Shown here in pieces: positions 1 through 64,000 of a stretch of DNA of 64,000 bases. A program made the position numbers and the translations under genes. Where the stretch lies: contig OX597823.1 of assembly GCA_951406725.2 (NCBI GenBank), positions 115,196,001 through 115,260,000 of the forward strand. The letters run 5' to 3'. A model generated the notes under the pieces. It ran no database searches. It was not told the DNA's origin and worked only from the letters and a program-made list of their open reading frames with translations. Origin of the DNA: Octopus vulgaris. Taxonomy: Eukaryota. Position 1 is the first letter of the stretch. Each line of letters starts with the position of its first letter.

Positions 1-644
1 AAATGTATGTGATGGGGTTGAGGTTTTACTAATTTGCGTTTTATCGACGTGCATGGGACCAAGCATCGCTCCAATTTTAGCACGTGTTGCTCAATACACA
101 CACATACAGACACACACACATACAGACACACACATACACACTATATACACATCAGAGAGGCCTTTATTTTTCAACTTTCTAAAAGTTTAGCTCCCACCCC
201 ACGATCTTGTTCCAATTAACAAAAAACCAATCTATGCCAAATTTTAGCTCAATCAAACAACTGCAAGGCGCCCCTCATCAACCATGATATTTTCGTCCGG
301 AAAGTCATTTTTTCAGATAAAAATTTTTTCATCTCTTATATAATCTCTTAAATTAAAAACCTGTTCAGACTTATTCTTGGTAATAGAAGGATAAGTGACA
401 ATAAACAATGGAGAAGGCAACTTGCAAAGCTGGGGACAGAGCGCATTTATAGGGCAACACCTATTTTTCGCTGTCATCGAGTCGGTGGCCAGCCGTAAGT
501 GAGTGAGGTTGTGAGTTGCGTTCGTCCGTTGATGGGATTCTACTGCACCTAATGGTAGTGTTGAGAATTAATATATTTAGAAATATACATCAGTGATAAA
601 CAGTGAACTAATATGACTTGTTTGCGTTTGTAAATATAAGTTAA

Positions 645-1132
645 CTAGCAGTATAGTCCGGCGTTGGTCAGGTTTTGCTTTTTTAGTTGCGCTTAAAACG
701 GCAGACTTTGATATCGCGATAACAAAGTTTTGTTCGCTAAAAACCAATGACATCACAAAAACATTCTTTTCGATCCTTTAGAATTGGAATTTTTGAAAAG
801 TAAAAATTTTGCATTATGTAGCTTGTTATTCTCTTTCAGTGAACATTTTTCTGGTTGAAATACACCGAAAAATGGCGATACAGCAGTCAAAAAATCGTAA
901 AAAGTAGAGATTTTCATAGAAAAAAGTACCTTTTTGATGTAAATTATTTTTGGTGTTAACAATGTCCGATTTAAATTTTTTCTTCTACGGAAGGAAGAGC
1001 AAGCCTTCTTCTATCATACTCTCAATTTGGGTCAACTTGCGCCGCAGGGTCTCGGAGGAGATAGTGTTAGTTGAAGGCTACCAAACCTGCCACACACACA
1101 CACACAGAAAACTTCAGCTTTATATATATAGA
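645..1132 (-). mobile_element. Non-autonomous Helitron, copy 1 (long variant)
   Basis: Minus strand starts TC (A|TCTATATATATAAAGCTGAAG) and ends in a GC-rich hairpin plus CTAG|T. Homologous to 22007-22363, 55118-55506 and 62337-62718. Has ~95 bp extra at ~675-770. Confidence 0.75.
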
Positions 1133-1570
1133 TTTATTTATTTGTAATAACTTGTAAGCACTCATTCGTTTTGTTGTGGCTCATTATAATATAGATCTTC
1201 CCCTGTTGTGTTGGTAGCCCTGACAAAGTTGTAAACCCACGTTTATAACCTCTCCATTTTTATAATGTTATGTGCTTTGCATACTTATTATCAATGCCTT
1301 TAAACAAAATTTAAAGAAGCGAGGCACACAGAAACACAGTGCAAATTTAAATTCAACGGTTATCAAGAATTAGTGTTGCCCTCGGATGGAAAGCTGCTCC
1401 CAGTACTCACAGGCATTGAAAAGATTGACAGACTGGCAATAGTAGTAACTTTTCAAGGCAAGTAGCAATTGTGGAGAGTCCCTGAAATTCCAACATCTTC
1501 AGAAGAACAGCAAGCTATGGCTTTTCTAGTGTCAGCGGATGGTCGAACGCAGCCACCCTTTATGCTTTTT

Positions 1571-4500
1571 ATAAGGCACCGCTGACTATCTATATAAGGC
1601 ACCGTTGACTATCTATATAAGGCACCGCTGACTATCTATATAAGACACCGCTGACTATCTATATAAGGCAGCACTGACTATCTATATAAGGCACCACTGA
1701 CTATCCATATAAGGCACCGCTGACTATCTATATAAGGCACCACTGACTATCTATATAAGGCACCACTGACTATCCATATAAGGCACCGCTGACTATCTAT
1801 ATAAGGTACCGTTGACTATCTATATAAGGCACCACTGACTATCCATATAAGGCACCGCTGACTATCTATATAAGGCACCACTGACTATCTATATAAGGCA
1901 CCACTGACTATCTATATAAGGTACCGTTGACTATCTATATAAGGCACCGTTGACTATCTATATAGGGCACGGTTGACTATCTATATAAGGCACCGTTGAC
2001 TATCTATATAAGGCACCGCTGACTATCTATATAAGGCACCGCTGACTATCTATATAAGGTACCGTTGACTATCTATATAACGCACCGTTGACTATCTGTA
2101 TAAGGCACGGTTGACTATCTATATAAGGCACCACTGACTATCTGTATAAGGCACCGCTGACTATCTATATAAGGCACCGTTGACTATCTATATAAGGCAC
2201 GGTTGACTATCTATATAAGGCACCGTTGACTATCTATATAAGGCACCACTGACTATCTATATAAGGCACCGCTGACTATCTATATAAGGCACCGCTGACT
2301 ATCTATATAAGGCACCGCTGACTATCTATATAAGGCACCGCTGACTATCTATATAAGGCACCACTGACTATCTGTATAAGGCACCGCTGACTATCTATAT
2401 AAGGCACCACTGACTATCTGTATAAGGCACCGCTGACTATCTATATAAGGCACCACTTACTATCTATATAAGGCACCGCTGACTATCTATATAAGGCACC
2501 GTTGACTATCCATATAAGGCACCGTTGACTATCTATATAAGGCACCACTGACTATCTATATAAAGCACCACTGACTATCTGTATAAGGCACCGCTGACTA
2601 TCTATATAAGGCACCAATTACTATCTATATAAGGTACCGTTGACTATCTATATAAGGCACGGTTGACTATCTATATAAGGCACTGCTGACTATCTATATA
2701 AGGTACCGTTGACTATCTAAATAAGGCACCGCTGACTATCTATATAAGGCACCACTGACTATCTATATAAGGCACCGTTGACTATCTATATAAGGCACCG
2801 CTGACTATCTATATAAGGCACCACTGACTATCTGTATAAGGCACCGCTGACTATCTATATAAGGCACCACTTACTATCTATATAAGTTACCGTTGACTAT
2901 CTATATAAGACACCACTGACTATCTATATAAGACACCACTGACTATCTATATAAGGCACCGCTGACTATCTATATTAGGCACCGTTGACTATCTGTATAA
3001 GGCACCGCTGACTATCTATATAAGGCATTGTTGACTATCTATATAAGGCACCGCTGACTATCTATATAAGGCATTGTTGACTATCTATATAAGGCACCAC
3101 TGACTATCTATATAAGGCATTGTTGACTATCTATATAAGGCACCGCTCACTATCTATATAAGGCATTGTTGACTATCTATATAAGGCACCGCTGACTATC
3201 TATATAAGGCATTGTTGACTAACTATATAAGGCACCGCTGACTATCTATATAACGTACCGTTGACTATCTATATAAGGCACCGCTGACTATCTATATAAG
3301 GTACCGTTTACTATCTATATAAGACACCACTGACTATCTATATAAGGTACCGTTGACTATCTATATAAGGCACCGCTGACTATCTATATAAGGTACCGTT
3401 GACTATCTATATAAGGCACCGCTGACTATCTATATGATGCCCCACTGACTATCTATATAAGGCACCGTTGACTATCTATATTAGGCACCACTGACTATCT
3501 ATATGATGCACCACTGACTATCTATATAAGGCACCGCTGACTATCTATATAAGGCACCACTGACTATCTATATAAGGCACCGTTGACTATCTATATGATG
3601 CACCACTGACTATCTATATAAGGCACCGCTGACTATCTATATGATGCACCACTGACTATCTATATAAGGCACCGCTGACTATCTATATGATGCACCACTG
3701 ACTATCTATATAAGGCACCGTTGACTATCTATATTAGGCACCGCTGACTATCTATATGAGGCACCGTTGACTATCTATATAAGGCACCATTGACTATCTA
3801 TATTAGGCACCGCTGACTATCTATATAAGGCACCGTTGACTATCTATATAAGGCACCGTTGACTATCTATATTAGGCACCGCTGACTATCTATATGAGGC
3901 ACCGTTGACTATCTATATAAGACATCACTGATTGTCCATATAAGACACCGCTGACTATCTATATAAGGCACCGTTGACTATCTGTATAAGGCACCGTTGA
4001 CTATCTATATAAGGCACCGCTGACTATCTATATAAGACACCACTGACTATCTATATGATGCACCACTGACTATCTATATAAGACACCGCTGACTATCTAT
4101 ATAAGGCACCACTGACTATCTATATAAGGCACCGCTGACTATCTATATAAGGCACCGCTGACTATTTATATAAGGCACCGCTGACTATCTATATAAGGCA
4201 CCGCTGACTATCCATATAAGGCACCGCTGACTATCTATATAAGGCACCGTTGACTATCCATATAAGGCACCGCTGACTATCTATATAAGGCACCGTTGAC
4301 TATCTATATGATGCACCACTGACTATATATATAAGGCACCGCTGACTATCTATATAAGGCACCGTTGACTATCTATATAAGACACCACTGATTGTCCATA
4401 TAAGACACCGCTGACTATCTAAATAAGGCACCACTGACTATTTATATAAGGCACCGCTGACTATCTATATAAGGCACCGTTGACTATCCATATAAGGCAC

Positions 4501-7298
4501 CACTGACTATCTATATAAGGCACCGTTGACTATCCATATAAGGCACCGCTGACTATCTATATAAGGCACCGCTGACTATCCATATAAGGCACCGCTGACT
4601 ATCTATATAAGGCACCGTTGACTATCTATATAAGGCACCGCTGACTATCTATATAAGGCACCGTTGACTATCCATATAAGGCACCGCTGACTATCTATAT
4701 AAGGCACCGTTGACTATCTATATAAGGCACCGCTGACTATCTATATAAGGCACCGCTGACTATCCATATAAGGCACCGCTGACTATCTATATAAGGCACC
4801 GTTGACTATCTATATAAGGCACCTCTGACTATCTATATAAGGCACCGTTGACTATCTATATAAGACACAACTGATTGTCCATATAAGACACCGCTGACTA
4901 TCTATATAAGGCACCGCTGACTATCTAGATAGGACACCACTGATTGTCCATATAAGACACCGCTGACTATCTATATAAGGCACTGACTATCTATATAAGG
5001 CACCGTTGACTATCTATATAAGGCACCGCTGACTATCTATATAAGGCACCGCTGACTATCTATATAAGGCACTGTTGACTATCTATATAAGGCACCGCTG
5101 ACTATCTATATAAGGCACCGTTGACTATCCATATAAGGCACCGCTGACTATCTATATAAGGCACCGTTGACTATCTATATAAGACACCACTGACTATCTA
5201 TATAAGGCATCGTTGACTATCTATATAAGGCACCGTTGACTATCTATATAAGACACCACTGACTATCTATATAAGGCACCGCTGACTATCTATATATGGC
5301 ACCGTTGACTATCTATATAAGGCACCGCTGACTATCTATATAAGGCACCGTTGACTATCCATATAAGGCACCGCTGACTATCTATATAAGGCACCGTTGA
5401 CTATCTATATAAGGCACCGCTGACTATATAAGGCACCGTTGACTATCCATATAAGGCACCGCTGACTATCTATATAAGGCACCGTTGACTATCTATATAA
5501 GACACCACTGACTATCTATATAAGGCATCGTTGACTACCTATATAAGGCACCACTGACTATCTATATAAGGCACCGCTGACTATCTATATAAGGCACCGT
5601 TGACTATCTATATAAGGCACCGCTGACTATCTATATAAGGCACCGTTGACTATCTATATAAGGCACCGTTGACTATCTATATAAGGCACCGCTGACTATC
5701 TATATAAGGCACCGTTGACTATCTATATAAGGCACCGCTGACTATCTATATAAGGCACCGTTGACTATCTATATAAGACACCACTGATTGTCCATATAAG
5801 ACACCATTGACTATCTATATAAGGCACCGCTGACTATCTATATAAGGCACCGCTGACTATCTATATAAGGCACCGCTGACTATCTATATAAGGCATCGTT
5901 GACTACCTATATAAGGCACCGCTGACTATCTATATAAGACACCACTGATTGTCCATATAAGACACTGCTGACTATCTATATAAGGCACCGCTGACTATCT
6001 ATATAAGGCACCGCTGACTATCTATATAAGGCACCGTTGACTATCTATATAAGGCACCGCTGACTATCTATATAAGGCACCGTTGACTATCCATATAAGG
6101 CACCGCTGACTATCTATATAAGGCACCGTTGACTATCTATATAAGGCACCGCTGACTATCTATATAAGGCACCGTTGACTATCCATATAAGGCACCGCTG
6201 ACTATCTATATAAGGCACCGTTGACTATCTATATAAGACACCACTGATTGTCCATATAAGACACCGCTAACTATCTATATAAGGCACCGCTGACTATCTA
6301 TATAAGGCACCGTTGACTATCTATATAAGGCACCGCTGACTATCTATATAAGGCACCGCTGACTATCTATATAAGGCACCGTTGACTATCTATATAAGAC
6401 ACCACTGACTATCTATATAAGGCATCGTTGACTACCTATATAAGGCACTGCTGACTATCTATATAAGGCACCGTTGACTATCTATATAAGGCATCGTTGA
6501 CTATCTATATAAGACACCACTAACTATCTATATAAGGCACCGCTGACTATCTATATAAGGCACCGTTGACTATATAAGGCATCGTTGACTATCTATATAA
6601 TACACCACTAACTATCTATATAAGGCACCGCTGACTATCTATATAAAGCATCGTTGACTATCTATATAAGGCACCGTTGACTACCTATATAAGACACCAC
6701 TTACTATCCATATAAGACACCACTGACTATCCATATAAGACACCGCTGACTATCTATATAAGGCACCGTTGACTATCTATATAAGGCACCACTGACTATC
6801 TAAATAAGGCACCGCTGACTATCTGTATGATGCACCACTGACTATCTATATAAGGCACCGCTGACTATCTAAATAAGGCACCGTTGACTATCTATATAAG
6901 GCACCACTGACTATCTATATAAGGCACCACTGACTATTTATATAAGGCACCGCTGACTATCTATATGATGCACCAATGACTATCTATATAAGGCACCGCT
7001 GACTATCTAAATAAGGCACCGCTGACTATCTATATAAGGCACCGCTGACTATCTATATGATGCACCACTGACTATCTATATAAGGCACCACTGACTATCT
7101 AAATAAGGTACCGTTGACTATCTAAATAAGGCGCCGCTGACTATCTATATGATGCACCACTGACTATCTATATAAGGCACCACTGACTATCTAAATAAGG
7201 CACCACTGACTATTTATATAAGGCACCGCTGACTATCTATATAAGGCACCGTTGACTATCTATATAAGGCATTGTTGACTATCTATATAAGGCACCGC
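1571..7298. repeat. Tandem satellite, 23-bp unit ATAAGGCACCGYTGACTATCTAT, ~249 copies
   Basis: 23-bp periodicity is directly visible (units start at 1571, 1594, ...), with few variable positions. Confidence 0.98.
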
Positions 7299-7817
7299 TC
7301 TCTATCCTTGACAGGTCCTTGTTATGGAGAACAAGGAGTGGAGAAGTGGGATATAACCGAGAAAATTTTAGCCCTTTGCTGTGATACAACAGCAAGCAAC
7401 ACAGGTCAAGTGGCAGCACAAATCTAGAAAAACTGTTCAATCCCGACCTGTTGTATTCCCCTTGCCGTCATCACATTTTTTAGTTAGTTTTTAGGAGCTG
7501 TTTTGACTCACTGATGGCTGCAAACTTCTGGTCCAGACATGGTATTTTTCAAAAGATTTAGAGAAACCTGGACGAAAATCAAAAAGAGGCTTTACGTAAC
7601 TTGTCGCAATGAAGTGCCTGACGGTGTCCACTCTTGGATTTCTTGAATATCACCTTTCTCCGCAGAAACAGCAGCGAAACGATTACCGAGAATTGTTGGA
7701 GTTAACGATGATCTTTCTTGGTAGCATTCCGAAGAACAGGATATTGTTTCGTACACCAGGAGCTGTAAGTCATGCTAGGTGGATATCAAAAGTAATTTAC
7801 ACATTCAAGATATACCT

Positions 7818-7875
7818 GGCGGTGCCCCAGCATGGCCACAGCTCATAAGCTGAAACTAGAATCAATCAATCAATC
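7818..7875 (+). mobile_element. 58-bp 5'-truncated retroposon 3' tail with (ATCA)n end
   Basis: GGCGGTGCCCCAGCATGGCCACAGCTCATAAGCTGAAAC..(ATCA)n flanked by TSD ATACCT (7812-7817, 7876-7881). Removing it restores the transposase frame KIYLFQGQFQLSPRE. Confidence 0.85.
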
Positions 7876-9177
7876 ATACCTCTTTCAAGGTCAATTTCAG
7901 TTATCTCCTAGGGAGTAGAACTCTTTTAGAAGAATATGTATTTTTCTTGCTCGGTTGCATGTTCGAGCCTGGTTTCCGTCATCAGAAGTTATTAAAGCAC
8001 CTAATTATGATTTCCTAGTCATGCGTCAACTGATAAATTATCAGGATATTGATCCAGAAATCAGTATGGCTGCTGCGAAAAAATTTTCTATTCATCTCTG
8101 GTATTTAGCTCCCGAAACTGTGGGTCTATCCATACTTGATGACAATGTTCCAACAAAGGTGAAGGCAACTATTGCTCAAATTATGCCGGAAGCAGACAAA
8201 GGTGAAGAAGAGGAAGAAGAAAAAATCAGCTGAAGCGATTGAAATGTCTTTTCTTTTCTTACAAACATCGAGTTTTCATCTTTTGTTACTCCTGGTACAA
8301 AAACTTTCTTCGCGAGATTTTTTATCAGCTCGCTGATTCTGGGTCGCTCGCTCTTTCTGGGTCTGACCGTGGTCCGTGCAACATCGATATTCTTCCCTTT
8401 GTTTGTGAAATTTCTGTATCTCTGCTGTATGGCTTCATTTCCATACGCGCCAGCTTAATTCAATTCGTCCTTAGTCGAAAGACACATGTTGTTATGTCTT
8501 GTTATTATTTTTATTGTATTAATATTTGTGTAACATTGATTTTTCCGTCCTTGTTTTTGTATACATTCCATGTTTTCTTCCAAGGAATCTAATGCTCTTA
8601 GATTAGTTTTTCCTTGGGGCTGGCCAGATTGGAGCAATCTCAAGAATAATCAACCGAAATTGTGAGGATAATCTGATTCTTGACTGAGAAAAGAAAACTT
8701 CGAATGACCCATCCTTGTTTTCTTTGTATCATCTATCTGGACGTTTTGTTGTCCCATTTTTGTATCACCTGGTTGTCCGGATGTTTTGCTTTCTTGTCCC
8801 ATTTTGTATGATATATATACATATATACAAAATAAGCAACAAGAATAACTTCGGTAATTTGGTACGATCGTTTCATGCTATATATACATATATATATATT
8901 CTACAGAAAGGTATTCGCGAATGCAGGAAGGCTGCGAAGACAGTTTCGAAAATCAGTTTCTCGCATGTGTGTGTGTGTGTGTGTGTGTAGCTAAGTAATG
9001 AAATCCAGAGATTCTCCGTATAGACGACACTAAATAGTGCTCAAAAGATTCAAACTTTGACTCTGATGTGTTTACAAGTGATAGATTCCACAAGGTAAAG
9101 ATAGGCTATAAACGGAATCAAGTTGAGCGGGCATAGAGGCAATTATGCGAGTAAACAAATTAGACACATTAAATATA

Positions 9178-9720
9178 TTCTTTTCTACTCTTGGCACAAG
9201 GCCCGAAATTAGGGGGAAGGGAGACAGTGAATTAGATCAACACCAGAACGCAACTGGTACTTAATTTATCGACCCCGAAAGGATGAAAATCAAAAATCGA
9301 CCTCGGTGGAATTTGAACTCAGAACATAAAGACAGACGAAATATTTATTTCTTTACTACCCACAAGGGGCTAAACACTGAGAGGACAAACGGATTAAGTC
9401 AATTATATCGACCCCAGTGCATAACGGGTACTTATATAATCGACCCCGAAAGGATGAACGACAAAGTCGACCTCGGCGGAATTTGAACTCAGAATTTAGC
9501 GGCGAACGAAATACCTATTTCTTTACTACCCACAAGGGGCTAAACAAGGACAGACAAACGGATTTAGTCGATTATATCGACCCCAGTGCATAACTTGTAG
9601 TTATTTAATCGACCCTGAAAGGATGAAAGGCAAAGTCGATCTCGGCAGAATTTTAACTCAGAACGTAACGGCAGACGAAATACGCTCGGCGTGCTAACGT
9701 TTCTGCCAGCTCGCCGCCTT
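9178..9720 (-). mobile_element. SINE family B (head GGCGGCGAGCTGGCAGAAAC), three tandem body units
   Basis: Reverse complement of the family B consensus. Approximate TSD TAGACACATTA(AATATAT). Confidence 0.85.
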
Positions 9721-9764
9721 AGACACATTATTAAATATATTAAATATATCTAAGGAGAGGAAGC

Positions 9765-10133
9765 GACGACGACGACGAGGGTTCCGGTTGATCCGAATCA
9801 ACGGAACAGCCTGCTCGTGAAATTAACGTGTAAGTGGCTGAGCACTCCACAGACACGTGTACCCTTAACGTAGTTCTCAGGGATATTCAGCGTGACACAG
9901 TATGACAAGGCCAGCCCTTTGAAATACAGGTACAACAGAAACAGGAAGTAAGAGTGAGGGAAAGTTGTGGTGAAAGAGTACAGCAGGGATCACCACCATC
10001 CCCTGCCGGAGCCTCGTGGAGCTTTAGGTGTTTTCGCTCAATAAACACTCACAACGCCCGGTCTGGGAATCGAAACCGCGATCCTATGACCGCGAGTCCG
10101 CTGCCCTAACCACTGGGCCATTGCACCTCCACC
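9765..10133 (-). mobile_element. SINE family C (tRNA-derived head), tail type 1
   Basis: Minus strand has A box TGGCCCAGTGG and B box GGTTTCGATTCC, and ends ...GGAACCCTCGTCGTCGTC. TAAATATATC occurs on both flanks. Confidence 0.85.
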
Positions 10134-10421
10134 TAAATATATCAACCAACATTATTATGGATCTCCGAACCCCCAGAAACAGCTGTTGATCATATAACAC
10201 CCTTTTTCCACCCCTTTACTTTTCTCTGCCGTATGTACTCTATGTAAGTTGGACCTATTAATATAAATATTTATACTTATAAATTCACCAACTGAAAGCT
10301 ACCGCCATTTGCTTTCTCCCGTTTTGCATGTTTACGTATACACATATTTTACATTGTATTTCATAGCTAAACCATAAGGTGTCTAATTTGTTTATCTGCA
10401 TAATTGTCTCCATATATATAT

Positions 10422-10809
10422 ACTCTTTTACTTGTTTCAGTCATTTGACTGTGGCCATGCTGGAGCACCGCCTTTAATCGAGCAAATCGACCCCAGGACT
10501 TATTCTTTGTAAGTCCTAGTACTTATTCTATCGGTCTCTTTTGCCGAACCGCTAAGTTACGGGGACGTAAACACACCAGCATCGGTTGTCAAGCGATGTT
10601 GGGAGGACAAACACAGACACACACACATATACACACACGTACATACGACGGGCTTCTTTCAGTTTCCGTCTACCAAATCCACTCACAAGGCCTTGGTCGG
10701 CCCGAGGCTATAGTAGAATATACTTGCCCAAGGTGCCACGCAGTGGGACTGAACCCGGAACCATGTGGTTAGTAAGCAAGCTACTTACCACACAGTCACT
10801 CCTACGCCT
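10422..10809 (-). mobile_element. SINE family A (tRNA head, CORE-like GCACCTTGGGCAAGT segment, internal (TG)n), full length
   Basis: A/B-box-like CTGTGTGGTAAG and GGTTCAGTCCC. 3' tail GGCGGTGCTCCAGCATGGCC..GACTGAAACAAGTAAAAGAG. Many homologous copies in the window. Confidence 0.88.
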
Positions 10810-10941
10810 GTGTATATATATACACGGCCCTCTTTGTCCTTTTAAATATTATAAACTCAACCAGAGAAACCAGTCCTCAGCGCTGCTAATGTTCGCCAAT
10901 GCCTTTATAAAATATGAAAATATTTACCCTCTTTTATTGAC

Positions 10942-11005
<64 letters not shown>

Positions 11006-11155
11006 CTTCTTTATTTCTTTCTTTTTCTTCATCCACCGTCGTTCACCATTGCCAATCAAGAAAGATTATAGTCCTTTTTCTTTCCCCGCTCCGTCTCTCT
11101 CTTTCCCTTCTTTGTCTCTTTCTCTCTGTCTCTCTCTCACCTCTCTCTTCCTTTC

Positions 11156-11215
<60 letters not shown>

Positions 11216-11354
11216 TCTCCAGGCTTTCCAGTTTTCTTTGTTTTACGACACCAAGCTAATCTCTCGCACTTGACATCTGTTTCAAGCTCGGGTGAACGCA
11301 GCCTTCTCTCACCGGGAACACGGCTTATTTCACAGAGGAGCAGACTACAAGAAC

Positions 11355-11462
<108 letters not shown>

Positions 11463-11730
11463 TGACAGACTGACTATGTACATCACACATGCAGTAATGC
11501 TTACACGATGTCTACAATTTTGAAAATGGTGTCAATGCAACAAACCTACCTTTAATGTATTATTGATCTCCGTAAGTGAGAAACAAAATTTAGTGAATGC
11601 CAGATTCGAACACTGGACTTAAACACACACAATCTGATTGAATCAATTACTTCAGTTCAATATCTGTGTATCGTAAATGACTGAACGCATGATGCATGCA
11701 GTTCTGTTTTCTCTTCTTCCTTTGTTTTCG

Positions 11731-11788
<58 letters not shown>

Positions 11789-11852
11789 TACATACATACA
11801 TACATACATGCATACATGCATACAAACGTTCATACATACATATATGCATACA

Positions 11853-12228
11853 GTGTCTGTGTGGTAAGTAGTTGCTTACCAACTACATGGGTCCGGGTTC
11901 AGTCCCACTGCGTGACATCTTGGGCAAAGTGTCTTTTGCTATAGCCACGGACTGACCAAAGCCTTGTGAGTGGATTTGGTAGAAGGAAACTGAAAGAAGC
12001 CCGTTGATATATGTGTGTGTGTTTGTGTGTCTGTGTTTGTCCCCACAAGCATCGCTTTTACAACCGATACTGGTGTGTTTACGTCCCTGTATCCTAGCGG
12101 ATCGGCCAAAAGACACCGATTGAATAAGTCCTAGGCTTACTAAGTCCTGCAGTCGATTTTGTTCGACAAAAGGCGGTACTCCAGCATGGCCGCAGTCAAA
12201 TGACTGAAACAAGTAAAAGTATAAAAGA
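11853..12228 (+). mobile_element. SINE family A
   Basis: Aligns by eye to the family A copy at 10422-10809. Confidence 0.85.
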
Positions 12229-12244
12229 ATTATATATATACACA

Positions 12245-12395
12245 TGACAGGATTCTTTCAGTTTCTGTCGGCCAAATGTATTCACAAGCCTTTGGTTAAC
12301 CCCTGGCTATAGTAGAAGACACCCGAGGTACCATGCAGTGAGACTGGACCCGGAACTATGTGGGTGGAAAACCAATTTACTACACAGCGGGGCCT
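12245..12395 (-). mobile_element. SINE family A, 5' half, diverged
   Basis: TTCTTTCAGTTT..GCTATAGTAGAAGACAC..GAGACTGGACCCGGAACTATGTG matches the family A head and core. Confidence 0.7.
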
Positions 12396-12440
12396 TCATG
12401 TTTGTATACACACACCCATACGCACAATATTTAAATACAC

Positions 12441-12485
<45 letters not shown>

Positions 12486-12495
12486 TTATACTGAT

Positions 12496-12567
<72 letters not shown>

Positions 12568-12774
12568 GATGGATGGATGGACAAACAGATAGATAGATAG
12601 ATAGATAGATAGATAGCTGTGCACACATACATATGTTTATAAAGCGAGATCTGTTTCAGTCATTGAACACATACGCCAGTATTTATTTTTCTAAGTCTTT
12701 TAGTCGCGCCGCTAGGTTACGGGACATACACGAAGACAATGTTTTTTCAAACATTTTCAACTTAAAGACAGCCC

Positions 12775-12877
<103 letters not shown>

Positions 12878-13056
12878 GTAAAATAATCTGGCCATCTCAC
12901 CGAAAGGATGGTGTTGTGGATTTCCACCTCGGCATCCGAAACTCGGAGTTTTATCTTGGCTACCGAATAATTGTCACATATTATTTTACAGATGAATTTC
13001 CTCTATTTACATAATATTGAGGTCTCTTTCTTTCTTTTGTTATCTTACCGTTTTTA

Positions 13057-13101
<45 letters not shown>

Positions 13102-13135
13102 GCACGCACACGCACACACATACAAACACCTGCCA

Positions 13136-13385
13136 CGTACACGGTCTCGCCGTCACCTCAGTGCGCACGTACCGGCTCTCCACGTGATGGTCGGTCGTCG
13201 CACTGCGGCGCGCAGCAGGTGTTCAGCCGGCGAAACTCCACGCTCGAAACGTCATTTCCATCTAAAACTTTCGCTGACCGTTAATCTAATATACTCACCG
13301 TGTACATCCATTGGACTTTTGTTGTTTTTATTTTGTTCTTTTTGTGTGTTTTGTTACTTTTTTTGTTTTGTTCATAGAGTTGTCT
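13136..13385 (+). mobile_element. Degenerate hammerhead-type (Penelope pLTR-like) element
   Basis: CCGGCGA..GCTCGAAACGTC followed by a T-rich tail and (TA)n. Same layout as 31494-31705, but the core is degraded. Confidence 0.4.
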
Positions 13386-13402
13386 ATATATACATGTGTA
13401 TG

Positions 13403-13453
<51 letters not shown>

Positions 13454-13456
<3 letters not shown>

Positions 13457-13659
13457 CGGTGCTCCAGCATGGCCGCATTCAAATGACTGAAACAAGTAAA
13501 AGAGCAAAGAGCAAAGAGTATATACTCTTTTACTCTTTTACTTGTTTCAGTCATTTGACTGCGGCCATGCTGGAGCACCGCCTTTAATCGAGCAATCGAC
13601 CCCGGGACTTATTCTTTGTAAGCCCAGTACTTATTCTATCGGTCTCTTTTGCCGAACCG

Positions 13660-13660
<1 letters not shown>
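13454..13660. mobile_element. Two SINE family A 3' fragments, tail-to-tail, within (TA)n
   Basis: Plus-strand tail at 13454-13520 and minus-strand 3' portion at 13524-13660. Confidence 0.8.
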
Positions 13661-13719
<59 letters not shown>

Positions 13720-13722
<3 letters not shown>

Positions 13723-14027
13723 AGTAATACTTTATAATTAGGGTTCAGCAAAGATTTGCTTCACCACATACCGAAGTTTAGAAATAGCAGTCAAAGAACC
13801 TTAGCTATTCCTTCTAATTTAAAAGGGACTCCATGGGTAACCAAATATGGATTGATTTTCGTTATTTTTCCTCTTTGCCTGCGTGGATTGTTTTCAAGTA
13901 CTTTGGTTTTTCTGGAAGTCCCTTTTAAAGTAGAAGGAATAGCTAAGATTTTTTGACTGCTAATTCTAAACTTGGGTATGTGGTGAAGCAAATCTTTGCT
14001 GAACCCTAATTATGAAGTATTACTTAA
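13720..14027. mobile_element. Foldback/MITE-like element with ~115-bp inverted arms
   Basis: 13720-13833 is the near-perfect reverse complement of 13912-14027 (also seen as mirror-image ORFs in the track). Confidence 0.8.
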
Positions 14028-14124
14028 GCTTACCATGAAATGGTCTTTTTCATGCCGAATTCTACTTGGTGAAATTACTGATTACTTCTTAATTAATTAA
14101 TTTGACTCTTTGTTATTATATATA

Positions 14125-14242
<118 letters not shown>

Positions 14243-14311
14243 AGAAATTCCAACTCTGCCTATTTTCATGTTTTATTTATATTCTTTATAATATTAATGT
14301 AGAATATAAAA

Positions 14312-14497
14312 TCGGCCTTTTGGCTAAGATCAATGTGTAGTATCTGTTCTTATCAGCTTAGTATCTGATACTGTCCCTATTTGGGACCATCGATATTAAA
14401 CTGATTTTTAGAACGAGGCGAAGAGTTAGGGGCTTGCTCCACCTTTGCCACGAGTTGGCCTGGTATAGCAGTACTTCCAGGATTCAGCCCACCTCCC
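14312..14497 (+). pseudogene. U2: U2 snRNA retrocopy (lacks first ~8 nt)
   Basis: TCGGCCTTTTGGCTAAGATCA..GTGTAGTATCTGTTCTTATCAG matches U2. It has the branch-site recognition GTAGTA (14337-14342), an Sm-like site ATTTTTAG (~14404) and stem-loop IV CCTGGTATAGCAGTACTTCCAGG. The 5' end abuts MITE sequence, so the native promoter is absent. Confidence 0.93.
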
Positions 14498-14568
14498 ACT
14501 AGAAACAGCGGTGGTGCCCCAGCATGGCCGCGGCCTTCGGGCTAAAACATTTTTAAGGATTTAAGGAT
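14498..14568 (+). mobile_element. Retroposon 3' tail fused to U2
   Basis: GGTGGTGCCCCAGCATGGCCGCGGCCTTCGGGCTAAAAC plus (TTTAAGGA)2. Homologous to the tail of SINE family A and to 7818-7875. Confidence 0.8.
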
Positions 14569-14879
14569 AGTAAAATGAAATGAAGTATTGATTGTCTTAT
14601 TGAGTAGATGAAATGTTGAATATCAAATATTAAGGGACTAGTATACTTTCTTGCATTAAAGCAGTCTTCAAGGTCCCAAGTTGTGACAGGAGTGTTTCAT
14701 TTTACTATATATATATTATTTATACTATATATTCTATATTCTACATTAATATTATAAAGAATATAGATATAACATAAAAAACAGACAGAGTTGGAATTCC
14801 TTTGAAAAATATATATCCCTCTATACACAATCATACAAACCCCTTTATATATATATATGTGTGTGTGTGTGAGTGTGTG

Positions 14880-14933
<54 letters not shown>

Positions 14934-14934
<1 letters not shown>

Positions 14935-15122
14935 TGACCGCTAGCTCCAAAAGTTGTTTTTTTTTTAATTCTCTCTCTTTATTTCCTCGTGTTCCGTTCT
15001 GTTGAAGATCGTAGGCTCGAAACGTAAAAGACCTTCTCACCTTTCCGTGCGTTAAACAAATACCCCCGTTTGTTGTTTATACACCTGTCTTCGTCTTTTG
15101 CTTATCTGTAAATTTCAACAAT
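14934..15122 (+). mobile_element. Hammerhead-bearing short element, subfamily 2 (diverged)
   Basis: CTGTTGA-A-GATC-GTAG-GCTC-GAAACGTA-AAAGA at ~14999-15031. Homologous to the reverse complement of 25491-25692. Confidence 0.65.
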
Positions 15123-15328
15123 GTATATATATAAATATACATATACATGCATGTATGTATATATTGAAAGTGATCTACTATTGACTAGTTTCCTATCTTC
15201 TTAGGCCAGCATCACAGAAAAATCCTGTGAACAGAAGAGGGGTTTCTTTGTACGTTTGATCAGTGTTGCAGAAGGCTTGACAAAAGTCATGACGATCCCG
15301 ATTTTTTTTTTCTGTCCACAGAAATATT

Positions 15329-15715
15329 AAAGGCGGCGAACTTGCAAAAACGTTTGCACGCCGGGCGAAATGCGTAGCCGTATTTCGTCTGCCGTTACGT
15401 TCTGAGTTCAAATGCCGCCGAGGTCGACTTTGCCTTTCATCCTTTCGGGGTCGATTAAATAAGTACCAGCTACGCACTGGGGTCGATATAATCGACTTAA
15501 TCCGTTTGTCTGTCCTTGTTTGTCCCTTCTATGTTTAGCCCCTTGTGGATAGTAAAGAAATAGGTCTTTCGTCTGTCTTTAAGTTCTGAGTTCAAATTCC
15601 TCCGAGGTCGACTTTGCCTTTCATTCTTTCGAGGTCGATAAATTAAGTAGCAGTTATGCACTGGAGTCGATGGTCCCCTCTATGTTTATTCCCTTGTAGG
15701 CAATAAAGAAATAAG
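15329..15715 (+). mobile_element. SINE family B, dimeric body
   Basis: Family B head and body plus a second partial unit. AGAAATAT on both flanks. Confidence 0.85.
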
Positions 15716-17100
15716 AAATATCAAAGCCAGCTATAGGTTTGATCGCACGATCTTATGTATACCAATGTTGCGGAATACCTAGATTTACCGATTGCGATAT
15801 AGATCAAACACCACACACTGGTGTACTCGGAGTAGGAAGACAGATTTCCAGAAGATGACGATGGCGACGATGGCGACGATGATGATGAAAGATATAACGA
15901 TGAGGGGGAGGGGGGTTATGGTGGCAGTGATCATGATGACGATGACAGAGGCAAGAGGTAAGAAACCTGAAGTAAAGGCGGTAGAAGATGGAAGATGTTG
16001 TACAGTAAATGATATCTGACTTCCGGCTGTTTATATTGTTGGTATTTGGTTAGATTAAGTCTGTTAATCACTTCTCTCAGTGACAATTAATTGATAATCA
16101 CTTGATACGATTAACATGGTCAATGTATTTATTTATAAGTGGGAGGGTTGTGTGTGGGGGGGTACGGGCGGTGGCAGCAGCAGAGGTGATGGCAGAGGGA
16201 GTGATAGTGGTGGTGGTGGTGGTGGTGGTGTCTCTGCTAGATTGAATTGTTGATGTGGTGTGAGAAGTGAGTAATGGTGTGAAATGTGGATTATCTAAAG
16301 TATTTCATACACACACACACACACACACACAGAGATAGGTACACACATACATACACTGACACATACACACATACACACATGCATACTTGCACTCGTACAC
16401 GCACACATTGGTACAACTTCAGGTACACATACACTTACATATACACAGTTTCACACTCTCACACATACACACTCACTATATATGATTGTGTGTGTGTGTG
16501 TGTGTGTGTGTCTGAGCATGTAAGCTTATTTTTTAGTGTGTACGTGTATGAGAATGCATATGTATGCAAACAATTTATGTGTGTATGAGTGTGAACGTTC
16601 TGTAGGTTTGTGCCCATTGCCTGCTCTGACCCTTCCATTCCTGGAGAGAGGGACAATGCGCATAGCCTTCACATACACACCCTATCACCCCTCTTGGAGG
16701 AATAGCCAATGCCCACGGCCTTCACAAACCCACCACCAACAATCCTGGAGGAAGGAGTAGTGCCGCTGGCTCTTGCAGAGTCTCCGCATTCTGAAGAAAA
16801 GGTTTACTGCCAACGCCTTCACAGACACTTTCCAGTTTACGAAGAAGGACCAACACACATTGCTCGTGGTTTTCATAGATTCTCTAAGTACTGGGGGAGG
16901 GGGCAATACCTGTTACTCGTTGTCAATGGCCCGTTGACCGTTGCCCGTGGCCTTCACTGACGTTTCTAGGTCAGTGAGATCGATTCAGTTGATGTATCTT
17001 TTAAACATTCACAAACCAATGGCTTTATAAAAGGCAAACCGTGGGTAAGAATTGAGTTCCAGTGGTGATATCATATACAGGTTTGTATATGATATCACAT

Positions 17101-17347
17101 AGGGCCGGTTTCCCGGTTTCCCTGGCGTATAGGTTCCTCACCTGGACGAGACGCCGGTCCGTCCCACGTGAGCTGCATGATACAGGAGGAAAGAGTGAGA
17201 GAAAGTTGTGGCGAAAGAGTCAGCAGAAGTTCGCCATTGCCTTCCGCCGGAGCCGCGTGGAGATTAGGTGTTTCGCTCATAAACACACACATCGCCCGGC
17301 CTGAGATTCGAACCCACTGCTGTAACCACTAGGCCATGTGCCTCCAC
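17101..17347 (-). mobile_element. SINE family C, tail type 2
   Basis: tRNA-like head on the minus strand. Flanking direct repeat ATATCACATAGGG. Confidence 0.85.
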
Positions 17348-18078
17348 ATATCACATAGGGATGTGGAAACCCAGTTGTAATGGTTAGTGTGTTCGTGAGA
17401 TGGAGAACACCATGTAGTTAATGAGAACATGTGAGCCTGTCTTCAGTGCCTAACTTCAAATAACAGGGAGCCAACTATGCCCAATGGATAGAGCCTTTCG
17501 TAGTGATGATACCAAAGGCAGAGAGAAATGGCATCATGTCTACAGAGCTGAGTTTGGACTGTGTTATTGAATAACATGAATGAATCAGTTGGCAGCCTTT
17601 CATTTATGCGCATATGTGCACGTTGCTTGTGTTGTTATTCTTGTTGTTGTTATGGTTCTTTTGCACTAGGTCACCCCTAATGAGTCAAATCTATACTCAA
17701 AGACATTCCACGCAAAAGCCCTCACGTCCTATTTGTCAGATATCGTATATCTTGGACAATATTATCCCACGTAAAAGCACATTATCCAATGCGTTTTTAC
17801 AATGTGCAATATGTTGTGTGAGAAGAATTTGGCTGCTATTTCTATCTAGGTATAACTATCAAACTTAATAATACATGATTTTATAGTTAAGCAGTTCGTT
17901 TTGCAGTTTTACTGCCTGGAACTCCCATAGTTTCGAGCTGTTCAATATCTTGTATGTGAAATTTGGCTGCCAGAAGCTGTTCAGTATCCCGTTTGATGGG
18001 TCACCACTTAATCCGAGACACTTGTTTGCATTACCTCCTGGTCATATTCTATTTCACTGACGTGTGAAATGTCTGCCA

Positions 18079-18240
18079 TAGGCGCAATGGCTGTGTGGTA
18101 AGAAGCATGCTCTCCAACCACATGGTTCTGGGTTCAGTCCCACTGTGTGACACCTTGAGGAAGTGTCTTCTACTTGAGTTTCGGGCCAACCAAAACCTTG
18201 TGAGTGAATTTGGTAAGATGGAAACAGAAAGAAACCCATC

Positions 18241-18317
<77 letters not shown>

Positions 18318-18470
18318 TGTGTGTGCGTGCGTATTTATGTGTGTGTCTTTGTGTCTGTTTGTACCCCCTCCATCATCGCTTGCAAACCGATGTTGATGTG
18401 TTTACGTCACCGTAACTTAGCGGTCCGGTTAAAGATACCCATAGAATAAGTACTAGGCTTACAAAGAATA
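18079..18470 (+). mobile_element. SINE family A, 3'-truncated
   Basis: GGCGCAATGGCTGTGTGGTAAG head, core and (TG)n. Confidence 0.85.
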
Positions 18471-18584
18471 CGTCTGCGCTGTGGGATTGAACCCAAGCCT
18501 AGATTCTTGGAAAGCAAAGCTTCTCCACCACACAGCCACACTTGCGTCCATATTATGGATTTTAATAACAAAATAATTCAAATT

Positions 18585-18790
18585 TTTGGCACAGGGCCAA
18601 CAATTTTAATGGGAATCGATTACATCAACCCAGTGCTGAGATGAAACTTATTTTATCGACCCTGAAAAGATGAAAGGTGATGTCGACCTCGGGCTCATTA
18701 GAACTTTTTAAAAAAAGCGATACAGGCAGATGAAATGCTGCTAAACTGTCCGTCAGACGTACATAGGATCCAGTCAGCTCGCGGCCTTTT
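18585..18790 (-). mobile_element. SINE family B, old diverged copy
   Basis: TTATCGACCCTGAAAAGATGAAAGG..GTCGACCTCG matches the family B body. Confidence 0.65.
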
Positions 18791-19496
18791 AAATTTATGA
18801 AATAATAATAAAGAATAATTGAAAAGAATTGTGTCTGCCTTTCCACAGCTACACTGAGGTGGCCAACGAGTATTTGATTTTATTGGAATCTCTAAGATTG
18901 TCATTTTTTTTCTTTGCCTGAAAGTTGCAAGTTTTCAATATTACCAATTACAAACTATGTATGAAACATGATGGCCTGATGCAGAAATTGATCAAACGTG
19001 TAAACGCAATTTCAAAATCTGGCAAGAGGGGCTGCGATTTCAAAAGCGGTTGTCCCTATAAATAGTCTTTTATTTACTGATTTTGAAAGAAATGTTCGCA
19101 TCCGTTGAGTGACTTGGCCTCTGCAACCGTGAGGCATTTTTCCTTTCTTATTCCAAACAACTATAACAGACCTGCTGCCGCTTCTGCCGCCGCCGCTACT
19201 GTTGATGATGATGATGATGATGCAACCGCCGTCCCTACCGCCATCGCCGCCATCTCTAACGCTGTCGCCATTGTCCCTGCTGCTTATGTGGGGATGGTGG
19301 TAGTTGTTGTAGTTGCTGGTGTTGTTGTTGTTTAACAGCAGAACCAGCGAGCATAGAGCGGCTTAAAAGGCTTTCTTTCGGCTGAGTGAATATCCTTCTC
19401 GTTTGAGAATCACTGGGAACATTGTTGAAGGTGTTACACAGTGATTTACCAACTTCCCGTCATACAGAGAGAGGAGAAACACACAGACAGACAGAC

Positions 19497-19551
<55 letters not shown>

Positions 19552-20518
19552 TGGAGTTGATAAAAGAGTGATGTGTAAAAGAGTGGTGGGGTCGTTTACC
19601 GAAACCAGTGACACTCTGCAATCAAGTACCATTGGTCTTCCATAAGTGGTATCAATGCGTGCACTAAAAGCGTGACTTGGCTCTCCATCAGCTGACCTTG
19701 TTCAAGCCCAATGTCTGATGGACAGACTTTCGTGAAGCCAACTGCAAGTCTGTTGTTGCTTCAATATGCTTTCCTAAACCCGAGCATGCGGACTGGACAG
19801 AGGTACGGATCCGAGTTCGAGGCCCGTTGACGTGTAACTTCGCGTAAGCTCGTAGTAAAGAAATAGGTGATATGTTAAGGATCTGGTTGAACTTTTGCCA
19901 CACTGGGATACCGTACTTGAAACCCATGTCAGCAAGTTCAAAGAATGCTAGTGAAAAGGAGGAAGGCTACAGGCATATTATTTGTCATCTGAAACGCAAA
20001 ATGAATTTATTTCGCTTTGCTCTGATCTCGTTTTGAAACACATAGTCTTTGAAAGATCAAAGACAAAATATTATTCAATAATGGCTGATGTAATAACTGA
20101 TTCCATACATATTGAACAGACAACATTTATCATACGTTTCCGCTAAAATATAGATTGTGTGTTTAAGAATCAAGAAAGATGTTTATCTTCTGAAGACTTT
20201 GTGAGAAAACATGTTCTGAGATTGCAAACATGATAAAAGAAACAATGAATAAAATTGGCATTTTCTTTTAAAGATGAAAAAACATAGAATCATTCTATGA
20301 TATCTTGTAATAAATATATAATTAAAATTATACTGCAGTTTTTAAATAATTATTGGATGGGCGATTCTAAAGTAGTCTTGTTCTATCGATAGCCCTGGCC
20401 TGTAATAGGTAATGCATATCCTTGTACTTGCATTTCAATTACACACAGTAACAAAATATAACACACTCACCATCGGGCACACACACATGCATTCACGAAC
20501 CTTATATAGGAAGCCATT

Positions 20519-21483
20519 AAGGCGGCGAGCTGGCAGAAACGTTAGCGCGCCGGGCGTAATGCTTAGCGGTATTTCGTCTGTCGTTACGTTCTGAGTTCAA
20601 ATTCCGCCGAGGTCGACTTTGCCATCCTTTCGGGGTCGATTAAATAAAGTACCAGTTTCGCACTGGGGTCGATGTAATCGATTTAATCCCTTTGTCTGTC
20701 CTTGTTTGTCCCCTCTATGTTTAGCCCCTTGTAAGTATTAAAGAAATAAGTATTTCGTCTGTCGTTACGTTCTGAGTTCAAATTCCGCCGAGGTCGACTT
20801 TGCCATCCTTTCGGGGTCGATTAAATAAAGTACCAGTTTCGCACTGGGGTCGATGTAATCGATTTAATCCCTTTGTCTGTCCTTGTTTGTCCCCTCTATG
20901 TTTAGCCCCTTGTAAGTATTAAAGAAATAAGTATTTCGTCTGTCGTTACGTTCTGAGTTCAAATTCCGCCGAGGTCGACTTTGCCTTTCATCCTTTCGGG
21001 GTCGATTAAATAAAGTACCAGTTTCGCACTGGGGTCGATGTAATCAATTTAATCCCTTTGTCTGTCCTTGTTTGTCCCCTCTATGTTTAGCCCCTTGTAA
21101 GTATTAAAGAAATAAGTATTTCGTCTGTCGTTACGTTCTGAGTTCAAATTCCGCCGAGGTCGACTTTGCCTTTCATCCTTTCGGGGTCGATTAAATAAAG
21201 TACCAGTTTCGCACTGGGGTCGATGTAATCGATTTAATCCCTTTGTCTGTCCTTGTTTGTCCCCTCTATGTTTAGCCCCTTGTAAGTATTAAAGAAATAA
21301 GTATTTCGTCTGTCGTTACGTTCTGAGTTCAAATTCCGCCGAGGTCGACTTTGCCTTTCATCCTTTCGGGGTCGATTAAATAAAGTACCAGTTTCGCACT
21401 GGGGTCGATGTAATCGATTTAATCCCTTTGTCTGTCCTTGTTTGTCCCCTCTATGTTTAGCCCCTTGTGGGTAATAAAGAAAT
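20519..21483 (+). mobile_element. SINE family B with five tandem body units (181-185 bp)
   Basis: Units restart at 20751, 20932, 21117 and 21302. One head only. TATATAGGAAG on both flanks. Confidence 0.92.
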
Positions 21484-21554
21484 ATATATAGGAAGTCTTT
21501 ATTAAGAAAGCAAAATATCATTACAAATGTAGACATTATATATATCTTTTATTT

Positions 21555-21930
21555 TTTATTTATTTCAGTCACTAGAGAGCGGCCATGCTAGGGCACCACC
21601 TTGAAGGACTTTAGACAAACGAATCGAATCCAATACTTTTTTTTTTTACTTATTCTATCGGTTTCTTTGGCTGAACCGCTACGTTATAGGGAGGCAAACG
21701 CATCAACACCGGTTATCAAGCCATGGTGGGGAGAACAAACACTGACAAGAAGTCACACTCACATGGATATATATATATATATATACTATAGGCTTCTTTC
21801 AGTTTCCTCCTACCAGTTGGCCCGAGGCTATAATAGAAGACACTTGCCCAAGGTGCCACACAGTGGGACTGAACCCGGAAGCATGGTGGTTGCGAAGCAT
21901 ACTTCTTACCATACAGCCACGCCTGTACCT
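21555..21930 (-). mobile_element. SINE family A, diverged
   Basis: Homology to family A head, core and tail. Confidence 0.8.
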
Positions 21931-22006
21931 ATATAATCTTTATATATTATATTTATTTAAATATATATTATATTATATTTAAATATTATATTTATTATAT
22001 CATTGA

Positions 22007-22363
22007 TTAGCAGTATCGCCCGGCGTTGCTCGGGTTTGTTTCGACCCTTTAGAATTAGAATTTTTGAAAAGTAAAAATTTTGCATTATGTAGCTTGTTAT
22101 TCTCTTTAAGTGAACATATTTCTGGTTGAAATTCACCGAAAAATGGCGACACAGCAGCCAAAAAATTTGTTAAAAATAGGGAATTTCATAGAAAAAAAAA
22201 CACATTTTTGATGTAAATAATTTTTGGTGTTAACATGGTCCGATTTAATTTTTTTTCTTTTTCGGAAGGAAGAGCAAGCCTTCTTCTATCATACTCTCAA
22301 TTTTGGTCAACTTGCTACCAGACCTGCCATATACAGACAACTTCAGCTTTATATAGAGAGAGA
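22007..22363 (-). mobile_element. Non-autonomous Helitron, copy 2
   Basis: Hairpin CCCGGCGTTGCTCGGG next to a CTAA terminus. Internal deletion of ~35 bp relative to the other copies. Confidence 0.75.
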
Positions 22364-22371
22364 TTATAATA

Positions 22372-22564
<193 letters not shown>

Positions 22565-23164
22565 TAAAACATACATACATACATACATACATACATACGT
22601 ACATACATACATACGTACACACACACACATATATATGATTATAACACATATATAAACACACATGCACGCGCGCGCACGCACATTCGTTGATCGAATACGA
22701 TTTTTCGTAACTCCAATACTGGCGGAGCAGCATATACATGGACACTAAACTAGTTTAAGCAAACAAAACACAACCACACAAACAATGCACGAAAATATAT
22801 TAATGTTGTATAAATTAGCGACTTCAAAGATATTTACAATTTGATTATTGATATCTCCAAACAGAATAAAACGTTTAAATGAAAATAAATAATTGAAATA
22901 AGTAAATTATGAATTATTTGCCTATAAAAATTAATAAGCTCCAATTTTATATAAACTTTGGTTCAGAACCACTGATCGGAAAAATTTTTATCGGGTAAAA
23001 TATTTACAGTTTAGAAAATTAGTAGAAGATGGATGCGGTCTATTCTGCACCCAGGTGCAAGGAAAATAGTCGAGAACAAAACCTAGATTAAGATCAGGGG
23101 TTTGTTGATTTGACAAAGGCCTGTGACACGGTGAATAAGCATGCAATATGGTAGGTCTTGCGTA

Positions 23165-23250
23165 AGCCGACTAAAGCCTTCTGAGTGGATTTGGTAGACG
23201 GAAACTGAAAGAAGCCCGTCGTATGTGTGTGTGTGTTTGTGTGTATCTGT

Positions 23251-23311
<61 letters not shown>

Positions 23312-23500
23312 TCTCCCACCATCACTTAACAACCGATGTTGTTGTGTTTAGGTCCCTGTAACTTAGCGGTTCGGCAACAGATATCGATAGAATAAGTACT
23401 AGGCTTACAAAGAATAAGTTCTGGTGTCGATTTGTTCGACTAAAGGCGGTGCTCCAGCATGGCCACAGTCAAATGACTGAAATAAGTAAAATAATGAAAG
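23165..23500 (+). mobile_element. SINE family A, 5'-truncated
   Basis: Core-to-tail homology with family A. Confidence 0.85.
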
Positions 23501-23514
23501 ACTAGAAGGATATA

Positions 23515-24530
23515 TAGGGCGCGGTGAATAAACTGTCGTCTAAATTATGCAAAAATGAGAATAACACTGACATCTCATTTTAACAGATCTATTTACCAAA
23601 ATTACATAAAAATATCTTAAAATACTAAAGAGTAAATTTATTCAATAAAGTCAACCACAGCCTCCAGACGACTAGAATCTTCTGCGACTCTTCTGGATGG
23701 TCTCCTTGTCTAAGTTGGTGAATGCTGCCATAATCCTTGCCTTCAGTTCATTTTTGGAGTTACAAGGAGTTTTGGTTGTCTCTCGATCAACTGCGCCTCA
23801 CACATAATCAAGAGGGTTGCAGTCTGGGGAGATTTGTGGCCAGATGTTCCGGGTAGTGTGGTTGCAGAAATTGTCTGACAGCCATGACTGGGTTCTCCTG
23901 CTTGTGTGACATGGTGCAGAGTCTTTACCCAGGGCAGCACTTGATGTAGGCCTCCGTGTTGAGTCTCAGGTCGTGTAGAAAGATGAATGGAAGCACAACG
24001 TTGCCATCACTAGTGATCACTCCAAACCGTATCAGAACAATTACCCCCCGAGGACAATTACTTCCCATAAGACAATTCCCCTCGACGACAACTACTCTCT
24101 AGAATCCCCCTCCCTTTGGCTAATTACCTTCTCTCTAATAAATTAAGAAATTTTAGATCATCTATTGTCTTCAGGGTTAATTGTCCTTGGTGGTTATTGT
24201 CCGTGGTGGTGGTGGGGGGGGTTAGCTGTCTTAGACTCCTCTAAACTAGATGCTTGATTTTTATCACTCAGGGTACCTGTCCTCAGAGTGCACTCTTCTC
24301 AGATTGACACCCATACATTCTGAAATATTCGTATCGGAGCTTCCGACACGAATGCCAAGCAACACAGAACATCGTTTCCAAATTTCTAGCAGAATGAATT
24401 GCGTCTTGGTGCTGTTTTTCTCACAGACGGTGCCCAAGTGACCCTACTATACAGTGTAGTCTACAAAATCAAAAACAAACAATGCGCATGCGCAAAATTA
24501 AAAATGTAAAATGGCGACAATTTACCCATC
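23515..24530 (-). mobile_element. Decayed Tc1/mariner element, DD37D (maT) type
   Basis: Minus strand translates to FGVITSDGNVVLPFIF..RLNTEAYIKC and D-SAPCHTSRRTQSWLSDNFCNHTTRNIWPQISPDCNPL-D (37 residues between the aspartates). Degenerate TIRs TAAACTGTCG / CGACAATTTA. Confidence 0.8.
24028..24238. mobile_element. Small MITE with GACAATT subrepeats, nested in the maT fossil
   Basis: ACAATTACCCC-type repeats on the left and inverse AATTGTCC on the right. Imperfect 8-bp TSD CTCCAAAC/CTCTAAAC. Confidence 0.55.
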
Positions 24531-25407
24531 AACAACTGAGGGGGAGTTAAACTTCTTTTGGTATTTTGTCCCATATTTTTCTTTCGTTGTGTGTTTACGT
24601 ATTTTTCGCTCGTTGGAGATGCCCTGTACATAATATGTGTTTGTTTTCATTTTTCTGTAATAATTGAACGCCACGCAGCCTTTGTCAACAGTAAGTTTTA
24701 CATTTATAAGTAACTTCTGCGACTTTGTTCTCTGCCTATTTTCTTTCTCTCTCCCTATCCCTCTATAATCTTCTATATTTCTTTACTCTCCTTTTTTCTT
24801 TGCTGTCCTTCGTCTGTCTTTCTTTCACTCTCTATCTTTCTTCCCTTCTCCCCACACCCTTTATTTCTTTCCTTCATCCTCTCCTTTGTCCCCCATCCCC
24901 TTTGCCTGTTGCTCACATGATTTCAGGCCATGTTTCTCGTCTCTCTCTCTCTCTCTCTCTGGCTTTTCTGGATGTGACGTCCAGCTAGCCAGACGTCATT
25001 TCTCTCGCCTCTCTATATCTTTCTTTTCTATCTATTGTATATCCTTTAAAAATTTCTCCCAGGCGCTACCCATTACAATTCGTTTTGGCCTAATGACCCT
25101 AAACGTCTGTCTTCGTCGATCGTTTCCATACGTCCACTCAGGTGTCGTTTATTCGTTCTAAGCCTTAACTCTCTACAAATTTTACATTTTAAAAATTTCT
25201 TGATGCTGATGTCTTATCAAGATTTCCTGTCTTGTCGTTAAAAGCACAAAACAGGTAGTAATAAACAGTCAACAACTGAGAATGAGTTAAACTTTTTTTG
25301 GTACTTTGTCCCGTACTTGTCTGCCGCAGTGTGTTTACATATTTTTCGCTCGTTGCTGATGGCCTGTTCTTAACATGTTATTTTTTCATTTTTATTTAAT
25401 AATTGAA

Positions 25408-25410
<3 letters not shown>
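24530..25410. repeat. Element bounded by ~140-bp diverged direct repeats
   Basis: 24530-24670 and 25271-25410 align (AACAACTGAG..GAGTTAAAC..TTTTTCGCTCGTTG..TAATAATTGAAC). Confidence 0.7.
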
Positions 25411-25490
<80 letters not shown>

Positions 25491-25491
<1 letters not shown>

Positions 25492-25688
25492 CGGGAAGTT
25501 TTACGAAAATAAACAAAAGACGAAGGCAGGTGGAGTACAAACAAATAATTGTATTAGTATAGCGCTCAGGAATAGAAATAGAAAAAGTCTTTTACGTTTC
25601 GAGCCTACGCTCTTCTACAGAAAGATACACAGAAAAAAAACAAAGAGAGAAAAAAATGCGTGAGGAGCTAACGATCTATCATGGCGTC

Positions 25689-25692
<4 letters not shown>
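25491..25692 (-). mobile_element. Hammerhead-bearing short element in (TA)n, subfamily 2
   Basis: Minus strand 25625-25588 reads TCTTT-CTGTAGA-A-GAGC-GTAG-GCTC-GAAACGTA-AAAGA. Flanked on both sides by pure (TA)n. Confidence 0.75.
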
Positions 25693-25751
<59 letters not shown>

Positions 25752-25989
25752 TTTAAACTACTTGCTGAGGTTTCAGTAGCGGGAAGACCACTTCTATTTC
25801 CTTGACCGAAAAGTACAATACACCACAAATCGTGAGACTACACCAATGCAATAAAAAGTTATGAATCTTTAATTCTAAAAAAAACTATGTAACTTAAATT
25901 AATCATTTTAGTCTTTAGATTTAAGACGTCTCTTGTTACCTGGATTTTCAGACATTTCAAGTCTCTTCCTTTCTTTCCCCACAGCAGTA

Positions 25990-26006
25990 TTAGTATTAGT
26001 AGTAGC

Positions 26007-26065
<59 letters not shown>

Positions 26066-26103
26066 GAGGAGGAGGAGGAGGAGGAGGAGGAGGAGGAGTG
26101 GTG

Positions 26104-26183
<80 letters not shown>

Positions 26184-26200
26184 TGTAATAGTAGTAGTAA
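25990..26200. repeat. Compound (AGT)n/(AGG)n/(GGT)n microsatellite
   Basis: Directly visible. Confidence 0.95.
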
Positions 26201-26699
26201 ATCAGTCATTAAGCTAGTAAATTTTAGTTTCTATTCCATCAGCCGTTTCATCGCCAGTGACAGCTGGACTAGAAAAGTTGTTCTTCGCCAGAACACTACA
26301 TGTGTTACCAATAACGCCGCATGGCCACCACCACAGCCACTAACACCACCTCTACCAACACAACAAAAACACCAATACCGCCACCACCATCATCACCACT
26401 ACTACCACAACCGTTACATGTGTCGTCACCACCCGCTGTACAAGTCCACCGTGAGCACCACCACAGTCACTGTGTCTTTCACCAACCATTCTGTGCCATG
26501 CCAATACTGTAAAAGCTACCAGCACTACTACATCCAACACGAACCGTGCTACACAACAACCACCACCAACGATAATATCCCCTTCCACCCCCCGTCATCA
26601 CCATCATCACCACCATCACCACCATCAGCAAATTTGATGGAAAATCAAGCTGAAAGTAAAAGCGTGGACAATGTCACCATATTGTTGTTCTTGTAGTTG

Positions 26700-27078
26700 T
26701 TGCTGCTGCTGCTGCTGTTGAGCGAACGGTCTTCGTCCCAGAAGAAGTCCGAAACGTGGTCCTTTGCTATTCGTAAGACCCGCAGAAGAGAGAAAGCAGG
26801 TCAACCCCTCGACACCGAGAGCATCGATGGATGGATGAAATTGTATCCAGGCTCAGCGGTTGCGTAGGAAGTCGGGGGACAAGAAACAGGAAGAAAGAGA
26901 GAGAAAGAAAGTTGTGGTGAAAGAGTACAACAGGGGTCGCCACTACCCCCTGCCGGAGCCTCGTGGAGCTTTAGGTGTTTTCACTCAATAAACACACACA
27001 ACACCCAGTCTGGGAATCGAAACTGCGATCCTCCGACCGCGAGTCCGCTGCCCTAACCACTGGGCCATTGCGCCTTCA
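26700..27078 (-). mobile_element. SINE family C, tail type 3
   Basis: Same head as 9765-10133 but a different 3' half ending in (CAG)n. Homologous to 43713-44106. Confidence 0.85.
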
Positions 27079-28745
27079 CAGCTGTTGTTGTTGCTGTTTC
27101 TACCGTTGTCGTTAATGCTGCTGTTGTTATTGTTGTTGTTGTTGTTCTTCTTCTTCTTCTTCTTCTTCTTCTTCTTCTTCTTTTCTTCTTCTTCTTCTTT
27201 CTTCTTCTTCTTCTTTCTTCTTTCTTCTTCTTTCTTCTTCTTCTTTCTTCTTCTTCTTTCTTCCCCTCCCCTCCATTCCACTTCCTCCTTCACCTCCTCC
27301 TCACCATCATCATACTTCTTTCTTCCCTCCTCTCTTCCTCCTCCACCACCATCTACTCCTCCGCTCTTCATCTTCCTCCTCCACCTCCTTCTCCACCATC
27401 ATCATCATTCTTTCTACACCCCCCTCCTCCTCCCCTCTTCCTCTTCCTTCTTCTTCTCTTCCTATTCCGCTTCCTCCTCCTCCTCCTTCTTGCTGCTGCT
27501 GCTGCTGGTGTCAAGGTTTGGCTCTCTGCTACGTTCTCGGAAAATGGAATTTCGTTTCACAGTTCAGAAATAAAGGAACGCTACGAAGGGCAAAAGGGGT
27601 CAAAACCTTATCGCAAGAACCCAATCATGGTTCCTATATCTAATTAATCAATTATTTGTTGTTGTTTTTTTTTATATTTATTTTAATTAATTTATATATT
27701 TAACATGTTGCTTCACACGCACCGGGTCATATTCAACATCACACTTTTCATGAATCACATTTTCTCTCTCCCCCCCTCCACTTCTCCCCCCCTCTCTCTC
27801 AATCTCATTTCACTTTCGTCTTCCTCTTTTAACAGTTCTACGACTCGCTTCCTTTCTTTCTTCCTTTATTATTTCCTTCCTTCCTTCCTTCCTTCCTTCC
27901 TTCCTTCCCTCTTTGTCAGCCACACAAGTCTGCGATGTTCCTCCATACACATCTTGCGGTTCCGCCCTCCCCCCCCCCGCTCTACCGATTCCGTAAAGAG
28001 GCTTAAATTAAACCGGAAACTTGAAAAAATATTGACCGAAAATCCTGGCTCGCATCGTCAAGACCAACGCACACACTTATTTCCGCGTACGTATGCACAC
28101 ATGCATCTAAAGACACACACACACACGTATATACATACATATATCTACATACACACATATATATACATACGTACATACACACACACACACACACATACAT
28201 ACATACATACATACACATATATATCTACACGCACACACACACACACTCACGCTCATAAACACATGCATAATACACAATTTTCCACACGTGCTAATAATAA
28301 CGGTAGGTGGCGCTGCAGGTAGGTTGGCAGCTTGGCAGGCTGTGTCGGTATAGGGCTGTTACTAGGCAACCGTTCATTGAAACAGGAAAAGAATCACAAA
28401 AAAACAAATGAAAACAAAATAAAAACATCTCATTCATTGATGAGTTATAAGTAATGGATGGACGGGTGGACGGACGGGTGGATGGAAGGGTGGACGGAAG
28501 GGTGGATGGATGGATGGACGGAAGGGTGGATGGATGGATGGATGGATGGATGGATGGATGGATGGGTAGATGGGTGGATGACAGATGTGTGGGTGGGCGA
28601 CGGGTGGATGTGCGCAAGAATGAATGAATGAATAAACGCGTGTTGGGTGGATGGATGGGTGGATGGAAGGTTAGGGGTTTAAAGTTCTTCTCTGTAAGAG
28701 TGAAAGTGAAGAAGAATCTAATGAATAGATGGATTGACAGCAAGA

Positions 28746-28825
<80 letters not shown>

Positions 28826-29035
28826 GGATGGATGGATGGATGGATGGATGGATGGATGGACAAACAGACAGACAGATATGAATCGGGGGTATTAAGAAAG
28901 TGAGACAAAGAGACAATTAGAAAGAGTGAAAGAGTGAACGAGAAAAAGTAAAGAGAGGGAGAGAAAGAGAGACCCAGAAAGAAAGAGGGAGAAAGGGGAA
29001 GATCAGAGGAAAGGGAGTGAGAGGGAGAGAGCGAA

Positions 29036-29094
<59 letters not shown>

Positions 29095-29488
29095 CAAAGC
29101 GCAAAAGAAAAGAAACAGTATTTCTGTAAAGAGAGTGACCAATCTGTGGTACCAAGAGAACTGCAGAACAATATATAAAAATTGTAAACAGCATTAAAAG
29201 AAAGTCAGACCAATTGATTGCGAATGACCCTTACATTGTCTACTAATGAGCTGCAGCTAGCTTAAGTATTGTAAATAAATTCTAGACAGAAATGGACGCC
29301 ATAATAGACAGCGTCGACTCTCTTTACAACCACTTCCAGTAGTTTTATGGATTTTTTTGTTTTGCGCAACATATCCTTCATGGCCTAGCTTTCTCTTTTT
29401 TCTTTCTTTCTTTCTGAATATAAGAAAGCTGTGTGTTTTGTGTGTGTGTGTGTTTGTGTGCTTGTGTGTGCCAGTGTGGCTATATATG

Positions 29489-29593
<105 letters not shown>

Positions 29594-29646
29594 ATATATA
29601 TATTTATATATATATATATATGTATATGTATATATATGTATGTATG

Positions 29647-29679
<33 letters not shown>

Positions 29680-30181
29680 ATGTATGTGTGTGTCTCAGTA
29701 TATATGTATATATGTATGTATAAATACACGCACGCACACATTTATATCTGAAAGTCATAGACCGAGTACGCAAAACTGAACTGATGGATCAATACTGTCT
29801 TCCTTTGTGGATTTGCTTCGTAACTTTAGGTTTCATGCGTTGGTTAGCACAATTTTCGAATGTAGATATCGACACCGATAAATGTGATTTTCTGTACGTG
29901 TGACTGCATCACTTCCTGACCAATGAACTGAGCTCCATAGGTTCCACCCACCACAAATACCACATATTTGCAATCAGTGTAACCTTGAGGTAGTGTTTCG
30001 GCGGCACAAATTCTGATCAACCTATAACAAATTTAGCTCCAACGGCCAAGAAAATGAAAACGCAAACTCAAGGTATAACAACGGAATTTGAAGTATAAAG
30101 GGTAAGCAGGTTGGATACTGACAAGGGAATTACTTACATTTAAACAAGTCAGAAATTGTATGACAAGCTGTTAGAATAATC

Positions 30182-30618
30182 GGATCTTTTCGGTTTGAAC
30201 GGCAGTTTTTCTAGCGGTGTCATATGAAATTGTCACCCATAATTATGACCCTAGTATCAATCTGCTGCATTTCTATCTGTTTTAGGGTTAGGGTTAGTTA
30301 GGGTTAGGGTTAGGGTTAAGGGTGGGGGGAAGGGTATTTTTTTTCTTCACAAATGTAAATAAACCCAATCTGTTTCTTAAACGAGGGACATATTCATACG
30401 GCACAGAATGTTATTTAGCTCAATAGACGTCATTGATTGGTTGAAATTGCAGAAATTGAAGAAAAAAAACAACAAATACGTTACAAACTATAGAATTTTC
30501 TCAATAAAGCCAAGAGAAAAAGATGTTTTATAAACACATTCTACCAGTATACGAAGTTTAAATTTTTTTAGTTACCTAGAAATTATGTTAAAAACTGCCG
30601 CTCAAACCGAAAAGATCC
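30182..30618. mobile_element. MITE with ~30-bp TIRs (GGATCTTTTCGGTTTGAACGGCAGTTTTT), 8-bp TSD and internal TTAGGG repeats
   Basis: TIRs at both ends and a perfect TSD GAATAATC (30174-30181, 30619-30626). GG termini with an 8-bp TSD are Merlin-like (inference). Confidence 0.9.
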
Positions 30619-30984
30619 GAATAATCAATTTTGAGGAACTCATGTAAAACTTACCGAATGCATATTATGTAACCTTGAGGTGTGACGTAGCTATGATATT
30701 CAGTGTTACTTCTCTTCGGTGGGTGCTTTTCTACTTGTCGCTTGTCGTAATGAGTTCACCAAAGAAAACCGTCAAAAGTTCATTCATCTCAACAGTCGAA
30801 GGAGAGCAGTTCCTTGCGACAATGGAGTGCCAGGTACCAAAAAAGTACCAAAAAAAGAAACAACACGATACATATATGTAGCACCTTAAAATTACATCAG
30901 ATGCTTTCGGTGTGTCTTTTGCATAACTCGCAGCTCTTATTACTATATACTGGACATGAGTAGTGGCGGTCATCTTAGAGGAAT

Positions 30985-31215
30985 GTCCAGTTTGCTGGAC
31001 ATTGTTGTAGAGCTGAAAAGAGGTAATTTCTACTCTTCTCCTCTGGAAGCCATCTACTCGCAATACCAGAGGGCGCACACTCTCCTACCCTGATGTAATC
31101 TCCAGGGATACAGTCATCCAGCAACAGGACCTCCGTAATGCCATGATGGACCGTGAAGTCTGGCGTAGCATGGTAAATTCCATTGTCTCGACCACGGTCG
31201 AACAATGATGATGAT
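30985..31215 (+). mobile_element. RTE-like LINE 3' end
   Basis: QFAGHCCRAEKEVISTLLLWKP..AMMDREVWRSMV followed by (TGA)n. Second copy at 60028-60310. Confidence 0.8.
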
Positions 31216-31493
31216 AAGAGGATTTTTTGTCGAATTTGATATGGGACGAAGTGTATTGGATACATCGATTTCTTAAATTTATTGACCGATTATCATCTCC
31301 TTTGTGTTATTTATATAAGCCTTTTGCATGCTTGAAGTTAATCACGTGTCTACACCATGACCATATTGGATTTCACAACTTTAGTATATAGATCCATATT
31401 GGCAGATAGCTAGATTGATAGATAGATAGATATTTACATATATGTGGGCATACTACACACACGCACGCACCTACACACACATACATACATACA

Positions 31494-31705
31494 TGTGACC
31501 GCGTGTGTATCGTTGGCGAGTTTTTTCCTCCGTCTTCCCTACCTCGGAACTTTCCTCTTTCTATGTTTCTGACGAAGAGCTCAGCTCGAAACGTTAAATC
31601 CTCCTTCTTTCTTTCCTTTCCTGAGCGTCCAATAACACTATACTTGTTCCACATCCTCGCGTTGTTGTGTTTTCTCTTTGAGTTTTCATGTTTGGATTAA
31701 CTTTA
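31494..31705 (+). mobile_element. Hammerhead-bearing short element, subfamily 1 (Penelope pLTR-like)
   Basis: Contains TTT-CTGACGA-A-GAGC-TCA-GCTC-GAAACGTT-AAA and sits in a (TACA)n tract. Homologous to 33432-33617. Confidence 0.75.
31565..31599 (+). ncRNA. Minimal type I hammerhead ribozyme motif
   Basis: CUGANGA and GAAA boxes, 4-bp stem II, palindromic ACGU stem III and a short UUU/AAA stem I. Activity untested. Confidence 0.65.
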
Positions 31706-31727
31706 ACTACATACATACATACATACA

Positions 31728-31758
<31 letters not shown>

Positions 31759-33431
31759 CAGTATGCATACATGTCCCTACATAGTGAGTACTGGTGGAAC
31801 ATTCCAATAGAAAAAGCGACCTGTATAAGGCTAGATATTATTGTATGGATAGGGACCACAATTCGTGAACTGTTGTAGACATCAGCTGCCTGGCAGATGT
31901 GAATGAATCGTCAAAAATTGAGCAAAAGGACAACCAATGAGAAACCTCCTGCAGTTATATTCAGACAAATGGTTTTCATTTATAACCATTATCATAAGTG
32001 CCCTGAGATACATAACTAAAAAGATCAGCATAAAAACATAGAAATTCTAGGATTCTTCAATAAATAACAGAACAAACTAATTTTCGTGTTAAAAATACAA
32101 TCGATTAGAGTCAAGTGAAAGTTGATATAACCTGCCAGGGATTCCCTGTTTGAGGTGAACGCGTGCACACAATCACATGTACGTATGGAACACGCACACA
32201 CTCATAAACAGTTGTAATAAAGCACGCACACTTCTGTACTGACGCGACGGGCACACTCAATACATAATTACGAGTTTATCCACAGGCGCAGAAATATACA
32301 CGAGACACAAAACACAGGTAACGACAAAGCCCAACACCTGCCTGGCCTTGATTTGTGCAACAAACACAATCTCACCATCCAACAAAAGGAAAGAAAGCTT
32401 ATATATTTGTGTGTGTGTGTGTGTGTATGTGTGTGTGTGTGTATGTGTGCGTTTGTGTTATATATATATATATTATAATTATATGTATATATGGCTGTTC
32501 TTCTACATACATGTACATTTAAATGTATATTTAAATAATTCACTTCTGGAATTGGATCTCGAAGTACATATAAAACTATAATAACTGTATGTAAAAAAAA
32601 ATGAATTATTTCACGTTCTCTCGAAAGTTTATAAATTCTTATGATATCACCAGTATATATAAATGTACATACATACATACATACATACATACATACATAC
32701 ATACATACATACATACATACATGCATGCATACACACGCACATGCATACACACACATGCGTACACATACATACATACATACATACATACATACATACATAC
32801 ATACATACATACATACATACACACATACGCACATACACACATACGCACATACACACATACGCACATACACACATACGCACATACACACATACACGCACCC
32901 ACATCTAATTGTCCGATAAGTTTTCATCTTGAGTCAAGTAAAAGAGTGGCTGAATTATAATCGTCATCATCATCATTTACATAATATAATAGATTCATGA
33001 CATCCGACTCAAAATATTACCAAATGGTTTCATGCCAAATATAGTCAGACAAATTTAGCAATCATCAGATACGGGTGAATGGGAAAGTACACACACGCAC
33101 ACGCACAAACATACACATACATATACATACATACATACATACATACATACATCATAATCATCATCATCATCACCATCATCATCATGGATTCTCCCGTCGT
33201 TAGACGACGTATTACTGTACTACAATTTCTTCCTGAACAACCATACTTGATTTGTTTATAGTGATCAAATATTTCTGTTCACATAAGCTCACTCACTCCA
33301 TCAAATCGACATTACCTGTACAGGTGTACGATGTGCCGCCACATGTCAGATGACGATAGGATCGCAGAGCAACGTGAAATGAAGTGTTTTGCTCAAGAAC
33401 ACAACGAGTTTGGGATCGAAACCTCTCGTGA

Positions 33432-33722
33432 TTGCGTTTTCCTCCGTGTTCCCTTCTTTGGATCTTTCTTTTTCCTATGTTTCTGACGAAGAGCTCCGCT
33501 CGAAACGTTAAATCCTCCTTTCTTTCCTTTCCTGAGCTTTCCAATAACACTATACTCGTTCCACGTCCTCGCGTTGTTGTGTTTTCTCTTTGTGTTTTCA
33601 TGTTTGGATTAACTTTATATATATATATATAGTTACTCCAAACATGAACAAAGAGAAAACACAACAACGGGAGGACGTGAAACGAGTATAGTGTTATTGG
33701 AAAGCTCAGGAAAGGAAAGAAA
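33432..33722 (+). mobile_element. Hammerhead-bearing element, subfamily 1, with an inverted partial copy
   Basis: Hammerhead motif at ~33479-33513. 33631-33722 is the reverse complement of ~33520-33613 across a short (TA)n. Confidence 0.75.
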
Positions 33723-34095
33723 TCTCCTGGAAACTGTTCCGAAACGTGCAACAAAGCGAATCCCCGCCGTCAGGCATCCCCCATACTCTGAACGTCTTGC
33801 TTCCCTACGCATGGATACATTGAAGCTGAGAAGCCTGGCAACTGACTTGCTAGACACCCACAAGATTATCTACCATCTTTCCAACAACAACAACAACAAC
33901 CTTGGACACCTTTTGGAAAGGTGTGAAACACTCGTGGACATGGTCATAAAATCAAAAAGCAACACAGCACCCATGACTTTCGGAAGCGTTTTTTCACGCT
34001 CAGAATCGATGAAGCATGGAATAAACTACTAGCTGTCGAGACACTGCATCCTTCAAAACTTCCATGCTTCCTGAAATCCGCCAACAGGACACCTG
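33723..34095 (+). mobile_element. CR1-clade LINE ORF2 C-terminal fragment
   Basis: LETVPKRATKRIP..YSERLASLRMDTLKLRSLATDLLDTHKII and, in another frame, TRGHGHKIKKQHSTHDFRKRFFTLRIDEAWNKL. Confidence 0.85.
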
Positions 34096-34176
34096 GTGGC
34101 TTTTTGTCTTTTTTTTTTAGTGGTAGTGCACCTGAGGACTGTATACAGCAATTTCTTTCATATATATATATATATG

Positions 34177-34407
34177 TTTCTTTATTGCCCACAAGGGGCT
34201 AAACATAGAGGGGACAAACAAGGACAGACAGACGGATTAAGTCGATTACATCGACCCCAGTGCGTAACTGGTACTTAATCTATCGACCCCGAAAGGATGA
34301 AAGGCAAAGTCGACCTCGGCGGAATTTGAACTCAGAACGCAACGACAGACGCAATACCGCTAAGCATTTCGCCCGGTGTGCTAACGTTTCTGCCAGCTCG
34401 CCGCCTT
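34177..34407 (-). mobile_element. SINE family B monomer
   Basis: Full-length match to the family B consensus. Confidence 0.9.
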
Positions 34408-34599
34408 ATACATATATATATCATGTAACCATCCAGGCTATTAGATGTTGTTATACATCGCTTGCCACAATACGCTTTTTCATTGTCTTAGCTTTCAAAT
34501 GATGTCATCCAGCTGGCTAGGCAGCGCTCGGTTTGGTAATCGAACCCTCAAACAAGCGATCGTGAGTGTAACAGCCAACCTCTTGGCCAGGTGCCTTCA

Positions 34600-34665
<66 letters not shown>

Positions 34666-34680
34666 GTTTGTCTATCTATC

Positions 34681-34712
<32 letters not shown>

Positions 34713-34716
<4 letters not shown>

Positions 34717-34888
34717 AGAATTCACACAAAAAACAAAAGCTGAAGGCAGGTGGTGTGGCCAACAAACAGATGTATTAGTTTAACGCTCAGGAAGTGAAAA
34801 ATTCTTTAACGTTTTGAGCCTACGCTCTTCCACAGAAAGTTACAAGGAAAGAAAAGAACGTGTAGTGAGTAGCGATCTATCATGGTGA
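34713..34888 (-). mobile_element. Hammerhead-bearing short element in (TA)n, subfamily 2
   Basis: Minus strand reads CTTT-CTGTGGA-A-GAGC-GTAG-GCTC-AAAACGTT-AAAG (G12 mutated). Homologous to 25491-25692. Confidence 0.7.
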
Positions 34889-35173
34889 TATATATATAAA
34901 CATATAATAATATTCTATATATATGATATTATATAAAACATAAGTAAACATGTGCGCATGCACATGCATACACACACATGCACACACACACACGCACTCG
35001 CATACACGCAAACACACACGCAGACATGCATATTTATTAATCACTGTGGGATTAAAAGGAGTGGGGGTCGTCTATGTGAAGTGAGAAAGGAGCGGGGAAG
35101 AGATAAAGAGGGAGGGGGAAGAAGAGATGATGAGAAATGTGTGTAGAAGGAAGTGTTTTTCCAGTCTTCCACT

Positions 35174-35211
<38 letters not shown>

Positions 35212-35713
35212 TATCATCACCGCCATCACCACCAATCGTGTGTGTGTGCGTGTGTGTGTACGTATACACTCACACACATGCACATGGACAAATGTATGCA
35301 CACACAAATACCCGTATACACACACATGCGCACGTATGTACAAAGGCATAACTCGCGCGCGCGCGCTGCTAAGGAAAATAATTTTTGAAAAATTATTAAA
35401 TAATCTGGTGTCGCTAAAGTTATGACATGAAAATATTTTAAAAGTTCTTTTTTCTTTCTCGTCATTTTTGGTTAGGGTAGTTGCAGGGGTGGGTAGTTGC
35501 GGGGGTGGGTATTATAAGGGGTGGGTGGTGGAAGACTTATTGTTGTTGTCTTGATGTCGTTGTGGCCTTCATTGGTGGCGGTTGTAGTTAACGGTTGGGT
35601 GTGTGTGTGCGTGCGTGTGTGTGCGTGTGCGTGTGTTTGTCTTTACATATCTACTCTGTCTGCACCTCCCTCTTCTCTCCCTTCCTTCCTCTTTCACTCT
35701 GTCTGTCTCTTGC

Positions 35714-35750
<37 letters not shown>

Positions 35751-37026
35751 CTCTCCCCGCCACTGTTTCCCTATCCGTCTTTCTCTCTAGCAGTCTCTCC
35801 ATATTTCTTCATTATGATCATCCTCCAACCACTCCTCTCCTTTTCCTGCCCCCCCCCCCGTCCCTCTCGCTCTTCTTTCTCCATCTGACTATCTCTACGG
35901 ATGTCTGCGTGTGTTTGTGTGTGTGTGTATGTATGTGTGTATATATATGTGTATGTGTGTGTGTCAGTGTGTGTATATATGTGTATATATATGTATATAT
36001 ATTTATGTATGTGTATATATATATATATATATATATACATATATGTATATATACATATACATACATATATATACATATACATAGATATATACTTATATAT
36101 ATACACATAGACATACATATACACATATATATATACACAGACACACTCCTCAACACTCGTATTTCGTATATCAGTTTCTCCGTCAACCATAGTCTTTCTC
36201 TCTCTCTCTCTCTCTCCTACACTCTCTTCTTTCCCTTCTTCTCTCTATGACCCACCCACCCCTATAACACCACCACTCCACCATGCCACCATCCTACTTC
36301 CACCTCCACGCACACATACTTCACTAAGCAACCCTTATCCCTATCCCCTATTATGCGCTTCCTCCAGCCCCACACACTTCAAACCCCTAAATTTCCCTAC
36401 CTCTACCCACCCTACCCACCCAGTACGCCCACACACATCACCCCATCCACTCCCTTTCATTGCACTGCACAGAGTGCATTCCCCTTCACACACACACACA
36501 CACGACACACACGACAAAACTACTGTGTACCACCTCACGCTCTATATTACCACACACACACACACACACACACATACACATATATACATATATACACACT
36601 ACAAATACACTACATACCTCTATATATACACTTCCTCAAGCATTTTTATTTTCTAGCAAATATTTCGAAAGAAGTCGGAAATTTGTTCATATAGTACACG
36701 CGCACGCATGGTCACACACACACACACACACTAACACACACTCACATAGATTCACACACACACACATGCACATATTCGCGCACATATATATATAATACAT
36801 GATACACTCACACACAGATTTAATTTCTAAAGCGAATGGATCTTCGTTGGCTGCGACGATGACTCCTCCAGTCGTTGCATGAAATGATCCGACAACTCAT
36901 TGTGAGTCAGTGAAGGAAAATTCCAGACACGGACACCTTTAACCTATTGCTTTAGTAGAACTATAACATGTGTGTGTGTGTGTGTGTGTGTGTATTCATA
37001 TATGCATGTATATACGTGAGCGGGTG

Positions 37027-37081
<55 letters not shown>

Positions 37082-37639
37082 ATATATATGTGTGTGTGTG
37101 TGTGCATATATAAACTATATGATCTTCAACAATGCATCATTTCGATTTTAATATAATCGTTGATTCGAGTAAATGTCATTTCGATCAATTGTGTTTTCGT
37201 TCAATTGTTTCCGATTATTTGTATTTCAACCAACTCTCTTCAATATACTGACCCTGAGCCTATAAATCACCCCACACACACACTCATCCTCATATGTAGC
37301 ATATTTCACAGGTCAGTATTAAAATTTTTCGAAGAAGTGGCGGGAATTTGTTTCATTCCACTTCTGCCCATGTTGTTTCGATGAATGCTTGCTGACATAA
37401 ACACCACTACGCGTGTCAAGCATTCAGAACAATGAGGACCATCGCTGAACGGCTCGTAAAGGGCGAAGTCCACTAACAAATGTTTGAAGCACAAGGATAT
37501 CGAGTCCTACGTGATGAGAAGAGGGCTGTTTGTTTGTCAAGACCCGAGAGAGCTAAGGATGTGATCCCAACATTACGTTAACTCCAAGCTTCCTTGATCT
37601 GAATCTACGCGGACGTTTTGGCTGGCATGTGTTGTTTTT

Positions 37640-37952
37640 ATTTATTTATGCACCCTTTTCAAGCCTAGCCAGGCTCGTGGGCCTGGTTTCTCAGTTTCTG
37701 TGGCGTATGTGTTCCTCCCCAGCTGGACCGGACGCCAGTCCATCGCAGCGTTACTCAAGAAACAGGAAGAGAGAGTAAGAGAAAGTTGGGGCGAAAGAGT
37801 ACAACAGGGGTTGCCACCACCCCCTGCCGGGGCCTCGTGGAGCTTTTAGGTGTTTTCGCTCAATAAACACATACAACGCCCGGTCTGGGAATCGAAACTG
37901 CGATCCTCCGACCACGAGTCCGCTGTCCTAACCACTGGGCCATTGCGCCTCC
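37640..37952 (-). mobile_element. SINE family C, tail type 2 variant
   Basis: Family C head. 3' half GCTGCGATGGACTGGCGTCC..GAAACCAGGCCC..(TAAA)n. Confidence 0.85.
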
Positions 37953-38038
37953 GGCATACGTTGTGTTCATAGAATATTGTCAGACAGCCACTTCCGTGGC
38001 TCTCATGCAGCCACGGAAGTGAAGATATGGGTCTGGGG

Positions 38039-38474
38039 CAGTGGCGGACTGAATCTAAAAATATTGGTTGCCAGGAGACTAAGGGGACCCACCTGCAACA
38101 ACAAGGGGGGGGCACACCCGCAACAACAAGGGTGGCCCACCCGCAACTACAATGCTATTATTTATTATTTTTATTTATTCATTTGTTTATTTTGTTAAAA
38201 GTATTCTTTTCAACTGTCTACAATCACAGCCAAGTTGAAATAATTAATGCATTCTTCCAGGAGAGAATAAAAAATTCTCACACTTGAGGAGATGGGCCCC
38301 TTAGATACTAACATGGGCCCTTTGATACTAATATGGGCCCTTAGATATTAACATGAGCCCTTAGATACTAATATGGGCCCTTAGATACTAATATGGGCCC
38401 CCATATATGGATTTAAATGGCGCAGGGGTCCAGTTGCCATCGGGCAAGCTGGCAACCTGGCCAGTCTGCCATTC
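38039..38474. mobile_element. hAT-like MITE with internal 20-bp minisatellite
   Basis: TIR CAGTGGCGGACTG / CAGTCTGCCATTC and 8-bp TSD GTCTGGGG/GTCTGTGG. ATGGGCCCTTAGATACTAAY x ~5.5 at 38292-38400. Confidence 0.8.
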
Positions 38475-38539
38475 GTCTGTGGGCAGTTTTGTTGACCAAC
38501 CTGTGTTTTTTTTTTTTGTATTTGTACGAGTGCCTAGTT

Positions 38540-38847
38540 CAGAGCTTCTCAACCGGGGTCCACAATAGGATTTTGGAGGTCCACGAATGCAATATAGCAA
38601 AGTACAGGTCCACAGATATTTTTCAAGCCATGGAAAAACAGTACTTCAGACTAGTTAAGTTTATTAGCAATAAATCGGTTCTACGGCCACAATGTACAAG
38701 ATATTTCAACAGTTTTTATAATAAGTCTTAATAATATTTAATTATAAAAATGCAATAGGAATTTTTAAACATCGAATTTTAGAAGGGTCCACCCAATTAA
38801 AACTGGAACCTAAAGAGTCCATAGTTAAAAGTGGTTGAAGACCCCTG
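38540..38847. mobile_element. hAT (Charlie-like) MITE
   Basis: CAGAGCTTCTCAACC / GGTTGAAGACCCCTG termini and a degenerate 8-bp TSD (GCCTAGTT/ATCTGGTT). Confidence 0.65.
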
Positions 38848-38948
38848 ATCTGGTTGAACGTGTGCCGTTTGTTTTTAGAAGTGCATTGGGTTTTTTTATG
38901 TCTTTTTATTTTGTTTCGCTTGGTTCTCGATTGCCTCATGTTCCCTGC

Positions 38949-38949
<1 letters not shown>

Positions 38950-38979
<30 letters not shown>

Positions 38980-39359
38980 CATACATACATACACACATGC
39001 ATACATACATACATGCATACATACATACATACATACATACAAACATACATACATACATACATACATACATACACACATGCATACATACATACATGCATAC
39101 ATACATATATACATACATACATACATACATACATACATGCATACATACATACATACATACATACATGCATACATACATACATACATACATACATACATAC
39201 ATACATACATACATACATACATACATACATACATACATACATACATACATACATACATACATACATACATACATACATACATACATACATACATACATAC
39301 ATACATACAAACATACATACATACATACATACACACATACATACATACATACATGCATG

Positions 39360-39391
<32 letters not shown>

Positions 39392-39486
39392 CATACATAC
39401 ATACATACATACATACATACATACATACATACATACATACATACATACATACATACATACATACATACATACATACATACATACAT
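38950..39486. repeat. Long (TACA)n microsatellite
   Basis: Directly visible, ~540 bp. Confidence 0.97.
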
Positions 39487-39519
39487 AGACACATGCATAC
39501 AAACATACACGCAAGCATG

Positions 39520-39740
39520 TGTGTGTGTGTGTGTGTGTTTGTGTGTCTGTGTTTGCCCCCACCCCCAACATCGCTTGACAACCGAAGCTGGTGTGTTTAC
39601 GTCGCAAAAAGTTCGGCGAAAGAGACCAATAGAATAAGTACTAGGCTTAGAAAGTCCTGGGGTCGATTTGCTCGACTCAAGTCGGTGCTCCAGCTTGGCC
39701 GTAGTCAAATGACTGAAACAAGTAAAAGAGAGTAAAAAGA

Positions 39741-39741
<1 letters not shown>
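39520..39741 (+). mobile_element. SINE family A, 3' half
   Basis: Homology from (TG)n to the tail. Confidence 0.85.
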
Positions 39742-39785
<44 letters not shown>

Positions 39786-40471
39786 TGTGTTTTAAATATG
39801 CGAATATATATGTGTGTTTGTGTGTATGTGGGGGGGGGTTAAATATACAAATATATATATGAGCACACATTTATTTAACCCGACACATACACAACTATTT
39901 AGGCATTCTCATATGCATATAAAAAAAAAGCATGCATACAAATATGTATACACATATATACATATATACTCATGCTCCCATTCATACACACATACACACA
40001 CGTACATATGTATGCATTTAATTTAGAATCACGTTCTAACCTCGGGCGAGATTCTGTCTTTCAAAGATTCGGCTAAGTTCGTTGTACATGCGCAGATAAA
40101 AATCTAGCAATAGAACGATTCACGTGACTATTATTATCAAATGGAAATGTGATAAGTTAGCATTGATTTCAGAATGGAAAGAAAATTCTTTGAACAAAAC
40201 TGGAAATCATTTAGAATACAACGGAAACTTCTGAGAGTAACAAAGGAGATGGGAACGAGAGTAGCATTATGCGTGTGTTTGTGTCGAGGGGGTGTGCGTG
40301 CATGTGTGTGTGTATGTGTGAGGGTGCGGGTACGTAAGTGTGTGTGTGTGTGTATGAATATGTGTGTGTCTGCATGTCTGCATCGGTGTGTGTTTGTGTA
40401 TGTGTGTATGAATGCGCATACGAGCATAGGTCGAAGTGTGTGTGTGTGTGTATACGAGTGTATATAGATAT

Positions 40472-40527
<56 letters not shown>

Positions 40528-40532
40528 CTAGC

Positions 40533-40622
<90 letters not shown>

Positions 40623-43600
40623 TGTTATCAGTGTGTGTGTGTGCATGAGTTTGTGTCGCTGTGTTTGTGAGTTGGTGTATGTGTGTATGTGCGCATGGTT
40701 GTCCATACTTGTACATATGCTTCAATATTGTTAGAATTACAGAGAATAATAAGTCCTTCCAAGCAATATTAATACAATAGAGATACAATATGGCAGAAGT
40801 CCGTTATAAGTCGACGCACGGAACAATGGAATTAAAATTACCATATTGTACAATATGATAGAAGACAATTGAGGTGGCTACAAATACAATACAATAGAAG
40901 AGAGAACAATAACAACAATAATATATATATATGTATGTACGTATGTATGTATGTATGTATGTATGTAGTTTTGTGTGCAGAGTGCCATACACTAGTTGGT
41001 GAGTCAAAAATAATTAATAATTAATTGAAATTAAGACACTATTGAAAAGAACGCTTTTACTGTTAATGGAAATTTATTCTCAAAAGGGGGAAGGGAGAGA
41101 ACTCTCAGAATTATATTTAATTTAAATGAAGTTATGAAGTTAGGGGTAGACTGAGCCTGAGTCATTGGTAACCATGGTGACTATTCTAAGCAAGTTATTG
41201 GATGTCCACAGCGAAGTATTAACTACACAATGGCTACCAAGATATCAGCTGTTGGCTAAAGAAAACAGCTATAAACAGAAGAAAGGCCTATGTTGTAAAT
41301 AGAATTGATTCCGTAATTTAGGAGAGTAACAGTTGTAAAAATGATATCGCAGATAAATCTGTACCGCCATCGTCACAATGAAATGACGTTAAAGCGTAAA
41401 GACCTCAAGGTGCTTTTGTGATGTCACAATGGCACGGTAGTAACATCGTAACCACTTGATTATGACGTTGCTAAACAGTATTGCGTGTGTAACAGTTCGC
41501 TTAGTAACACATGTCGTCCGAACAAGTTTGACAAAATCCATCACTTCATCCTCCTTCCCAAATGAGAAAAGGAAAGAAAGAAGGAAAAGAAAAACAGAGA
41601 TAAAGAGAGGAAGATGAGGGCTGGTGAGATTGAGGGGAGGAGATAGGGGGGACTGTGGCTCTACTTAGATCATTAATTGCTTAATCTGATTAGTTTAAGT
41701 GAACACATTAATCCGACACCTTCACCGACCGACAGCCAAAACAAATCCATCGATTTTTTTTTAATAGTTAATTTGCCGTTCTAGATTGGATACCAACAGC
41801 TTTTAACCGAGGGTGTCTCCCACACACTCACCCTAACATAAACATGCATACAACTGTATACGACATACACATACACACACACAAGTATTTTCATTTATGC
41901 ATGTATATATGTATACGTATGATGTGTGTGCTGTCTTAGTAAGCAAGATAGACAATGTCTACCAAGACTTAAACCATAAGTTTTGGTTTTTCTACGGAAT
42001 CTTGCATACCATTATATAATATATGTTGCCTGTTCACTCGTAGAAATAATACAAGAAACGAATTTTCAAAAATAACAACGAGTCTATATTCCTCCGTTGA
42101 ATAACACAGCGGACCAAATAAAACATCATGAATTCTGATAGTTGTATAGTTCATCCATTATTTGAATAATTCAGCTCGGGTCGTCGCTGGTTACATGTTA
42201 TATTAATTTTATATTAATTAATATAATTAATGTTATATTAATTTTGTTCTCCGTTATATTAATTTTGCTCTGGTGAATAACGGCAGAAAAACATGACTCG
42301 CCTTCACCCCTCTCTGCTAGATAAAAGCTCAGTACAGCCCTAAAAAGCCCTCGCATTTGTTTTTGTTATGCCAGCAGTGACTTTAACCTCATATCTTTAG
42401 CAAGCAGCGAATCCCCCGAAAAGAACCATCGGACAAATCTTTTGACGTTATAAAGCCGAATGCTGATTTTCCTGTGCCTCGAGAGAAAAGTCCACGCAGT
42501 TAAAACCCAGTTTTCCCAATATTCTACTCATTTTCTGATGTGCATCTTCTTTGACCCTGCCCAAATATTCTACCTTTTGTTATGTTCATACCAACCAGAA
42601 CCAGCCTCTCACACCTACACTACAATGTCATTCTAAAAGTATGCAATCACATCATTGAGATCCCAAAGCCTTGATAACGTATAATTAATTCAGACCAATA
42701 TAAATGAATAAGCATTACATTTGACAGAGTTTTAGCGAAGTGGGTTAAGCGTGTCTCTAACGCTGGTATAATTACAAGTCCTTGGTTCTAATGAGACTTG
42801 TATAAAACATTGGAAAGAAATACAAGAAAACGAGTTATAATTATCTGCTACGTTTTATTCAACTGCTAAATGAATTTGTACAACAACTGGTTTGTTACAT
42901 AATGATGATACTGTCTGAAGGAAGTAGATATATTTGCTTCTCAAATAAACCGGAACTTGATGTGTGCTGGGCAGACAGGAACAGAAATGCGTGACAGCCC
43001 TTCTTGCAGTCTCTCAGGCAGGTGCACGGTAAACAGTAACACACGTTGTGCGTCAAATCTCTCCTCTCTGAACCAAGTTGGAGGAAATTCCTTTATTATC
43101 GATACCATCAGACTCCAGAGAGCAAAGAATATTTTGCCGCGCTGGGTTGGTCTGTCAAGTGATCCGATTGGACAACTAACGTATCTAAATCTCAACAGTA
43201 GACTTGGTCAATGTGTTACACCATCATATGACCAGGTCACGTGACCAATCGAAGAAAACCTGTGTATGAGCCATTTTCTGATTATTCTTTTTGTATAATC
43301 GTAAGAATTCCCAAGTGTAGAATACAAATTCGCAAAAATTTCCTGAAAATTCCAAAACGCAACAAAAAAAAAAGGTTATGAAGGGTTATATGTCGTGCGT
43401 AAAGCAGAAGTTGATTTATTTACAGTTTCATATCAAAACACGTCACGCACAAAATGAGTTTCCAAATCTTGTTTTCTGACTCGGTGAAAATTATCAAACT
43501 TTCAACTTCTTTAGCTTTTTTTTTTTTTAATTAAGTGAAGTTTCTCCTGAAATTCAGCTTGGAAAACAACATTAATACACCAAATTTTAAAATTTTCAAT

Positions 43601-43712
43601 AAGCTTTGAAATTTCCGCAGCGGCATTCAAGCAGAAAAAACCCAGGCCCTCCTCTCCCCATCCCTTCTCCGTAATCTACTGGTGCGAGCTCAGAGCAATA
43701 AGTAAAGTATTG

Positions 43713-44106
43713 TTGGTGCTGCTGCTGTTGCTGTTGAGCGAAGCGGTCTTCGTCCCAGAGCTCGCAAGATCGCGTCTCTGTAGTGGGAGAAGTCCGAAAC
43801 GTGGTCCTTTGCTATTCGTAAGACCCGCAGAAGAGAAAGCAGGTCAACCCCCGACACCGAGAGCATCGACGGATGGATGAATGCGCATCCAGGCTCAGCG
43901 GTCGCTTAGGAAGTCGGGGACAAGAAACAGGAAGAAAGAGTGAGAGAAAGTTGGAGCGAAAGAGTACAACAGGGGTCGCTACCACCCCCTGCTTGGAGCT
44001 TTAGGTGTTTTCATTCAATAAACACACACAACACCCGGTCTGAGAATCGAAACCGCGATCCTCCGACCGCGAGTCCGCGGCCCTAACCACTGGGCCATTG
44101 CGCCTC
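43713..44106 (-). mobile_element. SINE family C, tail type 3
   Basis: Homologous over its length to 26700-27078. Confidence 0.87.
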
Positions 44107-44390
44107 TTGTTGGGCAGCCGTTGGTTTTGTTGCTATTAATAGTTACGAAATCGTAAATTTTGAAATATAAAAACAATCCGGATTCTGTGTGTGTGTCATG
44201 TTTGTATCATAAATATCATAGTTTTATATATCTGTAAGGCTGTAGGGACTGCAGATACGTGTCTCCATGCTAAGAGAACAATAACTAATCAATCACCTTG
44301 ATTTCTTTTATTTGGGCAGATGGCCCTTATAAAGAGGGGACATCACAAGAACAGACAAAACAAGACATTGGGGTACATATAAAACACATA

Positions 44391-44625
44391 AAGGCGGTGA
44401 GGAGCTGGCAGAAACGTCAGCGCGCCGGGCGAAATACTTAGCGGTATTTCGTCTGCCGTTACGTTCTGAGTTCAAATTCCGTCGAGGTCGACTTTGCCTT
44501 TCATCCTTTTGGGGTCGATTAAATAAGTACCAGCTACGCACTGGGGTCGATATAATCGGCTTAATCCGTTTGTCTGTCCTTGTTTGTTCCCTCTGTGTTT
44601 AGCCCCTTGTCGGTAGTAAAGAAAT
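44391..44625 (+). mobile_element. SINE family B monomer
   Basis: Consensus match. TSD TACATATAA(A/C)ACACAT. Confidence 0.9.
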
Positions 44626-45120
44626 ACATATAACACACATATCGAATGGACTATGATAAAAAAAAAATGAGGATGAGATGGCTTACTCGCCTCCCAAAGC
44701 AAGCACCATATAAATTTGTATCTTGACCATTTGAAGCACTCTTCTTTGATTGGTTAATTTTTGCTTTTCGGTATAGCCCACTAGTTGTATGAATACGTAG
44801 TAGTAGTCAGTGAAACCGTATTCACTGAGTCCACAGCTTGATACACCGTTGGTATTGTGACTATCTGAAGGCAGGAGAAACAGCACGAACGACTGAAGAT
44901 TTTTAACAATGCCCTTAATTAGCTATGGTTTGTTTTCTCAGCGAGTCGACCGAGATTGTTCGCAGTGACCGGTACCAATGATAATCGGAAGGGAAATTCT
45001 ATGAAAGCTCCAGTGCCAACCGTCCGTCAGATGACGGGAAATTTGGGAAGTAGACTTTTGCTAACATCAATAATATCAGCAAATATGGCTTCTTTACGAT
45101 AATTGTAATTTAACTGTTAT

Positions 45121-45336
45121 AAGGTGGCGAGCTTGCAGAAATTCTAAGCGGTATTTCGTCTGCCGTTACGTTCTGAGTTCAAATTCCGCCGAGGTCGACT
45201 TTGCCTTTCATCCTTTCGGGGTCGATAAATTAAGTACTAGTTTCGCACTGGGGTCGATGTAATCGACTTAATCCCTTTGTCTGTCCTTGTTTGTCCCCTC
45301 TATGTTTAGCCCCTTGCGGGTAGTAAAGAAATATAC
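45121..45336 (+). mobile_element. SINE family B monomer
   Basis: Perfect 14-bp TSD AATTTAACTGTTAT (45107-45120, 45337-45350). Confidence 0.92.
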
Positions 45337-45645
45337 AATTTAACTGTTATCAGATTTCTTTGTTCTTATTCAAAATAAAGAAATGAGTGAGGACCAATAT
45401 TTATTTGAAACATTTCCTCCTCCACTCCATCATCATCCTTCTCCTCCTCTTCCGCCTACTCCTTCTTCATCTCTGCCTCCTTCTTCTCCTCCTCCTTTTC
45501 CTATATATATCACTCTTTCTCTCTCACTCTGGTGCAATGTGTGTCGCCTTGCACCAAGTCTTGTGTATGTATTCCTCCTTACTTTATAGTAATTATCTCT
45601 GTATCTCTCTATTACTCACTCACTCACTCACTCTCTCTCTCACTC

Positions 45646-45697
<52 letters not shown>

Positions 45698-46869
45698 ACT
45701 CCCGCCTTCTCTCTATACGAGCGTGACTGAAGAAGTCAACCAATCAACCAACCAGCCAATGTATTTCGGTGTCTATTATTAAATAGAGATATTCTACTCT
45801 GTTTGTTGTGTTTATATTCCCAGAACGAAAGTTGTGTCAGTCTCATTATCTGCTTATTAATGAGAAAACATGACGTTTGTTGTTATTTCAGAAATATGAG
45901 AAAACCATCATACAGTTTGGCAATTCTGAAGATACAATGTTTGTATCTAAAATACAACTGATATTTTGTAAAAACGGATAATTTCTATGTATTTGATGTT
46001 ATAACCGTAACAAATATCTCATAAATCAAATAAATTTTTGATTTATTAAAACGATCTCCGCCTCTAGGAGATAGTAAATGACAATTGTGGCTATCTCCAT
46101 ATAAAAAGGGGAAATAATCTAAAGAATAAAGAATTCTCCAAAGTTGGCACGGCATTAAAGAAAAGGACAGGGTTATTGTCCGGAGATAAAAGAACAGCGA
46201 TGGCAGATATTTTCCGTGAAATCTCCTTCACTGGGAGAGGGAAGTTCTATGGCACTTATGTTTCATCTTTAAAACAGGACGGGACTACAAACGAAAGCCC
46301 AAATTGTATATGATATACTTGCCTATAAAATACTGTCTGCTGTATTTTAGAAGACGTAACTATCGGTAATATGTGGTTGGGTGAGTGACTACGAGTCTTC
46401 AAATCCACACGACTTTGCAAGACGACAGTCAACTGTATCAGGCAGAGAATGCCAAGAAGACCTTAGAACTTAGCACCGAAGGTAGATGGATTAACTGCTA
46501 AACATGTGACAGGAAAAGCCACTTAAGGACATCCTGCATAGAAGGCCTGAAAGAGCACAAGCACCAAAGTTAAATCGTAGAGGTTGCCGATCCAAAAGCA
46601 ACTCTGTGGGTCGGCAAATAAACTGACTTTTCTTGTTGAGTGAGGTAAGCCAAGAAATTCCTTTTTCCAACAACGAGGAAAGGTTCTGACAGAAGGAAGA
46701 AAGATAACTAAGCGGCCAGGAAGAACCCTCTCCTGGCATAAAGTAGAGAAGATGCTTCCTCGAGAACGTGAGGTACACGGATCGATACAAAGGGTCGCTT
46801 AAAACCTATATAAATATCCTTTTAATTATTACGCGTTTTATCATACTTTTTTTTTATCTTCTTTTACTC

Positions 46870-47273
46870 TTCATTCTTTTATTCTTTTACTTGTTTCAGT
46901 CATTTGACTGCGGCCATGCTGGAGCACCGCTTTTGTCGAGCGACTCGACCCCAGGACTTATTCTTTGGAAGCCTAGTACTTATTCTATCGGTTTACGGGG
47001 ACGTAAACACACCACCATAGGTTGTCAAGTGATGTTGGAGGGATAAACACAGACACATAAACACACAGATATATATATATATATTCTTTTATTTTTTTCA
47101 GTCACTTGATTGCGGACATGCTGGAGCACCGCCTTTTGTCGAGCAAATCGATCACAGGGCTTATTCTTTGTAAGCCCAGTACTTATTCTATCGGTGTCTT
47201 TTGCCGAGCCGCTAAGTGATGGGGACATAAACACACCAGCGTCAGTTGTCAAACGCATACACACGCGCGCGCA

Positions 47274-47306
<33 letters not shown>

Positions 47307-47330
47307 CACATTATACACACACACACACAC

Positions 47331-47372
<42 letters not shown>

Positions 47373-47535
47373 ACAGGATTCTTTCAGTTTCCGTCTACCA
47401 AATCCACTCACAAGGCTTTGGTCAGCCCGAAGCTATAGCAGAAGACACTTGCCCAAGGTGCCACGCAGTGAGACTGAACCCGGAACTATGTGGTTTGTAA
47501 GCAAACTACTTACCACACAGCCATTCCTGCGCCTA

Positions 47536-47568
<33 letters not shown>

Positions 47569-47830
47569 TACACACGCACACGTGTGCATATACATCCTTG
47601 TGTCTGTGTTTGGCCCCATCATCGATTGACAACCGGTGTTAGAGTGTTTACTACCACCAGCGACAGCACCACCACCCGCAACTTAGCGGTTCGGCAAAAG
47701 AATTCGATATAATAAGTTCTAGGATTTAAAAAATATATATAAGTACTAGTTTCGATTTATTCTACTAAAAATCCTTCTAGGTGATGCCCCATCATGGCCG
47801 CAGTCTAACGGCTGAAACAAATAAAAATAT
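46870..47830. mobile_element. Cluster of three SINE family A copies
   Basis: Minus 46870-47075 (3' half), minus 47085-47533 (full) and plus 47597-47830 (3' half). Confidence 0.85.
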
Positions 47831-48487
47831 AATATGGAAGATGAAAGATTAACGATGAAGGTAAGGTATGAAGTGAAGTAATTTGATTGTTATTTCTACC
47901 TATTTCTGTGATGAACTGAATACCTGACACAATTCTCATGTGAGGTTAAAATCCTTTCCGTTCAGTATACCGCGCTGTTCTATAATGCAACGCCGTGTAC
48001 AAAATCATTAATTAATTCGTAGATGAAAGCTGAGGCCGCCATATTTTCTATCGATTATTTACCTGACTTGAACATTAAATCTTTGCTTGAAATGTGTCAG
48101 CGAACCAGCTGTTGTTTCTTTGTGTTTTGCAGCGCACGCGCGCGAACGCACGCACACACACGCGCGAACGCACGCACACACGCGCGCGCGCAGACTGATT
48201 GACTCCTACACACATAAACATGTGAAATGCTTTTGTAGACATGTACAAAAATAAAGAATGTACATATACATGACACGCACATAGTATGTATGTCATTATT
48301 CGGTTTGATTTGAAGATGTCTTGCCAATAGAGAAAGAATCGGTTTCTAACCCAGATCTAAAGTTCCTACCTTGGAATTTCAACATCAACAACAGGGTATG
48401 TATGTATGTATATATATATATATATTATATTTTGTGAAATTTGATTTAGTTTTTCTAAATTGAATTTTCCCCTGTAAGTTTGGAATA

Positions 48488-48541
<54 letters not shown>

Positions 48542-48896
48542 ATGTAAGCTTACGTACATGCATTTATACAATATGCAACAGGTATAACTCTAAGAACAAC
48601 TGGTCAATGAGCAACTTGAGTGTGAGGTGGATTGTGGTCTGTGGCAAATTCACACACACACACACACACACACAGGTATACATACGCACACACGCGCGCA
48701 CACATACGCACTCATATACGCACACACATTCTACACATCGTCACACAGGACAAACCAATCAATAACTTGTATTTAGATTACTAAATTTAATTTTCGATTG
48801 GCCAACAAAAACATTCCAATCGCAACAAGTTCATTCAGGTTTCCCAATCTTTCGTTTGTATCGGGAAATGTGATGAATGTTTTCATCGACTTAATC

Positions 48897-49085
48897 TCTT
48901 CTTCTTCTTCTTCTTCTTCTTCTTCTTCTTCTTCTTCTTCTTCTTCTTCTTCTTCTTCTTCTTCTTCTTCTTCTTCTTCTTCTTCTTCTTCTTCTTCTTC
49001 TTCTTCTTCTTCTTCTTCTTCTTCTTCTTCTTCTTCTTCTTCTTCTTCTTCTTCTTCTTCTTCTCCTCCTCCTCCTCCTCCTCCT
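48897..49085. repeat. (CTT)n then (CCT)n microsatellite
   Basis: Directly visible. Confidence 0.97.
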
Positions 49086-50127
49086 TTTTTAAGTCTTATT
49101 TTTATTACATAAAAAACGAATACTCTTAAAGTAAAGAAACAGATAATATTTGACAAACTTTAACGTCTGTCGCATTTGCTTCCAGGAAAAAAGACATTTC
49201 TTTTTCAGTAAGTCCATCTGCTGCCAACACCCACTCCAGGGGTCGTAGGCGTCTCGTCATTCTGTGACTGATAGTGCTTGAGTAAGCATAAAGGTTGCGA
49301 CATCTGCAAAGATCACAAGGCAGAAGAGCAAGTGTGTTTGTTGTCTTTCTGACATACTTTTTCTACGATAAAGCAGCAATCCTCGGTCAAACGGAAATAG
49401 AAGACAGTTGTAAATATCTTCCCGGTAGGTGAACTACCTTGGCTCACAGTGCAATCTCCTCCTTTTACTGGAGAGTATAAAAGATAAGGGCCTTAGATTA
49501 TACTCCAAGTATTAATAATGATTCACTGAAAGAACTTTTCTGGAATAGTCTGTCCCAAACTCTCTAGACTTGCAAAGCTACTGGGATAAGCTGCCGGTTT
49601 GGGACAAGCTCAATAGGCAATTATGTGCCGCGGAATAGAAGGCTCAGAGATATTTTCCTCTGGTGTCTGCGTATCATAGACTGGTAGAACCATGTAGGTC
49701 CGTTTCCAATGTAGAATGGATTCAGCTAGCAGTCAAGTCACTAGTAAATCAAGTCCCCGACTTGATTTTCTGAGGAACAAGCAGTAATTGAAACGGAAAG
49801 AACATGGAGCTTCTCTACTTCAAACGAATTCTCATCAACATCTTTAGGAGTCATCTCAGGTGGAACTCGAAGAATTTTATGAATAGAGAATAAAAGCAAC
49901 TGGATGAGGATGAAAGAACAGATCCTACAGTTTCTCCAGGAAGTCAAACGAATTTGGGTTTTGAGGGTGCCCCATAACTCTGTGACAGTTAGTTTGTATC
50001 AGCTTATACACACAAGCATACATATTTATCTGTATGAGTGATGTTATATAGATGAATTGAATTAAAATCAGCTTAATGTTTATAACCATGTGTTATACAG
50101 GAAAAGAACTAGGGTCCTAGAAACCGT

Positions 50128-50745
50128 AAGGTGGCGAGGAGCTGGCAGAAACGTTAGCACACCGGGCGAAATGCGTAGCCGTACATCTTCTGCTGGGCGG
50201 CGAGCTGGCAAGGGCGGCGAGCTGGCAAGGGCGGCGAGCTGGCAAGGGCGGCGAGCTGGCAAGGGCGGCGAGCTGGCAAGGGCGGCGAGCTGGCAAGGGC
50301 GGCGAGCTGGCAAGGGCGGCGAGCTGGCAAGGGCGGCGAGCTGGCAGAAACGTTAGCACGCCGGGTGAGATGCTTAGCGGTATTTCGTCTGTCGTTACGT
50401 TCTGAGTTCAAATTCCGCCGAGGTCGACTTTGCCTTTCATCCTTTCGGGGTCGATAAATTAAGTACCAGTTACGCACTGGGGTCGATGTAATCGACTTAA
50501 TACCTATGTCTGTCCTTGTTTGTCCCCTCTGTGTTTAGCCCCTTGTGGGTAATAAAGAAATACGTATTTCTTCTGCTGCTACGTTCTCAGTTCAAATTCC
50601 GCCGAGGTCGACTTTGCCTTTCATTCTTTCGGGGTCGATAAATTAAGTACCAGTTTCGTACTGGAGTTGATGTAATCGACTTAATCCCTTTGTTTGTCCT
50701 TGTTTGTCCCCTCTATGTTTAGCCCCTTGTGGACAGTAAAGAAAT
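50128..50745 (+). mobile_element. SINE family B with duplicated head, 17-bp tandem stutter and dimeric body
   Basis: Partial head at 50128-50194, (GGGCGGCGAGCTGGCAA)8 at 50195-50330, then a complete element and a second body unit. Confidence 0.9.
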
Positions 50746-51410
50746 ATATACTCACTGCTGTATGTGTATAAAATCTAACTAAAAGCGATTTTTTTTGCTT
50801 TTATAAATGTAAATTAGATTTTTGCCCAAGACTCTTATGTTTTAGAGTTAATATTATTCCCCCTCTTAAACGTGGATGCTCTGTTCGGAATACTGCCTTT
50901 GTCGCTAGTACACAAACACACACACACACGCGCACACACACGCGCACACACTCACACACTCACACCACAAAGAGCTTTTTTCAAATCGTGTTATCTTCAC
51001 AGGAACATTAATGTTTCCCCCACAAGTGTCAAGTTACTTTGTTTTAATTATATTTTCATTAATTGACTTTTGACCCTACCTTTTTTTTTTGTTTGGTCAC
51101 GTGAATGGATTTTGCGTCCAATATCAATATTTACTACTTCAATTTACAGGGAATTTTTTTCTTTTCTATTTCTCTCTCTCTCTCTATTCTTTTTTCCAAT
51201 GTTCTTTCCAGAGATACCTGTTGTACATAACACCTGGCGCTGACACATTACCAGTGAAGTGAACATGTGCTGTAATACATAATTTATGTCAGGTCTGTTC
51301 GTGTCTGTTTGTCGGCATATCTTTAATATTATACAACACAACAAACTTTTGATTTCCACCGTACATTTCGGTCAATGCTTTATCAATTCTCTTTTCTTGA
51401 GATAGTAAAT

Positions 51411-51462
51411 TTATTATTATTATTATCATTATTATTATTATTATTATTATTATCATTATTAC

Positions 51463-51496
<34 letters not shown>

Positions 51497-51581
51497 TTTA
51501 TTATTTTTATTATTTTTATTATTTTATTATTATTATTATTATTATTATCATTATTATTATTATTATTATTATCATTATTAC

Positions 51582-51615
<34 letters not shown>

Positions 51616-51664
51616 TTTATTATTTTTATTATTTTTATTATTTTATTATTATTATTATTATTAT

Positions 51665-51695
<31 letters not shown>

Positions 51696-51722
51696 TTTAT
51701 TATTTTATTATTATTATTATTA

Positions 51723-51804
<82 letters not shown>

Positions 51805-51805
51805 C

Positions 51806-51850
<45 letters not shown>

Positions 51851-51870
51851 GTCATCATCATCATCATGGT
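51411..51870. repeat. (TTA)n/(TCA)n compound microsatellite
   Basis: Directly visible. Confidence 0.95.
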
Positions 51871-51920
51871 TGTTGTTGTTTTTGCTGTTGTTGTTGTTGT
51901 TGGTGGTGGTGCTGTTGTAT

Positions 51921-52122
51921 AAAGGCGGCGAGCTAGCGGAAACGTTAGCACGCTTAGCGGCATTTCGTCTGTCTTTACGTTCTGAGTTCAAATTCCACCA
52001 AGGTTGACTTTGTTTTCCATCCTTTAGGGATCGATAAAAGAAGTACCAGTTACGTACTGGGGTCGATGTAATCGACTAGCGCCTCCCACCAAATTTCAGG
52101 CCTTTTACCTATAGTAGATAGA
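51921..52122 (+). mobile_element. SINE family B variant with alternative 3' end
   Basis: Family B head and body, then ..CCACCAAATTTCAGGCCTT..TAGA before (TTA)n. Older relatives at ~53150-53370 and 53402-53620. Confidence 0.75.
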
Positions 52123-52834
<712 letters not shown>

Positions 52835-53626
52835 TTATTATTATTATTATCATTATTATTATCATTATTATTATTATTTACAGGTTTGAGGTAACTCCTC
52901 CAAAATATATAGAAGCAAAAAAGAAGAGTACCATTGTCATCAAGTGAACGATATTTCCACATCTCGTGTCTTCCACAGGTTCAAAAAAGAAACGAGTCAA
53001 TCTACTTCATTTCGGTTAATATTTATAGAAAGACAATGGCACTCTTCTTCTTCTTCTTCTTCTTCTTCTTCTTCTTCTTCTTCTTCTTCTTCTTCTTCTT
53101 CTTCTTCTTCTTCTTCTTCTTCTTCTTCGTTGTTGTTGTTGTGATTAGGTTTGTGGCTTGGCGCAGTAGTTTGAGCGTCTCAAAAATACTTTGCGGTATT
53201 TGTACAGCTTCTTTAAGTTCTGAGTTCAAATCCATGGAGGTCAATTTTGCCTCCAATTGCTTTCGGGGTTTATGAAATAAAATATCAATCAAATACTGGA
53301 GTCAACGTAATCGACTAACACCCGCACCTCAAAACCGCAAGCTTTGTGTCTATATCAGAAACCACTAAATGTAATGGTTCCATCGCAATGGTTCGATGTT
53401 TAAGGCGCCAAACTGGCGGAATCGATAACGCATTGGACGGACAAAATGTTTAGCGGCATTTCTTCCGGTTCTTTACGCTCTCAATTCAAATGCAGCCGAG
53501 ACTGACTTTGCTTTTCATCCTTCCTAAGTCTATAAAATAAATACCAGACAGTCCTGGGTCGGTGTAACTGACCGACCCCTCAGCTAAAAATGCTGGCCTT
53601 GGGCCAAACCCTGAAACCATTATTAC

Positions 53627-53685
<59 letters not shown>

Positions 53686-53686
<1 letters not shown>

Positions 53687-53830
53687 TCTTTTACTCTTTT
53701 ACTCTTTTACTTGTTTCAGTCATTGACTGCGGCCATGCTGGAGCACCGCCTTTAGTCGAGCAAATCAACCCCGGGACTTATTCTTTGTAAGCCCAGTACT
53801 TATTCTATCGGTCTCTTTTGCCGAACCGCT
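53686..53830 (-). mobile_element. SINE family A 3' fragment
   Basis: Tail (TACTCTTT)n plus TTGTTTCAGTC..GCGGCCATGCTGGAGCACCGCC. Confidence 0.85.
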
Positions 53831-53865
53831 AATAATAATAATAATAATTATTATTATTATTATTA

Positions 53866-54015
53866 TATGTTTGACTTTTGATTTGTATTTGTAGAAGCTG
53901 GCTCCAAGTCTCACCCAGAGACCTCGAGAGACAACAAGTTAGAAGTTTCATGTTGGTGTTATGCCTAGGGTGTCACATATTTGCTTTTGTACAGAGTATT
54001 GTTCTAGAGAATGTT
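53866..54015 (-). mobile_element. Possible R4/Dong-like LINE 3' UTR fragment
   Basis: Minus strand ..CTCGAGGTCTCTGGGTGAGACTTGGAG.. runs into (TAA)n. The resemblance is from memory only. Confidence 0.35.
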
Positions 54016-54676
54016 AACAATCCTGCCAGCTTGCCGCCTTGGACACCTAGTTATTAATATGAAGCTAAACATTCCAAGATACTCTGGAACTGATATTCCG
54101 GACATTTAAGTGAACTGACGCTGTGTAGAGCAGAGTTTTTTCTAGTTCCAGAGGAGACTCAGCGACGGATTCGAACACGTGGTCCATGTGCAAATAGTTC
54201 AATGACTCAGCCATACCGTTCTTACTATATTTACTTTTATAACATTGTTGGACCGTTATTAAGATTTTCTTTAGTTCCTTTTGGATTCTTGTACATTTTC
54301 AGGAGATTTCTAGAGGCTTTTCAACAAAATTCCTCTCAGAGAATCTTTCTAGTTATCACTCGTGATACAAATATCTTACAGAACAAACAACATTAGAAGA
54401 TATTATAATTAGAGTCTGCGTCCAAATACTCTGTATTATAGTTTCAGTACCATCATGTTTTCATTTGACCCAATACAATTACCAATAAAGTTTATAATCT
54501 CTGTAATGCAGGACCAACTCCGACTTTCCAGACATTGATAGTCCGGGATCTCTTTTCCACACTTACGAGCTCGAACTTCAGATAACTGCGGTCACCAGAC
54601 TAGATTACTGGGCGGCTCTGTTCCACACTACCTTGTGCTGTACAGGATTAAAAACCTTGTGATATTTATGTTATCG

Positions 54677-55075
54677 AAGGTGGCGAGCTGATAGAATCGC
54701 TAGCACGCCGGGCGAAATGTTTTGCGGTATTTCGTCTGCCGTTACGTTCTGAGTTCAAATGCCGCCGAGGTCGACTTTGCCTTTCATCCTTTCGGGGTCG
54801 ATTAAATAAATATCAGTTACGCACTGGGGTCGATATAATCGACTTAATCTGTTTGTCTGTCCTTGTTTGTCCTCTCTGTGTTTAGCCCCTTGTGGGTAGT
54901 AAAGAAATAGGTATTTTACCCGTCACCACGTTCTGAGTTCAAATACCGCCGAGGTCACGTTTGCCGTTCATCATTTCGGAGACAATAAAATAAGTACCAG
55001 TTGAACACTGGGGTCGATGAAATCGACTCATCCCCTCCCACGGAATTGCTGCCCTTGTGGCAAAATTTGAAACCG
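54677..55075 (+). mobile_element. SINE family B dimer
   Basis: Full unit plus a second body unit with the alternative 3' end. Confidence 0.85.
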
Positions 55076-55117
55076 TTATTTATACTAATGTACAAGTACT
55101 TGTATTTCATTCAATTA

Positions 55118-55506
55118 CTAGCAGTATCGCCCGGCGTTGCTCGGGTTTGTTTCGACCTTTTAGAATTGGAATTTTTGAAAAGTAAAAATTTTGCATTATG
55201 TAGCTTGTTATTCTCTTTAAGTGAACATTTTTCTGGTTGAAATACACTGAAAATGGCGACACAGCAGTCAAAAATCGTACAAAATAGGGATTTTCATAGA
55301 AAAAAAGCACCTTTTTGATGTAAATAATTTTTGGTGTTAACATTGTCCGATTTGGATTTTTCTTCTACGGAAGGAAGAGCAGGCCTTCTTCTATCATACT
55401 CTTAATTTTGGTCAACTTGCGTCGCAGGGTCTCGGAGGAGATAGTGTTAGCTGAAGGCTACCAAACCTGCCATACACAGACAACTTCAGCTTTATATATA
55501 GAGAGA
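55118..55506 (-). mobile_element. Non-autonomous Helitron, copy 3
   Basis: Minus strand A|TCTCTCTATATATAAAGC ... CCCGAGCAACGCCGGG-CGATACTG-CTAG|T, with no TSD. Confidence 0.85.
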
Positions 55507-55933
55507 TTGAAGTAAATTTAATGTGTTTAATTTAGAGTGTGTTGAACACGATGATCACCCATAATACGAAGAGCGTCTGTAATTCGAAAAGTTTTGGAAG
55601 CAAAGGCTTTGGAAAATTAAATGTTGTACCTGTATACGCGTATGACTGAATGCTTATGGAATTTGTTTCGCAACAGCGAAGTCGCAGGTTCTACTCTATA
55701 GATGGTATCTGAAGAAAATGTCATTTTCGTTCGCTTCTAGTCTTTTAATACCTTATAAGTGAAATTGGGTGGACCAAAACGATCGGATGGAGGATAATTG
55801 TAATTCAAAGGTGCACCCTTGTCATAAACTGTGTTACCCTGATTCTGTTCGTGAATTACTTCAATGGTACATGTGTCTGTAGCATTTCAGGGCCACTTAT
55901 AAGTTATTTCGATAAGCAGGAAATCTAGTTGGC

Positions 55934-56165
55934 AAGGCTGTGAGCTGGCAGAAACGTTAGCGCGCCGGGCGAAATGCTTAACAGTATCTCATCTGCCGCT
56001 ACGTTCTGAGTTCAAATTCCGCCGAGACGACTTTGCCTTTCATCCTTTCGGGGTCGATGAATTAAGTACCAGTTACGCACTGGGGTCGATGTAATCGACT
56101 TAATCACTTTGTCTGTCCTTGTTTGTCCCCTCAATGTTTAGCCCCTTTGTGGGCAATAAAGAAAT
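55934..56165 (+). mobile_element. SINE family B monomer
   Basis: 17-bp TSD AGGAAA(T/C)CTAGTTGGCA. Confidence 0.9.
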
Positions 56166-56668
56166 AGGAAACCTAGTTGGCATAAAAATTCAATCCATAC
56201 TGTTGAAATCGACGGAAATCCATCCATATCTTGTGCAATATTTTATCCATATATAGATATTCGGTGCCTTGTTATAGGATATATTGCCAATTAGTAAAAC
56301 TTCCTAGAATAGTATATATTTGCTCCGGTTCTTTACGCGTTATTTCATTAGACCGGCAATTTAGCTGATCGAACTGACGGAGATCCATTCATCTATCCGT
56401 GAATACATATATATAATAAATATATATATAAAGAGAAAGATAGACAAACGGACAGAAGTTCAGTAATGGGATGTACTGTCATGTAGCAGCATCCTTATAT
56501 TTGGGGGTTGACCCTGTAATCTCCTTTTTCGTATTCCTTCTCCGAATACAAATCATAACTTTCTAAATATAGACTTTATATTTTTGATATTTGTCTGCAA
56601 ATTGTACGTTTTTTTAATTTTATTTTGTGTTTTTATAACACTACAGTTATAGATCAGTAGAACTCAGG

Positions 56669-56707
<39 letters not shown>

Positions 56708-56766
56708 CACACATATATATATATATATATGTATGTATATGTATATATATACATATATATACATGC

Positions 56767-56797
<31 letters not shown>

Positions 56798-56891
56798 TAT
56801 ATATATATATATATATATACATACATATATACATATATATATATGCATGTATATATATGAATATATACATATATATTCATATGTATGTATG

Positions 56892-56946
<55 letters not shown>

Positions 56947-56982
56947 ATACATATATATATATATATATATATACATACATAC

Positions 56983-57016
<34 letters not shown>

Positions 57017-57742
57017 GAGAGGGAGAGGGAAGAGAGAGAGAGAGAGAGGGAGAGAGTGATGTATATGTACGTATTTATTGTTGGCAACAGAGCTCTGTTA
57101 TTGAATCAACTTTTCAGCAATCTATTCTGAGGTCATTTTGTAAAGATATTCAATATTTTGGCTAAGTTTTCTTGTGACGTATCCAGACGCGAGAGCCAAA
57201 CTTCTTGCCTTGCCAAATCCCTGTTTAACTTAAACCCCATCCACTTCTTGCCTTTTAGAATGTTCTCTGATTTTTACAGTAGAAATCATCCTCTATTTTC
57301 AATCTGTCCCTTATTAATTGATTGTAAAAGTACCAGTTATGATATAGGGTCGATTAAATCGAGTTGTACACGCCATAGCTTCTGGTTTTGTGGCTTTCTG
57401 CCAGTCTTATAGACTACTTCTATCAACAACTACACGAATTATTTTAATTCTCTTAACCTACATCGTATATCAGGTAAAGGCAATCTTCTCATTGTTTACA
57501 TTAGACGTATTCGGATATGAAGCTTTGTAACAAATCAGTGCTGGCTTTAATTACTATTGAAAATCTGTAGAGATAACCTTGAAAAGGGTTCTATTATAAT
57601 TTCGAGATCTTTGTAGTTGACCAATTTTCAGCTTATCTCTGGTCGCCGGATATGGTTAAAAAGTCTATCAAAGTAGATACATTTTTCATTCTTGTCTTCA
57701 TGATATCTAGAGGGTTCACTAGATTTCTCTGTCTCTGTTGGT

Positions 57743-58204
57743 CAGTGGTTCTTAACCCGAGCATTAACAACTCTTTGTGGGCGTTCTGAGTTCCAAAGAA
57801 GACGGTAAATACCAAGTGGGTGTTCAAAAGAGTCGAGGTTTTTATTAGGAAATATTTAAATCAAGTTCTGTGTTTGTTTTAAACACGTTTAAAAAATCCT
57901 TTTTCGAGATCAAATTATTGAATAGACGAATGAGTTATCAGTGAACAACAACGTGGCCATAGTCCAATATAATTTCATTCGTTTTCTTTACTTTAGTAAT
58001 TTCCATAAAAACTTTACAGATGGGGTAGGCTGATGAAATAATATTAGAAAAAAGGATAATAATAAACTACACAAAATTAGCTTGTTTGATTAAAATTATT
58101 TCCTTTTGACCTTTCTTTTTTCTCCTAAAACATGGAGAAAGGATGTTTGCAAATCGCTATTCGATGTAAGAAGTTTCTGAGCTACAAGAGTTTGCGAACC
58201 ACTG
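57743..58204. mobile_element. hAT (Charlie-like) MITE, diverged
   Basis: CAGTGGTTC / GAACCACTG termini. 8-bp TSD CTGTTGGT/ATGTAGGT. Confidence 0.65.
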
Positions 58205-58214
58205 ATGTAGGTGG

Positions 58215-58255
<41 letters not shown>

Positions 58256-58295
58256 CTAGATTATCGTAGTTGTATCATTAACACATAGCGACTTG

Positions 58296-58727
58296 CAGCG
58301 CTGGATTAACCATTAAGCAAAATAAGCACGTACTTAGGGCATCAAGGGAAGGAGGGGGCACCACAGAAATGGTAAATGGTTTATGGCACAAAAGAAATCA
58401 CTTTAAACTTGCTAAAATAATATTCGGAATGCCTTTATCTCTACTAAGTCTAGATGCAGATATGTTACCTAAGATTAATTTTGAGGATCTGATCAAAGAC
58501 TTCGCAATTAAAAAAAAGTTAGAGGAAACTTTTCAAATATAAATAAAGTGGAAGGAGACAAAAATAAACATTAATTTCCTTTCTTACTGTTTTGTTTCGT
58601 TTTGAAGAAAAAGTTAAAAAATATTTTATGGTTTGTTATTGTTTATATTTTGAATTATATAATCTTTTATGGGGGCACCAAATTCGTTTAAGTGTTTAGG
58701 GCCTCGATGAGTCTTAATCCGGCCCTG
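58296..58727 (+). mobile_element. hAT deletion derivative
   Basis: TIR CAGCGCTGGATTAA / TTAATCCGGCCCTG and TSD GCGACTTG/GCGACTTC. Internal LLSLDADMLPKINFEDLIKDFAIKK resembles the end of the hAT dimerisation domain. Confidence 0.85.
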
Positions 58728-59035
58728 GCGACTTCGCATAATATCATTTCATATCATTTCGGTCTTCATCTAAAATGTGTATTTCTCTCTCATGCATGAG
58801 GTTATGATTTATAGGAATTGTTCCAAATAATGAATGCAATGGAGAGAAATAATAGTATTCCTAAATATATTGTTTCATCCATTTAGGTTCTGAGTTGAAA
58901 AGGGGGCCAAGGTGAACAGTTTATTGTCAGTGCTGGTATTAGAATTTCAAGGCAGCATCAGGTATTTCTGTTAGCAACAATGGTAAACGGTGGTGGAAGA
59001 GACGATTCTATATCGCAGTAGACATCAGGCTTCTT

Positions 59036-59730
59036 GGATCTTTTTTTGCTATCACAGTTTTCTATGATTTAATTTTGCTCCAATTATTTTCAAGTGTGTT
59101 ATACTGATTCAGTTTTGTATGCTAATTATGAAAATGAAATTAATTTTCGCGTACTAAATTGATAAATAAAATGTTAATAACTTTTAAAGTTTGCAAACGT
59201 TGAGTAATTTTAGTCAATCAAAAGCCACAGACGTATTGGTGCTTTGTTTCCAGTCACAAGCGAAACTGTAGTCTGCTGTCCAGACACCATCTCCACTTTT
59301 AGCCGATGTATTTCTTTGACGACGAATCAAACCTTAACCCTAAAACTAACGAAGTTTTTTGTTTTTTCTTTCTGTAATTTTTTGAAAAAGATGTCGTTGT
59401 GATTTTTTCCTTCTTTTTTTTTCATAATTATTTACATGTCTGTTCGACCGTTTCACGTGACTACTCATTAAAACTTCTTACGACTTCCGTCGTCGTAATT
59501 TTTACTTTCATTTTGTGATAGACAACTATCACGCAGAAAATGCCAGCTTCCAAATCTTTTCTGACTGAGTGAAAATATCAAACTTTAAACCTCTGTAATA
59601 TTTTTCTAAAAAATTTCTGGAATAAATGACTCACAAAATCAGATTCTGCGTGAAAAATAACATCGATGAATCTGGAATTTTACACTTAATTTTGAAATTT
59701 CAAATCCTGTGACAGCAACAGAAAAGATCT
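59036..59730. mobile_element. Old MITE-like element with GATCTTTT termini
   Basis: GATCTTTTTTTGCTATCACAG versus CTGTGACAGCAACAGAAAAGATC (imperfect inverted repeat). No clear TSD. Confidence 0.4.
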
Positions 59731-60027
59731 GAATTTTATTATTAGATCCGGTTCCAACCGGACAAATGAAATAAGCAGCAGACGATTTCACCGACTTCAC
59801 ACACAATCCCTGGTCTTAATGGATGCAGTTAAATCTATATGAGAAATAATTACTAAAACAGAGGTCGACAAAATCAACAGACGACCCAAGCAGATGTCTT
59901 GGAATGTTAACTTTCATTCATGAAGAACCGGATTTCAAATTCCGCCGGAGATCCGCTTCATTTTTCATCTATTTTGGAGCGGAATTGACAAAATAATGTA
60001 CTATGTCCATTTGCTCAAATTGTACTG

Positions 60028-60310
60028 CAAATATATGGGAAACTACCACCTGTGTCACCTCTTGTGAAAGGTAGGAGAGTCCAGTTTGCTGGACATTGTT
60101 GTAGAGCTGAAAACGCGGCAATTTCTACTCTTCTCCTCTGGAAGCCATCTGCTCGCGATACCAGAGGGCGCACACTCTCCTACCCTGATGTAATCTCCAG
60201 GGATACAGGCATCCAGCGACTGGACCTCCGTAATGCTATGATGGACCGTGAAGTCTGGCGTAACATAGTAAATTCCATTGTCTCGACCACAGTCGAACAA
60301 TGATGATGAT
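60028..60310 (+). mobile_element. RTE-like LINE 3' end
   Basis: IYGKLPPVSPLVKGRRVQFAGHCCRAE..LLLWKP..AMMDREVWRNIVNSIVSTTVEQ* followed by (TGA)n. Confidence 0.82.
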
Positions 60311-60549
60311 TGCGTGTAAGATATCTCTTCTGACTTGTTCAAAGGTGATTATCGTTAAAGAAAATAAGGAAACTGAAAAGATATTGTTGTTTTGGTGTTC
60401 CAATGTCAGATTCTGATCTGGTGTCTAAATACTAACAACACATCGTCCAAAAAGAATGGTCGGTATTTATCTGAAACCAAAAAAGTGCTGGAAACCATCA
60501 AGTTTAGCTCTGCTGGACACATCTTTTATTCCGAGTGAAGAGAGGAATG

Positions 60550-60978
60550 GGATCTTTTCGGTTTGAACGGCAGTTTTTTCTAGCGGTGTCATATGAAATT
60601 GTCACCCATAATTATGACCCTAATATCGATCTATTGCATTTCAATCTGTTTTAGGGTTAGTTAGAGTTAGGGTTAGGGGTGGAGGGAAGGGTATCTTTTT
60701 TTCTTCACAAATGTAAATAAACCCAATCTGTTTCTTAAACGAGGGACATATTCATACGGCACAGAATGTTTTTTTTACCTCAATAGATGTAACTGATTGG
60801 TTGAAATTGCAGAAATTGAAAAAAAAAACAACAAATATCTTACAAACTATAGAATTTTCTCAATAAAGCCAAGAGAAAAAGATGTTTTCTAAACACATTC
60901 TACTAGTATACAAAGTTAAAATTTTTTTTAGTTACCTAGGAATTATGTTAAAAACTGCCGTTCAAACTGAAAAGATCC
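60550..60978. mobile_element. Second copy of the GGATC-TIR, TTAGGG-containing MITE
   Basis: Near-identical to 30182-30618. TSD GAGGAATG/GAAGAATG. Confidence 0.9.
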
Positions 60979-61559
60979 GAAGAATGATGTAGTTCACCAG
61001 AAGAGTAATGAAGATAGAATGCAGGGTTCAAGTATGCTGGACCAATAATTTAGAAACAAATGGAAAGCTTAAAATTTATAATAGATCAATATTTTCGTCT
61101 CGAAAATAAAAATTGCTGTTGGAAGGAGTGAGAACAGCATGATGTTATCAAATTGAATATTTTTGCCTAAAGATGGTTGAATCTGCGAGACCGACAATTG
61201 GGCGTCGGAGGGAGTCATTTGTAAAACGATGATAGGGTTCTTGGCAGTCACTGAAGAGACTAATATTGCTACCAGTCACTTGGTTATATAGTTTTCCACT
61301 TTTGTCTGCGTGTGACATAGTGGATTTTCACCGAAGAATCCAACCCAATATAAAGTTATCAAGGCGAGTTTATTTTGTTTTTTATGGCCGTGCCACTGCT
61401 TCCAACTGTAAAGTGGTACCTCTTCAATGCGAAGCTTAGAGCAACAAATAATTTAGCACCTTTTAGCTGTAAACTATATTACACCCTGTAAAAGCTTGTT
61501 ACCTCTTTACTGCAGTGTATATATTACAGCAACAGACTCGCATAAAAAAAAATACAAAC

Positions 61560-61960
61560 AGGAATGGCTGTGTGGTAAGTAGCTTGCTTACCAACCACAT
61601 GGTTCTGGGTTCAGTCCCACTGTGTGGCACCTTGGGAAAGTGTCTTCTACAATAGCCTCGGGCCAACCAAAGCCTTGAGTGGATTTGGTAAACGGAAAAT
61701 AAAAGAAGCCCGTCGTATATATGTGTGTGTATGTGTTTATAAGTTTGTGTGTCTGTGTTTGTCCCCCCCCACTCCAACATCGCTTGACAACCGATGCCGG
61801 TGTGTTTACGTCCCGTAACTTAGCGGTTCGGCAAGAGAGACCGATAGAATAAGTACTAGGCTTACAAAGACTAAGTCCTGGAGTCGATTTGATTGACTAA
61901 AGGCGGTGCTCCAGCATGGCCACAGTCAAATGACTGAAACAAATAAAAGAGTAAAGAGTA
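61560..61960 (+). mobile_element. SINE family A, full length
   Basis: Head, core, (TG)n and tail are all present. Confidence 0.9.
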
Positions 61961-62336
61961 TGACCTTTTGGCAAATACACACACACAATTCGTATAATTG
62001 CAGCTCGCCTAATTATCGTTAAAAGCCCTACTAAAGAGATTATTAAAATCAATTTCACTCGTCAAAAATTAATCACTAATATAGAAATTCCGGCTCGCAC
62101 TTACTTCTGTATAAGGATATGGATACAGGGACCAGTAGTACTTCTTCCCTTAACATATAGTTCAATGAGATCCCAGATAATCTCATTCATTTAGAGAACG
62201 CTAAACTGCCAATTTCATAACATTGAAGTAAGAGCAACTTAACTAATTGCCACAAGTCATTTTTGCCTTATTTATTTTATCTAGCAATTTACCAGTTCTT
62301 ACATCCGGAAACAATAGTAATAATTTTATTTCTAAA

Positions 62337-62718
62337 CTAGCACTATCGCCTGGCGTTGCTCGGGTTTGTTTCGACCCTTTAGAATTGGAATTTTTGAGAA
62401 GTAAAAATTTTGCATTATGTAGCTTATTCTCTGAACATTTTTCTGGTTGAAATACACCGAAAAATGGCGACACAGCAGTCAAAAAATCGTAAAAAATAGG
62501 GGTTTTCATAGAAAAAAAAGCACCTTTTTGATGTAAATAATTTTTGGTGTTAACATGGTCCGATTTGAATTTTTTCTTCTACGGAATGAAGAGTAAGCCT
62601 TCTTCTATCATACTCTCAATTTTGGTCAACTTGCGCCGCAGGGTCTAGGAGGTGATAGTGTTAGTTGAAGGCTACTAAACCTGCCATACACAGACAACTT
62701 CAGTTTTGTATAGAGAGA
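62337..62718 (-). mobile_element. Non-autonomous Helitron, copy 4
   Basis: Same termini and body as copy 3. Confidence 0.83.
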
Positions 62719-62994
62719 TTAAACACAAATTTAGAAAATTTAAGGCGGATGAGGGTGGTTTATATCAATTACAATACTTGGTTTGTACACTGCATTGTAC
62801 TGAACTTGTAGAGTTGAGGAAAACTTGATCTCGGCGATTTGATGTCAGAACCTACAAGCTAGAATACCCCACCTCTCTCTCTCACACACACACTATGTGC
62901 AGTACATATATCACACAAACTTCATGCATATTCCCAAGCAAGAACGAAGTGACTTGACTTGATAAAATACGGTATTGATAGATAACGGTGCACT

Positions 62995-63175
62995 TTTCAA
63001 CCGGTGTTGGTTTGTTTACGTCCCTGATTTTTCAGCGTTTTTGGCAAAAAGACACCGATGGAACAAATACCAGGTTAGGTAAAAAGTATCGGGGCCGATT
63101 TGTTCGATTAAAACCCATCGAGGCGATGTTCCAGCATGGCCGCAGTCTAATGACCGAAACAAGTAAATGGTAAAA
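62995..63175 (+). mobile_element. SINE family A 3' half, diverged
   Basis: ..CCAGCATGGCCGCAGTCTAATGACCGAAACAAGTAAA tail. Confidence 0.7.
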
Positions 63176-63911
63176 GATAAGTCAACTCTCAAACTCACAT
63201 CGTAAAGGGAGGTAACTAAATACCAAGAATCATTGTTCAGCCCAATTTCTGTTAATATTTCGATGCTTCTGTTCAACCCAAATCAACACCAATCTCTAGC
63301 TGCCATTTATCTTAATGACATCAAAAGAAAGGCAAAGTTGACCCTGTCCAAATTTGAACTCAGATTAAAATAAAATGCTCAAAAGTTGTTGTTATGTTCT
63401 TCTGGCTATAACAACATGACTTTTAATAAAAACATTTTTCACAGCTGAACCATTTAGCTATGTGATAATAATTGCTACATCTTGTCAGATGATAGTTATT
63501 TCACAGATAGTGAAACATCTGCACATCATTGGATTTAGGTGACAAAAGCTTGTACAACACTTGTGATCCTCCTTTGGTCACCACAGTAGGTTCTGGTGAT
63601 TGCAAGATGCAGCACCAGTCACTGTAACGTGGTTGGTACTATTTCAACCGAAAGTTTTGTCAGAGTATCTTTCTCTTAGAAGAACTGCTTTGATGACGGC
63701 TTTATCAAAAATAACAAGAGCTTCCTCTAGCCCTGGGAAATCCATTTAACCCGTTCATGGGGCCCTGATAGGAACTACCATTCTGGATCAGAAGAGATGT
63801 AGGAGCAATGGTATTTAAGCGGGTAACTCCACCCCACCACTGGGTGCTGTTTAATGTTATACCCATATATAAGTACATACAAACACATGACAACATAAAT
63901 ATGTACATGTG

Positions 63912-63943
<32 letters not shown>

Positions 63944-64000
63944 TATTCATGCATAAATATATACACAGAAGTGTTAAGAAAACAAACACAGCACATTTTA

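Follow-up and report, generated by a model that had tools for sequence, protein, structure and literature searches.

The window, that is, the whole 64-kb stretch of Octopus vulgaris DNA analyzed here, contains short repeats that are solo pseudo-LTRs (pLTRs) of two protein-coding families of Penelope-like elements (PLEs) of the Neptune/Nematis type, designated A and B. The genome containing the window comprises 2.8 Gb in 227 contigs. The initial annotation had placed five elements and a degenerate sixth one correctly, and the layout that it described (a hammerhead motif followed by roughly 100 nt rich in U and then by (TA)n or (TACA)n) is present in each of the five; an inverted partial copy at 33628-33722 had been overlooked. 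The features are as follows.

13227-13385, forward strand: decayed copy of an older third family (C), with the 3' hammerhead box present and the 5' box lost
14934-15123, forward strand: diverged family B solo pLTR, motif at 14999-15026 with U6 and a broken stem II
25491-25692, reverse strand: solo pLTR of PLE family B, flanked by two (TA)n tracts
31493-31705, forward strand: solo pLTR of PLE family A, beginning some 103 nt before the predicted cleavage site
31569-31595, forward strand: minimal type I hammerhead motif with canonical core, matching the published descriptor, predicted cut after 31595
33437-33617, forward strand: solo pLTR of family A, hammerhead motif at 33483-33509 with canonical core
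33628-33722, reverse strand: incomplete family A copy in inverted orientation, meeting 33437-33617 tail-to-tail at a short (TA)n
34713-34887, reverse strand: diverged family B solo pLTR, motif at 34808-34835 with U6 and G12 replaced by A

The 3' end of the family A copy at 31493-31705 abuts (TACA)n at 31708-31757, and the same family A sequence also flanks ORFs at three other loci (L235, L240 and L241). Its motif has an extra A between positions 9 and 10.1, a 4-bp stem II, a 4-bp stem I formed by 31565-31568 and 31596-31599, and a palindromic ACGU where stem III would be. The inverted partial copy begins some 9 nt past the predicted cleavage site and has two variants in common with its neighbor at 33437-33617 that are absent from the 31493 copy. 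The family B motif at 25593-25620 has an A6U core, a 5-bp stem I and a 4-bp stem II, and family B sequence as in this copy flanks intact ORFs at four loci (L242-L245). Identity was 91% for the family A pair of the window and 74-79% among its three family B copies.

The published descriptor of minimal hammerheads (stem I of at least 3 bp, CUGANGA(+1), stem II of at least 3 bp, GAAANNUH; PMC4209133, supplementary Fig. S7) was matched by two of the six window copies, and a third differed by A6U alone. When the window was shuffled 100 times with dinucleotides preserved, neither these two A6 matches nor the single match to the U6 version of the descriptor had any counterpart, and the matches in the window are therefore not due to chance. 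The hammerhead cores that had been annotated are canonical (CUGANGA) only at 31569-31595 and 33483-33509; the three family B copies carry CUGUNGA, a change that had gone unmentioned. Further, stem II was said to be kept as GAGC/GCTC, which is incorrect for the 14934 copy, where GATC replaces GAGC. Since stem II is broken in this copy and G12 is lost in the 34713 copy, both fall outside even the U6 version of the descriptor. The degenerate element, annotated at 13136, does exist, but its 5' core box is lost and it had no BLAST match to family A or B. Family C relatives of 13227-13385 were 72-85% alike (39 of 40 scored), and the approximately 100 bp upstream of this copy (13126-13226) were mostly dissimilar to them. 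An Rfam scan of the window returned no hammerhead among 130 matches at E<=1; its microRNA matches were rejected as microsatellites and the 33437/33628 inverted pair.

A tblastn search of the 64 kb using two PLE proteins detected no PLE coding sequence, and the coding parent therefore does not lie within the window. Elsewhere in the genome, reading frames encoding a reverse transcriptase (RT) together with a GIY-YIG endonuclease (EN) were found for both A and B, and the repeats of both are joined to such frames upstream, which bears out the link to PLEs that the initial annotation had suggested. Some copies run upstream through a low-complexity stretch toward the coding region, and same-strand RT/EN homology was present upstream at 5/30 long B loci and 1/6 long A loci. 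In a protein search with the B frame, 83 of 88 scored frames (the best 88 of 14,717 candidates) had no internal stop, and the median identity of 20 B-type copies across the RT region was 99.2% (190 pairs). One B-type frame of 968 aa starting from ATG (L172) encodes RT with a C-terminal GIY-YIG in a single frame. The B repeat flanks the frame on both sides in 4/4 fetched full-length copies, about 4.4 kb apart. In family A, the RT and GIY-YIG domains lie in broken frames of 239-626 aa (seven frames measured, all broken); of 16 A-ORF loci, 13 have the repeat downstream and 3 have it on both sides. Terminal repeats of full-length copies were 183-1,267 bp long. The presence of the ~200-bp sequence on both sides of full-length copies identifies it as a pLTR. 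Thus, A and B each form the terminal repeat of a separate element that codes for RT and GIY-YIG, and the proposed separate non-autonomous system is not supported. Identification as solo pLTRs agrees with the attribution of dispersed single motifs to truncated PLEs by Cervera and de la Pena (2014, PMC4209133).

Both the A and the B protein contain DKG, YIDD, a CX4CxxC linker and GIY-CxxC-YIG, and a CX2-5CxxC linker occurs in 104/120 homologues. Judged by DKG, the linker and the CxxC in GIY-YIG, the parents carry the marks of Neptune or Nematis PLEs. One older B copy scored slightly below the Pfam cut-offs (RT, 28.7 vs 29.6; GIY-YIG, 18.9 vs 22.6). Public collections contained 592 homologues with RT-type domains, with identity up to 59%; a PDB search gave no match, and NCBIfam gave only weak RT and intron-endonuclease matches under the cut-off. 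Contigs from four presumed-RNA runs cover the young B element, in a form from which strand, starts, ends and circles are unreadable.

Two candidates were rejected as parents or full-length elements. A family of 781-aa GIY-YIG proteins, which headed the Pfam search, has its own repeat and its own hammerhead, and any A or B sequence at its loci belongs to unrelated insertions in the flanks. Two A copies spaced 3.2 kb from each other (L155) had the look of a full-length element but stem from a local duplication that contains an assembly gap. The 781-aa proteins (L152-L154; e.g., L154 984-5860) belong to a distinct PLE family of young age, in which another ORF precedes the 781-aa frame and many of these frames are intact, and its hammerhead has a U3-A8 covariation and a six-base palindromic stem III. 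One intact B element (L242/L172, G000:C2:77212500-77220500) has terminal repeats that are 82% alike and belong to different subfamilies; it is probably a recombinant or the product of a template switch. AT-rich, asparagine-rich RT-like frames unlike those of A and B were observed near A copies (L166 5386-7903 and L165 5411-6109).

Across the genome, the A motif matched exactly at 3,855 sites, the B motif with U6 at 15,730 and the B motif with A6 at 180, and reversed-motif controls gave none. In 40 evenly spaced 10-kb stretches of the genome (399,900 bases), 14 copies were present, or one per 29 kb, which corresponds to approximately 98,000 copies genome-wide (Poisson interval 54,000-164,000, from 14 copies in a sample of ~400 kb). 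The elements are thus abundant and, with most ends joined to (TA)n, microsatellite-associated, as had been proposed; the proposed density of one per 11-13 kb describes the window (about one per 11 kb) but not the genome sample. Searches of the genome with its own copies recovered dispersed copies with 92-96% identity (best 40 of 1,281 and of 1,962 candidates).

Conservation among copies was examined at the level of single columns. As the initial annotation had expected, the motif was less variable than its flanks: non-CpG column divergence was 0.040 vs 0.083 in 88 A copies and 0.023 vs 0.090 in 97 B copies, differences that may be inflated by BLAST seeding. We avoided this bias by picking copies by their downstream sequence alone (83 B and 84 A). 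In these B copies, position 6 was U in 81/83, position 7 was C in 42, U in 26, A in 8 and G in 7, position 17 was A in 65, U in 17 and C in 1 and never G, and the other core positions were conserved in 76-83 of 83. Family B therefore has stems I and II, G8-A9, G12-A13-A14, A15.1-U16.1, H17 and a free position 7, but lacks the CUGANGA core of a minimal type I hammerhead. Family A had A6 in 83 of 84 copies, with U at position 4 in 65 and C in 19; five additional A matches by downstream sequence had no motif upstream.

In 13 hand-picked lineages, stem II was paired in 13/13 and stem I was 69% paired. Covariation of the stems exceeded that of 500 shuffles in these 13 related lineages, a result that relatedness by itself can produce. 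Minimum-energy folds of family A, as monomer or dimer, did not recover the hammerhead. The sequence of the motif predicts a self-cleaving minimal type I hammerhead like those of PLE pLTRs. Eighty metagenome loci from outside this genome (269 kb) contained eight A6, six C4 and one U3-A8 motifs and no U6 core, and U6 was therefore probably derived in this lineage. Family C, an older A subfamily (three loci) and relatives in other organisms (four loci) have C4 cores (CCGANGA). Two loci from the sampled genome stretches (L260 and L262) contained yet another family of minimal hammerheads, in which stem II has 5 bp and the loop 10 nt.

The 3' ends of the copies were fixed about 100 nt past the predicted cleavage site. 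A (TA)n of at least four units lay within 14 nt of the 3' end in 56/86 A and 51/79 B copies, compared with a background of 4.2% of random positions. The remaining ends were at shorter TA-type repeats (21 A and 9 B), internal (3 A and 8 B) or at other sequence (6 A and 11 B, some of the latter being anchor mis-hits). In all full-length copies examined (3/3 A and 4/4 B), the upstream repeat continues as TATATA exactly at the point where the short copies end. The repeat of the 781-aa PLE family likewise ends at an internal TA tract. These positions suggest that a nicked genomic (TA)n primes on the UA tract inside the transcript. At the commonest A junction, two T of the internal tract are missing, and pairing of the primer would therefore be imperfect. 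A tract of the TATATA type has been proposed as a TATA box in rotifer Penelope (PMC3846280), and the tract described here could instead have that function. In family B, an initiator-like word, TCACT, lies about 25 nt after the TATATA tract.

The 5' ends are given relative to the predicted cleavage site, with negative values upstream. Among 39 copies picked regardless of their 5' ends, 23 started at -130 to -80, three farther upstream, 11 at -80 to -30 and two downstream, and none within -5 to +5. The 5' ends are concentrated 80-119 nt before the predicted cleavage site. A second set of 60 copies (40 B and 20 A, the B copies being enriched for a young subtype) was picked by motif, by hand from the first 100 listed matches on the C1 chromosome. 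Starts at -125 to -80 were found in 17/20 A and 17/40 B, at -200 to -125 in 0/20 A and 3/40 B, and beyond -200 in 2/20 A and 10/40 B. The 5' wall was therefore weaker in B, in which 13/40 reached past -125 and 10/40 were shorter than -80; these short B starts are probably due in part to alignments that end against the reference in diverged subfamilies.

A 27-mer located just upstream of the A wall had 87 exact matches, compared with 3,855 for the A motif. Since 13 ORF-linked copies matched the two sequences exactly at similar rates (3 and 2), we estimate that about 2% of A copies are long. Four short B copies starting at -108 to -115 were 98.6-100% identical to an intact element. Many A copies begin on TCATTC, which we take to be initiator-like from the general consensus. 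In 6/7 full-length copies, the 5' repeat reaches past -125 (one extends for 1,267 bp with 99.8% identity), and a tandem or circular template or repeated jumps, rather than plain run-off, would therefore be needed to generate these repeats. The commonest two diagnostic haplotypes of A and of B each include short and long copies, which favors by-products of coding elements in this small sample (87 and 76 copies); one A haplotype had five short and no long members.

The shared 3' end at the TA tract, together with a 5' pile-up away from the cleavage site, best fits run-off on an uncleaved transcript. We therefore propose, with a probability of roughly 0.7, that the short repeats, as solo pLTRs of the two PLE families, arise when RT primes at the UA tract of the uncleaved transcript and runs off its 5' end. 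The membership of the parents in the PLEs is established by the ~200-bp unit of each family on both sides of a frame for RT with C-terminal GIY-YIG, and copies do stop where the full-length upstream repeat goes on as TATATA, most of them joined to genomic (TA)n. The following steps would complete the process. The endonuclease would nick (TA)n, and the nicked strand would pair with the UA tract and prime synthesis. The transcript would start on an initiator-like sequence, TCATTC in A and TCAGAT in young B, some 110 nt before the predicted cleavage site, and this start would set the 5' wall. Synthesis from the UA tract, near the 5' end of the uncleaved transcript, would yield a run-off product of about 210 bases. 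Longer copies would form when synthesis is primed at the downstream repeat or jumps between the redundant repeats. The motif itself would be a hammerhead that is dimer-dependent, slow or protein-assisted, and its cleavage would be unnecessary for the insertions.

Related elements supply precedents for several of these steps. In Poseidon, a PLE, reverse transcription initiates internally near the pLTR-ORF junction on uncleaved RNA, and the hammerhead cleaves only with protein (PMC11167929); transcription of Drosophila Penelope begins within its upstream repeat (PMC2377424). The green anole element Poseidon_Ac (Frangieh et al. 2024, PMC11167929) shares with A and B a fixed 3' end inside the transcript and AT-rich targets, and the uncleaved RNA would be the substrate in A and B as it is there. 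The start site of Poseidon_Ac lies in the ORF and is non-homologous to the target (PMC11167929), which counts against UA-tract pairing, whereas that of A and B would lie in the 5' UTR at a UA tract matching (TA)n.

It is unlikely that the short copies propagate themselves in the manner of SINEs, with an internal promoter and (TA)n, their transcripts being copied in trans by the PLE protein; of the alternatives, this one comes closest to what the initial annotation proposed. The approximately 2% of A copies that appear to pass the wall and the A haplotype consisting of short members only would accord with such propagation. Further, pLTR sequences sufficed for trans-mobilization in a rotifer (PMC3846280), and it has been argued that retrozymes derive from pLTRs (bioRxiv 10.64898/2026.07.22.740005). 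However, the mixing of short and long copies in the two commonest haplotypes of each family and the near identity of young short B copies to an intact coding element point to the coding elements as the source, and the position of the wall with respect to the motif is the same in all subfamilies, which is what a common template geometry would lead one to expect.

Somewhat less likely still, the solo repeats could be remnants of recombination between pLTRs or products of plain LINE-like 5' truncation. Recombination or deletion has been proposed for rotifer solo pLTRs (PMC3846280), and the B copies that extend beyond -200 form a tail of longer, variably cut copies as truncation would produce. However, recombination should leave solos equal to the 5' repeats, most of which reach past -125, whereas the solos stop at -80 to -119; truncation is opposed by the absence of A starts in the well-alignable interval from -200 to -125 (0/20), compared with 17 in the next 45 nt. 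A pause site of RT at -110 would also mimic the 5' wall.

The unit is very improbable as a non-LTR retrozyme, in which a ~200-nt RNA cut by tandem hammerheads would be circularized and copied by a rolling circle: it does have a type I hammerhead and a length inside the range reported for retrozymes (51-972 bp; bioRxiv 10.64898/2026.07.22.740005), but Tandem Repeats Finder detected no array of the unit in the window, a coding parent is attached, which speaks against a retrozyme, and canonical hammerheads in tandem repeats mark retrozymes and minimal ones mark PLEs (PMC7229834). Two adjacent B copies do occur at two loci (L039/L040 and L284); in each pair, (TA)n separates the copies, whose 5' ends or subfamilies differ, and the pairs therefore look like serial insertions and not arrays. 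Instead of the tandem copies that the initial annotation suggested looking for, the unit occurs as dispersed singles, and, with no head-to-tail arrays and no start at the predicted cleavage site among 39 copies, there is no indication of ~200-nt circles.

A and B were compared with systems described previously. With the minimal hammerheads of metazoan PLE pLTRs (PMC4209133), they share the type I order, the extra base between 9 and 10.1, G10.1-C11.1, a palindromic 15.2-16.2 without a loop, a short stem I and a U-rich 5' flank; in both, most copies are single, dispersed and from truncated PLEs, and some form close pairs on opposite strands. An Acropora entry in the supplement of that study is almost identical to the family A motif. 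In contrast, U6 of family B lies outside the descriptor and is absent from the examined rows of the alignment there, and C4 in an A subfamily and in family C is a further difference. The word octopus had no match in the searched files of PMC4209133. The consulted part of an octopus repeat annotation describes recently active Penelope families and mentions neither hammerhead nor ribozyme (PMC13282606).

With Neptune and Nematis PLEs (Craig et al. 2021, PMC8557442), A and B share the order of RT followed by GIY-YIG, DKG, a CX2-5CxxC linker, the cysteines of GIY-YIG, pLTRs, partial tandems and the targeting of microsatellites. They differ in a long low-complexity 3' UTR (~0.8 kb in B and at least 1.4 kb in A) and in a very high number of solo repeats. 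Animal non-LTR retrozymes likewise are short non-coding units with a type I hammerhead related to pLTRs (PMC7229834; bioRxiv 10.64898/2026.07.22.740005); these form tandem arrays without a coding parent, whereas the A and B repeats are dispersed single ends of coding elements (PMC7229834). The natural A6C hammerhead of phage Bcep176 is also changed at core position 6 (PMC3088659, PMC7151607). However, it is a single, slow and Mn2+-preferring case, whereas U6 is the rule in at least 15,730 family B copies. A6U is absent from the consulted text of both papers. The literature searched contained no description of octopus PLE hammerheads and no natural CUGUNGA/A6U hammerhead; work on PLE hammerhead variants may already cover core variants, and the novelty of U6 is therefore provisional.

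The class of element is thus already known, and the main result is a correction, in that the repeats are ends of coding PLEs and not a new ribozyme retroelement system. A and B provide a test system for an open question, namely, the role of the PLE hammerhead. In particular, young B elements with intact frames and a fixed change at core position 6, at which C slows cleavage, would allow cleavage to be separated from mobility. Further, the ends of the short copies, which are sharp and number in the tens of thousands, may record in the genome the points at which reverse transcription begins and ends. They also suggest that the targeting of (TA)n by Neptune-type elements may rest partly on base-pairing, beyond the endonuclease linker.

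It is possible, but in our judgment doubtful, that selection has maintained the U6 core in no fewer than four subfamilies and over tens of thousands of insertions, as either an active variant or a retained RNA signal. As an active variant, the core would need the PLE protein or an unusual metal; as a signal, a hammerhead-shaped RNA would have been kept for protein binding or dimerization after cutting was lost. If, in addition, primer and template pair at the internal UA tract, the ~210-bp solo repeats would correspond in PLEs to retroviral strong-stop DNA, and the transcript start and the priming site could be mapped straight from the genome.

Several other features were observed in the window. 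At 1570-7306, a 23-bp unit is repeated about 250 times as a satellite (89% matches). A full-length match to U2 snRNA (14306-14497, forward strand, 153 bits) lies just after a long (TA)n; its 5' end is altered and it has a one-base insertion, and it is probably a pseudogene. Tandem arrays of one repeat family are located at 9252-9683 (169-bp unit, 2.5 copies), 20569-21484 (185-bp unit, 5 copies, 98% matches) and 50380-50746 (184-bp unit, 2 copies), and this family resembles an octopus SINE. Beside the inverted A copy, a degenerate coding-like fragment at 33723-34110 had no Pfam match; we take it to resemble the 3' part of a CR1/L2 LINE. A short interstitial TTAGGG repeat is present at 30282-30323.
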